64,000 bases of DNA from Monocercomonoides exilis PA203 (GCA_001643675.2 LSRY02000002.1:2170001-2234000); one strand, 5' to 3'; numbered from the stretch's first letter, positions 1-64,000 are shown. The notes: generated by a model from the letters alone, not told the origin. A program made the numbers and translations.

Positions 1-1
1 G

Positions 2-3000
2 ATTGAACGAGTGAAAGCAGAGGCAGAAGAGAAACTGGCTGAAAAGGAGAAGGAAGCAGAGGAGCTGAGGCGGAGAATTGGCGAAGCAGAGAAAGAAAAC
101 GAGGAGCTGATTGAAGAAAGAGGGGATTTGGAGCGGAGGGTGAGTGAAAGCGAGAGGGGGAGTGTGAACATGAAGATGAGGATCAAAGAAGCAGAAGAGG
201 CAGCGGCGGAGGAGAAGATGAAGGCGAGGGAGGCGATGGAGAAACTGAGGGAGGAAGAGGAGAACCGAAGAGACATCGAAGAGAAGAAGCGTGCAATTGA
301 GCAGGATCTGATTGAAGTCAACTCGGAAATGGAGCGAATGCGGGAGGAGAACGAGAAGCTGATGAAGGAGAAAGAGGAAGAGCTGGCTGCGCTGATGAAG
401 AAGCTGAAGCAGACAGAACAAGAACGCAATGACTTGATAGAAGTGCGAGATGGAACGCAACTTGAGTTGGATGTGACGAAAGATGCGAAGGCAGAACTGG
501 GAAGGCAGCTGCAGGAGAAGAGCGAGATGGTGGAGAGGCTGAAGAAAGAGCTGAAAGACGCCGAAGAGCAAAGTGCGAAGGAGATGGAGACGATGAGCGG
601 GATGGCAGAGATGATCCGGCTGGAAGAAGTGGCAAAGACGAAAGACGCGCTGGAGAAGCTGGGCAGCACTGAGGAGAAGCTGGTGGCGGCAGATGAGCGA
701 GGGAATGCGCTTGAGAAGGAGCTGAGGCTGACGAAGGAGGAGATGAACGGGCAGATTGCAGAGCTTACAAATGCCAATGAAGAGTTGAAGAAGAATTTGA
801 GTGATGTGAATGGAGAATTGAATATTCAGGTGCAAAAATTAAGAGAGACAGAAAATAAATTGACAGAAGAAGAGGAATCAAGAAATGAGTTCACTCGAAA
901 GTTTGAAGAAGAAAGCAAAAGAGCAAACAACCAGGAAGAATTGTTCAAAAATGAGGAGGCGAAAAGAATTCACTTGGAAGACGAAATAAAAATGATGAAC
1001 AACCAAAAAGCAGAATTAGAGAATCAGATTGCGAACTTTGTGAAAGAACTTGCAACTGAGCGGGAAAATATCAACCAACGTGACAATCAACTGAAAGAGA
1101 AAGAGAACACGATCAACGAAATAACACAGAAATACCAGCAGACGCTTTCTTCACTCAACAATACAGAAGAGCAATTGAAAGCAACTCAAACAGAACTCTC
1201 TGATGTCAAAGCGACAAACAACAATCTTTCAATGAAATTAGCAGCAGAAGAGGAAAGAGCAAAAGCAGCTGAGCAAAGAGAAGCTGCTCTGAATGGAGGA
1301 AAAGCAGAACTTGAGCAGACACTCCAGGAAATAAACAAGCAGAGAGCGAATGAGAACGAAGAGGCAGCAAATACAATCAATCAGTTGAAGCAAAAGGAAC
1401 AAGAAAAGATAAAAGAAATGGAAATGTTTAAACAAGAAGCAGAAAAGACAAAACTTTCATTGACCAAACAGATTGAGAAAGAGCAAAGTGAAAAGAAAGA
1501 ACTTGAAGAGAAGCTGAACAATGCACAAGCACTCACAGCTGCTGCTAACCTCAAAATTGCATCTGATTTGGAGGAAATGCATCAATTAAATGCAAAAATA
1601 GCAGATCTGTCGAATCAGATGGAAGAAGAGAAGAAGAGAGAGATGGAGAAAGAGAAGCTTTTGAACCAAGAAAAGGGAAATTTGGAATCTCAACTGAAAA
1701 CAATGGAATCAAACTATGAGGAAGCCACAAAGACAATCGATGCTCTTAAAACAGAGATTGATGCGTCAAAGAAACACAATGAAGAATTGGAAGAGGAGAA
1801 AAAGAAGCTGACAGATGAGCTTATATCAAAAGAGAATCATATAACTGAGGCTGAGATGAAATTGACAGAGAAGGAAAAAGAAGCAGCTGAACAGCAACAA
1901 CTTGCAAGCAAATTTGAGAATGAAGCGACAAAATTGAGAGAAGAGAAGGAAAATGTGGAGAAGCAATGCGAAGAAGCGAAAGAAGAAGTTTCTGCAATCA
2001 AACAGGAAAGAGATAAAACAGCGGAAGAATTATCAAATTTGACTGAAAAACAACAAAAAGTTGAGAATCAGTTGAAAGAGACAGAGAACAAACTGAATGA
2101 TTCAGAGAAAGTTGTGAATGAGCTGAATAACAAACTGGAGTCAACAAAGGAGAAGGAAGAAAAGGAAATTGAGAGATTGAAGGAAGATTTGAATTCAGCG
2201 AATTCAAAATGTGTGTTGATGGAAGCAGAAATGAATGAAGTGAAAGAGAAAGCTGTGAAATCTGAGGCTGATCTGAATGAGAAAGAGGAAGAAATGAATA
2301 AATTGAAGAATGAGATGGAGCAGATGAAGGAAGAGAATTTGACTGTTAAAGAGAAACTTGATGAGAGCGAGAAAGAAAAAGCAGGGAAATCAAATGAATT
2401 GAGCAAAACACAAACACATTTGGAGGAAGTTGAAGAGAAGCTGAAGATGAATGAAGAGAGAATTAAACATCTGCAGGATGATATTGAGAAGCAAAATGAA
2501 GAAAATAGCACACTCAAAGAAGAACAGAGACATTTGACTGAAGAATTGTCGTCTTTGAAAGAAGGACAGAACTCAATTGAAGTCAACTTGAGAGAAGCAG
2601 AAGAAGAACTGAAGAAAGAGAAAAACGAATCTGAACGATTAAGAAATGAGCTAATGAATGCGAAAGAGGAGAAAGAGAAAGAGATACAAGAATTGAAGTT
2701 GATGCTGTCAACAGAAGAAGCAAAGCAAAGTCAGTTAGAGGAAGATTTGAAAACAGCACAAGAAAAAGCAAAAGCAGCTGAGACAGAACTGGAAGAGAGT
2801 AAATTGGAGATTGAGAGTATAAATAAAGAGAAAGAAGATATTTCAATGGAAAGAGAAAAGGAGATGAAAGAGATGAATGAAATGAAGGAAAAGTTGTCAG
2901 ATCAAGAAAAAGCTAAAGAAGCAGTTGAAAATGAACTTAATGAAAAAGGGAAAATGCTATTGGAAGTGCAACAAGCCAATGAATCTTTAAAGGAAGAGAA

Positions 3001-6000
3001 TGAGAAAGCTGTTAAAGAGATAAATGAACTTAAAGAAGAGAATGCTGCATCTTCAATGAAGAGTGAAAGTGATCAGGTGAAATTGAAAGAAATGACTGAG
3101 AATTTGACTCAGAAGGAGGAAGAGATTGTTCACTTGAAAGAGAAGAAAGAAGAAATAGAAGCGAATTTAACGAATCTTCAAACAGAAATTGAAAGCGTCA
3201 AATCAGAAAGAGATCAAAAAGCAGAAGAAATTGCAAAGATTAGTGAAAGCAAGCAGATTATTGAGGCTCAATTAAAAGAAGTGGAAGATGAAATGAACAA
3301 CTCAAAAGATGAAATGAGTGAGTTGAATGCGAAATTAGCAAAAGTCGAAGAAGAGAAAACAAAAGCAATAGAAGAAATGAAGCAAGAATTGAATTCTGTT
3401 AATTCGAAATGTGCTTCTGTTGAAGCAGAATTGAAAGAGGTTAAAGAAAAAGAAGCTATTTCAGAAAAGGAGATAAAAGCGAAAGAAGAAGAATTAGCAG
3501 AGCTGAAGACTGAAATGGAACAAGTGAAAGAAGAGAACAAGGCAGTTAAAGAGAAATTTGAAGAAAATGAAAGAATAAAAGAGGAAAAATCAAAAGAGTT
3601 GAAAGATAAAGAAGAACAATTGAAAGAAACGGAAGAGATGATAAATGCACTAAAAGAGGAGAATAAAACAACATTAGAGAAATTAAACGAAGCAAACTCA
3701 GCAATCACTAACAAAGATGAAGCAATAGAAAATTACAGAAAAGAGATGGAAGATATGAAAAAGGAAAAAGATAGCTTGAATGAAGAATTATCGTTGATGA
3801 CAGAGAAAGAAAAGACAACAGAAGATAAATTGAACAAAGCTGTAGAAGAACTGGAAACAGTCAAAAACGAAAAGATTAGCGAAAAGGAAACATTTGAAAA
3901 AGAGATTGAAGAACTTCGAGTTCAAATTGAGACAGAAAAGAAAGAGAATGAAAAGCATTTGAGCGAATTAAACGACACAAAAGAAGCTAAAATGAACACA
4001 TTATCAGAAATTGTGGCGCTTCAAGCACTTGTGAAGACTGCAGAAGACAAAACGAATGAAAAAGAAGTGGAGATTTCTCAAATCAGAAAGCAATTAGAAC
4101 AGTTTGAAGAGGAAAACAAAGTAGTTACGCAAGAAAGAGATGCCTTGAAAGAAGATTTGGAGAAATCGAAAGAGGAAAATGTTGCATTACAGACACAGCA
4201 TGAGAAGGCAGTTGATGAATTAAACACAAAATTGAGTGAGGGAACAGCAGAAAACGAACAAACTGTGCAAAAACTGAGCCAAAGTCTGTCTGAAGAGCAA
4301 AGGAAATCAGAGGAGCTAACAAATAGTATATCAAATATGGAAAAGGAATTGAATGCAAAGAGTGAAGAAGTTGAGAGAGTTAATTTAGAGATTGAAACAA
4401 TTAAGAAAGCAAATGAAGAGGAGATGGCTTCTATTAAAAACAGATTGAATGAACTTGAGAAGGAGAAGGAAGCAGAAGCAGAAGAACTGAAGAAAGAAAG
4501 GGAAGCAGTAATTTCATTGAAGACATTAGTTTCAGAAGCAAATGAAGAGAAAGAGAAGCTTTCAGAAGAAATGAATGCTTTGAAAGAAGAACACACAAAA
4601 ACATTGAATGAAATGAACACTGCAAAAGAGGAGAATGAAAAGGCTGCTGCTGAATTAACTGTATTACAAACAAAGATAAACGAATTGGAAGAGAAATCCA
4701 AAGAGAATGAAGAAATATCTTCTCAATTGCAACAAAACATAACAGTATTAGAAGAGAAATTGAATGCTGAAAAAACTGAAAAGGAGAAACTTATGAATGA
4801 ATTATCAGATTCAACAAACAAATTCGATTCGACAAACGAGGAGCATCTTGAATTAAAAGAGAAATACGAAAAATTGGAGAAGGAAAAGATTGAACTGACA
4901 CAGCAATTGACTGAGCAAAAAACAGAAAGAGAAAGAGAAGCAGTTGCTCTTCAAGAAGAGATTGAATTAAGTCAAAAGAAACTGAATGAGGCTGAAGGGA
5001 TGCTGAGAGAGGCAGAAGCAAAAGCAGCTAAATCTGAAGCTGAGCTGGAGGCAAAGAACGAGGAAGTGCAAAAACTGCAGCTTGGAAGTGAAAAATTAGT
5101 AGCTCAAATAAAAGAAGTTGAAAACGAGAAACAAGAAAAAACGGAAGAATATGAAAAAGTGAAGAATGAATTTGAGCAAGTTATCGAGGAAAGAAAGAAG
5201 GAAAAAGAGCTTCTGGAACAAGATGCGGAAGATCTGAAGAAGAAAGTTAGCATTTTGAATGAAGAAATCGAAAACATTACGAATGAAAAGAACAAAAACC
5301 AGGAAGAGAAAGAGAAAGCGCAACAAGAAGTGGTTGCTGCTCAGTCTTTGCTGGATGAATCCAAAGAGAAATTAGAAAAGAACGAAGAGTCATTGAATCT
5401 TCTTAATCAACAAATTGAAGAATCGGAAAAGGAAAAGGAGAAAATGAATGAGGAAAGAAAACAATTGATTGAAGAATCCGAAAGATTGAAAGAAGAAAAA
5501 GATGCAAAAGAACAAAAACTCAAAGAAACAGAAGAAAAGCTGATGAAAGCGGAAACAGATGTAAATCAACTGAAAGATAGCTTTTCTCAACAAATTGATG
5601 AAAAGGATGTTCAAATAAAAGAACTTCAGGAATCATTACTTGCTGAACAGGCAAAGACAAGTGAAATGATAGAGAAATTGAATGAATCAGAGGAGAAATC
5701 AAGATTAGTCAGAGAAGAAGCTGAAAGCAAAGCAATAGAATTAGAAAAGATTGCTCAATCAAAAGATACAATTTCTGAAGAAAATGAAGCGAAATTTAGT
5801 GAATTGAATGTTAAGTTCGTTCAACTCGAAGAAACAAACAAAGAAATGAAGAAAGAACATGAAGAGCTGACTTCAATGAATGAAAAACTACAACAAGCAA
5901 ATGAAACATTGACAAAAGAAAAAGAACAACTTGCCTCAGAATTGCAAAGCGAACAAGAAAAGAATGCGAAATATTCTGATGATTTGAGGGTGCATCAAGA

Positions 6001-9000
6001 ACAGGTGCAAAAAATGGCTGAAGAGAAGACTGCAGCTGATGAAGCAAAAGAAAAAGAGATCGAAGAAATGAGGAAGCAATACGAATCAACACAACGTATT
6101 GTTGAAGACCTTGAACGATTGAACAAGCAACTGAACGAAGAGAAGGAAAGATTGAATGCTCAAATAGAGAAAAATGCTCAAGAGATTCTCATTGCAGAAG
6201 CAGAAAAGAACAACTTTGCTGCATTTATGGCGCAGGCTTCGACAGAAGCAGAAGTCAAAGCAAAAGAACATCAAACTGAAAAGGAGAAGTTACAAAGTGA
6301 AATGGAAGAGATTCAAAGGGAGTTAGAAGAAAAGAACAATCAACTTGTATTGTTGATTGCAGCAGATGCTGAATTGAAGAAAGAAGTCGATCTTTTAAGA
6401 GAAGAATGTGACACTGCAAAAGAAGAGAACAAGAAACTTCAGGAAAATCTAAATGACAAAACAGAATTGAATGAAAAATTAGCAGCAGCTGAACAGGCTT
6501 TGATAATTGAACGAGAAAAAACACGAACGACAGAAGAAGAAATAAATGAACTGCAAAAACAGAAAATGGAGATTGAAGCAAAGATTCAAGAAATGAATGA
6601 AGTAATTGTTAAAGTTATGAAAGAGAAGGAGATAATAAGCAAAGAGAAAGATGAAGAATTAAATCAATTGAAAGAAGAAATGAAGAAAATAGAGGAAGAA
6701 GAAAAATCTCAGTCTGCCTTGGATGAGTCTGCCAACATCGAAGCTATGCAAAAAGAAAAACAACAATTTGAAGTCGAAAAAGAAGAGTTGCTGAAAGAGA
6801 TTAGTGAATTAAATCTTTCTAAAACAGCACTTGAACAAAGCTCCAACGACTTTGAGAGACAACTCGAAGAAGAAAAGAAGCATTTGGCAGAAGTTGAAGA
6901 AAAAGCAAGAAAAGCAGAGGAACAATTGGAGAACACTGAGAAGGAACTTGAAGCTGTGAAAGAAGAGAGGCACAAGGAGAAAACTGAAGCAGAGCAGAAG
7001 ATATCAACACTGGAGCAGTTATTGAGACAGGAGCAAGTGAAGCTGAAGGAGTTGGAGTTTGACTATTCGAGGGTAGCAGAGAAGAAGAGCAGAATGGAAG
7101 CAGAGATGGAGGAACAGAACCAAAAGATGGACAAAATCCGAAAGGGAAAGGAGAATCTGATTGAAGAGAATGAGAACATGATAACAGAAATGAGGGAGAA
7201 GATCAGAGCACTGGAGAGAGACAAGGATGCAATGGAGGCGCAGATGCGGGAGACGATACAGAAAATGGAGATTGAAAGGGAAAAAGTGAAGTTGGAGGAG
7301 GCGAAGAAGAAGATGGAAGAAGAAGCAGCGAGGCAGATGACAGAGAGGATGAAGATGATACGTGAAGAGAACGAGAAGGATCTTCAGCAGTTTAGAGAAC
7401 AGCAGGCAAAGGACATTGAAATTATGAGAGCACAACTGATTGAGCTGAAGAGCTCATTGCAGATGGGGCGGACGCAGACAAACGAGGACAAAAATACCAA
7501 TCCGGACATACAAGAAGAGGAGGAGGAAGAGCAGGAGACGAAGAACAGAGAAGAGAAAGCAGCGAAGATTGATCAAATTTTGGATCAGACATCCACTTTG
7601 ATGAAACTGGGTGATGATGAGATTGCGACAATAAGAGGAAGAATGAATGAATTTAAACTAGTGAACGAGCCAGCAACCGCAGACAATGAGCAAAATGTAT
7701 CTGAAGAGGCAAATGTTCAGAGGGAATCTCAAATGATTGAGAAAAGTAGCTCTACTTGTCCAGGAGATGATGATGATGAAGAGAGAGCTAAAGAATCTTC
7801 AAGTGAACTCTTTGAGGAAGATGAAAAAGAAGAAGTTGATGAAGCAATTGATAAGAGAGAAAAGGAAAATGAGATTGTGAGACTAAAACAAGAGATTGAA
7901 GTCCTTCGAAAGAGGCAAGAAGAAATGATACAGGAGAATGAAAGGATGAAAGAAGAAAAAGAGCAAGTTGAAAAAGAGAAAGAAGAAATGACAGTCAAAC
8001 TAAGAGGAAAAGATGAGGAACTTGTAAAGATTTGCGAGAAGATGGGAATTGATGAAAAGGAACTGAAGAACAATGAAGAATCTATGTGTTTGATGAATAC
8101 CGAATATGTAAAGAAAAACGTTGAAGGCGAAGGAATGGAAATGAAAGAAGAGAAAGCTTCAGTTCCAAAACAACATGAAGGAAAAGGAAAAGAAGAAGAA
8201 CCACGAACTATTGAGGAGCAAAAGGAAAAAGAAGAAAGAGGATATTTGAGTATTCCAAAAGAAGACAATTTAATTTTGAAAGGTAATATTGAAGAAAAGG
8301 AAGTAGAAGGAAATAAGAAAATAACTCCAAAAGAAGAATGCATAGAAGAAGAAAATCAAGCCAATATAAAAGAAGAGATTGAACCTAAATCAACAACATC
8401 TCATTTACTGATCAAAACAGATGAAACTGTGAGGGAGAAAGAGACGTTGGAAAAGCTGTTGAAAGAAGAAAAGGAGAGGAGAAAGAAAGAAGAAGAAAAA
8501 GGAGCCGTTTCAGAAGCGAGAACAAAAGAACTGGAAGAAGAGATCGTGAGATTGCGAATGGAGTTGAGGAGCACAAAAGCAAAGAATGAAGAAGGACAGG
8601 CAAAAGAAGAAAATAAGGGAGTTGTTTCAACATCGATGTTGTTAGTGAAGAATGCAGAAGGAAATGAAGCATCAATAGAACAAACAAGACAAGCAATTTC
8701 AGATACTGAATCAACTGAAAACGAGATGAAAGCAGAAAGTGTGAATGAAGAAATAACTGAAGGCAGGAAAGAAGAAGAAAGTGTATCAAACAAATTGATG
8801 ATTATAGAGAATATAAAAAAAGGTGAACCCGAAGAAATGAAATGTGAAAAATCAAACAAGCCAAAAGAACTGTTAGAAAAAAATGAGAAAGAGGAAGGAA
8901 ATGAAAGCTCGGAATTAGTTGAGGCAAGAAAAGAGCAAATAGATGAAGAAATTGCGGATGTTTCTAAGTCGAAAGAAATGAAAGACGAAAAGAGTGAGGA

Positions 9001-12000
9001 TGAAGCGAGAATCGAGACAAAAGAAACAAAACAGAAAGTTTTCCAGGAAACAACAGGCAAACAAACAGAAATAGAAGAAGCAGACATCTCATTAGAGAAA
9101 GTGCAGGAACTTATGCAAAAGATCGAGGAGCTGGAAAATGAACTGAAAACAGAAAGAGCGAAACATCATAATGAAGGAAAACAATCCAAAAGAATCGACG
9201 AAAGAATGACAGAAAAAATCGAACGCGATGATAATGAAGCAAAATCAAGTGATTCTTTTCACTTTGAAAAGGATCACAAGGAATATACAAAGAGCGAAAG
9301 AGGGATATCTGAACAAGAAATGATGGAGAATGAGAAGAATGAAGAAGGAAATCAAAAGAATGGAATGTTTACAACGAATGTTTTAATTTTATCCCCTGAA
9401 GAAGAGAAAGAGAAACAAGAAAAGAAAGATAAAGAAGCTGGAAAGGAAAAAGAGCCTTCAACCGAAGAAGTTAAACGCAACAAAGTTCAAGAAAGCAGAG
9501 AAAAAGATCAAATGGACAAATTGTCAGAAGTTGCTGAAGAAGAGAAGGATGAAGATAAACACGAAAAAGTCGAAAGAAAAGAAAACAAACTTGACAAAGC
9601 AAAAGAAGAAGATGAAAAGGCAAAAGAAACTTCATGCGCTCAAGGCGATGCAACATTGGCTGCAGCCAAAGACAGAAAAAGGAAAGCTAATGAACACAAA
9701 GAATTCGATTCTTATGAGAATGGAATGAAATCTCCACAAGAAGAAAATGATTCAGAACAACAAGAAGTGAAAGTTATTGATCAAATTGCTGCTCTCCAAC
9801 AAGCTTTGAATTCTGCAAACGAAAAGCTAAAAGACGCCGAAATTGAAAAAGAGCAACTGATGAAAGAGAACAAATCTTTGACTCAAGTTCTGCAAGAACA
9901 TGAAATTGACTTAAGTGAATTTAAAGGCTCAATGAAAGAAAGAGAAGTGTCGATGGAACAAATGAAGCACACACCCGAGATAACAACTGAAACAACTTTA
10001 ATTGAAAGCAAAAGCAAGTTACCTGATTATAGAAAAGAGGAATCCAATGTTCAAACTCAATACGTTGCTGATGCTAAAATCAAAGAAGTTATAAAAATAC
10101 TTCAAAAAGAAGAACCGCTTCAGACAGATTCTGACTTTTCCATCCAAAATACTTCTTTGTTCGAAAAGAATGAGCACACTTTGGAGATTACGACTGATAA
10201 TTCTAATAACTCTATGAAGGAAAGTGAAAAGCAATCTAAACAAGCGTTAATGCAGCTTGGAAATACCATTTCTTCAAACATCCAACCCGCAGTCAACGAA
10301 GAATTGAAAGCTGTTGAAGCTGAAGATTCTCATTTAAAAGAAGAATCTCAACATCTCATGGAGCAGAAACAACCAGAACGTGAAGAAAAAACGCAAAAGG
10401 AATTGAATGAATCTTCAACTAATTCAAAAGAAACTTCATCAACAACAATTCAAAATGAGAATGCACAAGTTGAAGGAAAAACAGAGCCTTGCGATGAAAA
10501 AGAAACAACCCAACTCGCAAAGAATGAAGTTAATAAGGAAATTCGTTCAGATAAGAGGATGCTGAGTGCAAATACTCAAAACATTGAAACGAATAAACAA
10601 ATGGCCACATTAATTCCACAAATCGAACAGAAAAGCGAAGCTTCAAATGTAAATGCTGCAAAAACAGAAGAAAATGAAAAGAATCTTTTGGATAAAGAAG
10701 TTGCATCGACTGTCTGTGTAAATGAGGAGGAAACGGAAATGGATAAACCTCACTTTGTTGAAAAAGAACAAAAAGAAACTGAAAGAAGTGTCGATCATTT
10801 TGAATCAGTGCAGAAAACAGAAAGGGAAAGCTTAGCAGAACAAAGCGAGGATCAGATGATAACAGAAAACAAACCAAAACACGCGTCATTTGCTGTCTTA
10901 GAGAATGAGAGTTCAGCACTTGAACATAACGAAGATGAAGAAATTATCGAAACGAATAAAAACGGTAAAGTTGAAGTATTTGTTTATGCAACAGAAAGCA
11001 AATCTAAAGCCACAGAATGTGAAAAGGAAATTGAGAATGATCGAAGAGAAATGAAGAGAAACGAAGCGAAAGAGGATGAAATTGAAAAAGAGAACAAAGT
11101 CAATGAGGAATTAGCAGATGAAATACAATTAGATGATAAATCTTCTATTGCACAATTGCTCTTAAATCAGCAAAAGCTTCAAGTCGAATTAGAGCAAGTG
11201 AGGAAAGAGAGAGATGAGTTGAACAAAAAGGTTGCAGAATATGAAAGGATTAAGCAAAACGAATCTTCAGCAGAATTAATTCAGCCAATGAGTCAAATAA
11301 CATCTACAAATGATGACGTTAAAGCAGAATTTAAATCAGAAGATTCAAAGAGATCATTCTCTGAAACAAAAGAAAAAGAAGAGCAAACAGATGAGTCTTG
11401 TATCGAGCAACAAAGCGAAAGAAATTCTTTTGAAGAGGAAAAAAGCGTATTTACTGATTCTGATGAAAGAAAAGTCTCTTATACTTTTGCTGTGTCGAAA
11501 CAACATTCAATTACACCTGAAATAACTGAAGATGCAAAAACATCTCAAAATTCTGAACGAGAAGAGATTAGAACTGAACATGAAACAGAAAGGCAACTAG
11601 TCTCATCTTTGGAGCAAGAGGAAGATGATTCAAAGAGAGAGAAACAAGAACTGAAAGAGAAAACTGGTGAAGAGAAAGAAAACAACACTCCGAAAGATGA
11701 GATTTCTTATGATCATAAGGAAAAATCGAGAATAGTTCAGTCTGAATTGAATGTTCAGCTGCCAGAAGAAAATGGTAACAACGATTTGATGCAATCCGAG
11801 AAAACCAGCGAAACAAAATCAGAAATGACTGAAAAGAAAATTGAAGAAAAAGAATCACAAGATCATTCTGAAAAAGTAATCAGCGACATTTCTTTTGAAC
11901 ATAACAGTCAGCAAATCCAATCAAACGAACAAAGTATTGAAGAAGATACTGACAAGGAGAAGACTGAAAAAGAACTTGTGCCAATATTTGTTCATTCAAC

Positions 12001-15000
12001 ACAAGTGAATGCATCCACTGAAAAGGCAAATGAGACAAAGGATGATAACATTAGAGAATTGGAAGTTCTTCTAAATGAAGAAAGAGAAAAGCGCCTTCAA
12101 GAAGAAAGAAGAGCACAACAACTACTTGAAAAGGCGAAAGAACTGGAATTAGAGTTGAGCCGATTGAAAGAGAAGATGCCAAATGAAGAACATGATGCTG
12201 TTGAAGAGAAAGAAGAGACAGAAAAAGAACATAAAAAAGAACAAGAAATTGAAAAGTTGAGTGTGAAGGTAATTGAAGTTGGGCTATTGACAGAAAGCGT
12301 GAAATGCTCATCGGAGGACAAAATTGAACAAAACTTCAAAGAGGAAAGTGAAGACAAAGATGAAAAGAGTAGCAAAGGAGAAAAATTTGAAAAAGAAGAA
12401 ACGAAAGAAAAACAAGTAAATGAAAAAGAATTTGAAACAACGAAAGAGGAAATGATTGCTGAAAATGAAAAAGATTTGCAGAAGGAAACATTTATAAGTA
12501 ATTATTCATCAGAACAGGCACCTGCAGCAGAAGCATCAACAGAACAAATTGCATTACTTGTTGAATTTGAGAAAGTGAAAAAGGAGAGAGATGAACTGAA
12601 AAAGAGAGTTAGCGAATTAGAATCATCCAACAAAATGATGATGCAGCAGCAAGATAATCAAGAATATGCTCTCGAAGCAACAATGGACAAACAAGCAAGA
12701 GATGAAATGCTGAATGAAAAAACACACAAAACAAAAGAAACCGAAGAAGAATTTCTTTCTGAGAACACTGATGAGCAAGAATATCAGAGCAGTTCTGATC
12801 GAGAATCATTTGATTTTGAACCTCTGTTACAAACGAGGAAAACAATCAGTGAAGAAGATAGTCCTCTTCGGGAAGATAAACAAGGAAAGCAAAAAGAAAA
12901 AAAAGTTCAAATACAAGTTAGTGAATTGCAATTACACGATGTTGGAGATATTAATGAAAGAAACATTGAGGAAATGACAAAAGAAGATAGAAATGTTACA
13001 CAGAAAGAAGATGAGAATGGCAACATTGATGAATCATCTAGAGATACCTTGTTGATTGTGCATAATGAAAGTATGATTAAAAGATGTGAAGATTATTCAA
13101 ATGAAACACAGAAAATCGAAAAACATAAAGACGTTTCTGATTTGAATCGTAAAAGTGCAATTGAAAAATCCGAAGGGAAAGCACAAGACAAAGAGGAAAT
13201 GAAAAAGAAGGAAATGAATGAACAGGAGGATATGAATTCCATTCAAGAGCAAAGAAAAATAAAAGAGAAAGAAGAATCGGCTTCAACACATAAAGACGAT
13301 ATGAATGAAAAGGAAATGAAGGCTGTCACAACAAATAAGGTTGATGGCATTGAACCTGTTATTTTAGGAATGGCTGTAAAAGAGAATGCTCAAGAGATAT
13401 TGAGAGAGATAAACACGATTGTTGATGAAAGAGAAAAGAAGGAAGATGAAAAAGTGGAGGATGAGGCTGCAGAAAGGATGGATAAGGATACCGATGAAAA
13501 GAAAATTGACGCCATAGAAAAGGAAAGCAAAATAGATTCATCATCAATTATATCACAAGAATTAGAGAGAACAAGGAACAGAACAAATGAAGAACAAGGA
13601 GAAGATGAAAGGATGCAACGCACAGAAAAGAAAGATGCCGAAGAAGAAAATATTTCAAATGAAGCTGAAGAAAAAACTATTTTCAATAAAGAGAATTCAA
13701 AAGATGATGAATGCGAATCTGATTCAGCAGGAAAAAGATCAGTTGAAAAAGGAAAGATGAACATTGAAGAATTATATCAGGCTTATGATGCACTGAAAAG
13801 GGAAAATGAATCCATTAAAAACGAGAAAATTGAGTTGGAAGGACAGCTCAATGCAGAAAGAGAAAGGCGTCAAGTTTCAGAAAGTCGAGTTTTGGTTATG
13901 GAGAAGGAAAAGGAATTTCAACCAGAAAACTTTTCTGATGTTTCAACTAATTCTTCTTTGGAAAAAGAGAGAGAAAACGAATTTATAAAAGGAAATACAG
14001 CCTCAAAAACATCGGCACATATTAGCGCAATTAAAGAAAGCTCCGAATCTACAGCAGAAAAAGAAGACATTAAATTCAATGAAGTTGATATCGAAAAAGA
14101 AAGCAAAGACAAAAGCGAAAGCAAAGAGCTAGCATTACGCGACCGAACAATGAATATCGCTGCAAATGAGCATTCAATGGAAACAACAAAAGAAAAGAAA
14201 GCTGCAATTGAAGAAAGTATGGTACATTCAATTGCTGGTAATGTCATCTCTTCATCATCTGAAAATGAGACATTGCTGTTGGATAAAAATTCTGAATATG
14301 TTTCAGGGGAGAGGAATGCAAAATTAGAAGACGCAAAGACAAAAGATTTTGAACATGTAATTGCGATTTCAAATGCAGCAGATAAAAGTGAAAAAGAATA
14401 TATCGAAGGATTGAAGGAAACAGAAGATGAAAATGATTCACAGGAGAGAAAGATGGAAGAAGGGAATGCTTCAAAGAAAGAAACATCAACTAATGCTCCT
14501 ATAATGAACAATAAGACAAAAGATTATAAACTTATTACTAAAACTTCATCATCAATAGACTCTTTGAATGAAGAAAAAGAAGAAGTTGAAAAACTTAAAG
14601 GAAAGAAAGATAAAGAAAGAGAAGAAGATTCTACTTTCTCAGGACAGAATATTTTGGATTCTCCAGATGTGATGAAGAAAGAAGACAAAGCAATTAAATC
14701 AGAAGAAGATAGGAGGAAAGAACTAACAGATGACAATTCAATATTTGATTCAGAAAATGAACAAATCAGAACTGAAGTCGAAGGAAAAATTGAAGGGGCA
14801 AATTCCGATAAAGAAAAACCAAGCAAGAGCAATATTTCTCTATACGAAAAGAACACAGCGACAATTCCAGAATACAATGAAAATGAAAAGGAAAATGAGA
14901 TTGTGAGACTTAAACAAGAGATAGAAGCTCTCCGAAAGGTTCAGGAAGAAATGATACAGGAGAATGAAAGGATGAAAGAAGAAAAAGAGCAAGTTGAAAA

Positions 15001-18000
15001 AGAGAAAGAAGAAATGACAATCAAACTGAGAGGAAAAGATAAGGAACTTGAAAAGATTTGCGGAAAGGTGAAGGATGATGAATATGCTGAGCAAAACATG
15101 GAATCAGGGGAAATTAAAATGAAATCAGAGAAATCAGAGAAAGAAGATTCAGAAGCATCTAAACAACATGAAAAAGACAAAGGAAAAGAAGAAATTAGAT
15201 TGAATAATTTGCTGCTCGTTGAGAATGCCAAAGAAAAGGAAAAAGCAGATGCTGAACAGGCACAAGATGATCAAACAAGAATTGAAATCTCTTCAGACAA
15301 GCAAAAAGAGATAAAGCAAGCAAATAAAGAAATTGATGTTGTACCTGAGAGGGAAGAGGCAGAAGTTTCAAATGCTGAGGATGAACCAAAATTTAAGGTG
15401 GAAGAAATTAACAAACGTGCTTTCCAGAAATCAGTCGATAAGCAAATAGAAATTAAGGAAGAAGACGTCTCTTTGGAAAACGTTAGACAGCTGATGAAAA
15501 AGATCGAAGAGCTGGAAAATGAACTGGAGACAGAACGAGGAAAGCATCTGAATGAAGGAAAACAATCAGAAAGAATCGACGAAAGAATAACCGAACAACT
15601 GGAAGATAATGACGAAAAGACTAAATCAAGTGATTCTTTTCGCTTTGAAAAGGAACGCAAGGAACATGCAAAGAGCGAAAGAGGGACGTCTGAACAAGAA
15701 ATGATGGAGAATGAGGAGAATGAAGATGTAAAAGAGAAACAGGAAAAGAAGGAAGAGTTTGCCAATGAAGAAAAAGAGGAAAAAGAAGAAATAAAAAAAG
15801 TTCGAGCACATGAATTACTTTCTGATATTGAAGAAGAGAAGAATGAAGGAAGACAAGACAAAGAAGTAGCCAATGCTGAAAAGACTGAAAAGTTAATTAT
15901 TGCACGGAGTGAAGTTGTTTCGCTTACAGAGAATAAACAAGAAAAGCATTCACGTCAAACTCTTCAAACTCCTTTGCAGATTCAGAACGTCACTCCATTG
16001 CTAACAGAAAAGAATGTTTCTCAGTTTCAATCCGAAAATCCTATTTCCGAATCATCAGAATCTGTGGAATGCAAAGAAACAAACGATGATAAAATTGTTC
16101 AAAAGCCTGAAGAGATCGAAGAAATGAGACAACTGATAATTAACTTAGAAAACATGAACGCTTTGACCAAGAAGGAGAACGAAGAACTTCGCAAAGAAAT
16201 TGCACACTTGCAACAGAAACAAATCATCATTGGAAATCCAGCTTCACAAGTCATTTCTAACAATGATGGCAAAGCAGATAACACCCAAAATGAGGATGCT
16301 TCTAGCGAAGAAAATGTGATCTCAACAATCTCAGACTCTAAGCAAATTTCTCATTCTGATCTAGAATCTGAAAAAGACATTCATCAGCCATCAAAGACAG
16401 ACGCCAGCTTGTTCCCATTTGAAGAGGAAGAAAAGGATCACAATGAATCAGATAAAATTGAAGGAAGCCAAGATGAAGTTAGTTCCCATTCGCTTTATGA
16501 ACTACATTTGTCTTGTCAAAATGCGAATAGAAGCTCATCTGAATGTGACAGAAGAAGCAGCATACAAACGAATGCTACAAATTCGGAGGATGAACGAAAC
16601 AATGATATCCAACTCGAAAATGTACAAGGAAGAGATTCAGAAGAATTAGGATGCAATATTCATGAATCAATGCAGAAAGATGATATGATAGCGGTTGTGA
16701 GAGAGAAAGAACTTGAAATACAGAATCTTAAAAAGGAAAACGAGAACTTAAAGAAAAGTTTGGAGCATTGGGAACGAGTTCAGAATGAAAATAAAACAGA
16801 ATTTGAGAATGCTTCTTTGTGTGATGATCATGATGAATCACATCCAGAGCAGGTACTACCAGCCAAACAAAAAGAAAACAAGTCTGTAATTGAAACTCTT
16901 CAATCTGAACATAGAAACGAAATTGTTGAAGAGACTCTTTCGAGAAAAGATCAACAGGTTAATTCTCAAGATTGCAAAAATATCTCGGCTTCCCAAGAGA
17001 CAACTGAAAGAATACATATTAGTTCAGAATCGAAGAAAGTAATTGAATCACAAACTATTGAAAATGACGAAGATAAGGATGCTGCCTCAATTAGCACAGA
17101 GGAAATTGTTCCTGAGATTATAGAGCAACCGGTAAAGAATGAGGAAATTATATCCCAGCTTTTGAGATTAAGAAAAGAGAACGAAGAATTAAAAGCAGCT
17201 CTTTTATTATCAAGCCAACAAAGTAAAGTGGATGGTAATCAAAATCAATCAGCTCAGCCAGTTCCCAAGGTCTCTTCACCAACTTTGTTTAATGATAATG
17301 TTCAAAGTTTCTATACAAACAACGAAGAATCTTTGCAATCGCGCTCTGAACAAGTAAATAAATCACCTTACGTGAAAGAAGGACATGCACTTTCTTCTTC
17401 AACTGAAACTAAGATGCACGTTGATATTTACGAATTATCAACAAACGCAACAAGTTTGCCTTTGAAAACTAACATTGGCGAGACGGAAAAAGAACAAGAT
17501 CAACGTCTGCTGGAAGAATTGCATAATGAAAAGTCAACAGAAAAAGAGATAAAAGGCAGAGATGAACAAAAAGCAATACATGATACGCATGCTAATAATA
17601 AAATGGAACCTCAAATGAATTCCAACTGTAAACTTCATGAGGCATCAGCAAAGCCTGCTCAAGCAACGTCTGTTCCATTTGCACAACAATGTTCCAAAAA
17701 TGTGGATCAACTTAACGAGATTACCGAAAAACAGGTATCATTGCAAACATCAGAACCAGTAAAATCAAACGAAAGATCCAAAGAGAAAGCAAAGCAAAGG
17801 AGTTTTATAAGCTCAAATATGAACGATAAAGATGGTCATATCGAGAAAGCTTTGGATCTTAACGAAGAACAAAAAGGTGTAGAAGAGAAATCAGAAAATG
17901 CTCCGTGTGAAAATGCTCAGATTGATAGGCTATTGCTTTTATCTGGGAATGTGAATGCAGTTGCGAAGGAAAGAGAGTTGACAGATGCTACTGAGTCGAA

Positions 18001-20611
18001 TGAACAATTATCAACACTCAGAAATGAGATTGAAATTGTCAGGGATAACGACCAGAAGCTTCTTAAAGCCAATGATAAACTGGAAAAAGAACATGAGCAT
18101 ACCCATGAAACCGTTAAAGAATTACAAAAGCAAATTCAAGAAATTCAAGCATCTGGTGCTAATTCTAAAACTTCTCCAAAAGAAATGCAAAACGCCGATT
18201 CTTCGCAGGCAGAATCAAATACTACTTTGACAAAAACAGCAAGCTCTTCAATTCAGCGGTCTTCAGATTATTTATCAAAAGAGCATGAGCAATCAAAAAC
18301 AGAAAAGCTCTCTTCAAGTCAATGCGATGATCAAAAATTAGCTGAAGATGATGAAGAACTTCCTTTTCATGAGACTCAAGCTGATGAAGATAAAATAGTT
18401 CAGAGTTCTTTCATTTCAGAACAAGATCATTCATCAGAAAAAAGAGAAAGAAATAAGATATCTAACGACGAAGATAAATCAAGTGATGATGAAAGCATGA
18501 ATGATCATCTGAGACAGCCAGATGATGAGAAGCATCATCCTAACGAGAAAATTGAAATACGCAAGCAACAAGATTTGAACAAAGAAGAAAACACTTTGCA
18601 ATCAATTGCCAAATTAAATACTCAACTTTACGAAAAGGACAAATGCATTGAAGAATTGAAAAGCTTAATAAATGAATTGGAAAGGAAGAACAAAGAATTA
18701 AATGAACAAAACAATCAAAATTTCAACAATGTTGAAAGCTCAAAGAATGCAGTCAACAATATGGAACTTCAACAGCAAACGTTACAAAAACCTGAAGAGT
18801 CCGGTTCTTCAGCATCTTCTGCAGTTGTTTATCAACACGATGAACCATTTTCTGCTTCTTCATCCTCATTTCATGGCAATACATTGAAAAATGAGTTAGA
18901 AGAAAATTCACTGAAGGTGAATGAAATTGCAAGTGATAAATCATCAAGCAATATGCAGTTGATGACTTCTTCAGTTAGCGAAGGAAATAATGTGCCTCAG
19001 CAATGTTCAAACCAGAACCAAACGTCCGAAAGAAGTCCTTATTCAGAGGAAAATATCAGCAATTCACAAAAAATGATTCAGGCTTCAAATGACACAGAAA
19101 AGAATCAATTTGAAAAGTCACCTCAGAAACCGTATATGAAGATAAACAATCAAGCATGCATCGAGAAAAGCACAGACTTATCATCAGCTTCACAGTCCGC
19201 ATCTTCTAATTATGAAAACAATGAAAATCAAAGTGTTGCAACAAATGATGATACAAGATTGACTTCTCTTTCTGTAAGTTCATTTACTCAAGGGGAAAAT
19301 GCAAGCAATGAGAAAAGCGAGGAACTTCAAAGATTACAAACAGAAAAAGCAGAATTAGAGCAGCTTTTAAGGCAAACTCAAGAAGAAGTCATCGAATTAA
19401 AGAAGATGATGCCTCAAGTGAATAGCGAAAAAGATGTTCGCCCATATGAATCTCCAGCTAGTCAAAGCATACTCAATGAAACAGATGCCAAAAATCGGAA
19501 GCTTTCAGAAGATTTGGATCAATTGAGGAAGGAACTTACGATAATGAGAATGAAAACGCATTCACGAAAACAAGAAGTCCCTTCAAGCCCTCTTGTTAAA
19601 TCAAGTCGTAATTCGATTTCTTCGCAATGTACACAAGATGAAGGAAGCTTAGAACAAAAAAGCGCAATGGAAGAACTGTTTGGAAAGGCAAGCCGCTCTT
19701 CAAGTCTTGCACTCGAAGAGAGAAAGCGAACGTCTTCAATGAGTTCGAGTATTGCTTCAACTTTTTCTTTTAACAGTTCTGCTTCAGAAACTGAGCCATC
19801 TGTCACTAAATCTTCAAGAAGCCTGACTGAAGACTATTACAGTCAAGGAAGCGAATATGTTGAAGATCTGCCCACGACTCCATCAACGACTTCTTCAACA
19901 ACAGAATATTCGAATCCAAAAGCATCAGCAGAAGAAGAAGATAAGCTGCCTGAGACATTAGGTAGCTTGGAGAGAACACAGCCAAACAAAACTTTTGCGA
20001 GGGCTGTTACGCAATTTCAAGAAAGGCTGGATCAAGGCAGAAGCAGATCACTCGTTATTCAGCATATCAATGCGGCCGAGCGGATGAAGCAAGAAAAGGA
20101 CAGGTTGCTGTTGGAAAAGGAGTCGCTCAGAAAGAGAGAGATGGAGAATGTGCGGAAAATGAAGGAGATGAGAACAAGGATTGAAGAAGCAGAGAAAAAA
20201 GCGGAAGAGATGAGACGAGAAAAGAAGGCTATGAAAAGAGAGAAAGAAGATTACGAGCGGAGAATCAGAGAGATTGAAAGGGAGAAGAAAGAGCTGGAGC
20301 TGTCAAAGGAGGAGCTGGAAGCGAAGGTTGCCACTTTGCAGGAAGAGAATGCAGAAGAAGATTCTGGTGATGATATGCAATCAATGAGTGCATTGGTTGA
20401 TAACATGATGCGTATGAGCCAGCTGCTGACGAAAGAAAAAGATGAACTGAAACTCAAAGTGAAGAACATCGAAAGGGAAAGAGATGCACTGAAGATGGAG
20501 ATGAATGAACAGAAGAAACGTGCAGAAAGAGCTGAAGCGAACCTGAAGCAAATGCAAAAAACCATTGAAAAGCTGCAGAAAGAGAAATTGGATGCGAAAC
20601 CTTCATCCTGA
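2..20611 (+). CDS. Giant E/K-rich coiled-coil protein (>6,866 aa), 5'-partial; probable cytoskeletal or scaffold protein
   Basis: Uninterrupted ORF 11..20611, open from the window edge (the track start is a GTG inside coiled-coil sequence), ending in TGA. About 2,480 aa of near-continuous heptad-like E/K/L sequence, then acidic low-complexity spacers with short coiled-coil segments, then a coiled-coil C-terminus. No catalytic or motor motif seen. Confidence 0.9.
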   Translation: MERVKAEAEEKLAEKEKEAEELRRRIGEAEKENEELIEERGDLERRVSESERGSVNMKMRIKEAEEAAAEEKMKAREAMEKLREEEENRRDIEEKKRAIEQDLIEVNSEMERMREENEKLMKEKEEELAALMKKLKQTEQERNDLIEVRDGTQLELDVTKDAKAELGRQLQEKSEMVERLKKELKDAEEQSAKEMETMSGMAEMIRLEEVAKTKDALEKLGSTEEKLVAADERGNALEKELRLTKEEMNGQIAELTNANEELKKNLSDVNGELNIQVQKLRETENKLTEEEESRNEFTRKFEEESKRANNQEELFKNEEAKRIHLEDEIKMMNNQKAELENQIANFVKELATERENINQRDNQLKEKENTINEITQKYQQTLSSLNNTEEQLKATQTELSDVKATNNNLSMKLAAEEERAKAAEQREAALNGGKAELEQTLQEINKQRANENEEAANTINQLKQKEQEKIKEMEMFKQEAEKTKLSLTKQIEKEQSEKKELEEKLNNAQALTAAANLKIASDLEEMHQLNAKIADLSNQMEEEKKREMEKEKLLNQEKGNLESQLKTMESNYEEATKTIDALKTEIDASKKHNEELEEEKKKLTDELISKENHITEAEMKLTEKEKEAAEQQQLASKFENEATKLREEKENVEKQCEEAKEEVSAIKQERDKTAEELSNLTEKQQKVENQLKETENKLNDSEKVVNELNNKLESTKEKEEKEIERLKEDLNSANSKCVLMEAEMNEVKEKAVKSEADLNEKEEEMNKLKNEMEQMKEENLTVKEKLDESEKEKAGKSNELSKTQTHLEEVEEKLKMNEERIKHLQDDIEKQNEENSTLKEEQRHLTEELSSLKEGQNSIEVNLREAEEELKKEKNESERLRNELMNAKEEKEKEIQELKLMLSTEEAKQSQLEEDLKTAQEKAKAAETELEESKLEIESINKEKEDISMEREKEMKEMNEMKEKLSDQEKAKEAVENELNEKGKMLLEVQQANESLKEENEKAVKEINELKEENAASSMKSESDQVKLKEMTENLTQKEEEIVHLKEKKEEIEANLTNLQTEIESVKSERDQKAEEIAKISESKQIIEAQLKEVEDEMNNSKDEMSELNAKLAKVEEEKTKAIEEMKQELNSVNSKCASVEAELKEVKEKEAISEKEIKAKEEELAELKTEMEQVKEENKAVKEKFEENERIKEEKSKELKDKEEQLKETEEMINALKEENKTTLEKLNEANSAITNKDEAIENYRKEMEDMKKEKDSLNEELSLMTEKEKTTEDKLNKAVEELETVKNEKISEKETFEKEIEELRVQIETEKKENEKHLSELNDTKEAKMNTLSEIVALQALVKTAEDKTNEKEVEISQIRKQLEQFEEENKVVTQERDALKEDLEKSKEENVALQTQHEKAVDELNTKLSEGTAENEQTVQKLSQSLSEEQRKSEELTNSISNMEKELNAKSEEVERVNLEIETIKKANEEEMASIKNRLNELEKEKEAEAEELKKEREAVISLKTLVSEANEEKEKLSEEMNALKEEHTKTLNEMNTAKEENEKAAAELTVLQTKINELEEKSKENEEISSQLQQNITVLEEKLNAEKTEKEKLMNELSDSTNKFDSTNEEHLELKEKYEKLEKEKIELTQQLTEQKTEREREAVALQEEIELSQKKLNEAEGMLREAEAKAAKSEAELEAKNEEVQKLQLGSEKLVAQIKEVENEKQEKTEEYEKVKNEFEQVIEERKKEKELLEQDAEDLKKKVSILNEEIENITNEKNKNQEEKEKAQQEVVAAQSLLDESKEKLEKNEESLNLLNQQIEESEKEKEKMNEERKQLIEESERLKEEKDAKEQKLKETEEKLMKAETDVNQLKDSFSQQIDEKDVQIKELQESLLAEQAKTSEMIEKLNESEEKSRLVREEAESKAIELEKIAQSKDTISEENEAKFSELNVKFVQLEETNKEMKKEHEELTSMNEKLQQANETLTKEKEQLASELQSEQEKNAKYSDDLRVHQEQVQKMAEEKTAADEAKEKEIEEMRKQYESTQRIVEDLERLNKQLNEEKERLNAQIEKNAQEILIAEAEKNNFAAFMAQASTEAEVKAKEHQTEKEKLQSEMEEIQRELEEKNNQLVLLIAADAELKKEVDLLREECDTAKEENKKLQENLNDKTELNEKLAAAEQALIIEREKTRTTEEEINELQKQKMEIEAKIQEMNEVIVKVMKEKEIISKEKDEELNQLKEEMKKIEEEEKSQSALDESANIEAMQKEKQQFEVEKEELLKEISELNLSKTALEQSSNDFERQLEEEKKHLAEVEEKARKAEEQLENTEKELEAVKEERHKEKTEAEQKISTLEQLLRQEQVKLKELEFDYSRVAEKKSRMEAEMEEQNQKMDKIRKGKENLIEENENMITEMREKIRALERDKDAMEAQMRETIQKMEIEREKVKLEEAKKKMEEEAARQMTERMKMIREENEKDLQQFREQQAKDIEIMRAQLIELKSSLQMGRTQTNEDKNTNPDIQEEEEEEQETKNREEKAAKIDQILDQTSTLMKLGDDEIATIRGRMNEFKLVNEPATADNEQNVSEEANVQRESQMIEKSSSTCPGDDDDEERAKESSSELFEEDEKEEVDEAIDKREKENEIVRLKQEIEVLRKRQEEMIQENERMKEEKEQVEKEKEEMTVKLRGKDEELVKICEKMGIDEKELKNNEESMCLMNTEYVKKNVEGEGMEMKEEKASVPKQHEGKGKEEEPRTIEEQKEKEERGYLSIPKEDNLILKGNIEEKEVEGNKKITPKEECIEEENQANIKEEIEPKSTTSHLLIKTDETVREKETLEKLLKEEKERRKKEEEKGAVSEARTKELEEEIVRLRMELRSTKAKNEEGQAKEENKGVVSTSMLLVKNAEGNEASIEQTRQAISDTESTENEMKAESVNEEITEGRKEEESVSNKLMIIENIKKGEPEEMKCEKSNKPKELLEKNEKEEGNESSELVEARKEQIDEEIADVSKSKEMKDEKSEDEARIETKETKQKVFQETTGKQTEIEEADISLEKVQELMQKIEELENELKTERAKHHNEGKQSKRIDERMTEKIERDDNEAKSSDSFHFEKDHKEYTKSERGISEQEMMENEKNEEGNQKNGMFTTNVLILSPEEEKEKQEKKDKEAGKEKEPSTEEVKRNKVQESREKDQMDKLSEVAEEEKDEDKHEKVERKENKLDKAKEEDEKAKETSCAQGDATLAAAKDRKRKANEHKEFDSYENGMKSPQEENDSEQQEVKVIDQIAALQQALNSANEKLKDAEIEKEQLMKENKSLTQVLQEHEIDLSEFKGSMKEREVSMEQMKHTPEITTETTLIESKSKLPDYRKEESNVQTQYVADAKIKEVIKILQKEEPLQTDSDFSIQNTSLFEKNEHTLEITTDNSNNSMKESEKQSKQALMQLGNTISSNIQPAVNEELKAVEAEDSHLKEESQHLMEQKQPEREEKTQKELNESSTNSKETSSTTIQNENAQVEGKTEPCDEKETTQLAKNEVNKEIRSDKRMLSANTQNIETNKQMATLIPQIEQKSEASNVNAAKTEENEKNLLDKEVASTVCVNEEETEMDKPHFVEKEQKETERSVDHFESVQKTERESLAEQSEDQMITENKPKHASFAVLENESSALEHNEDEEIIETNKNGKVEVFVYATESKSKATECEKEIENDRREMKRNEAKEDEIEKENKVNEELADEIQLDDKSSIAQLLLNQQKLQVELEQVRKERDELNKKVAEYERIKQNESSAELIQPMSQITSTNDDVKAEFKSEDSKRSFSETKEKEEQTDESCIEQQSERNSFEEEKSVFTDSDERKVSYTFAVSKQHSITPEITEDAKTSQNSEREEIRTEHETERQLVSSLEQEEDDSKREKQELKEKTGEEKENNTPKDEISYDHKEKSRIVQSELNVQLPEENGNNDLMQSEKTSETKSEMTEKKIEEKESQDHSEKVISDISFEHNSQQIQSNEQSIEEDTDKEKTEKELVPIFVHSTQVNASTEKANETKDDNIRELEVLLNEEREKRLQEERRAQQLLEKAKELELELSRLKEKMPNEEHDAVEEKEETEKEHKKEQEIEKLSVKVIEVGLLTESVKCSSEDKIEQNFKEESEDKDEKSSKGEKFEKEETKEKQVNEKEFETTKEEMIAENEKDLQKETFISNYSSEQAPAAEASTEQIALLVEFEKVKKERDELKKRVSELESSNKMMMQQQDNQEYALEATMDKQARDEMLNEKTHKTKETEEEFLSENTDEQEYQSSSDRESFDFEPLLQTRKTISEEDSPLREDKQGKQKEKKVQIQVSELQLHDVGDINERNIEEMTKEDRNVTQKEDENGNIDESSRDTLLIVHNESMIKRCEDYSNETQKIEKHKDVSDLNRKSAIEKSEGKAQDKEEMKKKEMNEQEDMNSIQEQRKIKEKEESASTHKDDMNEKEMKAVTTNKVDGIEPVILGMAVKENAQEILREINTIVDEREKKEDEKVEDEAAERMDKDTDEKKIDAIEKESKIDSSSIISQELERTRNRTNEEQGEDERMQRTEKKDAEEENISNEAEEKTIFNKENSKDDECESDSAGKRSVEKGKMNIEELYQAYDALKRENESIKNEKIELEGQLNAERERRQVSESRVLVMEKEKEFQPENFSDVSTNSSLEKERENEFIKGNTASKTSAHISAIKESSESTAEKEDIKFNEVDIEKESKDKSESKELALRDRTMNIAANEHSMETTKEKKAAIEESMVHSIAGNVISSSSENETLLLDKNSEYVSGERNAKLEDAKTKDFEHVIAISNAADKSEKEYIEGLKETEDENDSQERKMEEGNASKKETSTNAPIMNNKTKDYKLITKTSSSIDSLNEEKEEVEKLKGKKDKEREEDSTFSGQNILDSPDVMKKEDKAIKSEEDRRKELTDDNSIFDSENEQIRTEVEGKIEGANSDKEKPSKSNISLYEKNTATIPEYNENEKENEIVRLKQEIEALRKVQEEMIQENERMKEEKEQVEKEKEEMTIKLRGKDKELEKICGKVKDDEYAEQNMESGEIKMKSEKSEKEDSEASKQHEKDKGKEEIRLNNLLLVENAKEKEKADAEQAQDDQTRIEISSDKQKEIKQANKEIDVVPEREEAEVSNAEDEPKFKVEEINKRAFQKSVDKQIEIKEEDVSLENVRQLMKKIEELENELETERGKHLNEGKQSERIDERITEQLEDNDEKTKSSDSFRFEKERKEHAKSERGTSEQEMMENEENEDVKEKQEKKEEFANEEKEEKEEIKKVRAHELLSDIEEEKNEGRQDKEVANAEKTEKLIIARSEVVSLTENKQEKHSRQTLQTPLQIQNVTPLLTEKNVSQFQSENPISESSESVECKETNDDKIVQKPEEIEEMRQLIINLENMNALTKKENEELRKEIAHLQQKQIIIGNPASQVISNNDGKADNTQNEDASSEENVISTISDSKQISHSDLESEKDIHQPSKTDASLFPFEEEEKDHNESDKIEGSQDEVSSHSLYELHLSCQNANRSSSECDRRSSIQTNATNSEDERNNDIQLENVQGRDSEELGCNIHESMQKDDMIAVVREKELEIQNLKKENENLKKSLEHWERVQNENKTEFENASLCDDHDESHPEQVLPAKQKENKSVIETLQSEHRNEIVEETLSRKDQQVNSQDCKNISASQETTERIHISSESKKVIESQTIENDEDKDAASISTEEIVPEIIEQPVKNEEIISQLLRLRKENEELKAALLLSSQQSKVDGNQNQSAQPVPKVSSPTLFNDNVQSFYTNNEESLQSRSEQVNKSPYVKEGHALSSSTETKMHVDIYELSTNATSLPLKTNIGETEKEQDQRLLEELHNEKSTEKEIKGRDEQKAIHDTHANNKMEPQMNSNCKLHEASAKPAQATSVPFAQQCSKNVDQLNEITEKQVSLQTSEPVKSNERSKEKAKQRSFISSNMNDKDGHIEKALDLNEEQKGVEEKSENAPCENAQIDRLLLLSGNVNAVAKERELTDATESNEQLSTLRNEIEIVRDNDQKLLKANDKLEKEHEHTHETVKELQKQIQEIQASGANSKTSPKEMQNADSSQAESNTTLTKTASSSIQRSSDYLSKEHEQSKTEKLSSSQCDDQKLAEDDEELPFHETQADEDKIVQSSFISEQDHSSEKRERNKISNDEDKSSDDESMNDHLRQPDDEKHHPNEKIEIRKQQDLNKEENTLQSIAKLNTQLYEKDKCIEELKSLINELERKNKELNEQNNQNFNNVESSKNAVNNMELQQQTLQKPEESGSSASSAVVYQHDEPFSASSSSFHGNTLKNELEENSLKVNEIASDKSSSNMQLMTSSVSEGNNVPQQCSNQNQTSERSPYSEENISNSQKMIQASNDTEKNQFEKSPQKPYMKINNQACIEKSTDLSSASQSASSNYENNENQSVATNDDTRLTSLSVSSFTQGENASNEKSEELQRLQTEKAELEQLLRQTQEEVIELKKMMPQVNSEKDVRPYESPASQSILNETDAKNRKLSEDLDQLRKELTIMRMKTHSRKQEVPSSPLVKSSRNSISSQCTQDEGSLEQKSAMEELFGKASRSSSLALEERKRTSSMSSSIASTFSFNSSASETEPSVTKSSRSLTEDYYSQGSEYVEDLPTTPSTTSSTTEYSNPKASAEEEDKLPETLGSLERTQPNKTFARAVTQFQERLDQGRSRSLVIQHINAAERMKQEKDRLLLEKESLRKREMENVRKMKEMRTRIEEAEKKAEEMRREKKAMKREKEDYERRIREIEREKKELELSKEELEAKVATLQEENAEEDSGDDMQSMSALVDNMMRMSQLLTKEKDELKLKVKNIERERDALKMEMNEQKKRAERAEANLKQMQKTIEKLQKEKLDAKPSS
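7859..9570 (+). repeat. Intragenic segmental duplication, copy A
   Basis: KENEIVRLKQEIE...KLRGKDEELVKICEK (7859-8041) and SLEKVQELMQKIEELENEL...SERGISEQEMMENE (about 9085-9345) recur at 14885-15067 and about 15466-15725, roughly 90% identical in DNA by eye in the first block. Confidence 0.9.
14885..15870 (+). repeat. Intragenic segmental duplication, copy B (internally shortened)
   Basis: Same blocks in the same order as 7859-9570. The offset changes from about 7,026 to about 6,381 nt between blocks, so roughly 650 nt is missing from copy B relative to copy A. Confidence 0.9.
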
Positions 20612-21231
20612 TTTTTTTTTTAAAACAGTCTCTGTGATATTTATATGGTTTTGAGTTCATATTGTATTTATAATTATCTCCTCTTTCCAATTTTGATGAC
20701 ACATCACGCTCATTATGTAGTTCTCGAGTCAGTTATCTCATTTCACACCACTGCTAATCTTAACTTTTCATTTTTCATTTGAATCTGTTTTATATTGTCT
20801 TCTATTGTTTTTAGGTTATAATATTAAAGTTATTGTGTAATATTAACCGTTCGTTGTTGATTTTTACTTGCATTATCTTCTGTTGAATACGATGCATTTG
20901 CTGTTTTCAATCCATAAAAGAGCAAGGATCGATCATTCGTTTATAATGCATTTTCATATTTCTTTATTCAGTTAGCTTTTTCATTTGAATTTTATAAATG
21001 TTGTATGCATTTTCATTTTGTTAATTTCCCCTTTCTGTTCGATTTTAAAAAAAGGTTTTGTCTATCAATCACTTATTTAATGTGTCAAAAATTATCATTA
21101 AGCGAAGAATTGTAATTGTGTTGGAAATTTAAAAAACAAATATATATTATATTGGGAAAACATGATCAACTTATGAGAAAAAGACTAAAAATCTAAACAG
21201 CGCTGATTAATTTTGTATTGAACAGAGAATT

Positions 21232-24200
21232 TTGATTTGCATGTTATCGCGCAGAGTAATTGTCGATTCTTCATTTTGCAAAAAACATGATGAAAAAGTC
21301 TTATTACTTCTTTCAATAAAGAAAATCGATTATCTTGTTGATGATGGCGATACATCTTGCTCAAAGCTTCCTTCAAAATTCATACAAAACATTGGTATAA
21401 TAGGAAGAATTACTGTTCGATTATCTGTCTGCAAAATGAAAGGAGCATGGAGATTTGAACGTACGGAATTGAATGATATAATAAGTGTCACAGGGAAATG
21501 GAGATATTTTCCAATTAAAGATTATAAATTGGATGGTTTTAAGGAGGAATACAACGAATCAACAAATGTTGGATCAAAAGAAAAGCATGTTATTGATGAT
21601 TCGATAAAAAAATCGTTGTGGGAGCAACTTTTTGACGAATGGAGCAAAGGATCATTCGAAGATGGAGGAAAACTAACTGATGGCATTTTGCGAGAAAGGA
21701 CTTTGCACAGAATCAAACAACTTGTTCCCGAATTTCTTTGTGAACTAATGAAATTTGGAGAAATAGATAGAGCCGCTTCAACCTTTGAAAAAGGATTCGA
21801 AAATATAAAATTTTGGGAAGAAGCAATTTTCTGGGATGTAGTTGTTGATCCAGTGATTTGTGAATGCGATACAGATGTCGACGGGTCATCGATCGTATCA
21901 TTTCCTGATGATCTTATTTCTGTAACAACTGTCACAGAATCTATTGACTGCACAAGGAAGATGATATTAGGACAGATTGTGGAAAAAGCAGAATATTCAT
22001 CCATACCGCTTTTTGGTTCAATGATTCATTCTCTTTTTGAGAAAATCATTAAATATTACACTTTTGGCGGTCATACTTTACCAGATGCTCTAATCGCTGC
22101 ATCTCAGAGCTATTATCAAAAAAAGGCTTCAAAAATACCGATTCTCGAAGAGCCTTTTGCTGCTCTTCCGCAATTTCCGTCTTCTGCATTCAGCTCAAAT
22201 GCATCAATGGCATTTCATATTGTGCAGCATTGTTCAGATCCTGTGGTAAATCAGCTATTCGAATGTTTTGGACAGTTTATTGAATGCGTAATACTTGATT
22301 TTAGATTGCAAATGATTGTTTACGGAGTGAGGGAGAGCGAAGCGCGAATGAAACTGTATTCGTTTCTTCCTTCTATTTGTTCTTTTCTAAGTAAAAGCGT
22401 TACAAAGCAAGAATCATTATCAAAGGCTGAAGATGAACTTGCATGCAAGAAAGGTCAAGGAAAATATCAAATGAAAAATGTTACCAAAGAAAATGCTTTC
22501 AATTGGAAGAAATGTACTTCTTTGGCTCAAACTGTTCCATCTAAAACTTCCAAAGATTTTAATTCGGAAACTTCAATTAAACTTAAGATTGATGGAATTG
22601 TCGCATGTGAAGAATCGTTTTTATGTGCTGTTTTTGGATTAAAAGGGAAAATCGATGCCAATGTTTGGATGAAATGTAATGTTCAACCAAACTCTTATGA
22701 ATCAAAATTTTTTGGCGTTCATGAAGAGAAAAAGGACAATTGCTTTGCCGTTGAAATATGTCCACTGGAACTAAAAACAGGAAACGCAGGCGTGAAAAAA
22801 AAGTATCAAGGATCAACAGAAATCGGAAAGACTGTTGAAGCGAAGATGCAACACTCGTCTCAATGCTTGATATATCAGGGCATTCTACGACATGAATATA
22901 ATCATTTGCGTACTTCTATTCAATCTGCAAATGAATTCCCAAAAGGAGAATCTTCAATAGCTCAGAGCAGTTATGTGAGATATTTTGGAGAAGATAAAAC
23001 ATTTGCTTTTTCTGAAGAGAAGGAAAAGAAAACAGATGCCAATGAAGCTATTTCTTTCGGAAGTGGCATTTTGTTGTATCTGAAAGAGGCCAAACCGCCA
23101 AAGGCAACTTCGTTTTCGACTTCCTCAGAAATGTCGCTGATGTCGTATGTGCCCCGTACAAAGACAAAAGCCTCATCGTCTCATTCACTACAAGATGAAG
23201 GGCATTACTCTTTCTTGATCCCTTTTTCTTCTCGCCAGTTCAGCCAGCTGCTGATGAGGCGAAATGAGATAGCTCGAGCTCTTCATGCTACTCTCAGTGC
23301 AACAACTGAAAAGAGCATATTCAATCAAAAGACAGAATTAGATAGAAAACCTATGAAAAATGAAAGCAAATTACAAAGCTTGCCCAATGAAGTTAATAAA
23401 ACGGTTTATTCAAAGGATTTGAAAATAGAATCTTTTGCTTCAGATAACTTTGAGAATGAATTCAACGATTCAAAATTTGAAACATTCGACGATTTTGATT
23501 TTGAAAAAGGGATTATTGACGAGGAAGATGAAAATTTAGAATTTATGTTTAAAAAAAATGAACAAGAAATGAAGAATAAATTTGAGGAAGAGAGAAAAGA
23601 AAAGCTATTCGCGCAACTTCAAAATTTGCTTCGAATGAAAAAAGCGAACGAAGATGGTGTTGTATCTTCTATGCCTCTCTCTCTTTCTCGTTCATCGTCG
23701 CTTCTTGGCTTTGGAATAAAATCTCCATCGAGTTTTCTTCAACTGAATTCATTAAGATCTACGCCTTTATCTCCTCCAGTTTCATCTCCTTTTTCTCCAA
23801 GCTTTGTACCATCAATTAGATCAAATTCAATTGCAAGTCCATTTTCTCCAGTGTTTGGTCAGACAACGATCTCCAAGCAAAAATCATCAGCATTTAATTC
23901 ATCTGGCTGGAGTGATTCTCCGTTATCTCCTGTCACGTCTCCTCACAATTCAATTGCAGGTTATTCTTTCCCATCAAGTGCATCATCAATCAGTAATGAG
24001 AACAAGTTATGGGTACCTTCTCTTTCAAAGAGAGGTTCGACTGTTGTCGAAGACCCGCGAGCTGAGTGCCATCACAACTGCAAATACTGCGGAATGAAAA
24101 AGATTTGCGGTGTTGTTGGTAGAATGCTCGAAGAAGAAAACACAGCAAACTGGGAGATTGAACGACTGTTTGAACTTTTTGAGCCAAATGAATTTGAAAG

Positions 24201-27200
24201 CTCAAACGCTTCTTTCATTGAACCAGCTCCAGCTATTTATCATGCACTATCAGATTTTTCACAACAAGATGACCTGTCGAAATCAATTCCATCTTCCTCT
24301 TCCTCCTCTGCTGCTCTCGCAGCATCTATCGTTGTTCCTCAAAAGCTTCCGATTGAAGAAATTGAAATAGACAACCAATCACTCAAGGGAGTCTTTGAAA
24401 TTGATTCCATTTCAAATTCATTGAATGAAAACGAAGAGATGGAAGTTCTCACTGATTCTGGCCCACTTTTAAGAACTTTGTTTTTCCGATTTTGGTGGAA
24501 TTTGCTTATTGAAGAAGAAACGAAGGCTTCGTTGAATTCGAGCGATCTGTGGACAGCGACATCACAAGAAGTTTGAAGCATTCTCTTTTTTTTAATTTAT
24601 TCATTAATTTTTAAATTATTTTTGTTTTTATTTTAGAGAGAACTATTTACTGGCGAATGCATCGGATCGCTAATACCAATTTTGTGTCTGAAATATCCTT
24701 TTACTGAAGGAACTCGTGTTCAAGAGCCATTGTTTGGAAAGCCAAGTTTGTTTGTGTCCCAGCAAATAGGATCCTCAGTACCTTCATTTAATGTAAAAGA
24801 AGCTTCACGTGAATTATCTTTAGCAACAATGGACAGCAGACGCGCAGATGAATATTGGGAAGACGATAGGCCTTTTCTCGTTGTTCTGATTCGTCTGAGG
24901 AAGAAAGAGAGAGTTGTAACGCGAACAAGGATAAGAAAAGGTGATTATGCTACAATTAGTCAAGATAAGAACAACACCATTGGATTGGGTGGAGAAGAGA
25001 GAAATAAGCTTATTTGTCAAGGGCATGATGAACTTGGTGCTTTTGGAGGCTTGAAAATTGGAAATGGAACAATTGTGCACGTTGCATTTGAGGAAAAAGT
25101 GCGAATTCCAAAAAGTTATTCAATATCATCCAATAATAAAATAGGCAGAGAGACAGAAATTAAAAGCGAAGGCATTAAAGAGATTGGAAAAATGTTACAT
25201 CGCATTTTGTCTCAATTTTCTGAAAGAAAAGAAGAGATTAAGGAAACTGCAATGAGCGAAGGAATTGGCTCGTCTTTGCTGGCTCAAAGCGTTCTGAATC
25301 AATATTCCCAACTCGGTTCACAGACACAAACACAAACGACTCAAGGAACTCCATCAAAAAATCGCATTATGTTTTCAGAGAAATGGAAGAATAATTCCAG
25401 TGCCTTGTCAAAGAGCGAGGGATCAATAAATGAGGATGATATAATCTATCTTGATGTTGTTCTGGTGGAAACAACCACTCTTCCGATACCAAAGGATTTG
25501 TATTTCGTTAATCATTTTAACAAGCAAGTGCATCGTTCATTCGTTTCCCTTAATGATGCAAATGGTCAAATGGATGAAGCACTAAGCTTTTCATCTCTTA
25601 TACCATATTACAACTATTTGCCTGATTCGTTTGAATTGTGCGATATTCTTTCGAATATTTATTCCTCTCCAAATGCAACGCATCCTTTTTACCTTTCCGT
25701 TAGCATTCTTCCTCTTGCCTCGAAGTCATTATACGCACATCTTCGAGGAAACATTGTTGAATTATTTGAGAAGGAAGAAATGGAAGAAGAAGATTGCGTT
25801 CTCTTTGAGAATGGAGTAAAAATTGCGCATGACAAAGAAGCTCACAAACAAGGGCCTCAAACAGTTGATATCAACTCAAAAACAATAGTCGAATCAGCAG
25901 AGTCAAAGAAATTAGAAGCAACTTGTGAAGAGCAAAACATTGAAAAAGATGGGTATCAAGAGGAAAAAATGAAAGAATTTGAAGCAGATCGACGGAAAAT
26001 GATGGATGAATGGAAGAAATTCTTGCAAAAGCAGCGTTCACGTCTTAATAAGATTCTTTTCGACCATGCATCGCTCAACATTGGAGGGAATTGGCTTTGG
26101 ATTGAAGAAAGAACGAAAAAGAATCGAGACTATAGCGTTGAATTTGAAACTGAATCAACCAAAGACGAAAATTTAAAAGTAACAAGAACTGATGTTGAAA
26201 AGGATGCATTCGATTTACCAAAAACAAAAAATGAATTTGCTTCATCAAAATCAGAAGATGATAGCAACAATCTCGCTTCAGTTGTGCAAAAAGAAGATAA
26301 GGACTTGTTTTCTTGGGTGGAAACCATTGAAAAAGAGAATGATGTTCTTGTCGGAGACTTAGATGATCTTGAATGGGGTTTTGGTGGCTCCGAAGATGAT
26401 GCAAAGGAAAAAGAGAATATTTTTGAAGAATTGCAAAAAGAGAGTGAGAGAGAAGAAGCTGAAGAAAGAAGAAGAATGGCCATTGAAAAAGAATTGGAAG
26501 AGTTTGATTTTCTTGAAGATAACGAATTTGCTGAAGAATGGAATATACCAAGAAACGATGATTCAAAAAATGAAATTATCGAATTGAATCAAAAAGAGCA
26601 AAAAGAAAAGCAGGTTGAGACGATGATAAAGCTGCTTTCAGATGAAGAAAAAAAGAGAAATATAATTCAGATTTGCGAAGATTCTTCTCAACACTTTCCA
26701 ACAATAAATTCCATTTCTGTTGATAACACTCCTTCAAAATATACTTCAAATGCTTCAAGATTCAAAAATCTTCGAATTCCTCCTTTTTATCCTTCAACAT
26801 CTCTTCAAACTCTGAATGAAGCCCAACTATATGCGCTCTCATGCTGTGTTCTTCCATATCTTCACCCATCTTCCATCAATACTTCTTTTCAATCTCTTTC
26901 CTCATTTTCAAAAAGCACTTCTTCAACTTCATTTGATTCGGAATCATTGATTTCTCAAGGTCATCTTTCTCCTTCTTTATCAATAATACCAATTGTTGGG
27001 GTTCCTGGTGCAGGAAAAACGCATTTGATAGCTCAGATGATACACATCATGCTGTGGCTTCATCGCTCTTCTCCAAGTCAAATTAGTTCAAGTGAGCAAA
27101 ACACTGATAATAATGAATTTGTTGCAAGTTCATTGCATATGAATCCAACTACTACCAATTCAACTTTTCATAAAAAATCATTCCTCGAGCATCCATTCCG

Positions 27201-29514
27201 TATTCTTGTTTGTGCACATACGCACAGCGCTGTCGACAACATTCTCCTTCAGCTACAGAAAAAGAGAATTCCATTTCTGAGAATTGGACGAAGTGAAAAC
27301 GTTGACGATAACATTTTGAAGGAAGCATCAAATTTCTCAGCCAATTTCAGTGATGGATCTCAAGAGCTAAAATCACAAGAATCTGTATTTGCATCTCCGC
27401 TGTCAATTTCTTCTCAATTTGTTTCCACACAATTTTCACTTGCATCCAATGCTTCAACTATTTCACAAATAGAAGTCGATAAAGGGACAGTGAGCAATGA
27501 AAAAAAGAGCATTTCTTTGGGGAAAGAAGATTTAGCTTCGAAAGGAACTTTTTTGGAAAAGACTTCCAATAAAAACAATCGGGAAGGTCAAACACTTCAT
27601 TTCTATCCGGGGTGGCTGAATGAAGAGTTGGATGATGATGAAGCTCACTTGCAGCAACTTATTGAATGGATTCCTGTAATTGGAATCACTGCTCTGTCAT
27701 TTTCATCTACTTTTGCTTCAAGTCTTCCTCTTCCTTTTTGGATGAACTTCGACTTGTGCATTGTGGATGAAGCTTCTCAGCTGCTACTTCCAGGCGTCAT
27801 CCCTCCAATCCTCAGAAGTGTAAGGACGGTTCTGGTTGGTGATCCCCATCAGCTCACACCTCTCATTCATTCAATTCCTTTCAACCAATCGTCTTCTCCA
27901 CAAAGTTTACATCGCTCCTTATCATCATCTTTCTCTGAAAAACGGTCTAGTTCTTTAAACAGTCCAAGTAGTGAAGATGCAACAAGTCCAAGAGACTTTA
28001 GATTAGATAAAAAAATGGAATATCCTAGTTGTTCAGAACTGACGAGAAAAATACAAAGGTCACCTCTTATTAATGGTACAAAACTGGAATTTGCTTCATC
28101 GACTATATTTCAATTATCTCTTCTCTCTTATCTGTGCTTGTCTCATCCTGAAAATGTGGTTATTCTATCGTGGCAATATAGAATGAATAAAGCAATTGAA
28201 ACTGTTGCAAACAGAGTTGTTTATGGAGGTTTGTTGGAAGAAGGGAGCCCAACATCAATGAATCAACAAACGTTGCAGCCTGTCGATGACTTATTTGTTT
28301 CAAAAGAATCAAATGCTGAAAAAGAGTTATTGCTGCAATCACCTTCAAAATATGCTATACAGAAAGTTGGCATCGTTGAATTTATGCCAAAATGTAATTC
28401 GCATCCTATTTTGAGCTCTCTTGCGAGCATTGGATGTGATTGGCTTTTGCCAATTTTAAACCCTCTTCATTCAGTTATCTTCATTTCAACAGACAAAATT
28501 TTAAAAACGTTGAAAGAAAAAGACCAAATGGCAGGCGAATCTGATACAAAAGAAGAAATTGAAGAAGCAGAACTGAATTCTCTTATGCCTGGTTGCGGTA
28601 CAATAATAAAAGATGGAATAAGCGGAACAAGGAGAGGATGGAGCTCTATTGAAGGATTAGTGATAGGAATTGCTGTGAATGCTATTGTTCATTATTCATG
28701 CTGTGACATACAAACTGAAAAGGAGAAAAAAAGAGATGCAAAGAGAATTTTTAAGAGAATTAAAAGCACCCGTGCAAAGATGGAAGAAGCAGTCAAAAAA
28801 ATGAATGAAAAGATGAAAGTCACCAGAGGAAAAGCAAGAAGTGAGAAAGCAGATAAAGAAATGATTGAACGATTGCTTGCAAACAGAGCGATAGAAATGA
28901 AGCATCAGGCGCCTGTGAATGAAATTGGAGTTATCGCGCCATATAGAGCACAAGTTAAACTTATTCAAAATGTGTTTCAGTTGCCTGTATCGTTTTCTTC
29001 TCATTCCCATCATTCACACTCAAAGCATAGCCCTGTGACTGAAAATCGACATAGAAATGTATCAAAGTTCAAAAGGGGTCCAAATGTTCAAACAATAGAT
29101 TCTTTTCAAGGGAAAGAACAGTCTGTGATTATGCTTTCATTAACTAATTCTGGAGAAAGAAACGTTAGCGAAGATTGCTCTCTTCTATCAGACTGGAGAA
29201 GATTAACAGTTGCATTGACACGAGCAAAACGGAAACTTATCATTGTTGGTTCTTACGAAGAACTGCAAAGAGAAAGTGAAAAAGGAAAAGATGGAGAGGA
29301 GAATTGTTTGTCGAGACTTGCCAACATTTTTGAAAGAGAAGAGCACGAAGGTTGTTATTCAAAGGAAGATGCTCAACCAAGAAAAGATCCTGAGAATGGA
29401 TGCTCCAACGCTTCCTATCTTCCATTTTTCCCTCCAACTTTGCTTAATGTGACATACCAGGAGCTGAGCCGTGCGATTCCTTTTTTGACTTCATGTGCTT
29501 CTCTAAAAAACTAA
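21232..29514 (+). CDS. DNA2: DNA replication ATP-dependent nuclease/helicase Dna2 (about 2,740 aa; ORFs 21232-24570 and 24637-29514 joined by intron 24571-24636; true 5' end uncertain)
   Basis: Nuclease motifs: SIDCTRK (first Fe-S Cys), GSMIHSLFE, FGLKGKIDA and PLELKTG (PD-(D/E)xK), and CKYCGMKKIC (three further Fe-S Cys). SF1B helicase motifs: GVPGAGKT, CAHTHSAVDNIL, DEASQ, LVGDPHQL, QYRMN, GVIAPYRAQ, TIDSFQGKE, DWRRLTVALTRAKRKLIIVG. Removing the 66-nt GTTTGA...TTTTAG intron gives LWTATSQE/RELFTGECIGSL, matching the Dna2 'LW...ERE..G.C+..L' segment. Confidence 0.95.
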
Positions 29515-29753
29515 TTTTGAATTTCATTTGAAGCTCAAAACTAGTAATAATTCTTTTATTTGCGTTAATGATGAAAATTCTTTTTCTTTTTTACAAAAAA
29601 TGTCATTTTTCCCATTTCTTTATGCTTTTTTAGCAAAAGAAATAGTAAACATCTTTCTCATTTTCATATATTTATGACGTGTCAAGAAGAATAAAGTACA
29701 AGAGAGATTATTTTAAAGCAACAGATAGATCATAAAAAAGGAAATTTATTTTC

Positions 29754-32700
29754 TCAGAAGCAGCAGCAGAAAGGGCAGAGCAAAAATGGGCATATCCATC
29801 GAACGCATTGTGCAGCAGTAAACATGAAAATCAATGCAGAAATAATAATAAGTGGAATAGCATAGGACATTCCTCCACCAAAAGAAAATCCTTTTGCCGA
29901 TCGCTCATCAGCAATATCAAGTGGAATGTATGGAACAGCAGAGCAATTGAATTGTGGATAATTATTTTTTGTACTTGCAAAATTGAATCTTGACGATTGC
30001 GTGGAATTCTCTAGAAAATCGAGCATGTATCCATCGTTGCACCAAGCAATTCCGCAACGTTTGGCCAAAGGAACGGAAGAATCTTTGCTGCACATCACAC
30101 CTGAAACTCCATTTTCCACATCAGGACAAATGCTTGCATCTGCATCAACAAACATTCCTTCTTTGCACGAAAAAATTCCTTTTGAATCGTCGTTTTCTTT
30201 TAAGTTTTGTTCATTTTGCTTCGATTGAGTACTTTCATGAGCCGCAGACATAGCTAACGCTTCAACGGCGAGTGAATATGCTTCTCCTGCGCTTTTGAAA
30301 TCCCAAATGGGAAGCACAAGATCTGCCTGCGTGTACAGAAACTGAGCCGGATAAGAGAAGTCCCGTGGGTCTAGCTTAAGCCCAGAGTATCGAGGAGAGG
30401 AATCGACAGGATGGTCGAAGTAGATCTGATAGAAGGCGGTGGTGAATCGGCAAGAAAGGGGGATGTTGAATTGAGGCTGGATGACGTTGGCTCCAGCTGC
30501 AGAAGACGGATCAAAAGGAGAAGGACGAATAGTTGCAGAAGGATGAGATGTTGGCGAGGAAGGATCTTCTGCAGAAAGAGGGGTATTTTTCTGAGAGGTG
30601 AAGAGCCCTCCCATCACAGCAACTTTGGCTCTCCGAGTGAGCTGGAGGATTTTAGTGGTCATTGCACAGCCAGAAAAGCAGTAGCCATCGCTGAGGACAA
30701 CAAAGTGGTTCATGTCGAAAAACGGGAAGTAATCAGAAGAAGTGAAGACAGTCGTGGAAGATGTTGATGTGTTAGTCGGAAATGGATAGCGAAGAGAGTC
30801 TTGTGAAATCGTCGAAGGAGAAGAAAGAAGGACATTGGCTTCCAACGTTGGTGTATTAAGCTTTAGCGAAGTGTCAGTTGCTATCATTCTGGAAGCCTTT
30901 TTTTGTGATTTTTCAGAGAGAGACAAGGAAAGGTGTGAATAAAAAGTATTTTTTGACTGGCGTGTGCTCTTTTCTCTTCCAGATTCTAATTTCTTTAGGA
31001 GATTCATGCCATCTTGATATCCTCTTGTCAGAGAAACGCGAAATGGTTCAGTGAAAGGCAACGATTTCCCTTCGAGCGGATTCCTCTTCAGAAGTGTCTC
31101 ACCCTTTTCGTACCAGTCGGCCTTTGAAGACATCCAGCCATAGTCCATCCCAAACACATCTTCGCTCCCAAACACTTTGTCCGCAAACTGCTTCGTCAGC
31201 CAGTTCTTCTGCAGATAACCCCCAGGCATCAGAAGATACTGCGAGGCAAACGAAGAGAATGGCGCCACCATCGGAAGCAGACCAAAGGCCAGATTTGCCA
31301 ATCCCCCTCCGTTTGAGCGCATGTCGAGGATGAAGTAGCGGATAGGTCCGGGCGAAGAACCCTCTGAGCTCTCCTCAGCCGATGCCAGCCCTTCGTCGTG
31401 CAGCTTCCCAATCACTTTCAGTCCAGCAATGACTTCTGCTTCGAACTGAGGAGGAGGATCTGCTACAAACGACGAGACAATCATCACAGCCACGTCTCCT
31501 TCGATCAGAGAAGACTCCTCTGCTGAATGTGAGTGAGTGCCAAAGGGAGGTTTTATGACTGCTGTTTCTGCTGGATGGATGGCATGCCATTGATCCAGAA
31601 ACGAAGCGATGTCTGCGCCTTTCACCAGCAGCGTCTGAACATACTCTCCATTCACCAAAAGTGTGGCTGGCAATTGGAGAGTATTCGACGGTGGAACAAT
31701 GCCGGATGAGACAGAGGCAGATGATGAAGTGGAAATAGAAGACGAAGGTGTGGGACGACTCTCAGAATCTCCATACAAAAAGATGATGTCTTCACCATTT
31801 GTGGGCTCTTCTAATGGATGAGAAGGTGAAGGATGATTTCTTTGTTTAAAGATGCCCTTCATTTCATCTGTCATTTCAATGCATTTACCGTCATCTGATT
31901 CTCCAAAGCTGCTCACAAGATCCTGTGCTAATTCCATTGGCGTTTCATTCATTCTTAAAAAAATGCATTTTAAAAATAAAATCAAAATATGATAAATAAT
32001 AAAAACAATTATTTTGCATACTGAATAGTTGATGAAAGAAACAGAGGATGTGACAAGTCCCACTGTTTTGCATCAGAATGAGTGAGTCCAGTGATATGAT
32101 TCCTTTGAATGAATTCTGAAGACGGAGACTCTTCACTTCGGAGAGGATTGTTCTTGGTTGAATGGGAAGATGTCTCTTTTGTTGTCGCTTCAGATAAATT
32201 TGCCAAAAGTGCATTCATCAAAAGAGAAAAGGGGATCTTAACTCCTTCTTCGCTTGACAGACCTATGCTCTTTTTATAATGTTCAGAATCTGTTGTGGTT
32301 GATGCATTTTTGTATTCATCTGGAGCTGAATGTTGTGAAATGTCGCTTTTGATGTTCATTTTGGATTCCTTTCGTCGAACTTCAGAGCTGGTCGGAGAAT
32401 TGTGTGAAGCAGGAAATTGGACAGTCGTATCTGAAGAAGTGCTCATATCACATTCAGTTGCCATCTTTCTTCTGTTCTCCCGCGCTTTCCTTAGAATCGT
32501 GTTGAAAGTTGGAGCATCTTTTTTATCACTTTCAGATGCGTGTTCTTTTGAATCGCTGCTTTCATCAGAAGAAGCTGAAAGTGGCACAAGTCGTGCTTGA
32601 GACGATGCAGAAGCAGAATCTAAATGAGTTTCATTGACAAGAGATCAAATAAAATAGAAATCAAATGAAATATTTTGAAACAAATTTAAACTCTAATTAA

Positions 32701-34125
32701 AATATCACCTGAAAACGGAAGAGGAGAATTAAGCGCAGCAGAGAGGTGCTTTGAGCGAAGATCAGAAAGCACAGACTTGTCCTGAATGTCTGTGTTGACC
32801 AGCCCCATCAGCCTGACTGTGAGCTCTTCCAAAGTCCCATCGCCGTCGGGACTTTCAACCTCCAGCACAATTTCTTCATTGCCTCCTTCGAACAGCGCCT
32901 GCGGAAATAGCGAAAGCGGACGAATGTGGAAAAATGACTGAAGTGCAAGATTGAACTGAACATGGTCTGTCATTCCGAGGCCACTACTTCCGTATTTTGT
33001 GTTGCCTGTTGTAGAGGCCCAGCGGTAAATGTACTGTTCAATTTTTAAAAAATAAAGAAAAGAAAAGATAGATAGATAGAGATCATTGCAAATTTTTGAT
33101 ATTTCACAAATGATGAAGGCAAATTGAAGTAAATATTTGTCAATGAATCAGAAAAAACAATTTGATACATGCCTCAATTGGATCGCACCATTCAAAGCGA
33201 TCATTCGCAGAAATTGAAGGAAAATCGTTAAACGATCTCAGTGGTAAGTTCTTGTTTGTATGTATTGTTTTCAATTCTGTTTTTGGGCCCAACTGCTTGA
33301 AAAACCGTTGTATTGTTTTGAATAAATCAGAAGGCGGTCCGCTTTCGTTGGGAGCATGTCGCGCAGCTTCCTTTCTCCGGGATGTGTCTATTTCAGGCCA
33401 CGGAGATTCGGCTATTTTGCGTGATTTCATTCTGTGTATTTGATAATTTTCATATTTAAAAAAGTCTATTCCAGTTAATTCAGCATATTGTCTTGTTATG
33501 AAAGAATATTGCGGTGAATACTTATATGATGATTGATTAAAAAAAGAAAAAGCACACGAAATGTTTCAAACCTTTCCAATTGATAATGTTTGCGATAAAC
33601 TGCTTGATGAATCAGTTGATTGTTTGTCAAAGAAGGAGCTTAACGAAGCTTTAAACGGGAAAGGGAGAACAAGACTAAAAAGTGCGTAGCAAAGAGGAGG
33701 AGTGTATTGTGTATGACCGTCGTGAAGGCGAGAAAATAGAGAATGAATTTCTGTATGAAATTCATAATCATTTGAGAAATAGTGTTCAAATATTTTCTGT
33801 TTTGTTTGTTCGAGTGAAAATGTTATGTTGTATTGATGGTTCGCGTATGGTTGTGGTGGGCTTTGAAGGATGTCTCTAAAAGGATAAGAATTTAGGATTA
33901 CATCTTTTATTGAAATATTTGGGGGAAAAATGAATAAATGGATGTATTTTAAGCAAAAACCACACATGCCGCTTCAAAAGTCATTTTTGAAGTTGTGTCA
34001 TCATATGGAAATGACAAAAGGCATTTTTGTATTTCAGGAACAGAATATAAAACTCCTTTTTCAAACATGCAATGTTCAACACTTTTTGAGTATTGAATAA
34101 AAAAGAAAATAAAAAGGAAAATCAT
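29754..34125 (-). CDS. Type I membrane-anchored S41-family (tail-specific protease/CPAF-like) serine peptidase, 6 exons
   Basis: Hand-spliced exons 34125-33966, 33903-33572, 33520-33173, 33033-32709, 32619-32022 and 31953-29754 stay in frame. Signal peptide MIFLFIFFFIQYSKS; motifs CLLSFPYD, YPFRDILQSPP, NDYEFHTEIHSLFSRLHDGHTQY, ILDMRSNGGG, VVLSDGYCFSGC (putative Ser nucleophile); Cys-rich stalk; C-terminal TM helix and CPFCCCF tail. Confidence 0.85.
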
Positions 34126-34248
34126 GAGTACAAATGCTCTATCAAATTATGCCCTTCATTTCCTTTGACAAGCAGTAGAAATTTGAATGATCAATAATGA
34201 TCTAAACCATATTCTTTTAAATTTTCAAAATGTCCAGTCTTTTGCCAA
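34126..34248. promoter_or_regulatory. Putative compact bidirectional promoter (123 bp between divergent start codons)
   Basis: The peptidase ATG (34125, minus strand) and the Skp1-like ATG (34249, plus strand) are head-to-head. No specific promoter motif identified. Confidence 0.45.
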
Positions 34249-34874
34249 ATGAATAAGATTCATCTACCTTCGCTGTCCTCAAGAGTTAATCTAAGAACTA
34301 TTGTTCTTATTTCTTCTGATAAAAAGAGGATTGTTGTGCCTTATATTGTTGCAAAAGTTTGAATCAAATTGTTTTTGTTGCATTGAAATGATAACAAAGT
34401 TTTCGTTTTAGAAATCAAAAGCTTTACGTAGAATGATGAAGATATTTCCGACAAAAATTACATTTTATTTTCCTGGTTTTGAAAGCAAGATTATCGACAA
34501 AGTGATGAGTTTTTGTGCTTATCATTCATCTCTCTCCAAAAAAGATCTGATGTTTAAGCAAAAAATTCAAAAATACCATGCGACTTATGTCGCTTTGAAG
34601 TTTGAAATTTTAATCAAAGTCGCTGCATTGGCAAATATTCTTGAAATCCAACCTCTTCTTGAACTGATGGGGTTTGATTTGCAATTTCATTTTTTTTTTT
34701 TTCCAATTTAACTACAAACATTAAAATGCTTAATTATTTAGTTGGGCCATTCAGAGAAAATTGTGTAGACGGAATTCGGATATGGATCTTCTTTTTGTTG
34801 GAAAGAGCTTAGAAAATTATAATAAAAAGGTTCCAGAGCCAAATTTCGAAGACAATTTTCTTCAATTAACGTGA
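34249..34874 (+). CDS. Divergent Skp1-family (BTB/POZ) protein, 3 exons, about 166 aa
   Basis: Exons 34249-34356, 34412-34671 and 34742-34874; both introns are GTTTGA...TAG. Spliced product has IVLISSDKKRIVV...AKKSKALRRMM, FESKIIDKVMSFCAYH and LIKVAALANILEIQPLLELMG, which parallel the Skp1 motifs L.SSDG, IL.KVI.WC.HH and LILAANYL.I..LLD. Confidence 0.8.
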
Positions 34875-35040
34875 AAAAGTAAAATGCAATTCAAATATTT
34901 TTATCATATTAGATTCCAATAAGATGATCAACATTTTGTGGGAAGAAGAATGAAATTAATAGTGATGTAATTTTTTTTTCCTTTTTTTAATTGTTTGAAA
35001 GAAATTGGCATTTTTTCCGTTATGTTGCACTTACGATTGT

Positions 35041-35043
35041 TTC

Positions 35044-35074
<31 letters not shown>

Positions 35075-35153
35075 TTATTTTTTATTTTTTTATTTTTTAT
35101 TTTTTTTATTTTTTTTATTTTTTATTTATTTATTTATTTATTTATTTATTTTT
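35041..35153 (+). repeat. T-rich microsatellite: (T5-9A)n grading into (TTTA)n
   Basis: Read directly from the sequence; it abuts the left end of the MITE. Confidence 0.9.
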
Positions 35154-35160
35154 CGCATTA

Positions 35161-36246
35161 CACCAAAAATAATTCTAATTCGAAAAAAAATATTTCAATT
35201 TCGAAAAAAAATAATTCAAATTCGGAAATAATAATTCAAAATCGTAAATTAATAATTCAATTTCGAAATTCATTTAAAACTGAAATTTTTAATTTTTCTC
35301 GATAATGGATTTCAGAAAATTTTTTGAAATTATTTAACCAATCAAATTTTATTACTCTTAGAAAACTGTTTTTTTTATAACAATAATCAATAAATCAATT
35401 TTTGATAATATTTTTTTCATTTTCGAAAATCATCACTCAAATGGTAAAAATAATCAAAACATTCATTCTATTAAATAAGCAAATAAAAGTTGTTAATTTT
35501 CAATCTCATTTATTGCATAACAATAAACAAGTATTTTTTCCCCAATAATACTTTTTTTGTTTCTCTAATTAAAAATTAGAAAAACATCAATTCTTTCATG
35601 AAAACGGATACATTTTCTTTTTGAATTAACTCCAATCATATTTTTTTCAATGAAAATAAATGAATATTTTTTTGTGAAAAATCATCATTTTTCAAATATA
35701 GATGGGTGATTCTTTTTGAAAAGTCACAAATGTTTAATTTTCAGATAAAATTAAATTTTCATATTTTGCTCAAATTTCTGTTTCAGCTCACAAATCTCCT
35801 CAAAATTGTTTGAAATAGCATTATCAATGAATAGATTTGATTGAAGTGAAGTTTGATATTAGTAAACAGAAATTTGAGTAAAATATGTAATTTTTGATAT
35901 ATTTGAAAATTAAACATTTGTGACTTTTCAAAAAGAATCACCCAGATAAACAAAGTGAATTGATGAAATAAAAATAAAGAGGATTTAAAACCCAAAACAC
36001 AAGTTATTCATTCCACAAATCAAAAAAATAATCATTTTCGAAATTTAATTATTCTTTTTCGAAATCGAATTAATAAATTACGAAATTGAATTATTAATTT
36101 ACGATTTTGAATTATTATTTCCGAAATTGAATTATTTTTTTTCGAATTCGAATTATTAATTCCGAATTTGAATTATTTTTTTTCGAAATTGAAATATTAA
36201 TTCCGATTTTCAATTATTCTTTTTCGAATTAGAATTATTTTTGGTG
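35161..36246. mobile_element. Non-autonomous DNA transposon (foldback-like MITE) with CACC...GGTG ends, TA flanks and subterminal ~21-bp repeat arrays
   Basis: Left end CACCAAAAATAATTCTAATTCGAAAAA (35161) is the exact reverse complement of right end TTTTTCGAATTAGAATTATTTTTGGTG (ending 36246). TA lies on both sides (35159-60 and 36247-48). No credible ORF inside. Confidence 0.88.
35704..35943. mobile_element. Nested 240-bp MITE with GGG...CCC termini and 4-bp AGAT target-site duplication
   Basis: GGGTGATTCTTTTTGAAAAGTCACAAATGTTTAATTTTCA has a perfect reverse complement ending at 35943, and the inverted repeat continues imperfectly to about 80 bp. AGAT is present at 35700-35703 and 35944-35947. 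Confidence 0.88.
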
Positions 36247-36552
36247 TAACATTAAGAAAAATTGTTGAGTCAAATTAATTATTCATCAATTTTTTAAAAA
36301 TTCAATATAATGAAATATTTTGGTATAATTCAAGTGGGACAGTATTTTTTCTTTTATGAAAAATTCAATGATTTGTTCCAAACTATTTCTGCAAACGAAT
36401 GATTATTATTCTGACATTATCGTGCAATATTAAATATTAAAATATAAAAAATCGATAAAAATCTTTGAAAGAATTATGTGGAACAAAATTCATAAAACAA
36501 AAAATTTTGTACAAGTGTATTGGTACAAATTGATCTGACCCACTATTATTTT

Positions 36553-36730
36553 ATTAGGGTTATTTTTGATTAGGTTTTTTCTATTGATTGCTGTTTTAGG
36601 GTTATGGTTAGTACTCGAAAATACTTGCTAGGTTTTTATTTAGCAATAGGGTTTGCGCAGAGTGCTTCTTTTTTGGGTTTTGTCCAAAAATTTTAGGTTT
36701 TTCTTTTCGAAAAATTTTTTAGGGTTAGTG
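36553..36730 (+). repeat. Cluster of spaced telomere-like (T)TAGGGTT / TAGGTT motifs
   Basis: About eight co-oriented TAGG(G)TT-type motifs roughly 15-30 bp apart in otherwise G-poor DNA; not a tandem telomeric array. Confidence 0.6.
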
Positions 36731-36982
36731 TTGGCAATAAAAGAAAAATTAAAAATAGAACCCCATAGGGGTGCGCTAATAGAACTTGTACGAATTTATT
36801 CACACATATAGAATTAGATGTGTTAAGGTTTACAAAGATCTATATCAAACAATTTCGATTTAACAAATGCAATGTGAATGAGTCACATACGATGATTTTG
36901 TTACTGTGTGTTGTGATCACACAACAATTTTAATTATTTAGGGATGATCTGTTATTATCATTTTTCTAAATATTTTTTTCAA

Positions 36983-38533
36983 ATGTCTCAATCAACATTT
37001 ATGAGTATTTTGACTCAAGTCGAAAAAAGAAATCGCATTTCTGAGCCAACACATCTCAAGGAATCTGAAGAGAAAGAGTCTTAGATAAAAATTGCCTGTC
37101 ATAAATTTGTAGGAGATAAATCAAAGGCATTTTTCAGAATCACAGGATTTTCTCGTTGTGAATTTGATCTTCTTATGAAACTTCTTCAAAAGGAAATTCC
37201 ATATCACAGAGGAAAAGAGAGAGCGTTGTGTACTTTTGAGGATAAAGTTTTTTTGCTTCTTTCATTTTTGCACCTTAAATCAACAACATTCACTCATTTT
37301 ATGGCTTCTTCATTTTACAAAACACAAAATGCTCTTGTTCGACTTCTTCATGGAATTGAGAATGATGTTAAAAATACCTTTGGCTGATTTGTTATTAACA
37401 TTTCGGCCAGATAGGTTAGATGACATGAAAGATGTAGGAGTTGTTGTGGATTGCACAGTCATACCTATCAACATTCCTGCGGGACGTCTGGAATTTAAGG
37501 AAAAATATTACAGTGAAAAGCACCACATATACTGAGGAAAAATGGAAGTTGGAGTCAACCCTCGCATTGGCACAGTATGTACGCTCAGTTCGGTGAATAC
37601 AGGCAGCATACATGATTTGAACATTTTTTAGGATCATTACCCTCAATTTCAGGCTCTTCTAGGAGGCTCAAAAGTGCAAACAGGCTCCGTTTACATTGGT
37701 GCAAAAGCAGAAATTGATGCCATAATATCCAAACCAGTCGGAAACACACCTCGCTTCTCGCCGCGTAATCGTTGAGCGCTTTTTTGGAAGATTGAAGACT
37801 CTTTTCGCTGTCTTTCGCCATCCTTGGCCTTTTGAAGTCTTCAGAGTCGGAAGTTACTTTTCTGTTGCGTGCTGCTTTGTCAATTTTCTTATTCAACACA
37901 ATAAGCTGACTGCAAAGGATTCTGAAGCCAATGAAAGGTTTGTCAACGACTTGCATATTCACTTTTTAAATAGACAAAGTGCTAGAAGAGTTACAAACGA
38001 AAAATACAGAGCAAAACTGAAAAACCGCCTGAATCCTGACTTGCCACTGACTCCCAGCGTCACATCTTTGCTTGAAAAAGAAATTAGTATGATTTTAATT
38101 TTTTGCCCATATTAATGTTTATGATGTCAAAAACACTTGATTTTATATGAATAATACCATAACTATGTTTTTTTAGGTGATTCTCATGACCCACAGTCAG
38201 AAAATGACAAAGAAAAAGATAAGAAAAAGAAAATTTCTGTGGAAGAAAAAGAAAGATGAGATGAAATTATTATAAATGAAAGAGACGAAATGGAAGTGGA
38301 AATGGAAATCAATGATTTTTCTCAACCTTGGTATCTTCCCAATCAGTGAAGGTCTCTTCGCCTTCAGCAATCCTCATCATCGTCTTCCTTTCCTTCAAGT
38401 TCTTCCTCGAGTACCTCAAAAAAAGAAAAATGAGCAAGTGAAACCCCATTGCAGAGCTTGTTAAACCAAAGACAGTGAGTTTTTAATTGTTTTAATTTTT
38501 TTAGTTCACCTCACAAACGTTTTTTGCCATTAA
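36983..38533 (+). pseudogene. Degenerate DDE_Tnp_4 (IS5/PIF-Harbinger/ISL2EU-type) transposase
   Basis: Motifs across frames: FFRITGFSRCEFDLL, VVVDCTVIPINIP...YYSEKH, GSIHDLNIF, LASRRVIVERFFGRLK. In-frame stops (TAG 37082, TGA 37533, TAG 37629) and at least two frameshifts. The expected 'AD.GY' acidic motif reads QTGSVY. Probable 3' introns at 38087-38176 and 38475-38504. Element ends not found. Confidence 0.9.
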
Positions 38534-39087
38534 TAATATGATTCTCCTATTGACTTGTTTTTTAATATAAATTAATATAAAACAATAATAAAAAATTCAA
38601 GAAATTTTCATTGAATATCATTGTTTTCTAGTTTGTACTCAAAACAAAATATAAAAATATGAAATGAGTGAATTTGTTGAAAAAATATTATTAAAACATT
38701 TAGAACTTTCACATTTAAACTAAACATATAAAAAGTATTGTTAAAAATAGTTAAAAGTTATTTATACTCGTTAAAATTACATAAAAACATGATATAAATG
38801 TACTGTACAAAAAATAAACAAAACTCAAAAAACGGATCATAAAAAGTTTTAATAATATATGACAAACATGCAAACAAAAAGTTAAAACCTAACTCAAAAT
38901 AATGGCTAAGTAATTAAAGAAACAAAAAAAGTTTAGATCATAGCTCACAAAACAAAAAAAATTTGAAATTCATCGAGTTTCCCACTTTGAGAGCGAAAAA
39001 GTTTCGTTTTGATTGAATAACATTCATTTCGATATAAATTTTACGTTGAGACTCTATCAGTTTGGTGCGACAGGGAAAATTCGAACG

Positions 39088-39160
39088 AGTTCTAATGATC
39101 TTGTGGTTGGTTGATGTCCGACCATTGTGATAGGGTCTGGGTTCAATTCCCACTAGACCC
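39088..39160 (+). pseudogene. Degenerate tRNA-like sequence (tRNA pseudogene or SINE-like head)
   Basis: A-box-like TGATCTTGTGG (39096) and B-box/T-loop TGGG-TTCAATT-CCCA (39138-39152) at tRNA-like spacing. Partial acceptor stem AGTTCTA/TAGACCC pairs 5 of 7. T-runs follow. No convincing anticodon arm. Confidence 0.55.
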
Positions 39161-40664
39161 TATTAATTTTATTTTATTTTTTTATTGAATTATTGGTACC
39201 GGCTCTCTTGAATCTTACCAATATTTTTTATGTTATGATATGATAGCAGTAAAAGTTTGGAATTAATTCTTTTTTATTTTTATCATTTCTTCTTTATAGC
39301 TTATAATTTGTTCCTCATTGGAAAAGAATAGAAATATTAAATTCACTGATATCTGATGTAATCATTGACAAAAATCATTGAAATTTTAAAAAAAAATGAA
39401 TTAATAAAAAAAATTTCTTCTTGTGATTGAGATGAAAATGCTGTTGTATTAATATGTTCATTTTATCAAATTGATGATCCATATTTTCTTAATTTGAAGT
39501 TTTTTTTGATGGATTATTGCTTCCAACTCCAAATGGGTGATATTTTTTGAAAAGTGTCTTCAGTTATCATTTTTAAAGAAAAATATTAAACACTTTTTTG
39601 ATCAATCAATTATCCAAAAACGCAAAATATAAAATTAGTGAAACAAACAGATGGTTTCGCTATTTGTTTTCATTTATTGGTAATTATTCTTCGAAAAAAC
39701 TTCGTTTTTCCAAAAAGTTTGTCATTCATGTTTTCTTTATAAAATTTCAAGAATGGAACTTTTCATAAAAAATTTCATACATTAATTTTTTAACAATTTT
39801 TAAAAGAAAATTTTCATTAAGTTTTTTTCACAATTTTCCGCTTGATCAACTGTCTAATTTTTTTGAAATATTCTGTTTGAAAGAATTTTGGATGATAATG
39901 AAGATTTAATATTCACATTAAAAATTATTTTCCACCTTTCAAAATTTAACCATTATTAAAATAATGACATCGTAAAGCATTTGTTTTCATTCCGGTGAAA
40001 TTTGGTGAATTGGAATGAAATATTGATATAAGAATTTAAATATTTTTTTCTCTGAAAACAAAACATATTTAACTTTTCAAAAATATTAGACAACTGTTCG
40101 AAAGTGTCAAAAAGAATATGTTAACTTTTCACAATCATTGTGATGGGTGTGATTGTTTTTGAAATCATAACATAATTTCGACTTTTAAGTGTGATAAAGT
40201 CTTTTATTATAAATAACTTTTTTCAAATAGAAACAAAAAACAATTTTTGAATATAGCAAGAGTCAATCAAAGAAACGAAAGAAGTACAATAAAATTTTCA
40301 AAAAGATAACTCACTTTTCAGTGTTTATTCTGATTTTTTTTTTGTTTTTATATAAACTGATTGAAAACTTTGATTGAAAGAATATGTTTTCAGAAATATT
40401 TTTCACTTGACTGGATTTGCACAAAAAAATAAAATTAGTCACATAGTCGATTAGAATGAAAATTAAATATATTTTGAAAAAAAATACTGACTTTCAAGCT
40501 TTTTTTGCTCAAAGCATGAAAAAATTGTTTCACTTTTAACATTTCAAAACATTATTATATTTATATATAAGATTTCTTATCATATCCTTAAACAAACTTC
40601 ATTGATATAAAAACAATATGATTTGTGACCTCACATGATTTTCAAAATAGAAACCCATATTTCC

Positions 40665-41763
40665 ATATTTTTTGTTCACACAATGTTCATTAAAGGTGCA
40701 TAATATTTCTATGAAAATGACTGAAGTCAAATGTTTTTTTCCATTTATATAAAGTCAAAATCGGATATCATCACATCGGTTTTACCCCATATATTGTAAC
40801 CGTATCCGATTGTGAGTGTAAGAGATATCACTTCACGCAAAAAAAATAGTGAAATAAGTTAATAAAGATCATTTTTATAATCAATTTTTCCATTGCAAAA
40901 TTTTCTTCACAACTACACTTTTTACAATTGTAAAAAAAATTTGACATAATGCTTCCATAAGGGTTCCTTAATAATTTAAAATAAGCTTTATGAAAAAGCT
41001 TTATATTTTCGAGTGGACATTCATCAACATTTTTTTGGTGTTAACAATATGTTTTATTTATCATTTTTATATTTTTGGGTTTTCGTTCTCAAAAACAACT
41101 GTCCCCTAATTGAAATTTTGAACAACCTTTTTGTGAAATTAATTTAATAACAATAAAAAGACATTTTTAAATTTATAAAGTTGAATGTTAGTGCTGTTTG
41201 CAATTGTTAGGGTTGATAATAACTCAATTGAAGCATTGAAATGAGATTTGAAGAAAGTCTCGTAAAACTAAAGATTTGAATAAAAAACCATTCAATCATT
41301 TTTAGTTTTGATCAATTGGTTATTATAAACCTAATGTATTTATAATATCTCAATATTGCATTTTTTAGTTATTTATTCATGGATTTAACGAAAAAATAGG
41401 GTTCCCTTAAAGCAGCATCTTGCCAATAATTTTTATCATTCATCAACATGATTTTAACTTATTTCAACACAATTTTGAAATATTGATAATAAGAAGATGA
41501 CGATCAAAAACTGTATTTTTCATTGAATATATCATCCATAATAAGAAAAAATGTGATTATTCATATATTCATTTAGCCCTGCGATTAAATGCAATGAAAA
41601 ATGAATGAAAAATAGATATTAAATGTCGGTGCATGAAAAAATGTGACTTCAAACGAAAGTGATTGCATTCGATGTGATTATATCCGGCTTTGACTGTAAT
41701 TTGAAATCATGTAACAGTTTTTTTTAAAAATTCTTATGCAATTAACTGTGAACGAGAAAATAT
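40665..41763. mobile_element. Old inverted-repeat element (degenerate long TIRs of at least 115 bp)
   Basis: AGTCAAAATCGGATATCATCACATCG (about 40753) matches the reverse complement of CGATGTGATTATATCCGGCTTTGACT (about 41670-41695). ATATTTTTTGTTCACA...TGCATAA (40665) matches the reverse complement of TTATGCA...TGTGAACGAGAAAATAT (to 41763), in the correct nested order. No TSD or ORF resolved. Confidence 0.6.
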
Positions 41764-42634
41764 CACATTCAACGAAAATATTTTTGATTTCAACAATAAT
41801 ATCCCTTTGATGAATGTGGATGAGAATAGCGAAAGAAAATGCAAGTGTGATGTTTTATGCACAAGAGCTGATTTAAGCACACACTATTATTCACTTTTCC
41901 TTCAATTCACCTGGTGTTTGATTTCACGAACTTGCAAAAATCACATCATTCACCTCCAAGGAGAATTTTAATCAATACTTTTAAGAGTATGTGTCATTTT
42001 GTTTATATCATCGAAAAAGTTTTTAATTGATATTGCAAATCACAATATGAAAGGTGAATGCAAAATTCGCTCCCATTTTCAAAATATTTCAATGTGTAAA
42101 ACTTCATTTATCCTGTTTGAAAAATGTTTGATTCTATTACAATATATAAAAATCTGTGTGCAAATATTCTCATTTTGTATTAAATTTGGCAATTCCACAT
42201 AAAATAATTATTTGGAGATACAAACAACAAAAACTGAAATCCGTAGCACTTCCATTATGAAACAATTAACTCAAAAAGTCACCGCCAGCCCAGGAATATG
42301 AGATGCCAATGACCCCAACCACACGTGTGATGAACACTCGACCCAATCAAAAATCAAGAGAAAAGAATTCAATTACAGGTTGGAATAATTTCTAAAAGAT
42401 ACAAACAACGAAACAAAATTGAAGAAAGAGAAATGGAATAAATACATATAAATATACGCAAACGAAAGTCAAAAAATGAATGTCTCCAAATGCACACAAG
42501 AAACAGCAAAAGGTAACATTTCAATGGCTTTTGCTGCTAGGAAAGTCATTCACCAAAACACAGCAACAGCATCTGCACATTTGCTCATTCTGCATCATCC
42601 AGATCGATGATCCTTCAAACATCTCCTCTCTCAC

Positions 42635-45600
42635 TCAGCTGAACCAACTCTCGCTGCCATTGCAATTGCCACTGCTCACAATTCTGCTGAAGTTGCCTCT
42701 CCCCGCACCCCCTGCAACATCGATCGCATCCGATACAGTCAGCATCACCGACCCTGCTGGAAATCGCTGGATGAACTCTCGCTTCAGATCGACAAGCGTT
42801 GGCCTGCTCTGCCACCCAGGTGACAGGCACCCAGCAACCGTATCATTGAAGCACCCCAGAAGCTCTGCACCTATCGCTGGCCTCTCCCCATTCACAATCT
42901 TCTGCCCCGCCACCACTGCCTCGTACTCCCCAAACGGGATCTGCAGCGTCAGACACTCCCACAGCATCATCCCAATCGAGAACACTGCAGTCTTCTTCGT
43001 CGCATGCTGCTTTGCCCCGTTCATCAGCTCCGGCGCCTTCCACCGCAAGCACTCCTTCCTGAGACCATCATCATCCTCAAAGGCAGATGAAGGTGGTGGA
43101 GAGTGTGTGTACCTCTTGCTCCTTCTTGAGCAATCAGATGAAGATGTAATGACAGTGGAGGATGACGAAATCGAAGATGAATCTGAATTAGATGAGCAAT
43201 CTGAGTGCATCGCAATGCAGATAACCATGTGCTCTGAGAACAATACAATGTGTGGACTCAGATTGGCCAATGACTGAAGAGGTACTTCTTCCTCCTCAAA
43301 CGAGTGGAGTGCTCCGTTTGCCACCCAGAACAGGATCTGTGCTGCTGCCACCACTCGCTCCTCCAAAGTTCCGATCGCCATCAGCTTCTTCTCGTTCCTC
43401 CCATGAAGCATCATGAACAGCGAATCCCTCAGATCCACAATCAGCTTCTCATGAGGAGATGAACAGGCAATCGCATCCACCAGATTCGACATAGATGAAG
43501 TGGTCGGGCACGCATCTTCCATGCGAACAAATGTGGATTCTGTGTCTGAAGTGTCTGTTGTTGAAGTGGATGAAGTGGATGAGACGGATGGCGATGGCGT
43601 TCTTTTTCTTGTTTTCTCATCTTCTTCTTCCTTCTCATCGACCTTCTCCAGCATCCATTCTGGGATCTTATCTGAATCTCTCCCCAGAATATATTCAGTG
43701 GAACCACTCTCAGAAAGAAGATGCTCTGATGACTCTGAATGTTCCATATTCGTCTCATATATTCTTTTCTTTATCCGTTCTTCATTCTTCTTTTCAGCTT
43801 CTCTCTCCACTTTCCTCCACTGCTCCTCTGGTGACATCTCCATCGTCACCATCTCAAATGCCTTCGGATCCTTTCTGATGTTATCATTCACAATCTCTCT
43901 CAGATCTTCTGCTTCATTCTTTGCCTTCTTCCACCGAACAGTCGAAATTACAGCAATCACAAGAATCACAAAAAGAATTAGTCCCATCACAATTACAATT
44001 ATCGGCCAAACCGATCCTTCTTTCTTTCCTCCTTCAACAACTCTGTCTTTTCCAGTCTTTGGTTCTGTTTTGTTCTTCACAATCTGTGGAGATGTTACTG
44101 CCAATTGCTTTCCAAACAAAATCACCACTGACACCTCTGTTTCATCTCCAATATTTGAAAATTTTTCTGATGGAATTCTTCTAATCGCCTCGGTTTCTGA
44201 AACAAAACTGTTTTCATCAAAAGGATATGTCTCAACCAACTCCGCATCCCCTGTTTTATATACTAATCTGAATGACAAATCACAAGGAAGAAGAAGCGAC
44301 CCTTTGAATTTCACAACAATATGACTTCCATTTTCATTCACTGAAACATCTTCCAGTCTTGGAATGAAGAAAGGCGATGGACTTTCTGCAGCTATCCCTC
44401 CGAGTATACATCCATCATTCAAAATCCAAAGAGAAGAATTGTTTATTACTCCATCTCCTCCCTTCAAGCTCGAAATGTTCAGTGAAGAAGAATCTGAACA
44501 AATAATGTTTCGACGAAGCGAAGGATATTTTTCAATGAATGGATTGTTGTTTGCCAGCATTCCCATTTCAACAGCAGCTTTTCCTCCCTTGATTGATAAG
44601 CCTCCTTTCGATGAATTTTGAATCATAATCTCTTTTGTGTGAAGATTGGAGTTTTCTGCGTGGATCAGTGATCCATTCCATTGACAGACATCTGCTATTG
44701 TATTCATGTTCTCAGTTTCACATTCTTTCGCAAGCATTCCAAAAAATCGACAAGAATCCATTGAAACATCCTTCATATCATTCACCTCAACGACACTTCC
44801 TTTGTCAGATAGAGAATTGCAATTCGTGCAAGAACAGTTTGAAAACTCGAAATGAGCAGAGGCTGATGAAGCTGAGAAAACAGAAGCGCCTTCTGAATTC
44901 CTTGAACAGTTGTTCAATGATAAATCAACAAGAGTGATTGTTCCAGAAGTTATGTTCTTTATCGAAAAGATGCAGCCTTCAGACAATTTCACTCCATCTG
45001 CACATACTCCATTAAACATGACACTTCCACATTGCCCAAGCTCAAAAACATTTGCTATTGATCCGATCTGTTCAAGCTTCATGTTTGTGATATAAGTCTC
45101 TTCCCCATTGAACAAAAAAGAAGGATTCTTGAATGAAAGGAATGATATTGAGCAGTTGTCAGCATGAAGAATTCCACTTTCGATGCTCAGCAATGCTGAA
45201 CTGAGAACAATAGATTCAACGCTTTCTGATAGGCCAGCCGAAGAGAAATCAACAGATGAAAGAGAGAGCTGGCCACTTGTTTCATGGATAATTGAACTTC
45301 CAGAATACAAAAATGATTGATCAAAGTTGAATTTTAATCTTTCAATTCGAACATTCTCCGAGGTTGTGATAAGATTTTTCTCGTCTCCAACAATTGTTGA
45401 ATTCAGATACACAAAAGCAGCTGATTGAGATTTCAATGGGTGGATAATTACATCCTTTGCTTCACATTCTCCGACAACGACTGTCTCTTTAGAGATCAAC
45501 AGCTGCGAATATGATGAAGGAATGATGTGTTGAACTCCAATATCCAATGAGTGGCATGGTGCACTCAACTCTCCACATTGCTTGCTGTCTGTGTGATTAT

Positions 45601-48600
45601 CTGCCACTGAAGACACAAATATCGTCTCGCTCTGATATTTCATCACCCTCAGCAGAAGATCTTCCTCCCCAACAAAAGAGTCTGTTGTGCAGCCCCACAT
45701 CGCCCGCTCCTTCACAAACGGCGTTCTGAAATCCAAAAGGAATTGCTCATCTGCTATTTGTGTTTCGATTGAATGGCATCGAACATACACGTCTTTCCCT
45801 CTGAATGCAGAATTATCTCTGAATGTGATATTGGAAAGAACAAAATTCAGTAGTTGCTCAACCACCGTGGTGCATTCCAGAAACAACCACCCACCTCTTC
45901 CTGTGGTCGAGCAGAAGCACTCAGAAATCGTACAAAACGAGCAGTCAAAGTTTCCTTCCTCATTTAACATACAAAACATCCCTCCCCCCTTTCCACATCT
46001 TGTTCCACCACACTTCTTCATCGTTGTGTTTCGAATCACCATTTTCAATGGCTTGTGATCATTGCCATTTCGAATGATGGGAATATCATCTGTTGTGTTC
46101 TGGATGACTTCTTCGAATACACTCCACTCAATTACAAGGTCTTGCTCTTCTTCGTTTTTTCCTCTTCTTGAACTCTTTGAAATGCTCAATCCGCTTGCTC
46201 CATCCAGAACAATATTCTTCATCGTCAAATTTTTAATGTTCAAAATTGATGTTGACAAAACAGAAATTACATTCTTTGAAAAACAAAGTGATTGCAATGT
46301 TACAAATTCCAATTGAACTGTGCCTTCATCAGCTTTGATCAGCCCAAAATCAGTTATTTCTTCTCTGCTTTCTTCATTTTTTGTGAATGAGCAGTCTTTC
46401 AGGGTCAATAATCCCTCACTTGAGTCAACATGCATCAAAAAATTCACTCTATTTGCGAATGAAGATGGGATCGCAAAGTTGATCAGTTTGAAATTTGTAA
46501 TTCCAGAAATCTTCATTGCTGCTCCTTCTGATCCTTCAAGTGATGAGTGATATTCCAAAGAGCACATTTCTTCATCATCCGATTTTACTGAAATTCCACT
46601 CACATCAACACATTTTTTAAGAAGTCCTTTTCCAATGATGTTTATATTCCTTTCATTTCCTTCAGTCAATCGATCCAGAGAATAATCGATTGACAGGCAA
46701 GGACAATCCGAAAACCCACAGGTACCCATATCTTTCCCTTCGCTGCTGATAAATGCCTCTGAGCCGAGTGAGCGCCAGAAATAGACAAGTGGAATGGCAT
46801 TCTCTGTATCATTCCCATCAAATCCTCTCATTGAATTCAATGAAATATCTGCCAGATGCTCAGTCACAAATGGAAGTGAGGTGTTTGTGATGCTCTTTGT
46901 CAAGTTCGATGATTCAACAAACAGGTCATTTCCATATGTCGCAGCATTAGGTTTGCCGGCATAAAAAACAGGGGATGAAATCACAAATGAAGAATAGTCA
47001 TCAATAAACTTCAGTGCCACCCCTCCCCCAAAGCCAATCTTCTCTTCTCCAACTGGTGCTGTGCATCCTGTGAATGTGCATGAAATAATACTCATTTGAA
47101 TATTCCCCTTCAGCTGTACATTAACAGCCCCTCCTCTACTTTCATCAGCCTGCACAGAGCATCCATCAAATTCACATTCTTCAATATTTATTAGTGTGTT
47201 CGTATTTTCATCATTGCTGTTGTCAATGCTCACACAGCCTCCACTTCCAGCAACTCTTTCTATTTCTGTGAAACGGCAGTTCTTCATGTTCAACCAGGGA
47301 ATGTTCGTGAGCTCGATATTTGTGCTGCTTGCAGACAAAGAGATCAATGGATAATCGCTTATAGTGATTGATGAAGCAGAGAAGAAATCAATAACCAAGG
47401 TTCCAGACTTAACAGATAAGAACAGACATGCCAATTCAGATGAAGGACTTTGAAGAGAAAGAACGCAATGAGACAGAGTTAGTTGTGAAGAAGAAGAAGA
47501 AATGAAAATGGAGTGTGATGAAAGAGAAGGAGGAAGAGAGAAGATAAGTTTCGATAATTCTGTTTCAACGCTTGTTGTTATCATCGCTGAATTGGACGTT
47601 GAACTTGAATCGGAGACTGTCCAGCCACTTTGATCGTCTTTTCCTTGGATTTCGTGTTTCTGTTCACCAAATGCCAATTCATCGCTCGTCATAATCATTC
47701 CATTAACAACAATTTTCTTTTCACCTGTAAAACGTGTGAGGGAGTGCTTCAAGGTCAAACATGGGAATTGAACAATTCCACAGTGTGAGTGATCGGATGC
47801 CTCAGCATTACTCACATATATTTCTTCTGGGGTAGGAATGAGATAAATGCACAGTGGAATGGCAACACTGATGTTTCCATTGTCATATCCTCTCACTTTG
47901 TCAAAAGAATCCAATGAATTTGTCACGCACGAGATCTTTTGAGGATTTGCAATAGCCTCAAGATTTGGTGAAATGACGAAGATATCATTCCCCCACTTGG
48001 CTGTATTCGTTCCGAATGTGGAAGAAATCTGGAAATTGGGATTTTCATTCAGCAATCGAAGAAGAATTCCTCCCCCAAGACCATCTCTTGCCGAGCAAAA
48101 GCATCCATCAAAATTACCGCCTTCCACTTTCACTTCATTTTCATTCCCAACACATAGCATCATCGATCCCCCATCAGCAGATGTTGTACTTCCACATCCT
48201 TCAAAGATGCACAAATTCAGTTTAATGTTTGCCTTGTCATTCGAAAACGACATCACAGCTGCTCCGCTGGTTGTAATTTCTATCCCCTCAAAAACACAGC
48301 CGGAAAGTTTCAATGAAATTTCGCTTATTGAAGAAAGCAAAAACAACGAGACAGTGGAGATAGTCTGCGCCCAGTTCACATTATCCATCTGCAGCATCCC
48401 ATTCTGAACATCTATCAGCTCGGTGGCGAATGCTGTTTCTGTTGATTGTCCGCTTCCAGCAGATATATTCAGAGCGCTTATGCTCATCTCTCCTGTTCCT
48501 GTGATCTCAAACAGTCTTGAGGCTCGATTATTTTCAAATGCACAGTCATACACAAGAACAAAGTCTCTGACAGTCAATGTGCCTGTTGAGACAGAAAAAA

Positions 48601-50434
48601 GAGACAAACCAGATGCTTCAAATTCTATTTGAACTGTTGAACTCAAATCATTTTGGCCATATATTGTGAAAGAATTGGTGCCGCAGTCCACACTTTTTGT
48701 CTCTGAAATCGAACCTGTGAGTATCTCTATATCAGAAACAAATTCTGGAATCAGCTGAGTGAAACTGCGACTGATGGTGCAGCAAGGATGGCTTTCATCC
48801 AGCCCACATGCAAATGTGTCAATGCATTTTAGTTGCGAATCAATCGAAGAAACAAATCTCACATTTCCAAAATTATTGCGAAGCCAATCACTTTTGTCAA
48901 CAATTTTTGAAAAATCTGTGCTCACTCTATTTGATGTATACCTTGTTGAATAGCATGTGGAATCAATATTGTTTGCTGTCGATCCATGAAGAGCAATATC
49001 ATGCCCTCCTTTTTCGCATGCGTTATTATGGAAAAAGCAGTAAAAAAACAATGTTCCATTATTGTTACTATTAATTAATATGCCAACAGCTCCCGCTCCA
49101 CACATTGAATAACAATTGCAGAATTTGCAGTTCGAAATAAAAACTTTGTCCACAGGATCCCAATGCATGATTGCACCTCCTGTACTTCCAAGGGAATGAT
49201 TTGCTTGGCAATTGTCGAAAAATGAGTTGATAATGCTCTCTTTCTGCTTTTGAGTTATTGTTTCACGGAGAGCAACTGCTCCACCATCATTTCCAGAGGA
49301 ACAGTTATGAAATGAGCAATCATCAATAATTGACTGAACATATATGTTCTCTACCATTATTCCTCCTCCGCCATAATCTGTTGATGCTGCTGCTGTACAT
49401 TGAATAAATGATGTGTGCTGCACAAGGCATTCAGTGACTTTTAAAGCGTATATTCCACCACCTCTTGTTGAGGAAGCATTGCATCTTGTGAAAGAACAAT
49501 TTTCAACATTGAGAATAGCATCTGAATTATCATGCACATAAAGAGCGCCCCCTTGTTCGGCTGTGCAATCAACCCATTCACACATAGAAAAGGATTGACT
49601 TTCTGTTGTGTTCAGTTTTTCTTTTTTCTCAAGAGCATTCATTTCTCTATTCCCTCTGCGTGTAGTTGTGTTTCTGCAGATAAATTCGTATGAAGAACAG
49701 GATCCACCAGAGATCCCTCCTTCAAACACATTCACACACGAATAAATGAGGCAGTTCTCCATTGAACTTCGAAAACATGAATGTTCCATGCAATAATCAC
49801 TTTTCTTGGAAGATTTCACAGACATGTTCCTGAAGGGACTGTCATTGATCTGTTCGCTGTGGCTCTTTCCTGAAACAAGAAAATTGTCTGAAGAAGAAAC
49901 AGCCAGATCAGAAATGATGGAATTTCTCAAAACCACTGAATTCGAATCATCAGATGATAATACAAGGCTGTGAGAACATACATTCTTTTGTGTGATCAAA
50001 CTCAAATTTGTGAGGCAGATTGACCCACTTTGCAAATGAAATGGAGAATCTGATTTTTGATGGGAAATGCAGGAATCCAACATTACTCTCGACTTTTCAG
50101 TAATAAGCATCAAAGATGAAGATAAATGTTCAAATGCCAAAATTTTCAGTCCAACTGTAGAATTGCAGAATCCCAAAAATGTGTTTATTACTGCAGATGC
50201 TTCTGATTGCAATTTTTTCACTCCTGAGAATGAAGTCTGCTCAAATAAATAATAACCATATGTCTTAGAGAAAAACGATGTATCATTTGAATAGCCTTTA
50301 CATTAATAAAGAGAATTAAAGAAATAATAATAATACAAATGAATACCTTGGCTTTTCAATACTGCTGTTCCAGAGATATGTTTTTCTTGAAATGTCTGGC
50401 CAAGGAGCAAGTATGCCAAAAGGAACAAGTGCAT
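42635..50434 (-). CDS. Large single-pass receptor-like protein (about 2,580 aa): pectin-lyase-like/Pmp-type beta-helix ectodomain, TM helix and degenerate kinase-like C-lobe
   Basis: Exon 1 (50434-50347, signal peptide MHLFLLAYLLLG) splices through intron 50346-50296 in frame into the 2,528-aa ORF. Many GGA(I/L/V) and F..C repeats; TM IIVIVMGLILFVILVIAVISTV followed by RWKK; kinase subdomains VIII-XI RWKAPEL, VFSIGMMLWECLTLQIPF, GERP, CLSPGWQSRPTL. Confidence 0.9.
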
Positions 50435-53400
50435 TCTTGTATGGAACCAAAATAAATTTTATTTTGAAAAATAAAATATTTTCTGGTAGATCAAAATGAC
50501 CCTTAATAAATTGTTTTCAACACTGTTTTAAAGGGTGAAAGCCTTCTTTCAACAATTATTTTGTGGCATTTGGAAAATATCCGAGACACTTTCAAAACAA
50601 TGCTATTTCTTCGGTTGTTGACAGGACAGAATCTGTATTTACTGATGCAGGGGATGAATTTTCATGTCGTTTCATATTAATAAATACGAAGTTTTTAAAA
50701 AAAAACCGAAAAAAATTGAGGATAAATCGAGAAATATTATGTATTTGGATAAATTCTTCATATTATAGGAATCTGCCTTGTATTGTTTGTATGGTAATAA
50801 TAAACTATCATTTTATTTGATATGGCTTTGCTTTTCGTAAAAAGATGAATTCCTCGTGTTTGGACTATTGAATGCATAAATAACAAAAAAATAAACTTAT
50901 CAAATAGAAATTGCTGTCCAATTAGAGATAAAAAAAAGCAATAAATTCCATGTCAAAATACACGCCATCTTAGTTTTCCCTTGAAAATGTGCTGTTTCGA
51001 ATTATTAGGTGTCTCTCCTCCCATTATTATTGAATGATTGGACTTTCTCTGTCGGATACTCCGTGTTTCGCTGAAAATAAAAGACATGCATCATTTCACA
51101 ACATCCCCTTTTTTGCTTGTGCTGATGCACTTTCATCTGAGCTATCTCCCTCTTTTCTGATGATCAACTCCTCTCCTCTTTTCGAAATTTCCACAAACTT
51201 TCATACCATTTTCCTGGTCAATTCCTCTTTCTCTTCTTAAATATCTATATTTTTCTCTTCTATTTCTTTTTTTACAAGTTGGAGCATTTGGAATGCTAAT
51301 AGATTCTTCTGTATGATTATGAGAAGAAGAAGAAGAAGGAAGAGAAAAAGAATATTTATGAATCATCATAAATCCACAAGAACTCAAAAAATTTCTGGAA
51401 AGAAGTGGGAATGCGTTTTGTGTGCTGTCAGTTGGCCAAAAAATATATTTTTTAAATAAGTTGATTTCGATTGGAGAAGAATTTCATTATCTCTTTTATT
51501 TTGACAGGTAGATTGGTGAAAATCAATAAAGCTCGATTTCCTCAAATCAACTCACTTTCTTTTTACAATTTCCTCTCCTTTCTCTTCAAAAATTGAAAAT
51601 GATAATTGCTCTCAATTTCTTTTCCATTTCCATCTTTCATTCAGCTCATAAAATCATCAGAAAATATCAATTCTCTCCTTTTCTTCATCTTTCTTGGTCT
51701 CTTCCAAAAAACATTTTCTTCTCAAAAAATACCCTTCTTCTAAGCCTTTCAACATTTCTCAATTTCCTTTTTCTTTCCCGCTTTTGACCTCTTTTCTTTC
51801 TCTTCAAATTCCATTTCTCCAATTTACCTCAAATATCTTCCTCGCCATCCCCAACTTTCTCTCTATATATTTTCTACATTTTCTTCTCCAAATCTCCACC
51901 TGCTCTTCCCCACCCCTTTGTCTCCAAAATTTCTTCCATTCAAAAACCCCTCTCGAAATATTAACATTCCATAAAACAATCAACAACCACTCCCTGCCAC
52001 TAATAATCCTCTTCCGTCTCTTCTCTGCCCCATACATCTCCTGTGCCTGGTGTTGGTGAGATAATCATCAAATACTTCTTTTAGTGTTTGAGAATATTAT
52101 TAAAGGAGATGATCATGGCCGAAAAGAAGAAACGTCTCTGGACATCCACCACAATGTGTACGGGCTGAAAAGACCCTTCAGTGAGATACACGATGTATTT
52201 TGTGGAGATGCATCCCATGCTGTATTCAACCATTCTGAGACTGAAATAAAGAGATTGAATTTTTGGAATGATGATGGCTGTGGAAATATGCATTCTGGAA
52301 AAAAACAGTCGAGGGCAGTTTGGTCTTTATTTATTTTTCTATATTTGAATATTAACCTGTTGAATGTTTTTGTGTTGTTTTCAGGGCAGGAGGTGGAAAA
52401 GAATGAAAATGAATGAAAGCGTGATATCTCGTTATGCAGGGTGGCTATCGAGCTGAGTCAGCGAATTTATATGGAAAGTGCCCAGGGTGAAGGGATTGGG
52501 AAGGGAATTGGAGTTATATTTTCATACGCAAAACAATGATATTTTTCAATGATGAGGGTGGAATTTGAGCAAAATGCATGAATTTCACATTTTTCAGAAG
52601 AGCAAGAAATCGATGCGTTTGATGGAGAAACAACTGATGGAAAGGATGGTTGAGAATCAGATGATGAAACATTCGAAAAAGGAAGGAATAATGAATTTTT
52701 ATTGGAGGGAAACAGATACCAACTGAATAAAATATAGACATTGGCTTAAAAATAGGTTCTGAAGGTTTGATATTGTTATTTTTTTGAAGTGATTATTATT
52801 TTGTTTTAAGAATGCAGAAAGGATGAGGGATTAGATTGCTTTGAAGAAGAAGAAAAGTGGGGAAGGAAAAATAGGACAGAAAGATGAAATTCAAGATATT
52901 TCGAAGATGCCTGGAATCGAGCTTTGACAAAGAATTATTTTTGAGGAAAGATGATTTTTTTGTGAAAGAAGGAGAAGTGAAAAATTGAAAGAAATGGAAT
53001 GAAAAAGGAATTGCTCAATCTTTCCTATTTTTTGTTGGAAAGAAAGAAAGAATCAAATTGAAATTGTTATGAATTCAAAGGATATTATACACCAGAAGAA
53101 GACAAAATCCTGAAGAAGAGAATTTCAATGAATTTCTCCGTTGAATTAATCGGATCCCATTTTCACAACTTACGACTTCCAATCATCTTATGCAATTTAT
53201 TAATCATCATCTTCTTCAAATGCTTCAATATCATATCGGTGACTTCTACTGCATATTATTTGCTTCCTTCAATTGAAATTCAACAAATTATCTGTCTGCA
53301 TCTGAGATAATTAGAGAAATGAAGGACTTCCAAAAAGGAGAAGAAAATGAATGAATGAAGAACAAAAGTTAGACCAGTTAATAAAGCGAAAGAGAAAGAG

Positions 53401-53995
53401 GCTGATGATAAAAGCAATAAGCGCAAATAGATTCCACCTTTGAAAGAGCCTATTGCATGTAAATTAGAGCACTTGAAATGAAATTAGCATTAACCTTAAT
53501 TCAAAGGGTACCTTTCATCGCTACATTGCAGTTGTTTCCCAATCAACAAAAATAGAAAAAAAGTACATTTCAGCATGCCCGTCACTTGTCCACATACATC
53601 ATCACTTGCTGTATTTTGGTATTAAATTTTATCTTTATAAAAATTTCATTTCGAAATTAAAAATTAAAAAGAAAAGAAAAGAAAAGAAATAAATAGAATA
53701 ATTTTAAAATGACGTGAAGAATTATTCCGAACCTGACTTTGGACCTTGACTAACTGCAACACATTTTTCAAAATCAACGGAGTCAAAAAAATAAAGCTAT
53801 CATAAAAAAATGAATTTTTATTTGTAACAGATTCTGAACAACAAAGAAAAATTGTAAATTTCTTGTGCTCGAGGTATGCCTTCTTTTTTAAAAAATAAAA
53901 CAAATCATCAACAATTAAATACTTTCTATTTTAGATAACATTTTCAATGCCTTATAAAAATTTGGCTAGAGCAAATCTTCGTTGAAAAAGGTGCA

Positions 53996-56900
53996 TTAGA
54001 GCACCTCAATTACAGTAGCATCCTTATTTTGTTGTATTGCTCCTTCAAAATGCTTCTCTTTTTCGTTCGAAAGAGATGTGGTTGATCTTTTTCTTTTAAT
54101 TTCATCTTTATGAGATTCTGAATGCAAATGATTTTCATCAGTATCTTGAATTGATTCGCTTTTATTCCTTTTTGACTTTATATTTTTTATTGATGAGGTT
54201 TTTAATTCCGATGGACTGTTAGCCAAATTCGACAATTCTTCATCCTGTTTTAATATTGTTTTCCTTCTCCTTCCTTTACTCTGCTCAATGATTTTCTTCA
54301 TTTGCTGACTTTCATCTTTCAATGCTTTCATTCTGGATACTCTCAATTTTTCGATTTGCTTTTCATCCACATGGAAAAGGAAAGACGGAAGAATTATTCC
54401 ATTGTCATTTTGAGGGTCCAAAACCTTTGCAGCTACAATTTTCCCTTTCATTTCCTCCCTCTTAGCTTGAAGCATTGCAATTGCTAGAGTAGACACAAAG
54501 CGAAGATGCCTGTGAGATGTTGCGCGAGATGTTGAAGGAGTTGCAAGAATAGATGGAGAATTTGTAAATGCAGGCATTTGATCAAGCGACGGAGGAATAG
54601 CATCCGAACTTATAAGGCACAGTTCAGCGATATCTGTTAACTTTTGAAGAGCAGATGGGTTTGTGCTAACAACTGTATCTATGAAAAGACGTAGTGTTCT
54701 TGATATATAATTTTTGGCTGAATCGAGCGGAGTTTCGGCTTTTTGCTCTTCAGCATCCTTAGCATTCATATCATTATCAGAAGTGACTGATGAGAATGAA
54801 GACAAAGAAGATGAAGCAGATATCATCACAGGAAGATATAGCGGATGATGAGAAAGCACATGAATTAAATATGAGAAGGAATATTCTGGGAGGCGCAAAA
54901 AAGTATAAGATGGTGCAGGTACAGATGCTAATTGAGATAATTTATCCAAAGTCGAACTCAGATTGTACAGCGCATGCTTTCTACTCACAATTAAATGAAA
55001 ATCGCGCTTTGCTTGTGTTGCAATGCTTGGATTGCTTTCATCTTCACATTGCAAAACAACAATTGGTAGAAAGTAATGAAGCATCAAATTCTCTTCGATT
55101 AATCGACGGCTCACGAATTGTAATAATCGACTTCGAACAAATTGGGATGGATTTGTCGATACTGCTAAAACTAGCGATTCCCATTGCGTGGCAGACAGAT
55201 AATCGTGAAACGGTATTGCACATACAGGAGAATTACGAAGCAACCTAAAAATAATTATTGCAGCAGTTTGGGCGATTCGCATTCTGGTGATGGTGCAAAT
55301 ATGAGGAGCAGATTCTTCACTGGCTGAGCTTGCCATTGTAAATGTATTTGATTGTCGAGCTCTGAACAGAACTTTTGCTGCGCTTCGAAGATCTGGTGTA
55401 ATAATGTGGGCGGGGAATTCTGGATGCTGCAGAACAAGCTGCAATAAATTACTAAACAAAGCACGAGCAAAAAATAGCACTTTTCCTTCCTGAATTTCTT
55501 TAACTTTTGGCGATGTTATCTGGATTTCTTCCATCCCCGAGCCAGCAACTTTTGGAGTAATTAATGCAGAAAGCTGCTTTGCGGAAGAAGATGAAGGAGA
55601 AGCTTTTGATTGAACGTTCTGCGAAATTTCTGCTGCTATCTGCGAAGTTCGGTAAGATGGAGTCGTACGAGTAGGCTTTGATGGAGAGGATGATCGTGCA
55701 CTTCTCAACATTGCCTGCCTCGTTTGTATGCAATCCTGAGTCGAAGTAAATGGTGCAGCAATAACTTTTAATGCTAAAGATATCAATAAGCATTGGATAG
55801 AAGGAGAATCCCATTCAGAAGCAATGACAAGAGAAGAAGCAACATCAAAAATCTTTGATTTTTCAACTGAGTCCAATTTGTGCATTTCCGTAATCGTTAA
55901 AATCGGACTTAACTCGTTTTCTGAATCAAACTTTGTTCCATCCAAATTTTCTTTGTCAAAACTTTTCTTTTCTTCACCTTCAACATCCATATGATCGCTA
56001 TCTTCAGCATTTAGTGGCTTAAATGGCGTGGTTTGTGTTGTTTGCATTGGCTCCTCGTCAAATAAATCCATTTTCTTGGTGGATCTTCTATTTTGCTTTG
56101 AAGCTTTTGCTTCCAAAGATTGCTTTGTAGTTTCAGCAGATGCGTTTTTAGCATCAGATGATTGTTTCAATGCAATGATAAGCTGAGGATCGATTTCAGA
56201 TTCCCAATCTGTTTGAACAAAGACTTTCTCAATGACAACATGGGCTATTTTTTCGATGTTATTGATAGATACCCGCTCTGGAGCCTGCATTGCAGCTTGT
56301 CTCAAGAAAGTGAGGCTAAAAATCAAGGGATAAAGATGATCACGATGAAATGATACAGCGTTGAAGGCATTGAACGAACTGTGTGACAGCGTTGATCTAC
56401 GCGATGATAAAGTTGGCACAAATTGGTGCAATTGGCCACTACTATCATCTTCATCATTTTCTTTATTTTCGTCGTTGCCTTCTGCATAATCACCACAAAA
56501 GAAGCAGCTGTGATCTTGAACATTCTTTATCAACGAATCAATTATTGCTTGAAATAGTTCTTCTCCAAGTGGTTCAGGTAAGATGTTCAACAACGCATTA
56601 AATCCGTTCTTTGCTAACTGTTTTATGTACCTCAGTTTCTCCATCATTTCTTTATCTTGCTCAGAAGAATAAGAAAACGAATATTTGCCGCTATCTGATC
56701 TCATTGAAGAAAATCGAAATACCGACTTATCTTGCTTATCATCATCTTCTTCCATTTCGTTGGATCCGTTCATGTCATCTGAGTCAGGCAGTGCAAACGC
56801 CTCGACAAAGACATTGTGAAGAATCAATGGAACAAGAATAGCACAAAGTGGTTTCCCCAAAGTTTCAACGCCCAGATGAAGAATACACTGAAGTGCTTTT

Positions 56901-59900
56901 GCTTTAATATTCAAATCAAGAATATTGATTGGCCTAATCTCATCATCGTTTAATGAAGATTTTGTAGAATCATCCAATTCTTTTTCGCTTTCGTCGTCAT
57001 CATCATCCAAACTTTGGTTTGTGCTTGAATCAACACCAAGAAATAAGGCAAAGCACAAAAGCGATTGAAAATGACGTGCCACATCAAATGGCTCATTGTC
57101 CGTTAATGCAGTGAATGAAACAACTTTTCCACTATTACGTTGCACAAGTTGAGGTGGATTTAAAGAAGCAACTGAGCTATTTGAAGCACACAAAGATTGG
57201 CGAAGCTGAATAAGAGGTAATGACCATCCATCAGATGGATGTTGAGCAACATAATCATAAAACTGCTTGCCAAATGGAGAAGAGAAACTTTCAGGTGCAG
57301 CCATTTCCAGTGGAATCAAAAGTGGATATTTTTCACTTACGTATGAAACTTGACTAAGATGATATTCGTGATGTTGTTGGTCAGCTTGCATTAGATGTGT
57401 GCGTTGAGGAGAAGACGGTAATTTCTTCGTTTCTTTTGATGGCTTCTTTCCAACCGCTTTGTTACTTTGACTTGCAGATTTTCTTCCTTTTTGTTTTTTG
57501 GATTTTGAATCCTCATCTTCAATGGCAATCACGCTTGTCTTTTCTGGGACTGAACTAATGTCAAAATCAACAATCGATTTACTTCCTTCTGTAGTGGTGG
57601 TAGTAGTTGTTGTTACGCTGTTCAAAACTGAAAGAGAAGCCAAGAAACTCGCATCAGACAGTTGATTGAGGCATTGCTTTGATTCAGTGAAAATATCGCA
57701 ATGCTCCAATTGATCATCTGTCTTCACATTTTCCCCTTCATCGATCATTTCATCTTCTATTACCATAATATCTTTATTTGCGCTCACTGTTTTCGATGAT
57801 TTAGATCGTTTTGTTTTCCTCTTCTTTGCAGGTATATCATCGGCATCAACAAGCTCTTTGTCTTCATCTATTTCCTTAATTTCAGTTTTATCTTCAGTTT
57901 TGTTTGAAGCATTATCTACTGGCAAAACATTCAACGAAAACAATGTCGGAAATGATTCGCAAAGCAACTAAAAAATGAACATTGGCATCGCGAAAGATTA
58001 TAAATGAAATGAAAAAGACAATGAAGGAAAACGAAAGATAATGAATTATCAAACCTCAATCAAATTCAATCCGTTCAACATTAATTTTTTTGCCCGTCTA
58101 GATTTCTCCTCATTGCCGCCTATAACAAACTGTGGGATGTCTAAATGATAGTAATTCGTTGTTCCATCATTCACCTTTTCAAAGTTTGAAGTTTCTTCAT
58201 CTTCATCTCCTTTCTTATTTCGGCGTTTGTTCTTCGACTTCACTTTTTCATCAGAAAAATTGTCTTCAATTTCTCCTTCGTTTTGCTTCGAAAAGTCGGG
58301 CATCATGATGCATGAGCTTATAAACTCGCACAATCCTATTGAATTCTCCAAAATATCAATTAGCACTCTGAATTGCTTCTTATCTTTCTTCATTCTCTTC
58401 GTTTCTTGTTGGACATCGCTTTCATTTTTATATCGAAGAAACGGAATTAAATGAGACTTGACTTTTCTGTCATTTAACTGCTTCCATTGGCCAAATCCAG
58501 CTGTTATCATCAGTAAAGCATTTGCTGAATCCGAATTACAAAGCAAAAACATGCTGTTTCTAACGATATTGACAACTGACCACTCAGACACTATCGCTTC
58601 TCTTGTTTCAGAAGCACTGGATGAAGAAGAAGAAGCAATAGGCGCAGAAATATGAGAAGATCGGAGCAGTTCAACGAGACGAAGAATTAGCTTTGACTAA
58701 TATCGCGATTTTTGAAAGCATTAACAGCATAATGATAAAAATATTGCATATAAAATTGAATATTCATCAGATATATCATAGAGAACAACATAATTTACTT
58801 ATCAAAATCAAACCATTCTATTCCTGAGCTCAAAATGAGAGCAAGATGGGTGCAAGCTCATGTTGATCAGCAATTGCCATTCGCGGCAAATGTCGTATGT
58901 CAAAAGGGAATTCAGAACTGCGATGGTCAAGCGATTTACGGGATCATCGCTAAACCATGCCAGCAAATCTGCCAGATGTGCATCGCTCAAACGCCTAATG
59001 CCAGTTTTAGCAGAATCTGCCTGTTTTGATTTTGCACGATTATTTGATGCAGCCTCTTGCGAAGCTTCTTCAGTGTTAGCTTGTGACATTTCTTCCATTT
59101 TGGAGCGAAGATACTTTTCAAAGCAGTTGATGATGCGAGAGCGCATTTTCAGAAATCTGCCAAAAATATCTTGTTCTTTGGAAGTATTCAGAAGCGAGAA
59201 AAATCGAAGAAGGTTCATCGCTCGCTTGTTAGAAGGTAAATACTGGCTTATTATCACATCCTCCAACATCATAATCACCATGCTCCTGTAAAATACAAAA
59301 AAACATTTTTGATAAATTGCATAAAAAATCGCAAATAAAAGGAATCTGTATATAAATATAATTTTTATCTGACCTTGAAGTTGGCAAGAATGCGTGTGAC
59401 AGCAGCTTCGAAGGTGTTGAATAGAACACCTTTCGGGCTTCTAAAAGAGATGCGAAGTCAGCCGGTGAAGAAGCTATAACTGAATAGAATTCTTGAAGCA
59501 GAGGTGAAAGAGCTTCTTGGTTTGATGTTGATTGCAGTGCCTCTGTTTTTGTATTTTCCTCAGCTGGAGATGGATAGAACAAATCAAGTTTACCAGCATT
59601 CCACCATCGAAGAAACACGAACGTCACCCAGAAAAATGTTTCTTCTCTATTTCTGTCTTTTTTATCCATCAGACGAGACAAGCACATCGCATACGAACTT
59701 GGTTGAATGCATGTTGGCGATTGCAAACAGAGCGAAAGCATAGATTGAATTGCGGTCAGCCGAACATCTGGAATCTGATCTTCAACACGTGCACATAGAG
59801 GTTCTGAAAAGAATGATAAATAAAGTTCATTTTACAAATAATATAAAAATGAATAATGCATTTATCATTCAAGCAGTATTCATTTTAAGTTAATGAATGA

Positions 59901-61238
59901 TCAGAAATTATAAATTCAAAAAAATAGAAAGTTTACGAAATAACCTTCAAAACGTTTCAACCAAGACTGATCTCGGAAGCATAATGTTGTAATTGTTGAA
60001 ATAAGCGTTGTTCGTATCGTCTCTGAAACATCATTCAATCTTCCTATCCAAAACATGAAAAGTGGATATTGTGCAATGTTTGTTGCATTAACAGGACAGC
60101 CCGGATAAAGAATCATTGCCGATACCAAATTGACAAAAGCAATTCTGTTCGTTTCAATTTCACTCTTAAAAGAAAAAGATTAATACAACAATTTGAAAAA
60201 TCGTTTCAGAAAAGAAATATAAACCTTCATTGCTTGTTCTATCATTGGATAAACAAAAAACAAAGATTCTGGAGAAATTGCATTCAGCTCTACTAAAATA
60301 GAAACAAAATCATCCTTTATTGTAAACGGTACAGGAATTTTCTTTTTCCCTTTTGATTCTTTATATTTTCGAATACTTTCTTCATAAGCCTCAAGCGGAT
60401 CGAACAACATTTTTTCGAAAAAGTGAGACAATGGGCGTTGAAAATATTTTCCGCATCGACGAAATATTTCACGAACCAATGCTAATGTTTCAGGATATTC
60501 ATCTTTTTTCGAAAAATAAATTAAAAACTGTTCAAGTGTTGGACGAGTAATTTCATCTCCTGACGTAATCATATCTTGAAGAATAGATGAAAGAAGAGGA
60601 ATACATGTTGCGTCATTTTGAGAACTTTCAAAGTATATTTGTAACAAAATATTAATAAGTGCGAAATCACAAACTTCGGAATTTGAAGCAATTTCCCAAA
60701 TACTCCAGTGAGGAATTCAGCATCATTAAAATCAAGAACAAGTATAAAAGCCTTCATTTGCTCTAATTTCTCAAGGATTTCAAAAATTTGTGTATAATAT
60801 GGAAACTTGATATCCTTGAGATAACTAAATGTTTGTAGAATCTTCCGAAAAACAACCTTTTGAAATAATTTAGTGTTTTCGCAAAAAAGAATTACATTCT
60901 TAAAAAGAACAATTATAATAAAATTTCAAACTTTTTGTTGGCTTTGCGAAAGTGGAATTTCAGCAACATAAATTCGAAATATTTCTACGATGCACGATAA
61001 GGACATAACAAGAATATCATTTCCCGTGTTTGAAAGAGAAGCTATAAGATTTTCTAACAACGAGTTCACATTATTCACTGTACTTTTATATTTTAATTTT
61101 TTGAGAGTTTCATATAAATCCTTTCATAAAATAGCTCTCATTAAAAGTCATGATAAATTAAGGCACTTATCATACATTAAGATATTTTATAAGTTTTCCT
61201 TGTGTAGTTGGAAATTTAGAACTTAAAGGATCTGACAT
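53996..61238 (-). CDS. PDS5: Sister chromatid cohesion protein PDS5 (HEAT-repeat cohesin regulator), 9 exons
   Basis: Introns 61121-61175, 60857-60931, 60625-60674, 60165-60224, 59804-59944, 59286-59373, 58697-58813 and 57968-58054 (all GT-AG) give one reading frame. Pds5-like motifs: SCIVEIFRIYVAEIP, LKDIKFPYYTQIFEILEKL, WIGRLNDVSETIR, RVEDQIPDVR, RLMDKKDRNREE, LPEYSFSYLIHVLSHHP; basic disordered tail. Confidence 0.9.
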
Positions 61239-61913
61239 ATCTCGAAAAACAAATTATGGTGCTCTCATTTTTTCGAATATCAAAACAATTAAAAAAAAAC
61301 CGATGAATATGAAATATAGAGCATTGAATTTATATGTTTGTATGATACGTTTCTCCAAATAAAAAACAAATATCAAAGTTTATGCTGACATTTTATTTTT
61401 ACGTTTTTTTACACTTTCTTATTCCTCGAAATAACACAAAAAATGCACAAACATAATTTGAATTGTTCGCTAGATAATTATCTTTTATATATTTTTTGTG
61501 AAAAAGAATGAAATAAAAGAATGAAAAAAGAAATTTCATCAAAAACAAAAAGCAAAAAGACCTTCAAAAAAAACAATTTTTCAGTTACGTTAAAAGCTAA
61601 ATATTCGATTGATTAAAAAATAAAACATAAAGTTATGAATAATTAAAATCAACGATTTGCAATCTTCATAAATTTAAAACATATAAAAAAGCAGAAATAT
61701 CAAAACAATAATGAAAATATTCAGTGGATATGTTTCCGCTTATAATATCTTTAATTTCAAAGAGCAAATTTTTCATTTTCATTCACAACGCTCCTCCTGA
61801 TCTTGAATTAAAGTCATGACTTGACAACTAAAAACGATCATGTACCAAATTAAAAAATTGAATTCATATCAGTAAATTTTCAGTCACAATTTTTTAATTA
61901 TTAGTTTTTATAT

Positions 61914-64000
61914 ATGTGTATATTTACAATATCGTTTCTGGTATTTAATTTCGCAAGTTGTGAACTGAAAATTACTGGTTATGAGATCAAAAGATGCACT
62001 GAAAATTATCAATCACTGAACAATTCGTGCTATAATAGGGTTGTGCTTGATTTTTACGTTGACAATAATGATACAGAACAAAGTTTAACTGCGACACTTC
62101 CATCAAGTTTTCTATTTTACATTTTAAAATTTGAAAAAATAATTATTTTAACAACTTTAACCCGTAAAATAGAAATTCAAATATTTTCTGAAACAGGACA
62201 TTCATGGATAACAAAAGAGAATATTAATGTGACAATTAACATTCCTTCGGTTGAATATGGTTCGCTTTTTATAAAAAAAAATATTTAATTAATTTCTTCT
62301 AGAATTTGCATTTATGAACAAGGAAATTATGAAAGAAGGATTTGAAATTGTAGAGGACAGGACTGTACAACGAGCTAACACAGTAGATTGCCCGATCCAG
62401 AATAAATCTCGTTCATTCAAATTATCTGGAAAAGAAATGATTATGTACGAAATATCACAACCTCTTTTAAAAGTTTGTCTCTTTCCCGTTTATCACTTTT
62501 CTATTTTTAAATACTAATAAATATAATAGGGAAATTTTAATATTACAATTTCTGTTTGTGAACGAAATATAACACTTTCTACTTCTTTCTTGAAGCCTGT
62601 CACAAGTAAAACAGAATTAAATGTTTGCGCACTTGCATAATTTTGAAATTACTATTTAATTCATTGCATTTCAAATTATGTCCTTTTTTTTTTATGTACG
62701 AATTATTAAAGTTTTCAAGCAATGAAGTTCTTCTGAAAATGGACAGCAACTTAATTGACTCCCAGGATCACAAAGGAAGTGAAGAGTGGACAGGATCACT
62801 CAATAATTACATTGTGGGTTATATACGTTCAAACATTTCATATGAACCATTGACATTTGAAGAGTTGTTGGAGGGAAGAATCTTCCAGAGCAAAGCCGTG
62901 TGGAAGAATACAGAACTTAAGCGAATTACAGGACGGTTGCAAAACTGTGAGGAAGCTGAAGGAAAGATTGGAATGGAAGAGAAATGCTATTTGATGAGGA
63001 TCAATTGCGACCTTCCAGAAGATGCAATAACAAGTACACATGCCGATTACCCAAAAGAATCGTTTGCTGCTGAAAACATTACGCTTAAAGAGTATTTTAG
63101 TCGCAATAACATAACTTTGGATGGTATGTTCATTGTTAATCTCAAGTGTATTTAAAAAATATGTCTTTTTCTTTTTTATTAGTTTCACAAGATTTCAACA
63201 TCACATCACTTCTTGGTAAAGCCAATCATGCACCAAATTTTTCTTTTCAACTTTGCATTCCTTTAGACGCGCTGTCTCTTGAAGATCAGAACGCAGAACC
63301 CGTTATTGAGTCTATTGGTGCAATGATAGGAATGCAAACAGAAGCATTGGACGGAAGAGCGGATATTCGAGGACCAAAGCTGGTTGGGTTTGTGGATGTG
63401 CTGAACAAAGGAAAGCCTCACGGCGTGACTGTTATGGCGGATAAGTGCAGGCTGGACGAGCGGAGTCCCTTCGACCCAGAAAGAGATGCAGTTGGAACGT
63501 GCCATTCGCTTAGTGTTGAAGGAGGCCCAATCACAACTTATGAATTAGGCGAAGGAGAACTACATAGATTCTATTTCAAGGTCGTTGAGAGTCTCGGAAG
63601 CAAAGACAATGAAGGAAAGAGTTATATGGAGGGAGATATAAAAGGAGGAAAGGACAAATGCGATGAGAATGTTGCAGAAGCAGCCGAAAGAGTTCACTGC
63701 ACCGTTCGAGTTCTGCAAAATGGATTTGAAGAAGATTCGAGAGAAATGTGGTTTGCGGACTACTTAGAGTTTCAGAAAGAAGTTGAAAGAAACAGCACCA
63801 AAAGCAACGCACAACGCAGAATTGGTAGTGTTAGTTCGACAAATAAAATTGTTAACACTGAAAGCGACTCTAACGGTGAAAGCAGTTATGGTCAAATGCC
63901 CACAAAAGAACTTCTGAAGTATTTGTCAAAGTCAAAGAAGGTTGATACTATTTTAGAAGATGATGCTCCTGCAAGTGTCAAAAACGCAGGATTCGTCTGG
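61914..64000 (+). CDS. HAP2/GCS1-like class II fusogen (fusexin) homologue, divergent with shortened domain II; at least 7 exons, 3'-partial
   Basis: Introns 62107-62172, 62260-62302, 62473-62529, 62623-62711, 63124-63182 and 63216-63266 give one open frame to the window end. Signal peptide, then collinear HAP2-like landmarks: IKRC-x10-CYNRVVLDFYV, NINVTINIPSVEYEF...GFEIV, QRANTVDC, MYEISQPLLKGNFNITISV, KIG-x10-C..P, and domain III-like LDALSL...PVIESI...EALDG...VLNKG...C...FYFKV...CTVRVLQNGFEEDSREMWF. TM segment not reached. Confidence 0.72.

Follow-up and report, generated by a model that had tools for sequence, protein, structure and literature searches.

Fusion of gametes depends widely on HAP2/GCS1, to our knowledge the one gamete fusogen that is broadly conserved, and the locus described here raises the question of whether a HAP2-like protein can dispense with the tip that would insert into the target membrane. 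Monocercomonoides is a mitochondrion-less protist, and we know of no observation of sex in M. exilis. Towards the end of the window (the whole stretch of M. exilis PA203 DNA analysed, 64,000 nucleotides), a preliminary description made from the sequence alone had proposed a gene for an intact, miniaturised fusexin that had lost the hydrophobic fusion-loop tip of its domain II. Here we examine the gene through RNA contigs, profile and structure searches, and a predicted model of the ectodomain. We propose, with a probability of roughly 0.6, that its product is a type I HAP2-related class II protein of a divergent family that probably acts in trans or in partnership with HAP2, rather than as a unilateral fusogen. 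The evidence for the fusexin claim is computational and centres on one model of modest quality.

An intact and transcribed gene

The gene is encoded by six exons on the plus strand, the last of which runs beyond the window end (positions past 64000 are window-equivalent); the domain assignments given with the exons are predicted.

61914..62106, plus strand: exon 1, aa 1-64; ATG, hydrophobic signal-like N terminus (aa 1-16) and first domain I strands
62173..62259, plus strand: exon 2, aa 65-93; placed by RNA joints and family alignments
62303..62472, plus strand: exon 3, aa 94-150; long domain II hairpin bearing the tip; RNA joints and AlphaFold2 model
62530..62622, plus strand: exon 4, aa 151-181; second tight β-hairpin (GNFNITISVCERNITLSTSF); RNA joints and model strands
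62712..63123, plus strand: exon 5, aa 182-318; remaining domain I and second domain II insertion, poorly modelled; RNA joints
63183..65566 (window-equivalent), plus strand: exon 6; end of domain I, domain III, linker, stalk, transmembrane helix and tail
65567-65569 (window-equivalent), plus strand: stop codon TAA, past the window end at 64000
62107-62172, 62260-62302, 62473-62529, 62623-62711 and 63124-63182, plus strand: introns 1 to 5, all GT..AG, with joints in RNA contigs
63216-63266, plus strand: retained 51-nt in-frame GT..AG stretch, exonic, present in all spanning RNA contigs and in P0001

RNA contigs from four runs of one study (labelled synthetic metagenome) match the gene at 100% identity and contain exactly these five GT..AG joints and none besides; being spliced, they therefore represent mature mRNA. 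Their 5′ ends fall at 61930-61938, 16-24 nt past the ATG at 61914, such that the start codon is uncovered, and coverage reaches about 65690 with no further joints within exon 6. Concatenated, the six exons translate exactly to the database protein P0001 (1113 aa), which is assigned to the same 2.63-Mb contig. The open-reading-frame fragments that the preliminary description had joined from 61914 onwards into one protein with a signal-like N terminus (MCIFTISFLVFNFASC) do belong together, with the five introns seen as joints in the contigs of the four runs; its last intron, at 63216-63266, was wrong, and the last exon starts at 63183 instead of 63267. Extension beyond 64000, as it had advised, yielded an open frame to 65566 that supplies the transmembrane helix and tail, and also the Cys-rich stalk, which lay out of its view past the window end. 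As this frame continues past the window without a stop or frameshift through exon 6 until the TAA, the gene is not a pseudogene: it is real, transcribed and, as had been supposed, intact.

A stalked type I membrane protein

P0001 is predicted to be a type I single-pass membrane protein with an N-terminal hydrophobic segment (aa 1-16) and one transmembrane helix, built from the following parts.

aa 17 to about 500 (about 480 aa): ectodomain core, 12 Cys
63296..63712, plus strand (aa 357-495): predicted domain III, an Ig-like sandwich with a 'V-x-V-x-N-K-G' strand and a lineage-specific insertion
aa about 500-655 (about 150 aa): Ser/Lys-rich linker
aa 655-790 (about 140 aa): Cys-rich stalk, 12 Cys within 664-781
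aa 804-826: transmembrane helix
aa 831-837: CGCCTCC cluster, right after the transmembrane helix
to aa 1113 (about 280 aa): cytoplasmic tail, Lys-rich with acidic Ser/Asp runs

All 12 stalk cysteines are conserved in an alignment of 13 sequences, and a model of the stalk (pLDDT 79, core 96) contains small β-hairpin modules and an EGF-like unit. Compared with the Protein Data Bank (PDB), this model matched nothing at E ≤ 0.001, the weak rows being EGF/TNFR-type rods (for example Pfs25, NELL2 and Notch), and the sole Pfam match for the exons and the whole of P0001 is a weak EGF_Teneurin hit in the stalk. The tails of HAP2 orthologues are polybasic with possibly palmitoylated Cys motifs (PMC8777248), and the combination of type I topology with a polybasic, Cys-rich tail by which HAP2 proteins are recognised is present in P0001. 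Judged from sequence, the juxtamembrane Cys cluster appears HAP2-like and palmitoylatable, and the stalk appears to be a rod of disulfide-rich EGF/TNFR-like modules.

The ectodomain is predicted to adopt a class II fold

AlphaFold2, applied to aa 17-520 with an 8-sequence alignment (model numbering is protein numbering minus 16), produced a mostly β ectodomain with a mean pLDDT of 55.8 and a pTM of 0.44, the pLDDT falling below 50 at aa 236-268 and 284-304 (exon 5). Searched against the PDB with Foldseek, the model gave 244 matches at E ≤ 0.001, of which the best 50 are all class II fusogens, led by Arabidopsis HAP2 (E 4.7e-11), Chlamydomonas HAP2 and C. merolae HAP2, followed by alphavirus E1, EFF-1 and CCHFV Gc. 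In an exhaustive VIA search of 48,161 chains, HAP2 took rank 1 and every alignment of more than 230 residues was to a class II fusogen, the remaining rows matching the Ig-like domain III only. The VIA-align values were as follows.

HAP2 7s0k: 9.2, 356 residues, model 6-477
Fsx1: 8.7-8.9, about 343 residues
Arabidopsis HAP2: 8.3, 339 residues
Chlamydomonas HAP2: 7.4-8.0, 361-363 residues
Alphavirus E1 1-294: about 7.8, model 27-339
P. berghei HAP2 domain 3: 7.9, 95/99 residues, rmsd 3.2, model 341-477

A shape search of the ESM Atlas likewise placed the HAP2-GCS1 cluster first (276 residues). The structural matches have low TM-scores (0.2-0.37) and high rmsd, as would be expected from an imprecise model and from domain arrangements that differ between the pre- and post-fusion states. 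We consider the predicted three-domain class II (fusexin) fold, with HAP2 nearest, to be well supported, if by one model, and the AlphaFold and Foldseek comparison that the preliminary description had put forward thus bore out its proposed fold, with HAP2 structures scoring best.

A pLDDT of 55.8 from 8 sequences leaves some room for the class II assignment to be an artefact of a low-confidence model, with P0001 a lineage-specific β-rich surface protein unrelated to fusexins; sequence profiles lend the assignment no support either, and a language-model atlas search returned only sub-threshold (below 0.9) zona-pellucida-like rows, which we treated as noise. We judge this very improbable: about 350 residues in three domains align to HAP2, Fsx1 and E1, HAP2 comes first both among the 48,161 chains and in a separate predicted-structure library, and independent collinear motif matches agree with the fold, as does a PF10699 match to domain III of a family member, P0012 (both below).

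A canonical HAP2 elsewhere in the genome

The HAP2-GCS1 profile (PF10699), a search with which the preliminary description had advised, gave no match at E ≤ 10 to any exon, to the whole of P0001 or to aa 17-520, and HAP2 membership by sequence therefore fails. The Pfam EFF-AFF profile was also absent from the P0001 scans at E ≤ 10, and family profiles compared with PDB sequences gave chance matches only. The HAP2 ectodomain signature consists of 16 conserved cysteines in a pattern (PMC5332557), compared with a count of 12 in P0001 (aa 17-500), which does not carry that signature.

The second, canonical HAP2 whose existence had been raised as a possibility is indeed present: a genome-wide PF10699 scan identified one locus only, C10:158794-161208 (167 bits, profile positions 1-514). 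Compared exon by exon, this gene matches the solved HAP2s (T. cruzi at E 1e-19, Arabidopsis, Chlamydomonas and C. merolae) and lacks the stalk. It is this C10 gene, and not that of P0001, that represents the HAP2 orthologue of M. exilis. A tblastn comparison of P0001 with the canonical locus gave no match, and a search of the same genome for paralogues of the ectodomain or stalk found none.

Aligned with hhalign, the family profile finds collinear counterparts in three separate canonical exons: the surroundings of strand b at E 0.0027, KIG at 0.069 and the N-x-G strand of domain III at 0.091. These three matches are individually weak and, jointly and in order, suggestive. The KIG target is the canonical 'CNKIGTSYEAF', which aligns in turn with solved HAP2s, Chlamydomonas 'CDKVGTGFSAF..Q' among them. 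A 'D/E-x-G-x-x-W ... I-N-V/I-T' strand in exon 2 is also common to the family members and canonical HAP2 exon b. The preliminary description had read RSF of P0001 as a putative counterpart of the HCL motif; the canonical exon with AHCLRF gave no meaningful hhalign alignment with the family, and alone it had no match in the PDB.

The KIG motif, found at 62964-72 as described earlier, belongs to a putative remnant of the HAP2 ij loop.

62946..63008, plus strand: putative ij-loop signature remnant, C260-x5-K-I-G-x4-C273-x6-C280; family consensus N-x-I-G-M

From the HAP2 signature C-[ND]-K-[IV]-G-x2-[YF]-x-A-F-x2-Q ... C-x6-C-L, P0001 keeps KIG and C-x6-C without AF..Q, and the other family members retain N-x-I-G-M-S-Y. 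Whether the stretch after KIG is shortened, as had been claimed, depends on the alignment: when the C-x6-C pairs are matched, an 8-residue deletion removes AF..Q, whereas in the family alignment the distance from IG to Cys is about canonical.

A divergent family in oxymonads and other protists

A phmmer search of 1.84 billion representatives returned 14 matches, all but one on the stalk; the only one that touches the ectodomain is P0014 of Streblomastix, for which BLASTP gives two collinear segments. The nearest homologues are those of the oxymonads Streblomastix strix and Blattamonas nauphoetae (P0002), and the family further includes an MMETSP transcript from a marine protist (P0010) and the metagenomic proteins P0004, P0008, P0011 and P0012. 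The relatives matched through the stalk share the build of P0001; on JGI contig L015, the reading frame just upstream of P0012 encodes its missing N-terminal half with the same motifs. Five blocks recur: D-x-x-G-R-x-W ... I-x-I; a Glu followed after 8-10 residues by C-P-x4-C-C, after a further 4-6 by an Arg, and then by Y-x2-Y-x-I; N-x-I-G-M-S-Y ... C; the domain III strand I-Y-V-x-V-x-N-x-G, then C-C; and the stalk. PF10699 recognises no member save domain III of P0012 (positions 329-449, E 2.6e-5), whose score of 23.5 bits is below the 27.4 cut-off. The relatives show only about 24% identity, and dN/dS is therefore saturated. This is a separate, unannotated and highly divergent HAP2-like family in oxymonads and other protists.

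The gene is flanked upstream by a PDS5-like gene on the minus strand and downstream by an 863-aa open reading frame, also on the minus strand, and then BUD31; no viral genes were found in the flanks, and there is no synteny with the Blattamonas locus besides the stalk itself. We give almost no credence to an endogenised viral class II glycoprotein gene in place of a cellular HAP2 paralogue: alphavirus E1 and bunyavirus Gc do appear among the structure matches, but HAP2 structures outscore them, the gene has five spliceosomal introns between cellular neighbours (PDS5 and BUD31), other oxymonads and unrelated protists carry homologues, and the motifs and tail are of the HAP2 type.

A short polar tip

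The tip of domain II is encoded within a single exon.

62344..62412, plus strand: short polar tip; E108, the R113-N127 loop and R130 (E-IVEDRTVQRANTVDCPIQNKS-R), with one Cys, C123

The AlphaFold2 model shows a hairpin here, composed of a strand (aa 82-112), a loop (113-127, pLDDT < 50) and a second strand (128-144), with 20-22 polar residues from the strand-b Glu (E108) to the next strand. E108 aligns with the Glu of canonical M. exilis 'TYEKVIV', itself aligned to E126 of Chlamydomonas 'KPLEVIL'. In Chlamydomonas HAP2, E126 is a strand b residue, Cys 5-7 (aa 159-167) are located in strand c, the 40-aa cd loop includes R185, and strand d begins at about aa 208 (PMC5332557); the distance from the Glu to strand d is about 82 residues there and at least 74 in the canonical M. 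exilis protein. Canonical HAP2 has Cys 4-9 in this segment versus the single C123 of P0001. The tips of the relatives, from Streblomastix, the marine protist and the metagenomes, are equally short but contain C-x5-CC, of which P0001 retains the last Cys alone, and in Blattamonas the tip segment is wholly missing.

The motifs reported in the preliminary description are located as it stated, with GFE at 62338-62346 (aa 106-108), RANTVDC at 62371-62391 (aa 117-123) and RSF at 62410-62418. They all lie in the exon at 62303-62472, which is continuous in transcripts, and thus, as it argued, no missed exon fills the gap; in terms of sequence, then, the tip is genuinely short. The tip is drastically shorter, polar and Cys-poor, in agreement with the proposed loss, but the family alignments point to a family trait rather than one specific to this gene: a tip common to the protist family is not a private loss.

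Nor is the Arg of RANTVDC (R117) the conserved tip Arg that it was taken for. E108 is conserved in the relatives and R130, within 'RSF', in 5/7 of those aligned, whereas R117 is not. 'RAN-TVDC' resembles T184-R185-A186...C190 of Chlamydomonas, and as no relative has it, the likeness may be due to chance. R130 follows E108 by 22 residues. The loop coordinates are unreliable in the model; going by the strand boundaries, E108 and R130 would be on facing strands two registers apart, a placement that could allow a salt bridge.

The interfacial free energy of aa 109-131 is +10.4 kcal/mol (Wimley-White), a sequence-level value for a segment with no aromatic residue. The rest of the ectodomain yielded no hydrophobic loop either, its most hydrophobic 9-mers sitting in predicted strands. 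These properties bear on whether P0001 could be a conventional unilateral HAP2-type fusogen with a membrane surface that is small or located in poorly modelled parts, T. cruzi HAP2 with its three short loops being a parallel. The tip of HAP2 is hypervariable and shows many deletions (PMC6089408; PMC5332557), viral class II cd loops of 10-15 residues (PMC5332557) are similar in size to the P0001 loop, the second domain II insertion is unmodelled and some W/F/L residues occur near the C-x5-CC loop in other family members. We nevertheless regard a unilateral fusogen as quite unlikely, given a 15-residue loop with several charges and no aromatics, the location of the most hydrophobic 9-mers in predicted strands and the canonical HAP2 already in the genome.

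Proposed mode of action

With a non-polar insertion element absent, anchoring in a bare target bilayer is unlikely. Lacking a hydrophobic loop or helix for the opposing bilayer, P0001 would probably not operate as a unilateral, virus-like fusogen. The bilateral requirements of EFF-1, Leishmania HAP2-2 and the Dictyostelium homologues, taken together with the polar tip, make a trans-acting or HAP2-partnered fusexin the most likely reading. Like EFF-1, P0001 may act in trans, its protein partners being carried by the opposing cell; alternatively, it may act together with canonical HAP2 in a still unobserved cell or gamete fusion. In either case, the linker of about 150 residues would be long enough for fold-back.

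The main rival is a pure adhesin or regulator, that is, a non-fusogenic surface protein (an adhesin, receptor or regulator, for instance one that serves gamete recognition or modulates trimerisation of canonical HAP2) on a class II scaffold that would have lost fusion activity. Bilateral partner, trimer poison and adhesin had all been put forward in the preliminary description as candidate roles. The tip of P0001 is polar and shortened with most tip cysteines gone, long Cys-rich stalks are typical of adhesion receptors, and the transcripts come from ordinary culture-type RNA samples and not from a known sexual stage. We nonetheless think it unlikely, as domains I, II and III, the flexible linker, the transmembrane helix and the HAP2-like tail are kept across distant protists, as a fold-back fusogen needs, and membrane fusion by EFF-1 proceeds with no hydrophobic loop (PMC8784728).

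A trans-acting or HAP2-partnered protein remains our preferred reading. As a more tentative extension, which we would hold possible but by no means probable, the family may represent an unrecognised fusexin branch, 'stalked HAP2-like proteins' of oxymonads and several further protist lineages, whose tip is minimal and polar, which escape HAP2 profiles and which would act bilaterally or as the opposite-gamete partner of HAP2. If so, protist fertilisation would use two mechanistically different class II proteins, and surveys based on HAP2 profiles would undercount fusogens, including in lineages said to lack HAP2.

More generally, a class II fusogen-like protein can evidently drift beyond the reach of HAP2 profiles yet keep its predicted fold, and do so as a family across distant protists; here, an organism without observed sex possesses both such a divergent fusexin-like protein and a canonical HAP2. 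This bears on how HAP2 relatives diversified, on one- versus two-membrane action and on lineages seemingly without HAP2. Should the short polar tip mean that P0001 acts in trans like EFF-1 or partners HAP2, the two M. exilis proteins would offer a natural pair in which to compare unilateral and bilateral class II fusion, and a case for structure-based over profile-based fusogen surveys.

Comparison with known systems

The closest comparison is with HAP2/GCS1 itself (PF10699; 5mf1, 5ow3, 5ow4 and 7s0k), with which P0001 shares the predicted domain I-II-III fold, type I topology, a tip-proximal strand Glu, a putative C-x-K-I-G remnant, the domain III N-x-G strand, the Cys cluster and the polybasic tail. 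P0001 differs in that about 22 residues stand in place of the roughly 80 of HAP2 (the bc loop, strand c and the 40-aa cd loop), and in having no profile match, no hydrophobic loop or amphipathic helix and no AF..Q, the element holding R185; it adds a Cys-rich stalk of about 140 aa and a linker of about 150 aa and coexists with a canonical HAP2. In HAP2, mutants of R185 and of F192/W193 lose liposome binding and fusion (PMC5332557). The shortest described HAP2 tip, that of T. cruzi (5ow4), resembles P0001 in having short loops instead of an amphipathic helix, but those loops are non-polar and stand on a conserved disulfide-bonded bdc sheet (PMC6089408), whereas the P0001 loop is polar and its cysteine framework is down to one Cys.

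Among other fusexins, archaeal Fusexin1 (Fsx1, 7p4l) superposes poorly overall (rmsd 28.7-29.0) and has no sequence link to P0001. Fsx1 has an extra domain IV; the additional module of P0001 is a Cys-rich rod after domain III.

Two HAP2-type genes in one protist have precedents in Plasmodium HAP2p, Leishmania HAP2-1/HAP2-2 and Dictyostelium HgrA/HgrB, and Leishmania HAP2-2 and the Dictyostelium HAP2 homologues are required on both partners (PMC10630298). The Leishmania pair is described with a recognisable GCS1 domain (PMC10630298), unlike P0001, a member of a distinct, stalked family that the profile does not recognise in it. The nematode somatic fusogens EFF-1 and AFF-1 (the FF family) likewise have a class II fold whose cd loop is not hydrophobic. 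In EFF-1 this loop is electronegative and the protein is needed on both cells (PMC8784728); the non-hydrophobic loop accounts for bilateral action. In the structure searches, EFF-1 ranks 26 in Foldseek, below HAP2, and falls outside the VIA top 50, and the motifs and tail of P0001 are HAP2-like.

Splicing of the HAP2-like gene

Four RNA runs of one study (X1–X4), recorded as 'synthetic metagenome' metatranscriptomes, hold spliced mRNA identical to the M. exilis genome; a xenic culture of that species is therefore their probable source. Within exon 6 of the HAP2-like gene, window positions 63216–63266 resemble an intron: the 51 nt are in frame, begin with GT, end with AG and are rich in pyrimidines in their 3′ part. 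All RNA contigs crossing the stretch retain it; one possibility is an intron used rarely or only under certain conditions, whose excision would shorten the protein by 17 residues close to the junction of domains I and III.

Genomic neighbourhood

The HAP2-like gene is flanked by the following features:

Window 53996–60647, minus strand: large multi-exon gene with a match to PDS5 (cohesin-associated)
L002 (10 kb spanning the window end) 4431–7022, window-equivalent 65930–68521, minus strand: 863-aa ORF, Lys/Glu/Ser-rich
L002 7204–7506, beyond the 863-aa ORF: first exon of BUD31

The PDS5 match (E = 1.8e-11) comes from the 60183–60647 piece of the minus-strand gene, and a 1323-codon unbroken ORF inside the same gene gave no Pfam hit. 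The downstream 863-aa ORF, which is convergent with the HAP2-like gene, likewise had no Pfam match.

A canonical HAP2 in the same genome

The genome also encodes a canonical HAP2:

G000:C10:158794–161208 (sequence pieces L003–L005): canonical HAP2 gene, matching PF10699 positions 1–514 in three pieces

Its product carries the motifs AHCLRF and CNKIGTSYEAFWQQGNRC, together with a transmembrane helix and a polybasic tail, and a micro-exon possibly lies between 'NNTRTK' and 'PACDKG'. At least two of its introns hold long (GT)n microsatellites (for example, L003 ~2480–2545).

Relatives in other organisms

One member of the HAP2-like family is split on a JGI metagenome contig of 90.8 kb:

L015 4184–5023 and 5001–6344: two overlapping gene calls

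A frameshift or an intron, or else the use of a prokaryotic gene caller, presumably accounts for the split. The contig belongs to an intron-poor eukaryote, with MKT1, XPG, RhoGEF and ABC transporter genes as neighbours.

The Cys-rich stalk extends beyond this family. P0005, a database protein of 929 aa from a GC-rich organism, is a membrane protein comprising about five tandem copies of the stalk module plus EGF unit. It has no class II ectodomain, so the module also occurs as an independent repeat.
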